The notes beneath the pieces are model-generated. The model saw only the letters and a program-made list of their open reading frames with translations. It searched no databases and was not told the DNA's origin. The position numbers and the translations under genes were made by a program. 22,151 nt of DNA from Calditrichia bacterium (GTDB lineage: Bacteria; Calditrichota; Calditrichia; RBG-13-44-9), in contig JARRQT010000029.1 of the NCBI GenBank assembly GCA_037381445.1, forward strand, positions 1 to 22,151. The letters are read 5' to 3'. How positions within the stretch are numbered: the first letter of the stretch is position 1; every line of letters starts with the position of its first letter. This document shows, one piece after another, positions 1-22,151 of the stretch.

Positions 1-283
1 CCTGCTCTGGCAGTTCCAGGATGTCAATTCCTTCCAGACTCCAATCATGGGAAGCAAGAACGGCCCGGATTTCAGCGCGGCTCTGCAGAAGTGTCACATA
101 AAGCACCCGCTCCCCTGCCAGGACACCTTCGAGCAGGAACTGGAATCCCAGGGTGGTTTTGCCCGCGCCGGGACTTCCGTGAATCAGGTAAGTCCTTTCT
201 TGCGGTAATCCGCCATGAAGGATAAAATCCAGGCCCTTGATGCCGGTAGCGGTATGGGTTAGTTTATACATGGTCTTGCTCAT
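1..283 (-). CDS. KaiC-like / RecA-superfamily ATPase, N-terminal 94 codons (runs off the window start)
   Basis: Manual translation: MSKTMYKLTHTATGIKGLDFILHGGLPQERTYLIHGSPGAGKTTLGFQFLLEGVLAGERVLYVTLLQSRAEI... It has the KaiC-family TGIxGLDxILxGGLP motif and Walker A GSPGAGKT. A purine-rich RBS (GGAAAGGA) precedes the ATG at 283. Confidence 0.9.
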   Translation of the reverse strand, partial: MSKTMYKLTHTATGIKGLDFILHGGLPQERTYLIHGSPGAGKTTLGFQFLLEGVLAGERVLYVTLLQSRAEIRAVLASHDWSLEGIDILELPEQ

Positions 284-755
284 TTTTTTCCTTTCCCTTA
301 TTTTGCAGGATTACTGCTCGAGCCACCCGCTGTCCAGACTATGCAACAATTTAATAAAGTCTGGCAGAGACATAAACGGTCAAGAAGAGAATTCGGCAGC
401 ACGAAAAGTGTTCCGATTTCGTAAAATCATTGAGGAAATCAACTCCAGTCATGGCGTCCAAGATACAAATTTCGGAATTCACAATCAATCCTTTTTTGGG
501 GATACCCTCTTCCCCGCCGGGAATATGAATCATTTTACCCCGGAAACGGACAAAGTTTTAAGCGCTCAATTCTCTGAATTGTTTCATCGATCTTCTCCTG
601 CCGATTGATTCCGAATGGTCTTTGCAGACACCGGAAGGCCTCGCCAAAAAAAGCATTCGTAAAGTGCTGATTTTATTTATATATTTTAACCTGCAAGATG
701 TTAGGAATTTCTAATTCAAATGTTTGTGGTACATTTTTTTCGGAATGCAGCCAGC

Positions 756-2033
756 ATGAATCAATCCCGTCCGCCCGACCGCCTCACCGAAGGCCCCATT
801 ATCAAATCGCTGGTCTCACTGACCATACCGATCGTGTTCGCCAATATTCTGCAGACCGCTTACCAGTTGACGGACACTTTCTGGGTGGGTCGTTTGGGAA
901 AAGCGGCAGTCGCGGCGGTCTCGCTGAGCTTCCCGGTAATCTTTCTGCTCACCTCGCTGGGCGGCGGGCTGGCCATTGCGGGCACCATTCTGGTCGCCCA
1001 ATACAAAGGAAAACGGGACCAGCAGAACGTGGATTTTGTCACTGCCCAGACCCTGATTCTCATGCTTGTTATCTCGGTCATCATTTCTTTTGTCGGTTAC
1101 TTCTCCGCCCATCCGGTGATGAAGCTGATGGGTGCGCAGCCGGCGGTGCTTCCCGGCGCCACTTCCTACCTTCAGATCTCATTCATGGGCCTTGTTTTTG
1201 TTTTCGGATACGCCGTTTTTCAATCGCTGATGCGCGGCGTGGGCAATTTCATTGGAATGATTGTGCTCTTAAGCGGCAAATTTGGTATCCAGCTGCACAG
1301 GAAGGATTTCAAACCGGACTTCGCGCTGATCCGGCGAATGTTCAGCCTGGGTTTTCCTGCTTCAATTGAACAATCTACCCGCGCCCTGGGAATGACCATC
1401 ATGACATTCCTGGTGGCCAGTTTCGGCACGGTGATCATCGCCGCCTATGGCATCGGCAGCCGAATCCTGAGCTTCGTCATCATTCCCGCCCTGGGGCTTT
1501 CCATGGCCACTTCAACGCTGGTGGGTCAGAATATCGGCGCGCAGAAAATTGAGCGGGCCGAGAAAATCGCCAGAACCAGCGCCCTGATCGGTTTCCTGGT
1601 CCTGACCGCGGTGGGCGTAGTGATCTTTTTTACGGCGGGCTATCTCTCGGAATTCTTTATTCCCGGTGAGCCGGAAGCCATCCGCTCCAGCACCCTGTTT
1701 ATCCGGGTCATGGCCCTCACCTTTGGATTCATCGGCATCCAGCAGGTGCTGAACGGCGCCTTCCGGGGCTCGGGCAATACCCTGGTTACCATGGTATTGT
1801 CCATCGTTTCCCTATGGGTGCTCAGGTTTCCCCTGGCGTATATTTTATCGGAACATACTCATTTGGCCTCAAAAGGGATCTGGTGGGCCTTTCCGGTTAC
1901 CAACGTGCTGGCCGCCGTCATTACCATCGCCTGGTTCATGAAAGGGAGCTGGAAGCAGAAGAAAATCACCCCTGAAATGAAGACCGCGGACAAGGTGGCG
2001 GAAGAATCCATCGTGGAAGGTGAGATCGGATAG
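756..2033 (+). CDS. MATE family efflux transporter with an apparent internal in-frame deletion (possibly non-functional)
   Basis: MATE signatures: LTEGPIIKSL, QTAYQLTDTFWVGRLG, AVAAVSL, LVAQYKG, STLVGQNIGA, FRGSGNT. ATG 756 preferred over 720 because LTEGP normally lies near the N-terminus. About 45-50 aa appear missing after MRGVGN. Confidence 0.9.
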   Translation: MNQSRPPDRLTEGPIIKSLVSLTIPIVFANILQTAYQLTDTFWVGRLGKAAVAAVSLSFPVIFLLTSLGGGLAIAGTILVAQYKGKRDQQNVDFVTAQTLILMLVISVIISFVGYFSAHPVMKLMGAQPAVLPGATSYLQISFMGLVFVFGYAVFQSLMRGVGNFIGMIVLLSGKFGIQLHRKDFKPDFALIRRMFSLGFPASIEQSTRALGMTIMTFLVASFGTVIIAAYGIGSRILSFVIIPALGLSMATSTLVGQNIGAQKIERAEKIARTSALIGFLVLTAVGVVIFFTAGYLSEFFIPGEPEAIRSSTLFIRVMALTFGFIGIQQVLNGAFRGSGNTLVTMVLSIVSLWVLRFPLAYILSEHTHLASKGIWWAFPVTNVLAAVITIAWFMKGSWKQKKITPEMKTADKVAEESIVEGEIG

Positions 2034-2289
2034 CCGCCATCACATTAACCTGACAAATTGCGAAAACAACATAATCCCGCCTTTCTCTGGTTTATGAAGA
2101 CCGACATTTATTATGGCCTGCTACCGATTATTATCAACTGCGGCAAAAAGCCGCAGCTCGAAATTGCTCTCACTCGACGGAGAATTTTTCATCCACTGAA
2201 AACAAAATGATCAAATCAGTTGATCTCCTCCTCATTCCATCCTGTCATCGAAAAAAATGTTTTCAGCCCGGAATTCGCCCCGAAATGAC

Positions 2290-2321
2290 TGGCTTCTCCC
2301 CTCACAATTTTCCTATATTTG
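2290..2321 (+). promoter_or_regulatory. Possible promoter of rapA
   Basis: TGGCTT(2290-2295)-N18-TATATT(2314-2319). TATATT-like -10 boxes also occur upstream of the MATE gene (680-685) and the response regulator (9783-9788, minus). Confidence 0.35.
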
Positions 2322-2362
2322 AACGTTGAAAATGACAGGCATTAAACCAGAGAGAGCAATTT

Positions 2363-5179
2363 TTGAATACATTCAGGAAAGACCAGCGGTGGATCAGTGA
2401 AATGGAACCGGAATTGGGACTGGGGCTGGTAAAACATGTGGACCATCGCCTCGTGGAAATCTATTTTCCGGCCAGCCGGGAAACGCGGACGTACGCAGCG
2501 GCCGACGCTCCCCTGAGGCGGGTGGTATTTAAAGCTGGAGACAAAATCAAATCCCGCGACGGCGCCTCATTCACTATTACCTCTGTTTCCACCGCGGAGG
2601 GGATCATCACTTATCACGGGGACCAGATCGATCTGCCGGAAAAAGATCTGTCCGACACCATCAGCTTTACGACGCCACATGACCGTCTGCTGAACGGAAT
2701 CATTGATCCGAATCGTGATTTCAATCTCCGCCAGCGGGCGCTGGAATACCAGCACCGCTACCGCAAAGCGAAGGTACGCGGCTTTATGGGCGGACGCATC
2801 AATCTGATTCCCCATCAGCTTTATGTAGCGCATGAAATTACCCGCCGCCACATCCGCCGGGTGCTCCTGTCCGATGAGACCGGGCTGGGAAAAACCATCG
2901 AAGCCTGTCTCATCATGCACCGTCTGCTGGTCACGGAAAGGATCAGCCGGATTCTGGTGCTTGTCCCCCACTCACTGATTCACCAATGGTTTGTGGAACT
3001 GCTGCGGCGCTTCAACCTGCTCTTCCGGATTTTCGACGAGGAATACTGCCGGGCGGCCACCGAAACCGACCCCGGGGCCAATCCGTTTCTGGACGATCAA
3101 ATGGGCATCACCGACATTTCATTCCTGGCTGCCAACCCGAAGTGGAGGGAACTGGCGGTGGCGGCAGGCTGGGACATGCTGGTGATTGATGAGGCGCACC
3201 ACCTCACCGAAGGCAGCGAGGCATACAGCCTGGCGGAAAAACTGAGCGCGGTGTCGGATTCACTGCTCCTGCTCACCGCCACCCCGGAGCAGTTGGGTCA
3301 CCGAAGCCACTTTCTGCGGCTGCAATTGCTGGACCCGGCCCGCTATCACGATTTCGATCTTTTCGGAAAAGATGAAGAACAGTACCAGGCCGTTTCGTCC
3401 ATCATCAACAGGTTTCTGGAAGAAGACAAATTATCGCCGGCGGATATAAAGCGGCTGAACAGCCTTTTGCCCGGGGAATTGGAGTCCGGTACGGATATTC
3501 CTGCTTCCGATGATAAGATGGACCCTAAAAGCCGCCGGGCGTTTATCGAGGATTTGCTGGACCGCTTCGGGCCGGGCAGGGTTGTCTTCCGAAATACCCG
3601 CGCCGCCATTTCCAGCTTCCCCAAACGGATTGCCCACCCCATTCCGCTGGATGGAAAGGCTGAGGATTTGTCGAGCCAGTCGAAGGAGTTTTCCGCTGAT
3701 CTGGCCGACACGGAAGAGATACCCGCTTTCGATTTTAAAAACGATTCGCGGATTGCCTGGCTGGCGCAGTTTCTGAAGAAAAACAAAAAAGAGAAGGTCC
3801 TGCTGATCTGCCGTTCCATTCAAAAAGTGCGGGCTATAGACGAAGCGCTTCGCAGGCAATTGCCGGCAGAAATCGCCCTCTTCCACGAGGAAATGACGCT
3901 CCTTCAGCGGGATCGCAGCGCGAACTGGTTCGCCCTGGCAGAGGGTGCACAGATTCTGATCTGTTCGGAGATCGGCAGCGAGGGACGCAATTTTCAGTTT
4001 TCCCATCACCTGGTGCTGTTTGACCTGCCCTTGGACCCGGAACTGCTGGAACAGCGCATCGGACGGCTGGACCGCATCGGGCAAAGCCAAACCATTCACA
4101 TCCACATCCCCTACATACAGGGCAGCGGTTATGAGATACTGGCCCGCTGGTATCATGAAGGGCTGGATGCCTTCCGGGAAAATGTCCCCGGCGCCTATCA
4201 GATTTTCCAGCAACTGGGATCAGAGGTCAGGGAAAAGGCCCTCAACAGGAATTTGTCCGGACTGGAAGAGCTGCTGGAAAGGACCCGTAAACTGAGAGGC
4301 GAAATCTCCGGGCGCATTCAAAAAGGGCGGGACCGCTTGCTGGAGCTGAATTCCTTCCAGCCGGAAGCGGCGAAGGAGCTGGTCGGGGAGATCGAGGCAA
4401 ACGACCGCCATACGGACATTGAAAAATTTATGCTGGATGTTTTCCGCCTCTACGGCATCCGCGAAGACCGGATTTCAAATCACACTTACAAATTGAACCT
4501 CTCGCTGCTGTCCAGCGTCGAGTTCCCCCTGCCGCCCCTGAAACAGGAAAGCCTGACTGTCACATTTGACCGGAGCACGGCGCTCATTCATGAAGACATC
4601 GAATTTCTGACCTGGGACCACCCCATGGTGATGGGTGTGATGGATCTGCTGTTAGGCTCAGAAAAGGGAAACGCCGCCGCGGTGAGCTGGCCGGAATCCG
4701 CCACCAATGAGATTCTGCTGGAAGTGATTTTTATCCTGGAATCCGTGGCCCCCAAAAATCTGTTTGCCGATCGCTTTTTGCCCCCCACTCCCATCCGGGT
4801 AGTGGTGGATCACTCGCTGCAGGAGTGCAGCAATAAATTTTCCAGGGAGGCCATCAACCGCGCCGCCCAGGCGTTTGAAGAAACGCATATTCTGGAAAAC
4901 AGAGACCTCAGGCAGGAACTGATCCCGCATATGCTCGGCAGATGCGAGGAGATCGCCGGAAAGAAAAGCCAGTCGCAGATCAACCGGGGGCTGCAGTCCA
5001 TGGAGACCGCGCTGGACCGGGAAATAAATCGTCTGGTGGAATTGAAAAAGGTAAACAGGAATATCCGGCAGGAGGAGATATCACTGCTGGAAGAGGAAAA
5101 GCGCCTGCTGCGGGAAGCCATCCTTACCGCCCGCCTGCGGCTGGATTCCCTGCGGCTGATTGTCAAGGGACACTTCTGA
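2363..5179 (+). CDS. rapA: RNA polymerase-associated protein RapA (HepA), Swi2/Snf2 ATPase
   Basis: N-terminal QRWISEMEPELGLG...FPASRETRTYA (RapA Tudor region). Helicase motifs LIPHQL, DETGLGKT, DEAHH, LLLTATPEQLG, SEIGSEGRNFQF, EQRIGRLDRIGQ. C-terminal GRDRLLELNS, FLTWDHPMV, RFLPPTP, RLDSLRLIV. 938 aa, TTG start. Confidence 0.96.
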   Translation: MNTFRKDQRWISEMEPELGLGLVKHVDHRLVEIYFPASRETRTYAAADAPLRRVVFKAGDKIKSRDGASFTITSVSTAEGIITYHGDQIDLPEKDLSDTISFTTPHDRLLNGIIDPNRDFNLRQRALEYQHRYRKAKVRGFMGGRINLIPHQLYVAHEITRRHIRRVLLSDETGLGKTIEACLIMHRLLVTERISRILVLVPHSLIHQWFVELLRRFNLLFRIFDEEYCRAATETDPGANPFLDDQMGITDISFLAANPKWRELAVAAGWDMLVIDEAHHLTEGSEAYSLAEKLSAVSDSLLLLTATPEQLGHRSHFLRLQLLDPARYHDFDLFGKDEEQYQAVSSIINRFLEEDKLSPADIKRLNSLLPGELESGTDIPASDDKMDPKSRRAFIEDLLDRFGPGRVVFRNTRAAISSFPKRIAHPIPLDGKAEDLSSQSKEFSADLADTEEIPAFDFKNDSRIAWLAQFLKKNKKEKVLLICRSIQKVRAIDEALRRQLPAEIALFHEEMTLLQRDRSANWFALAEGAQILICSEIGSEGRNFQFSHHLVLFDLPLDPELLEQRIGRLDRIGQSQTIHIHIPYIQGSGYEILARWYHEGLDAFRENVPGAYQIFQQLGSEVREKALNRNLSGLEELLERTRKLRGEISGRIQKGRDRLLELNSFQPEAAKELVGEIEANDRHTDIEKFMLDVFRLYGIREDRISNHTYKLNLSLLSSVEFPLPPLKQESLTVTFDRSTALIHEDIEFLTWDHPMVMGVMDLLLGSEKGNAAAVSWPESATNEILLEVIFILESVAPKNLFADRFLPPTPIRVVVDHSLQECSNKFSREAINRAAQAFEETHILENRDLRQELIPHMLGRCEEIAGKKSQSQINRGLQSMETALDREINRLVELKKVNRNIRQEEISLLEEEKRLLREAILTARLRLDSLRLIVKGHF

Positions 5180-5184
5180 TTCCC

Positions 5185-5215
5185 GGCATGTGCAGTTCCG
5201 AAAACGGCACATGCC
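5185..5215. terminator. Hairpin between convergent rapA and TBDR genes, possible terminator
   Basis: Perfect 9-bp stem GGCATGTGC(5185-5193)/GCACATGCC(5207-5215) plus inner GTT/AAC, 5 nt after the rapA stop. There is no immediate U-tract. Confidence 0.5.
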
Positions 5216-5261
5216 CGATGCAAAATTTTTATCGCTTCAAGGATGCGCTAATTTTGGCCCG

Positions 5262-7694
5262 CTAGAATTCTTCTCCTCCCCCTTCATCCATGCCTCCGCT
5301 GTTGTCCCGATTCCGCTCCGGCCTGGCTTTGTAATTGTTGATATTGTAGCGGAGATTGAGCATGAAGATGGGTGCCTCATGGGTATGATAGCTGTAGGTG
5401 TAAAGATCCGGCGCCTCGGAGGTATACTCATACCGGCCCGTATTGAAGAGGTCGCGCACCTGCAGGGTGGCGGAGAGCTGATTGGCCAGAATTTCATGCT
5501 TCACCGCAAAGTTGGTCATGAAGAATCCTTCGCGCCGCCCCTGGGAGGAAACCGTCGGGCTGTTGTAAATCCCGTTGATTTGAAACTGGGTCCATTTCCC
5601 CAGTTTGATGGAATTGTTGATCCGCGTGCTCCAGTTAAAACTTTCCCGCGAAAATGAATCGCCGTATAACAATCCCTCAACCCGGTAATTATACAGGTTC
5701 CCCATCAGATTCAGGTTCCACGCTCTGAGGATATCGATATTCAGCATGATCTCGCTGCCAAAGGAATAATCCCGGCCCACATTTTCGATGGAATGCAGGG
5801 TAATATTATCATCGTACACCGAACGCACCCGTTCCACCTTGTTATGGGTCATCCGGTAGTAAAATTCCGTGGAAAATACATTCTTGCCGAAATAGGTCTG
5901 GAATCCCGCCTCATAGGAATCGATATACTCCGGTTTCAGCGCCGGATTTCCCACCCGCACATTGTAGGCGTCCATCCAGGTCTGGAACGGCTCCAAGTAA
6001 TAGCCGTGCGGACGGTCGATGCGCCGGGTATAGCTGGCCATCATCTGCTGTCCCTTCTGGAACTGGTAGGACATGTGCAGTGTCGGGAAATAATCCCAGC
6101 GATCGATGGTGAACCGTTTGCCTTCTCCGGCCAGGTCGATGATCCGGTAAGTATATTCGCCACGCAGTCCCGCCTGATACCCCCAACGGCCCAATTCGCC
6201 GGAGTACATGGAATACACCGCGTGAACATCGCGGGTGTAATCCGTGGAATGACTGAAGCGGGGATCGAGCCGGTAGATATCGCTTTCCGTCTGATATTCA
6301 GACAGCGTATTATTATCCTGCGAGCGGTCGAGTTCGCTCTGATAGCCAGCTTCAAATTTATTAGTCCGGCCCAGGGGAAGCGAATAATCAACCTTTGCCC
6401 GCACTTCGTTGGAAGGACCGCCCTCTGTCGATTTGCGGCCCGATGTAATACTATTTTCACTATTGATCAGCTCATCCAGCGCAGTTTCATCTCCGCTATG
6501 GTGGTTATAGGAAAGCTGACCCGAAATCTCATGTCCCTTCAAGGCAAAGCGGTGCTGGTACATCAGGTTAGCAGAATAATAAGTCCCGGAACGGTCCTGA
6601 TTATTCCGGCTGGTATAAATATCGTGCGGGATTGCCGGATTAGTCCACTGCTCATAGTCCAGGCTTGAATTTCTCTGGTGTGACCCCTGGCCGTAACGTC
6701 CGTCGAGTGAGATAAGATCCTGCGGACTCGGGGAGAGCGCGAATGATCCTTTCACGCCGCCTGAGATCCTGCCGCGCCGGGAATCGCCGTTGGACAGCAC
6801 ATTAGTGGTGTTGTCCGCATGGGTGGTGCGATTGACATTTCTGCTGGAACCATCGGAAAACCTGCGGTTGTAATCGGCGGAAATGGTGGCCGTATAAATA
6901 TCGTTTTTATATTCCGCCAAAAAATCGCCGCCGTAGCGGTCATTCAAACCGCCGTCCAGGTTTGCCAGACCGCTCATGCCTGACATCTGGTTTTTCTTCA
7001 AAATGACATTGATGATACCGGCAGTGCCTTCGGGATCATACTTGGCGGAGGGATTGGTAATTATCTCAATATTATCGATGGTTGAAGCCGGGATCTGGTC
7101 GAGAGCGTCATTGGGGTCCAGAATGGAGGGCCTTCCGTCAATCAGCACCCGGAAGTTGCCGCTGCCCCGCAGGCTGACGTTTCCGTCAATATCCACGGTA
7201 ACGGAGGGAACGTTTTCCAGCACATCCACCGCAGAACCGGAAATGGCAGTTTGCTGCTGGCTGACATTGATCACCTTCTTGTCAATTTTGTAAGTCATGG
7301 CCGCCTTTTCACCTTCCACCACGATGGCGTCGGCGCTGAGCGCGGTCTGCTTCAGTTGGATTTTTCCAAGATCCGCGCTGAAGTCAGGCCGTCTCAGCTG
7401 AATATTGTCAATCCGTTTGGTACGATAACCGATAAAATAAATTTCGATATAATAATTCCCCGGGCGCAGTTTTTCCAGGGTGAATTTCCCCTGCGGATTG
7501 CTGACTGTGCCGGTAATTTGTGCACTGTCGGCCTTGTTATACAGCACAATATTGGCATATTCGATGGGAACGCGGTCCCGCGAGTCATAAATGGTTCCGG
7601 TAATATTTCCCGGCCCATCCTGGCGGGGCTGCTGCGCAAGCGCAGATCCCATCATTAAAATTAGCAAAACGAAATAAACAAAAAATCCCTTCAT
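5262..7694 (-). CDS. TonB-dependent receptor-type outer membrane beta-barrel protein (carboxypeptidase-regulatory-like N-domain, plug, barrel)
   Basis: Signal peptide; GNITGTIYD...PIEYANI...G.F.L..L.PGNY N-domain; plug motifs VLENVPSVTVDIDGNVSLRGS and IEIITNPSAKYDPEGTAGIINVILKK; barrel motifs GLRGEYT, SYTRRIDRP, GNPALKPEY. RBS AAGGAG at 7705-7710. Confidence 0.92.
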   Translation of the reverse strand: MKGFFVYFVLLILMMGSALAQQPRQDGPGNITGTIYDSRDRVPIEYANIVLYNKADSAQITGTVSNPQGKFTLEKLRPGNYYIEIYFIGYRTKRIDNIQLRRPDFSADLGKIQLKQTALSADAIVVEGEKAAMTYKIDKKVINVSQQQTAISGSAVDVLENVPSVTVDIDGNVSLRGSGNFRVLIDGRPSILDPNDALDQIPASTIDNIEIITNPSAKYDPEGTAGIINVILKKNQMSGMSGLANLDGGLNDRYGGDFLAEYKNDIYTATISADYNRRFSDGSSRNVNRTTHADNTTNVLSNGDSRRGRISGGVKGSFALSPSPQDLISLDGRYGQGSHQRNSSLDYEQWTNPAIPHDIYTSRNNQDRSGTYYSANLMYQHRFALKGHEISGQLSYNHHSGDETALDELINSENSITSGRKSTEGGPSNEVRAKVDYSLPLGRTNKFEAGYQSELDRSQDNNTLSEYQTESDIYRLDPRFSHSTDYTRDVHAVYSMYSGELGRWGYQAGLRGEYTYRIIDLAGEGKRFTIDRWDYFPTLHMSYQFQKGQQMMASYTRRIDRPHGYYLEPFQTWMDAYNVRVGNPALKPEYIDSYEAGFQTYFGKNVFSTEFYYRMTHNKVERVRSVYDDNITLHSIENVGRDYSFGSEIMLNIDILRAWNLNLMGNLYNYRVEGLLYGDSFSRESFNWSTRINNSIKLGKWTQFQINGIYNSPTVSSQGRREGFFMTNFAVKHEILANQLSATLQVRDLFNTGRYEYTSEAPDLYTYSYHTHEAPIFMLNLRYNINNYKARPERNRDNSGGMDEGGGEEF

Positions 7695-7736
7695 CGTACA
7701 ATAGCTCCTTCAGATAAAAACCTGCAATTCGACTCC

Positions 7737-7765
7737 ATTATAGAATATGAATCTGTAGAAATTCT
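7737..7765 (-). promoter_or_regulatory. TBDR promoter: tandem direct repeat (candidate OmpR-family site) plus -10 box
   Basis: The minus strand reads AGAATT-tctac-AGATTC-atattc-TATAAT. The same architecture occurs at 9783-9811. Confidence 0.75.
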
Positions 7766-7798
7766 GTATTGTGTTTCCATTTTCAAAAATTCTATATT

Positions 7799-9076
7799 TT
7801 AGACGGCCTCTTTTATCCGGAAAACATGCTGCCCTTCCCGGTATGAGTAATCAATGGCCAAACCGTTTAATTCACAGATTTTCTTCACCAGCGAGAGACC
7901 CAGTCCCAGCGATGTTTTTGAATTATGGTTGCGGTAAAAGCGCTGAAATATTTTCTCCTCCGGCACCTCCAGCGGCGGGCCGTAATTGCTGATGGTGAAT
8001 TCCCCGGCAGCGGTGCGTATGCGGATGGGACCCTCGCCGGTGCCGTAACTGATCGCATTACGTATCAGATTTTTCAGTATAATGTCCAGCAAAAAAGGAT
8101 CGATCACAATTTGATGCTCCGGAGACAGCGCCGCGTCAATGGTCAGCGATTTAAGCCTGGCAAGCTCCTCGACCGCCGCCACCTGTTTTTCAATTACCGG
8201 CCGGGTTTCAATTCTAATGGCATTGCTGAACTCCCCGTTTTCGATCTTGGTCAAAAGGTTGAGGGAGTTGCCCATCTTGGAAAGATAATTGGTTTCCTCG
8301 TAAATGATCTTCACATTGTCGGCATTTTTGCGCATCACCGATTCATCGGCAATCAGGTTTTCGGTTTTGTTGAAAATGACCGTCAGCGGCGTCTGCATCT
8401 CATGGGCCATGTTTTCCGTGTATTCCTTCAGATTGGAGTAATCGTACTCGATGCGTTCGATCATCTGGTGGAACAGATCCTGCATCCTGATGAATTCCGA
8501 AGTATTTGTTTTTATTTTTTTGATGCCGCTCCCACGGCCTACCTTATAGGTTTTCATGATATCCAGGATGCGGTTGAAAGGGCGAAAGAAATAGCCGGAC
8601 AGAAGGTAATTGAAGAGCACGATGCCCATGGCAAGGAATATAAAAGCGGGAATCAGGGAACCGAAGATATCATCCCGCAGCTTGAGGAAATCACCTACCG
8701 GCAGCAGCAGGATTGCCCGGTAGCCGGCATCATGTACCCGGAAAAAAATAGTCTTCTTGCGAAAGCGCTGCATTTCATCCACGCCGGAATTATAAATCAC
8801 CGTGTCGGAATAGACCGGTGACATTTGGGAAATGGATGCGGCATCCCCCGGAAGCTGCTGAACATCAGTATGCAGCCGATCAATGGGTTTGCCTTCCGCG
8901 ATATACCTTTTCAGGCGATGCTCATAGCGGCCGTAACTGCTTTCCAGATCCTTGGAGATAAACTTATCGGTTTCCCGGATCAGAAAGAACGCGCTGCTGA
9001 TAAAAGCAATAAACGTGAAAATCAGGTAAATCGAAGTTGTTTTGGTCAGCAGTTTGAAAGAACGTTGTTTTTTCAT
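7799..9076 (-). CDS. Membrane sensor histidine kinase (2 TM, HAMP-like linker, HisKA, HATPase)
   Basis: Two hydrophobic segments, H-box NMAHEMQTPL, N-box LKNLIRNAISY, F-box IFQRFYR, G2 SLGLGLSLVKKIC. Starts 13 nt downstream of the response regulator stop. Confidence 0.93.
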   Translation of the reverse strand: MKKQRSFKLLTKTTSIYLIFTFIAFISSAFFLIRETDKFISKDLESSYGRYEHRLKRYIAEGKPIDRLHTDVQQLPGDAASISQMSPVYSDTVIYNSGVDEMQRFRKKTIFFRVHDAGYRAILLLPVGDFLKLRDDIFGSLIPAFIFLAMGIVLFNYLLSGYFFRPFNRILDIMKTYKVGRGSGIKKIKTNTSEFIRMQDLFHQMIERIEYDYSNLKEYTENMAHEMQTPLTVIFNKTENLIADESVMRKNADNVKIIYEETNYLSKMGNSLNLLTKIENGEFSNAIRIETRPVIEKQVAAVEELARLKSLTIDAALSPEHQIVIDPFLLDIILKNLIRNAISYGTGEGPIRIRTAAGEFTISNYGPPLEVPEEKIFQRFYRNHNSKTSLGLGLSLVKKICELNGLAIDYSYREGQHVFRIKEAV

Positions 9077-9089
9077 TATAAAACCATTT

Positions 9090-9770
9090 CTATTGATTCG
9101 CTGAAAATTTATAGCCCATACCGTACATGGCCCGGATATGATTCTTCCCCCCGGCCCGGGTTATTTTTTTGCGCAGGTTTTTGATATGATTGTATAAAAA
9201 ATCGAAACTGTCCGTCTGATCAATGTGATCTCCCCAGAGATGCTCGGCGATATTTTCCTTGGTAAGGACCCGGTTGGGATTCTGCATGAAGTAAAGCAGG
9301 AGATCGTATTCCTTTCGGGTTAGATTCAGCGGACTGTCATGAATAAACGCCTGGGATGCCAGCAGATCGACTTTTATTTCATGGATTTGCAGCAGATTAC
9401 TGCGGTTGAATTTGTTCCGCCGCAGCACCGAGTGGATGCGGGCATTGAGTTCGGCCTTGTGAAACGGTTTGGTCATGTAGTCATCGGCGCCCAGGTTCAG
9501 GCCCTTGACCTTGTCCTCGATGGCATCCCGCGCCGTGAGAATGAGGATGCCGGTCTGGGCATTATATTCTTTAATACGGCGAACAAGTTCTATTCCATCA
9601 CCATCCGGAAGCCCGAGATCGACGATCACCAGATCATATTTGTAGATGGAAATTCTGTCATACGCCTCCCGCAGAGTGGCGGCGTGCTCCACCACAAAAT
9701 CATTATCGGCCAGGAATTGCTGCATATCCTGCGCAAGGCGGAGGTTATCTTCTACAATTAATATCTTCAT
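9090..9770 (-). CDS. OmpR/PhoB-family DNA-binding response regulator
   Basis: REC domain KILIVEDN...IVDLGLPDGDG...ILTARD...GADDYMTKPF and wHTH LTRKEYDLL...HIKNLRKKI...YGMGYKF. Confidence 0.96.
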   Translation of the reverse strand: MKILIVEDNLRLAQDMQQFLADNDFVVEHAATLREAYDRISIYKYDLVIVDLGLPDGDGIELVRRIKEYNAQTGILILTARDAIEDKVKGLNLGADDYMTKPFHKAELNARIHSVLRRNKFNRSNLLQIHEIKVDLLASQAFIHDSPLNLTRKEYDLLLYFMQNPNRVLTKENIAEHLWGDHIDQTDSFDFLYNHIKNLRKKITRAGGKNHIRAMYGMGYKFSANQ

Positions 9771-9782
9771 TTTTTTGACCCG

Positions 9783-9811
9783 AATATACGACCTAATTCT
9801 GTAGAAATTCT
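9783..9811 (-). promoter_or_regulatory. Response regulator promoter: tandem direct repeat (candidate autoregulatory site) plus -10 box
   Basis: The minus strand reads AGAATT-tctac-AGAATT-aggtcg-TATATT and ends 12 nt before the ATG at 9770. Confidence 0.75.
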
Positions 9812-10181
9812 ATTGAAAATAATGTCATGACGTCTATCCGCATATTGACAACTCCAGATTCGAGGCCCAACCTGCAATATTTTTTAGTCAAAATTGAACC
9901 TTCTCCCTATCTTGGTCGTAAGAATTTTTCTATTTGTCGGATTTGACGGAGTTTGCATTGTTAAATTGTTCTTTCATTCATCTTCCCCTGCCATGCATAG
10001 CAGGAAGTCTGTTAGAATTAAATACCAACTCCCGTCATAGTTGTTCAGGATAATTAAAAGATGTTATTGATCTGGAACGCAAAACATGATATCTCAAAAT
10101 GATACCGTTTGAAAACGGGAATCTTGCCGGAAAGAGGCATTGCCCTGAATATGCCCGGAGAACGACCGAATTTAGTTAGAT

Positions 10182-10205
10182 TTTATCATATTGCAATGTG
10201 ATAAA
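10182..10205. promoter_or_regulatory. 24-bp near-perfect palindrome, candidate operator upstream of peroxiredoxin
   Basis: TTTATCATATTG|CAATGTGATAAA, with one mismatch (10189 T vs 10198 G). Confidence 0.45.
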
Positions 10206-10253
10206 GGGAAATTTGTTTCACTGAAAAAAATAGGATTTCATTTTTAATTTCCA

Positions 10254-10272
10254 AATAAAATCATAAAACAAA
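10254..10272 (+). repeat. 19-bp direct repeat, copy 1 (AATAAAATCATAAAACAAA)
   Basis: Exact second copy at 11013-11031; the two copies flank the peroxiredoxin gene. Confidence 0.85.
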
Positions 10273-10289
10273 TATAGTCCAAACTATAT
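10272..10289. promoter_or_regulatory. 7-4-7 inverted repeat, candidate operator near the peroxiredoxin RBS
   Basis: ATATAGT-ccaa-ACTATAT with perfect arms, 26 nt upstream of the ATG at 10316. Confidence 0.45.
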
Positions 10290-10315
10290 AAATCCTAACC
10301 GAAAGGAGACAGAAA

Positions 10316-10915
10316 ATGAGTGTCTTAGTTGCTAAGGAAGCGCCGGATTTTACAGCCCCGGCGGTCATGCCAGACGGATCAATTAAAGATGATTTCAGGC
10401 TTTCCGATTTAAAGGGAAAATATGTCGTGCTATTCTTCTGGCCCATGGATTTTACGTTTGTATGTCCTACCGAGATCATCGCCCACGACCGCCGGCTGGC
10501 GGAATTCAAGGAACGCAACGTGGAAGTCATCGGCGTTTCAATAGATTCGCAATACACCCATTATTCCTGGCGGAATACGCCGGTTGAAAAGGGCGGTATC
10601 GGGGCAGTGCGTTTTCCCATGGTAGCGGATGTGAAGCACATGATTACGCAGGCTTACGGCATCGAACACCCCGATGGAGTGGCATTGCGAGCTTCATTCC
10701 TGATCGATAAAAACGGCGTGGTCCAGCATCAGGTCATCAACAATCTTCCCATCGGCAGAAATATTGATGAAATGATCCGGATTATCGACGCCCTGCAATT
10801 CACCGAAAAATACGGTGAGGTCTGCCCGGCCGGCTGGCATAAGGGTGAAGAGGGAATGAAAGAATCGGCGGAAGGAGTCTCAAAATACCTCTCCGCAAAC
10901 GCGAATAAGTTATAG
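10316..10915 (+). CDS. ahpC: Typical 2-Cys peroxiredoxin (AhpC/Prx1 subfamily)
   Basis: Peroxidatic motif PMDFTFVCPTE, GGIG loop, GRNIDEMIR, resolving motif EVCPAGW; RBS AAGGAG upstream. The symbol is at family level, and no ahpF is adjacent. Confidence 0.93.
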   Translation: MSVLVAKEAPDFTAPAVMPDGSIKDDFRLSDLKGKYVVLFFWPMDFTFVCPTEIIAHDRRLAEFKERNVEVIGVSIDSQYTHYSWRNTPVEKGGIGAVRFPMVADVKHMITQAYGIEHPDGVALRASFLIDKNGVVQHQVINNLPIGRNIDEMIRIIDALQFTEKYGEVCPAGWHKGEEGMKESAEGVSKYLSANANKL

Positions 10916-11012
10916 GGACAACGGCAGCGGTCCTGCTTCAAAGTTTCGAAGAAGGGATAAGAGATATTGAATCCGGAGCAGGCCGTAAGGCAGCAATTCC
11001 GCTGAATACCTT

Positions 11013-11031
11013 AATAAAATCATAAAACAAA
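11013..11031 (+). repeat. 19-bp direct repeat, copy 2 (AATAAAATCATAAAACAAA)
   Basis: Identical to 10254-10272. Confidence 0.85.
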
Positions 11032-11070
11032 AACTCCGGTTCAGCCCAAAACGGCAACCGGAGTTTTTTT
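11029..11070. terminator. Bidirectional intrinsic terminator between peroxiredoxin and hybrid kinase
   Basis: AAAAACTCCGGTT-N14-AACCGGAGTTTTTTT: GC-rich stem with an A-tract before and a T-tract after, between convergent genes. Confidence 0.85.
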
Positions 11071-11117
11071 ATTGAACCAAACGGTTAATTTAATCTGTCG
11101 ACGAAAACGCTGATCTT

Positions 11118-13967
11118 TCAATTTCCCAGGATTATCCGGATTTTTTCCAGCAGGGAACCGATGCTGAAAGGTTTCTGAATAAATTGAATTCCTTTACGGA
11201 TGGAATCGGCATCAAACAGTTGCACATCGGTATATCCCGATGCGAACAGCACCCTGATACCGGGCTGAATGCGGATAATCTGATCCGCAAGCTCCTTGCC
11301 GTTCATCCGGGGCATTACCATATCGGTGAGCAGCAGATCGATGGTTCTTCCGGATTGCTCCAGCTGCCGGATCGCCTCGGGACCATCGGAAGCCGAAATG
11401 ATATGATAGCCGTGTTCGCGCAGGGCGTCGGCTGTAAACTCGCGGACACTCTCATCATCTTCCACCAGCAGAATTGTTTCCCTGCCCCTGGCAGCCTGAG
11501 GCTTTGCCTCTTCCTGCCCGGTATCCGTCGGTGCCTCATCGCTGGCCGGCCAGTAAATGGTGAAGGTGCTGCCCTCGCCGGATTGACTCTCCACTTTAAC
11601 ACAGCCTTTGTTTTGCCGGACAATACCGTAGACCGTGGACAGACCCAGGCCGGTCCCTTTGCCGGTTTCTTTGGTGGTAAAGAAAGGTTCGAAGATTTTC
11701 TCTTTCATGATCTCGCTCATGCCCTGGCCGTTATCTTCCACGGTAAGAAGCACATGCGTGCCGGGAGTGCAGCCGGGCATGGTGGCCGCGAACGCCGCGT
11801 CGATTTCCTGCGCATCCGTCTTGATAACAATTCGCTTTTCCTCTGTCGAATTGACTTTCTGATTAACAGCGTCCCGCGCATTCACCAGCAGATTCAACAA
11901 GATCTGCTCAATCTGGCTGGGGTCCGCTTTCACTGCCGGCAGTCCGGATTTGAGATCGGTCTCAATATGAATATCCTCCCCGATCAGACGCAGCATCATT
12001 TTATTCAGGTCGGCGATGGTTTTATTGATATCCAGAATCTTCGGCCGGAACATCTGTTTGCGGCTGAAGGCCAGCAGCTGCCGGGTAAGATCGTGGGCCC
12101 GTTCACCGGCCCTGCGGATGGACTGGAGAAAATTATACAGGTAGTGATCCGGCTCAATTCTCTTCATGGCCAAGTCCGAATAGCCATTGATGACGGTCAG
12201 CAGATTATTGAAATCGTGGGCGATTCCCCCGGCCAGCGTTCCGATGGACTCCATTTTTTGGGCCTGGCGAAGCTGTTCCTCCAGTTGCCGCTGCTCGGAG
12301 ACGTCCCGCGAGACCCCTATCATGGCTACCGGCTCATTCTTTTCATTTCTCAGCGGCGAGGTATACAGGGAAACGACAAATTCGCTGCCGTCCTTACGTT
12401 TGTTGAGAATTTCGCCCCGCCAGCCGCCCCGCAAAGTTGACGGCAATATTTCGGAGAGGACTTCCGGGGAATTATGGACAGAGCGGACCAGGTCCACGGA
12501 CTGACCGATCATTTCTTCGCGCATGTAACCGTAGGCTTCGCAGAATGCATCATTCACAAAAATGAAGCGGTCTTCCAGATCGGTAACGCCGACCATTTCA
12601 CTGATGCTTTTCAACGCCTGGGCCAGCATGCGGATTTCCTTCTCCACCTTTCGCTGGCCGGTTATATCCTTCTGCGTACCCCAGACCGCGGTAAGATGCC
12701 CATCACGGACCACGCCCACTGCATTGTAAACAAAAGCAACCTCTTCTCCCTGCCCATCGACCTGGCTCACCTCCAGATCTTCGAGCCGGTATCCGTTACG
12801 AATAAATTGTTCAAACTCGCTGGCATAATGCCGGAATTTTCTGTCATCAAAAATATCCTTTAGGTATTTACCCATAACGGAATCTTTGCCCGGGAATCCG
12901 GACATACGCGCAAAAACATCATTACACTCGCCGATAAAACCGGACTTCAGGAGTTTTTGGAATTGTTTGTCAAGGGACATCAGACTGGAAATAGGAGGAT
13001 TAAATTCCAAAAGAAAAATTCCCTCCGAACTCTGTTCCAGGAAAGTCCGGAAACGCTGCTCGCTTTTCCGAAGGGCTTCGATGGCCTGCTTCTGCTGGGT
13101 TATATCAATATTAATTCCCAAAATACCCATTGTCTCGCCCGGCGCCTGACTGATGGGGGCGACGATGCTCTGAAAATAGCCCGACTCACCATATTTCACC
13201 TCGCTCCGCACAATTTCACCATCCAGGGCCCGCCGGTTGTTTTTCTGCCATATTGATAAAACCTCGGGCGGCGCCCCCGTCTCCTTCGGCAATTTGCCAA
13301 TCTGATTTCCCCAGTTCCTGATTGAAACCGTATTCTGAATAAGATATCTTCCGTCCTGGCCGCACACCCAAAAATCGAAGGGAATATTATCGAAGATGGT
13401 TTGGAGCCGGGCCCGGCTTTCCCTTAAATCGGCTTCCGCCCTCCGCTGCTCCGTCACATCTAGAAGTGTTCCGATAACCGCCGCTTTCCCCCGATAAATG
13501 GTTCGGGAGCCGTATACTTCCACGTGGATTGAGCGTTTCGATTTGGTTTGACCCACAAAATCATAATGCAGCGCTTCCACTTCCCCGGCAATTCGCTGGC
13601 GGATTTTCTCCTGCACGCCGGGCCAGTTGTCCGGGCGTGCAATGTCCCGCGGACCCAGCTTATCGATCAGCTCTGCAGTGGTATATCCGAATATTTCAGC
13701 AAAGCGGGGATTGACATATTTAAATAAGCCATCCTGAATGAGGTAGACACCGCCCATCGATTTTTCGGTGAGGTCGCGAAACTTGGTTTCGGATTCTTCC
13801 AGAGCCAGCCGGGTCTCCCGCCGGGAAGTCACATCCCGAACGATGATCATAATGTATTCGCTGTCCCCGGGTTCAAGGAGGGTGGGATGAATTTCCGTAT
13901 ATATCCGGCTGCCGTCTTTACAGGAGGCAGGCAGTTCATCTATTATTTCGGCGCGGCCGCTTTTCAC
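11118..13967 (-). CDS. Cytoplasmic multi-PAS hybrid sensor histidine kinase with C-terminal receiver (CckA-like architecture); true 5' end lies upstream and is disrupted
   Basis: Four intact PAS-PAC units, H-box [14 protein letters not shown]-box [10 protein letters not shown]1 [30 protein letters not shown], and REC ILLVEDD...[12 protein letters not shown]...FASGY...QKPF. Confidence 0.93.
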
Positions 13968-14280
13968 CCTGGCATACGACTCCCTTAAAAGCGCCAGAGA
14001 AGCTTCGGGCTAGAGGTCCAGCACAGTCAGCGAGAGTATCTCTTTTTCGGTATACCCCAGCATCTCGCACAGCGCATTATTCCCCATCATCAGATTGCCG
14101 GTCTTTCCGTCCACCAGTGCGATGGCATCGGGAAAATGATCGAGCCGTATCCGAAAGGTCCTCCCCGTGCCGTCTTCTTTCCCGGGGCGTTCTGCAATGC
14201 ATTTCAGGCTAAGCGCCCATTTTTCTTTCTTGTTTTTTTACCGCGGGGAGATGGACTTCCAGTCCTTTTTGTTTCTTCAT
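13968..14280 (-). pseudogene. Disrupted N-terminal extension (first PAS domain) of the hybrid kinase
   Basis: The same frame continues upstream as [63 protein letters not shown], with TAG at 14010-14012. The frame is closed by TAA at 14238-14240 beside an A7 tract. A candidate ATG at 14280 lies in the neighbouring frame, so the upstream boundary is uncertain. Confidence 0.75.
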
Positions 14281-14636
14281 CAACAGGATTTTGTCTCCCG
14301 GAATTTGTTTCATCGCTGGGGCCGGCCATACACTCTTTTCCTTTCGAATAAGCAATATTAAAGATAACAGCACCGAATCCAAATAAACAGAATCATTATT
14401 TATTTTTCCCTCTCGACGGACCTCCCTGTAAAGCGGCTGATTAAATGTTTCCCCGCAATCCAATATTATCGAAAGTTATTAAGAAACCTGAAGATATAAA
14501 GTTAAATAGCAGGGTTAGGAAACCGCCGGTTATTTTAAAACTTAAAATCACATGACGCCGGCCCTGAATTAAATATTGATTTTTATCCTGTTTCTGTCCA
14601 ATATACACTTAATGAATAGATGATCGCCATACTGCC

Positions 14637-14669
14637 TTGACATCCGCTAACCAGGGTGAATATTTCACC
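14637..14669 (+). promoter_or_regulatory. Candidate sigma70 promoter with palindrome over the -10 box
   Basis: TTGACA(14637-14642)-N16-AATATT(14659-14664). GGTGAA-TAT-TTCACC (14655-14669) overlaps the -10 and abuts the RBS GGAGGT (14671-14676). Confidence 0.45.
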
Positions 14670-14682
14670 GGGAGGTAATGAA

Positions 14683-15519
14683 ATGTGCGAATTCTGTACC
14701 AAACATGGTGAGGGGAAGAAATGGTATCTCAACGCCAGTAATTATGCGACCGAATTGCTGAAAGATCTGGAGCGTCAAAAATTTATCGAGCACTTTTTTG
14801 AAGAAGTCATACGGAAAGGTAACAGAAAAATCTCCTATCTGGAAAAAATTTTTCAGGGGAAAATGCTGCTGCCGCAGAGAATCAGGCAGCGGCTCACAAA
14901 TGGTTCCCTGAAATCACATTTCGGACAGGTCATTCCGCTGGAGGAAATACCCAAAATCCTGGCCATGGCCACTTCGGTGACAAGAATTACCTGCGGATGC
15001 CGCTGGGCAGCCGAAAAACAGGAAAGCAGGACCTGTTACGGAATCAGCACCGGACCACCCGACTGGTATGACCATCTTGATCTGGACTTTTTCGGTTCGC
15101 CGGAACTTTCGAGCTTCGAGGTACTGAGCCCGGAAGTAGCCTGCCATGCCATGGCAGAGGATGACAGAAAAGGAATGGTGCACAGCCTCTGGACGTTCGG
15201 GACTCCTTTCATCGGCGCCATCTGCAATTGCGAAAGCCAATACTGTCTGGCTTTGCGGAGCACGGTCGGTCAGAAAATTCCGGTCATGTTCCGTGCAGAA
15301 TATATCGCCGCTATTGACCAGTCCAAATGCAATGGCTGCCGGGCCTGCGAAAGAAATTGCCAGTTTAATGCCATCGAATTCAATGGCAAAAAACAGCCTT
15401 CCCGGATTGATCCCCAAAAATGTTTCGGGTGCGGCGTCTGCAGGGCTGTCTGCCCGGAAGAGGCCATATCATTGCAACAGCGAACCGCCCATCCGGTGGC
15501 GGCCCATCTCTGGATGTAA
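14683..15519 (+). CDS. Cys-rich 4Fe-4S dicluster domain protein
   Basis: Two ferredoxin motifs (CNGCRACERNC, CFGCGVCRAVCP) plus N-terminal MCEFC, CGCR and AICNC-x4-C. ATG 14683 chosen because GGAGGT lies 6 nt upstream. Confidence 0.88.
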   Translation: MCEFCTKHGEGKKWYLNASNYATELLKDLERQKFIEHFFEEVIRKGNRKISYLEKIFQGKMLLPQRIRQRLTNGSLKSHFGQVIPLEEIPKILAMATSVTRITCGCRWAAEKQESRTCYGISTGPPDWYDHLDLDFFGSPELSSFEVLSPEVACHAMAEDDRKGMVHSLWTFGTPFIGAICNCESQYCLALRSTVGQKIPVMFRAEYIAAIDQSKCNGCRACERNCQFNAIEFNGKKQPSRIDPQKCFGCGVCRAVCPEEAISLQQRTAHPVAAHLWM

Positions 15520-15527
15520 AAAGTCCT

Positions 15528-15561
15528 GCCCGGAATCCGGTCCAAACCACCGAATCCGGGC
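15528..15561 (+). terminator. Hairpin after the Fe-S protein gene, possible terminator
   Basis: Imperfect stem GCCCGGAATCCGGT / ACCGAATCCGGGC 8 nt after the stop; the U-tract is weak and displaced. Confidence 0.35.
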
Positions 15562-15974
15562 TTCGGCAATTTTTCGCAGCATTTGAGTATTCCTGTTTTT
15601 GAGACAGCTACAGGAACGCGAAAAACTTCCCTCACAGTAACCATTTGTTTCTAAATCATAAAAAGAAACAGGCCTTGGATTTTTGCATTATCTTTTTAGA
15701 TTAGGGATGCGTTTTATGGTGCCGTATTTTTTAAACTTGATGCTGTTCAACCAAGTTATCTGACCCGCAGCGGAACGGCACAGATTTTCATAATTTTCAG
15801 AATTGGCGGTCTTTAATTCCGGGGACGGAATCACCCAAAAATGGATTGTTTCCATTGAAATATCGGACAGCCCCGGCGACAGGCAGGCGAAAAATTAATT
15901 ACAATTGATTCACGATCTGCATGATCATTTCCCGGAGTACTAATTTCATATATCCAAACCGAAACTACCATTTG

Positions 15975-17078
15975 ATGAATATATTAAAAGCGGCCTTGTT
16001 ACTCCTATCTCTTCTGATGCTGACATGTGTTGTGCCAGGCTTCTCCGCTGCCAATGACTCATCCTACTATTTTTATCACGGGAGATCATACGGATCGGAG
16101 GAGACCTTCAATCCTCTGACAACCATTTTGAACGGCGGTTTCGGCATTCTGCAGATCAGCAGCCGCTCCAACCGGATTTCCGATATCGATTTCAGTACCG
16201 GCCTGAGAAATGTGACTTACAATCTCTCCCATCCGTTTTCAGCCATTGAAAAATTCGGCTGGAACAGGTTTTTGTCACAGGAAGTCATCCCCACCAGTTA
16301 TAAGCTGAAGGAGGCCCAGTATTTTCCGAATTATGAACTCCACCTGATCGGAGGCGGCGCCACTTTCCGCATGTTTCTGGAATGGTACCGCTGGCACCAG
16401 TTTCCCAAACCGGTTTTATGGTCGCTGACATCCTGGTTTTCTTACCACCTTATCAACGAAGTGGTTGAAAACAATACCTATCAGGGTCCCTCGGTGGACG
16501 TGCTGGCAGATATGTATATCTTCAATGTGGGCGGATTACTGTTGTTCAGCTCCGACCGGGTTTCACGCTTTTTCGGGCAGACGCTGCAGTTGCGGGACTG
16601 GTCCTTCATGCCGGCATATGACCCTGCGCTTCAGACCATCGAAAACATCGGTCAGAATTTCATGATCAAAATAAAGCTCCCTTTCTGGAAACCCTGGTCG
16701 CTGATGTATCATTTTGGTGTTCACGGCACCTGGGGATTGTCCTATCGCCGCAGGGACGGCCGCAGTTTTTCCCTTACCGGCGGGCTCATTGCCAAAGATA
16801 TCGTTGATATCGACAACGGCAGCGGCGTGCGCTCCCAGACCACCAACCTGGTGTGGACGGTGGCCATGTTCTACGACCTGAACAACTCCCTCCTGGCCTC
16901 CCTGATACTGGCCGGAACAAAGGGATATAAAGTAAGACTGAATATCTATCCAGGAATTTTCCGGATCGGAAATTTCTCCCCGGCGTTCTTTATCAGCCTG
17001 AGAGATGACAATGCGCTGGTCACCGGTTTCCACGTCCACTTCTCGCCTTTCGGACTGGCGCAGCGCTTCGGGATGTAG
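15975..17078 (+). CDS. Hypothetical exported / outer-membrane protein
   Basis: Long ORF with a signal peptide from ATG 15975 (MNILKAALLLLSLLMLTCVVPGFSA), a central helical hydrophobic region, and an aromatic, alternating beta-strand-like C-terminal third. Confidence 0.8.
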   Translation: MNILKAALLLLSLLMLTCVVPGFSAANDSSYYFYHGRSYGSEETFNPLTTILNGGFGILQISSRSNRISDIDFSTGLRNVTYNLSHPFSAIEKFGWNRFLSQEVIPTSYKLKEAQYFPNYELHLIGGGATFRMFLEWYRWHQFPKPVLWSLTSWFSYHLINEVVENNTYQGPSVDVLADMYIFNVGGLLLFSSDRVSRFFGQTLQLRDWSFMPAYDPALQTIENIGQNFMIKIKLPFWKPWSLMYHFGVHGTWGLSYRRRDGRSFSLTGGLIAKDIVDIDNGSGVRSQTTNLVWTVAMFYDLNNSLLASLILAGTKGYKVRLNIYPGIFRIGNFSPAFFISLRDDNALVTGFHVHFSPFGLAQRFGM

Positions 17079-17168
17079 TTCTCTTCAAGCGGAAACTTTG
17101 GTATTACCCCAGAAATTTCTGGAAATAACCAGCCAGACTTTGTACATTTTTACAAAAAACGGGTCGTC

Positions 17169-18155
17169 ATGCCAACCAATTTGCCGCCCGAATATTTCAG
17201 GGCAGAAGAGCGTTACCGGTCCGCCGACAGCCCGGATGAAAAGATCGTCCTGCTGGAAAAAATGATTGCCACCATCCCCAAGCACAAGGGAACGGACAAA
17301 CTCCGCGCTGACCTGCGAAGGAAACTGGCCAGGATGAAAGAGGCCGCCCGGGTCAGGAAAAAGACCGGCGGACACGAATCGCTTTTCCATGTGGAGAGGG
17401 AAGGCGCGGGCAGAGTACTGCTGGTGGGCCCGCCCAACAGCGGGAAATCGGCCCTGCTGGCCGCACTCACCGGGGCTGAGCCCAAAATTTCGGATTCCCC
17501 CTACACCACCTGGTCGGCAATTCCCGGCATGATGCTCCATGAAAAAATTCAAATTCAGCTCATCGATACCCCACCGCTGAGCAGGGAACATATCGAGCAC
17601 GAATTAATGGATCTGGCCCGTACGGCCGACATGATTTTGGTGGTATTGGACTTGTGCTGCGATCCGCTGAAGCAGTTGCAGGAAACCGCGGAAATCTTGG
17701 TTCAAAACGGAATTATACCCCATTGCGGCAGAAACCGTTTTGGAGATTCTCCCCACGCAGTAGTCCTGCCCTTTTTAGTTGTTGTAAATAAAACAGATAG
17801 CGCAGAACTGGATGAGGATTTTCATATTTTTTGTGATCTGCTGGAAGAGGAGTGGCCGCTCATCAGCATCTCCGGCCAGACCGGAAGGAATCTTGACAAA
17901 CTGAAACAGGAAATTTTCACCGGGCTGCAGATCATACGGGTTTATGCGAAGCCGCCCGGCCAGGAGGCGGATTTCAGCACTCCTTTTGCCATGAGACAGG
18001 GGGATACAGTTGAAGATTTCGCCGCCAGGGTGCACAAAGATTTTGTCAAAAATCTGAAGACCGCCCGTATCTGGGGCAAAAAGGTTTATGACGGCCAACC
18101 CGCGGGACGTGACCACCTGCTGGAAGACGGCGACGTAGTGGAACTGCATACGTAG
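17169..18155 (+). CDS. DRG-type (Obg superfamily) GTPase with C-terminal TGS domain
   Basis: N-terminal IPKHKGTDKLRADLRRKLA, G1 GPPNSGKS, G2 PYTT, G3 variant DTPP, G4 NKTD, and TGS IRVYAKPPG...TVEDFAARVHKDF...ARIWG...HLLEDGDVVELH. Confidence 0.92.
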   Translation: MPTNLPPEYFRAEERYRSADSPDEKIVLLEKMIATIPKHKGTDKLRADLRRKLARMKEAARVRKKTGGHESLFHVEREGAGRVLLVGPPNSGKSALLAALTGAEPKISDSPYTTWSAIPGMMLHEKIQIQLIDTPPLSREHIEHELMDLARTADMILVVLDLCCDPLKQLQETAEILVQNGIIPHCGRNRFGDSPHAVVLPFLVVVNKTDSAELDEDFHIFCDLLEEEWPLISISGQTGRNLDKLKQEIFTGLQIIRVYAKPPGQEADFSTPFAMRQGDTVEDFAARVHKDFVKNLKTARIWGKKVYDGQPAGRDHLLEDGDVVELHT

Positions 18156-18221
18156 GCAAATTTTGACAGGATGGTCAAATTTCATCTCCCGGGATTTTAG
18201 TTCAGCAAAACGGAATTTATT

Positions 18222-20889
18222 TTACCGCTTCTCACTCTTATCATCCCGCAGAAGCTGCACGCCGAGGGTCAGTCCGCCGCCAAAGAGAAATCCTTCCAGG
18301 GCACCCAGGATCAGGCGCGATATTCTGCCAAAATGAGCTTCCCCGAAGAGCTGTGCCAGCGGCTGCAGATTGACCTGTGAATTGGAAAACGAATGGGCAA
18401 TCGTCTCGATGCTGGCGCTGAAAAGATTTCCCTGAATCAGCGTGAGAAAAATGGCCATCACCATGGCGCCCAATGCCGCATAAAAGATCTTTGTCCAGTC
18501 GATTCGGCGCCTGGGGAACCCGCCCGCCAGGTAACCCAGGGAAAGCCCCAGACCAATCAGGGCACCTTCGTAGGCGCCGGCTATTCCACCCAAATTCTGT
18601 CCGAACAGAGCCCGCAAGGTATCAACCCCGATGGCATGCAGACTGCCCCCGACAAAACCGCCGCCGGCAACAGCCCCCAGAATCGCCCAGTAAGGACTGT
18701 GCCGGTAGCTGACAAACTGCATGGTTGCCATTCCCAGACTGATACCCAATCCCGCCATTAACCCTGCCAGGGCTCCCAGGCTGGACAATACCAGCACCAG
18801 GGTAACCGGTGAGCAGACCCGCGGCTCCCGCCCCCGCAGCACCGCCAATGGTTTCCTTCAGAATATCCATCTTGTTGCGGCGCAGGCGCACCCACATCAG
18901 ACCGGATAATACCAGCAGGACAATATGCGGCGGCAGGCGCCTCAACCAGATCAACATTTTATTATGGTCCCGGATGAAAGCAATACTGATGGCTTTCCGG
19001 ATGATTCCGGGGCTGGGCTGGCTGTTTTTGTCCAGAAGCCAGCGCTTTGACTCCTTCCCGAATCTTTCGGCGAGCGCGATACTGGCCGCTTTGCGGACAT
19101 TCAGATCGGGGTCCCACAAGGCCATCTCTTTCAGGATTGACAGCAAATCATCATTTAATCCATATTCGGCAGACTCTATGGCACAGATTCGTATTGGAGG
19201 CTTTTCATTCCGCATCGCTTCCTGAATCAGGCCAGTCACCGAGGGAAATTTTCTGATCAGCCACTCCGGGATCAGCCTGGCCCGGTTCAGCATGCTCCTG
19301 GCCAGCAGCCCGGCCTCATTTTCGTTCAGCGGCAGTTTACTACCCAGCGGGCTAATGACGTCAATCGTGTCGTCATCCATCAGCAGCCCATGCAGCTCGT
19401 AATTCTCAACCGCGCGTTCGATGAGAGAGTGAGCCTGCTTCAGCGCAAGAAGTTCAGCCGACTGCCAGCGGGAGATCTCCGGAATTAAAAAATCGTGGGT
19501 CAATTCCACCCAGATTTCTCCGTCCTGCCGCCGGAACCGCACAATGCGGGCGTCAGAAAGTTCCGATACCAGAGAATGTATCTTTGCCTCATCCCCGGAC
19601 TGATAGGTTACCCGCTCCTGCAGTCTGGAGAGGGGCAAAATTAACCGCTGATTTTTTGCGGAAATGAGCGCGCCGAGAATCGCTCTCACCATTTCAATTT
19701 CCTCACTGTTGAAACGTCGGACTACCCGCTCCAGATAGCGACTCAATATTTGCGAAGCGCCGCCCAGCCGTCGATAACCGGCTAAGGGAATCCGGCCTTC
19801 TACCTCTTTCAAATCGTAAAGGGCATCGCAGACGATCTGAAGCTGGGGCGGATCAACAAATTCATCGTCGGACAGATCGTCGAGGATCATCTGCACCAAC
19901 GGCGGTTCCAGATCACAATTCACCTTTCTGGCGGGTTCGGTGATGGCCCTCTCCGCCTGCTCCCTGTTCAGCCGCTGCAACCGGTATTCATGGTGGAATA
20001 TCTCGGGCAGGATGTGTTTAAACTGGTTCATCTCCGCCAGATAATCCTCGCGGACAGCGAACACCAGTCTCAACTGGATTCGATTTTGCCGGAATACCTC
20101 CCCGATGTTGCGGAAAAAATTGTCCCGCGCTTCGGGATGGGTCAGGGTGAAGAACTCTTCGAACTGGTCCAGAATAAAAATAACGTTCTGTTCCGGCGAG
20201 GCAATTCGCTGCTGCAGCAGTTGGTATAAGTCGAGATTTTCGCCGGATGAAGTGTCCCCTGACAGCACCCGCACCATTTCTTCAAACGGATCATAAAAAC
20301 TGCGGACGGAAAATGCCAGATGGCCCATTCTTTTTAAAGATGGAATCAGACCGGCATGGACCAGGGAGCTCTTCCCGACCCCCGACCGCCCGTAAAGAAT
20401 AAAACTGCGGTGCGAGAGAATTTTGGAGCAGATAATCCTGACTTCGCTTTCCCTTCCGTAGAATAAATCCGTATCTTCTTCGGTGTAATAATCCAGAAAC
20501 TTGTAGGGGCGTTTGACGACCGTTTGTATTCCCTGCGCTTGCGGAACCGCCGGCTCCTTTTCCGAAACTGAAATCGGCGTTTTCAGAAACATGAATCCCT
20601 TTTTGGGGAACGTCTTGATATACCTGGGATTTTTTGCATCATCTCCCAGCGCTTTGCGGATATCCTTTATGCACTGGCTCAGGGCGGAATCGGTGACAAT
20701 TAAGCCCTGCCATATTTCCCGGAAAAGCTGATCCCGACTGATTAACTGCTGCGGCCGGCCCGCCAGGAACGCCAGCACATCAAAATATTTGGCATTGAGC
20801 GTAACAGCCTCGCCATTCCGGTTCAACTGCCGGTTTCTAAGGTCGATGATAATATCGTCAAATTTATATGAAGTAATCGGACTGCTCAT
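18222..20889 (-). pseudogene. CadC/ToxR-type winged-helix regulator fused to an nSTAND1-like NTPase, helical (HEAT-like) repeats and a multi-TM C-terminus; frameshifted near 18807
   Basis: wHTH ...IWQGLIVTDSALSQCIKDIRKALGDDAKNPRYIKTFPKKGFMF; PYKFLDYY...LFYGRESE; Walker A GRSGVGKSS; Walker B FILDQFEEFF; AVREDYL; PPQLQIVC; HEAT-like DPDLNVRKAASIALA. Frame 1 loses TM character after GAAGLLTG, and frame 2 (18222-18806) continues as a Gly-rich multi-TM domain. Confidence 0.85.
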
Positions 20890-20894
20890 TTCAT

Positions 20895-20925
20895 ATTTCT
20901 CATGAATTTCTCACAAAAATCTCAT
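20895..20925 (+). promoter_or_regulatory. Three tandem direct repeats with 11-bp period (candidate wHTH binding site)
   Basis: ATTTCTCAT-ga-ATTTCTCAC-aa-AAATCTCAT; the TCTCA cores start at 20898, 20909 and 20920. A -10-like TATGCT at 20947-20952 faces uppS. Confidence 0.7.
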
Positions 20926-21282
20926 TTTTCCATCCACAAAATAATGTATGCTTAATTTGTAATTGGATGTTTTGTCAAAGAGCTCACCAGGAGCGCGCCA
21001 TCAACAGGGAATTTATCTGAATGAAAAATTTTATATATCAACGGATTGATTTCATTTCCTCTGTCTTTTTGCCAGTCCTCATAAATACCCGGGCAAGACC
21101 TTTTAATTCACCAGTTCATTCCAATATAATGAATTTATTACCATTCAGGTTATTGAAGATCAATTTTTTTGGATTTCAGGAAATAACGGTTCCGGCAGCC
21201 TCGGTTTTTCCGCTTGCAGCCGCATTCCGGATTTGAAACAACGATAAAAAAATCAGGATTTTCCCGATTAAAAGGAGAAGGT

Positions 21283-22014
21283 ATGAAGCAGTCTTTTCAG
21301 GAATATGATCATGGCAATCTGCATGTCGCAATTATAATGGACGGCAACGGCCGCTGGGCCAGCCTGAAGGGCAAACCACGTTTCCGGGGACATCGGGCGG
21401 GAGCGGAGCGGGCGCGGGAGATTATTGAATCGGCGCCGGAAAATAACATCTCCGTGCTTACCCTGTATGCCTTCTCCTCCGATAACTGGCAGCGTCCGCG
21501 AAATGAAGTGGATTTCCTGATGAATCTCTTTCGTTCCTATCTGGAATCGGAAGTAAAACGCTGTCTGGATAATGATGTCCGTCTAAGCATCATCGGGCGG
21601 CGGGACCGTTTAAATGACAGCCTGCTGAATCTCATAGACCACGCCGAATCGGCAACCTTTGGCGGATCAAATCTGCACCTCCGGGTCGCCATTGATTACT
21701 CCGCCAGGGATGCTATTCTGCAGGCGGCACAGATGCTTGAGAACCGGATAAATCCGACCCGTGAAGAATTTTCCTCCCTCCTTGACAACGGTTTCGCCTA
21801 CGGACACGCTTCCCCCGATGTAGATCTGCTCATCCGAACGGGCGGGGAAAAACGCCTGAGCGATTTTTTACTGTGGGAATGCGCCTATGCGGAACTTTAT
21901 TTCACCAATACCATGTGGCCCGATTTCGACAAGCATTGTCTGAAAAAAGCGGTTGACGATTTTTACGCGCGGGAACGCCGTTTTGGCAGGGTGCCGGAAC
22001 CAGTGGCCATCTGA
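21283..22014 (+). CDS. uppS: cis-prenyltransferase (undecaprenyl diphosphate synthase family), probably a secondary paralog
   Basis: HVAIIMDGNGRWA, GHRAG, TLYAFSSDNWQRP, LLIRTGGEKRLSDFLLWECAYAELYF, WPDF, RERRFG. RBS AAGGAG precedes ATG 21283, which is preferred over the track's 21214. Confidence 0.93.
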   Translation: MKQSFQEYDHGNLHVAIIMDGNGRWASLKGKPRFRGHRAGAERAREIIESAPENNISVLTLYAFSSDNWQRPRNEVDFLMNLFRSYLESEVKRCLDNDVRLSIIGRRDRLNDSLLNLIDHAESATFGGSNLHLRVAIDYSARDAILQAAQMLENRINPTREEFSSLLDNGFAYGHASPDVDLLIRTGGEKRLSDFLLWECAYAELYFTNTMWPDFDKHCLKKAVDDFYARERRFGRVPEPVAI

Positions 22015-22035
22015 TTCAACATCATTTCAAAAATG

Positions 22036-22076
22036 GAATCCGCCTGCCGGTTCGGGAAAAAGATAGCAGGCGATTC
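22036..22076 (+). terminator. Hairpin after uppS, possible terminator
   Basis: GAAT-C-CGCCTGC ... GCAGGCG-ATTC stem with an 18-nt loop, followed by a pyrimidine-rich stretch. Confidence 0.3.
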
Positions 22077-22151
22077 TGTCATTCCCTGCTTTTCCTTTTA
22101 CCTCCCTTTCAATTTTTCTGTCAGAGGGGAAGCAGAAAATACATTCCTTCT

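Follow-up and report, generated by a model that had tools for sequence, protein, structure and literature searches.

Regulator gene and protein

The window, the whole stretch of DNA analysed, comprises 22,151 nucleotides of a Calditrichia genome and contains, between positions 18222 and 22014, a regulator gene on the minus strand that faces away from a cis-prenyltransferase gene (uppS) on the plus strand, with a putative operator and promoter in the spacer. The regulator joins, in this order and in a single protein, a winged-helix DNA-binding head (wHTH), an nSTAND1 NTPase module, HEAT repeats, and a membrane domain for which six helices are predicted. The 5' part of the gene (18804-20889, minus strand, 695 codons) encodes the wHTH, nSTAND1, HEAT, and the start of the first membrane helix, and the 3' part (18222-18803, minus strand, 193 codons) encodes the remainder of the Gly-rich membrane domain in a different frame from the open reading frame at 20889-18622(-). 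In run X1, which may be that of the source sample, a contig has 56 extra letters between 18803 and 18804; related contigs from runs X2-X4 end at this point, and, of the 119 homologues, all 93 with both anchor motifs located have 19 extra residues at the break site. The frame break at 18803-18804 is most likely an assembly error, and the gene is probably intact in the genome. The gap of 56 nt, or 19 missing residues, brings the whole regulator to about 907 aa and replaces the one-base frameshift and bridged length of about 888 aa assumed in the earlier note. That the four parts belong to one protein, as that note had read them, was borne out by 118 of 119 homologues with the membrane part in the same chain, the sole exception being a 596-aa fragment.

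Profile searches of the open reading frame placed Trans_reg_C at aa 26-101 (20587-20814, minus strand; E 2e-16, 60.2 bits against a cut-off of 26.2), an OmpR-type DNA-binding domain, and nSTAND1 at aa 128-484 (19438-20508, minus strand; E 2e-60, 205.9 bits against a cut-off of 27.1, spanning positions 1-359 of the 379 in the profile). The nearest solved domains to the winged helix are CadC and ToxR, and the CadC family profile gave 68.8, under its cut-off of 400. No BTAD match was found in the regulator by profile search, and only about 26 residues separate the wHTH from the NTPase. The key STAND positions are kept in 85-89 of 89 homologues, including Walker A G/K/S (88-89; GRSGVGKS at 20368-20391, minus strand), Walker B D-Q-F-E (88-89), sensor-1 R-E-D (89), the P (89) of a GxP-like motif, the H (89) and D (85) of an MHD-like motif, and a PPQLQ motif. 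A structure model of one homologue (P0003) matched ORC/Cdc6, NRC3, the archaeal STAND protein 6mfv, Avs3, and Apaf-1 with E from 1e-7 to 1e-5. The HEAT repeats at aa 553-633 (18991-19233, minus strand) gave a weak HEAT_2 match under the cut-off, and a profile built from the 89 homologues matched alphaRep HEAT repeats at E 5e-20; the region appears helical in the structure model. Thus, among the domains proposed earlier, the first two were found above their cut-offs and HEAT by way of the homologue profile.

The membrane domain consists of six predicted long hydrophobic helices with no soluble C-terminal domain, and its most strongly conserved polar residues are acidic (Glu in 95 of 95 and Glu in 91 of 95 sequences). 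Profile searches returned no Pfam or NCBIfam family, and Foldseek gave no match to the model of the domain at E 0.001. The best VIA match of the model had a Z of 8.3 and stood among unrelated helical bundles; the match to RibU, an ECF S-component (Z 7.8, rmsd 4.2, 151 aligned), was tied by Tim17-like chains, and a Z of this size lies under the level that would mean more than a common helical arrangement. Atlas matches were all below 0.9 and without names, and a dimer prediction for the domain scored 0.01, giving no dimer answer. Transmembrane transcription regulators have been defined by Demey et al. as having a DNA-binding domain plus at least one membrane region (PMC10269533), and the regulator has both, the membrane region as predicted.

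Divergent uppS with putative operator and promoter

The divergent gene at 21283-22014(+) encodes a cis-prenyltransferase of the PRK14839 subfamily (NF011412, 337.3 bits against a cut-off of 334). Its reading as a paralog was upheld by a second uppS in the same genome on a separate contig (C20). The gene carries the five substitutions that mark the PRK14839 type (E73D/N144D/G146S/N203D/Q208E, E. coli numbering), with all five in 31 of 32 aligned rows and four in the remaining row; the catalytic and substrate-binding residues checked are all canonical. The uppS leaders (93-580 nt, 15 loci) showed no conserved small ORF and no conserved DNA. The creD gene was not found in the Calditrichia genome, which is 92% complete and whose contig ends 137 bp past uppS.

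Tandem repeats had been noticed in the spacer. A general repeat finder gave no convincing one there, and what stands is a conserved triple of CTCA tetramers with an 11-bp period (20899, 20910, and 20921; putative operator 20899-20924, plus strand), reading TGAG-N7-TGAG-N7-TGAG on the regulator strand. It is the one perfect CTCA-N7 triple in the 5.1-Mb genome, and the next-best PWM score is 16.7 against 44.3; because control spacings also give few perfect matches (0, 0, 2, and 0), the weight of the repeat comes from conservation. At 0-1 mismatch of 12, the triple is present at 48 of 57 long-form loci, with about 0.1 expected and none on the opposite strand. One genome (G300) has an additional perfect site. 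A putative -10 hexamer of the uppS promoter, TATGCT (20947-20952, plus strand), lies 22 nt past the proximal CTCA, and TAnnnT facing the target is found at this distance at 40 of 54 long-form loci and at 21-23 nt at 46 of 54 (background mean 3). The predicted transcription start lies at about 20959. None of the 13 mid-length loci and none of the 3 short ones showed the strict -10 pattern. A plain consensus promoter scan gave a single weak site, a yield not above that of shuffled sequences, and missed the hexamer; Rfam gave no match within 17000-22151.

In Acidobacteriota forms without the STAND module, the repeat is upstream of the regulator in 0 of 14 but right behind it, before co-directional genes, at 12 of 16 loci; one divergent STAND-less locus has it upstream, on the target strand. 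Since in STAND-less relatives the repeat precedes the targets uppS, creD-like, and yjbQ, it is probably the operator of the target genes.

Linkage and family range

Neighborhoods were counted at 60 distinct loci whose flank reached 1.2 kb or more, taking the facing gene within 4.5 kb. At 55 of the 60, the regulator faces a gene for a prenyl-diphosphate-consuming enzyme, namely PRK14839-type uppS (25), canonical-type uppS (13), or hpnC (17, the hpnCDE-linked loci of a single phylum), and creD follows uppS at 8 loci. The link to uppS anticipated in the earlier note is conserved but was drawn too narrowly, as targets also include hpnCDE, creD-like genes, ribB, a Zn-dehydrogenase, yjbQ, an ankyrin lipoprotein, a serine hydrolase, small membrane proteins, and a B12 radical SAM gene, the last upstream of uppS in Blastocatellia. 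In Aureimonas, a PRK14839-type gene adjoins a linalool dehydratase-like gene. Of 61 genomes of the phylum, 19 have both the regulator and a PRK14839-type uppS, 1 has only the uppS, none has only the regulator, and 41 have neither; genomes within a phylum are kin, and the linkage counts perhaps reduce to four or five linkages that arose independently. The linked uppS genes come from two separate clades and are one of two copies in all five Acidobacteriota genomes tested.

Shorter wHTH and multi-TM relatives without the STAND module, proposed in the earlier note, do occur: 67 of 89 representatives scanned have a wHTH but no nSTAND1, and three such forms, in Acidobacteriota, lie beside PRK14839-type uppS. 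In an unrooted tree, a single branch separates the STAND forms from the others, a placement compatible with gain as well as loss of the module. As relatives without STAND share the repeat, the basic circuit does not need this module. A HEAT remnant in mid-length forms was considered but not supported (profile-profile probability 2%). STAND-less copies on Sphingomonad plasmids have no uppS within 8 kb at 3 of 3 loci, two of them near-identical. Viral contigs held no relatives of the short-form alignment or of uppS. Literature searches gave no paper on the family, and a survey of 50,302 regulators (PMC10269533) may list members without comment; the family is widespread among bacteria and apparently unstudied.

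Comparison with known systems

With ToxR, CadC, and TcpP the regulator shares a winged helix nearest to those of CadC and ToxR and, from its predicted location, a membrane-bound one-component design. Those proteins cross the membrane once, with a sensor domain after the helix in the periplasm, whereas the regulator is predicted to have six helices, has no domain in the periplasm, and in its long form includes 550 aa of STAND and HEAT. BcrR of Enterococcus faecalis has an XRE-type head and four helices, lacks an NTPase, and controls an ABC transporter. Compared by description, it is likewise a one-component transmembrane regulator, induced by bacitracin (PMC3968067, PMC10269533). CreBC, described as controlling creD in several proteobacteria (PMC4689548), is a kinase and response regulator pair, whereas the regulator, at 8 of whose loci creD follows uppS, is one protein. 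AfsR and the large SARPs of Streptomyces share the N-terminal OmpR-type domain, STAND NTPase, and helical repeats; AfsR is described as binding direct repeats of 11-bp period that overlap -35, with ATP lifting NOD/TPR inhibition (PMC10936776), and the repeats here, of equal period, lie likewise next to the predicted -35 position. The regulator differs in having no BTAD found, an NTPase of the nSTAND1 clade, HEAT in place of TPR, and six predicted membrane helices at the C terminus, and its site in having three repeats and isoprenoid and envelope targets. SigM of Bacillus subtilis with YhdL/YhdK is likened by role description: UndP level is reported to affect SigM and its membrane anti-sigma (PMC11081497), and here too a protein in the membrane is proposed to set transcription according to how much lipid carrier there is. 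SigM is an ECF sigma with an anti-sigma and many targets; the regulator is one protein with a local target (the single strong site in the genome).

Proposed mechanism and alternatives

The membrane domain is the probable sensor, of a signal that by inference is a membrane one, since it is the part common to the relatives that lack STAND yet have this repeat. In the favored though tentative reading, the fused protein would be a one-component activator at the CTCA-N7 triple, inducing the second uppS when polyprenyl phosphate is short or trapped. The membrane domain would sense this state of the lipid carrier, and HEAT would relay the signal to the STAND module; the latter, if it works as in AfsR, would restrain the head as long as ATP is not bound. 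Bound in tandem to the triple beside the -35 position, three heads would recruit RNA polymerase, turning on the divergent uppS; binding 10-35 bp from the regulator's own start codon may also repress the regulator gene. In Burkholderia cenocepacia, CreD is reported to rise more than 30-fold when the undecaprenyl pool is fouled (PMC12152626). Against this reading stand the hpnCDE targets, as squalene synthesis would drain FPP from the carrier and not replenish it, the other targets, which have no clear carrier role, the Sphingomonad plasmid loci without uppS, the lack of the strict -10 pattern at mid-length and short loci, and the five changed positions of the PRK14839 enzyme. A more specific version, which we consider doubtful, would make the six-helix domain a new sensor that binds polyprenyl phosphate or pyrophosphate directly, and the family a diderm SigM counterpart. 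The long forms would then be the first STAND transcription factors integral to the membrane, with an NLR-type ATP switch tripped by a signal inside the bilayer. Binding would perhaps go through a cation held by the two conserved glutamates; for direct phosphate binding basic residues would be expected, and the acidic pair counts against the favored reading as well.

The same activator and operator could instead serve a membrane domain that reads the condition of the membrane in general (protons, cations, cationic peptides, or fluidity), with uppS, creD, the squalene genes, and small membrane proteins as a mixed repair kit. Such a role is rather unlikely, although it would accommodate targets that vary across lineages, the nearly invariant glutamate pair within the predicted helices, and the harm to envelope integrity described upon creD loss in Stenotrophomonas (PMC4689548); the recruitment of uppS from two clades and the prenyl-diphosphate enzymes at 55 of 60 long-form loci form a theme narrower than a general stress regulon. 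Were the PRK14839 enzyme, or uppS with the B12 radical SAM protein, to make an unusual isoprenoid lipid and not a spare carrier, the regulator would sense its precursor or product. The fixed substitutions, the B12 radical SAM gene in Blastocatellia, the linalool dehydratase-like neighbor in Aureimonas, and hpnCDE as an alternative target speak for this, but the canonical residues in the enzyme, the 13 loci with canonical-signature uppS, and creD, which points to the envelope, make it improbable. That the long forms read a cytoplasmic signal by HEAT/STAND, the membrane domain merely anchoring or dimerizing the protein, agrees with intact STAND motifs and with the description of the repeat region after the NTPase as the usual STAND sensor (PMC10936776); it is quite unlikely given that proteins consisting of just the head and the membrane domain are the more diverse and keep the same repeat and targets, and that six helices with conserved outer-side polar residues exceed an anchor. 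Least credible is an anti-phage or conflict system, even with nSTAND1 named in counter-invader systems (PMC8195603), as PADLOC gave 0 families for 3 proteins, the gene is single-copy, highly conserved, and among metabolic neighbors, and the viral contigs gave no relatives of the short-form alignment or of uppS.

Significance

How bacteria measure a scarce lipid carrier is understood in few cases, and the supply of this carrier is an antibiotic target. The family offers one protein, a predicted 26-bp operator, and a predicted promoter, and cultured Sphingomonads naturally carry a form that lacks STAND. It would also reveal the wiring by which a STAND switch connects a membrane sensor to a head that binds DNA, and the PRK14839 uppS subfamily would gain its first function.

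The regulator protein

The regulator's ORF opens at 20889 on the minus strand; profile scans of its first 695 codons placed Trans_reg_C at aa 26-101, nSTAND1 at aa 128-484 (E 2e-60) and a weak match to HEAT_2 at aa 553-633. The 3' part of the regulator is a Gly-rich hydrophobic frame down to 18222. The winged helix and NTPase that the earlier note had read were confirmed; its HEAT-like region gained some backing from the model of an intact homologue, P0003 (pLDDT 83, pTM 0.55), which runs from the head through a linker and an NTPase (with its helical and winged subdomains) to helical repeats and, at the C-terminus, long helices. The model resembled ORC/Cdc6 and STAND structures in a structure search. 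NTPase motifs are near-invariant across 89 homologues, so the NTPase is probably active.

The proposed fusion into one protein was retained, at 907 aa instead of the roughly 888 of the earlier note. In a contig from sequencing run X1, possibly the source sample, both flanks matched near-perfectly with 56 extra letters between 18803 and 18804, which restore the frame (695 + 19 + 193 aa), and contigs of close relatives in runs X2-X4 stop at 18803/18804, their further letters unaligned. Two anchor motifs lie 82 residues apart in 93/93 homologues where both were found and 63 apart in the window. The 56-nt gap is most likely an assembly error; it may also be a real minority deletion, because contigs drop rare variants. 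The membrane part is in the same chain, not a separate gene, in 118/119 homologues (best 120 of 2338, own protein omitted). Damage was seen in other assembled regulator copies too: that in genome G001 (C54:22341-24915) is split, and that in G537 (C270:815-1525) lacks about 47 profile positions within the membrane domain. Over the matched span, the MATE transporter at 720-2033 (plus strand) falls about 49 residues short of its best relative (418 vs about 467), apparently near residue 176, and may mark a second gap in this contig.

Modelled alone (pLDDT 88, pTM 0.84), the membrane domain forms six long helices, the last two separated by a pair of short ones, and family and structure searches returned no known family and no clear fold match. 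Basic residues precede helix 1 and occupy loops 2-3 and 4-5 and the C-terminus, and loops 1-2 and 3-4 are poor in them, a distribution fitting an N-in, C-in topology. Most of the conserved polar positions (Asp in 68, Glu in 91, Ser in 84, Glu in 84 and Glu in 95 of about 95 rows) would then face the outer side.

The linked uppS and other neighbours

The divergent uppS (21283-22014, plus strand) passes the NCBIfam PRK14839 cut-off and is 43% identical to a second uppS, on contig C20. Linked uppS genes form two well-separated clades. Each of the 5/5 Acidobacteriota genomes tested has two uppS copies, one of them the linked gene; the hpnCDE lineage has a single ordinary uppS in four genomes and two fragments in a fifth. 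PRK14839 rows retain every catalytic residue checked. Four replacements of an amide or Glu by Asp or Glu mark the subfamily (E73D, N144D, N203D and Q208E, 32/32 rows), along with G146S (31/32). The predicted uppS leader is about 325 nt (20959-21283, plus strand; 93 to 580 nt in relatives), with a hairpin at 21251-21269 and a 72-codon ORF not conserved among relatives.

Neighbours were counted in 60 of 67 distinct long-form loci (those with the STAND module), each with at least 1.2 kb upstream. A PRK14839-type uppS faces the regulator in 25, with creD behind it in 8, and a canonical-signature uppS in 13, often behind a B12 radical SAM gene. Another 17 loci face hpnC (with hpnD and hpnE where read), and the rest have the radical SAM gene only (1), small membrane proteins only (2) or none of these (2). 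Related genomes are not independent samples; the counts here and below stand for a handful of separate linkages. In a set of 61 genomes, 20 had a PRK14839-type gene (at least 311 bits; next best 247), and the regulator was found in 19 of these and in 0/41 without it. In the exception, G003 (L067:3994-5935), and on an Aureimonas plasmid (L066:3941-7603), the PRK14839-type uppS follows a different pair of regulatory genes, one for a membrane protein and one for an HTH_34 protein, and the TGAG repeat is absent; a second system may control the same enzyme there. The two membrane proteins are 24% identical, and in Aureimonas a linalool dehydratase/isomerase-like gene comes next. Three Sphingomonad plasmid loci with STAND-less regulators (head and membrane domain only) count against a strict uppS link: the gene facing the regulator encodes a small membrane protein, with a relative next to long-form locus L053, and no uppS lies within 8 kb.

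Several further neighbours were recorded. In L162-L181, from the phylum of G079, the regulator faces ribB or a Zn-dehydrogenase, then hpnC, hpnD and hpnE, often followed by a sugar-phosphate isomerase-like gene. Five of these loci carry a perfect TATAAT, at the fixed distance described below. A B12-binding radical SAM family without a name, below all NCBIfam cut-offs (L039:1960-3624, L191:7812-9257), recurs under the putative CTCA/TGAG operator beside uppS or yjbQ and is a possible isoprenoid lipid methylase. The window encodes a 385-aa protein without Pfam match (15921-17078, plus strand), with a relative immediately after the regulator gene in L001, L011/L031 and L013, and, convergent with the regulator, a GTPase (17169-18155, plus strand; MMR_HSR1 and TGS, below all NCBIfam cut-offs), which appears DRG-like.

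Repeat and putative promoter

Where the earlier note had tandem repeats between regulator and uppS, a conserved triple was found. In the regions ahead of 57 long-form genes, cleared of exact but not of near duplicates, TGAG-N7-TGAG-N7-TGAG occurred with no mismatch in 30 and one in 18, together 48/57 (about 0.1 expected), and not on the other strand. It also lies upstream of three plasmid short forms, and none of 14 mid-length loci from Acidobacteriota has it upstream. Just past the regulator in 12/16 mid-length loci, CTCA x3 stands ahead of co-directional genes: PRK14839-type uppS (2), creD-like (3), yjbQ-like (5, two followed by a radical SAM gene), ankyrin lipoprotein (2) and serine hydrolase. 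The earlier note's claim that STAND-less relatives sit beside similar uppS genes in other phyla is supported by three such relatives beside PRK14839-type uppS in Acidobacteriota. Among the other four, one is cut by a contig end, two lack the repeat and one is divergent, with the repeat ahead of creD-like and uppS genes and on their strand. This relocation and strand choice indicate that the repeat follows the putative target gene in fixed orientation.

After three loci with poor repeats were dropped, TAnnnT was found exactly 22 nt after the proximal CTCA on the target strand in 40/54 long-form loci, and at 21-23 nt in 46/54 (background: mean 3, maximum 8); five have TATAAT without a mismatch. 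Assuming a spacer of 17 bp, the -35 would overlap the end of the proximal repeat, and the sequence there is a poor -35, the layout expected of an activator-dependent promoter. This strict pattern occurred in 0/13 mid and 0/3 short loci, all from GC-rich hosts. The window site is the only strong one in its genome, so the regulon is probably local.

Family distribution

The membrane-domain profile drew 352 clusters at 50% identity; among the longer 89 of 150 listed clusters, which were domain-scanned, 67 representatives had the winged helix without nSTAND1, seven both and four nSTAND1 fragments. Long forms occur in 19/61 genomes of the window's own phylum, 32/33 of the phylum of G079 (which includes a Latescibacterota-titled genome), 10/151 of a KSB1-type phylum (two of these genomes are flagged unpublished and support no other claim) and in Blastocatellia; Sphingomonas and Acidobacteriota have STAND-less forms, 340-560 aa long. 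An unrooted FastTree (81 rows) put the 26 long forms on one side of a branch (97%), with short form P0199 placed next to them. On this unrooted tree, a single acquisition of the STAND module would be the more economical history, in keeping with the suggested insertion into a shorter module.

Proposed mechanism and signal

The cytoplasmic part would work most like AfsR, which activates on 11-bp repeats overlapping the -35 (passages of PMC10936776), and the protein is membrane-bound like ToxR/CadC or BcrR. It lacks the BTAD that defines SARPs, and the single helix plus periplasmic domain of ToxR-like receptors. Winged helices would sit in tandem on the three repeats and switch on the target promoter. 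The STAND module would likely add an off-state released by ATP binding, as passages of PMC10936776 describe for AfsR. The membrane domain, being the only other part common to all forms, is likely the sensor.

The signal is the weakest step. That the membrane domain senses carrier shortage is our tentative preference, at somewhat under an even chance, given the repeated recruitment of second-copy uppS and creD, the SigM precedent (abstract of PMC11081497) and the more than 30-fold rise in CreD in B. cenocepacia once its undecaprenyl pool was fouled (passages of PMC12152626). Against it stand the hpnCDE and unrelated targets and the conserved membrane-domain residues, which are acidic. General membrane stress is a less likely candidate, a specialised lipid pathway is doubtful and a cytoplasmic signal improbable. 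A defence function, nSTAND1 having been named for conflict systems (a passage of PMC8195603), is very improbable, with no PADLOC match for three proteins. On Sphingomonas plasmid pR1b, an annotated Pycsar effector, E2 domain, cyclases and TIR (L064:11045-15973) lie 2-7 kb from a short-form regulator, probably by chance plasmid proximity.

Under the broad definition of PMC10269533 the regulator counts as a transmembrane transcription regulator, and the passages and Results text covered from that survey do not mention this architecture; passages of 10.64898/2026.01.04.697583, PMC7159879 and PMC3968067 do not describe the family, and literature searches returned no study of it. The family is real and conserved, apparently undescribed, and offers a testable predicted operator and promoter.
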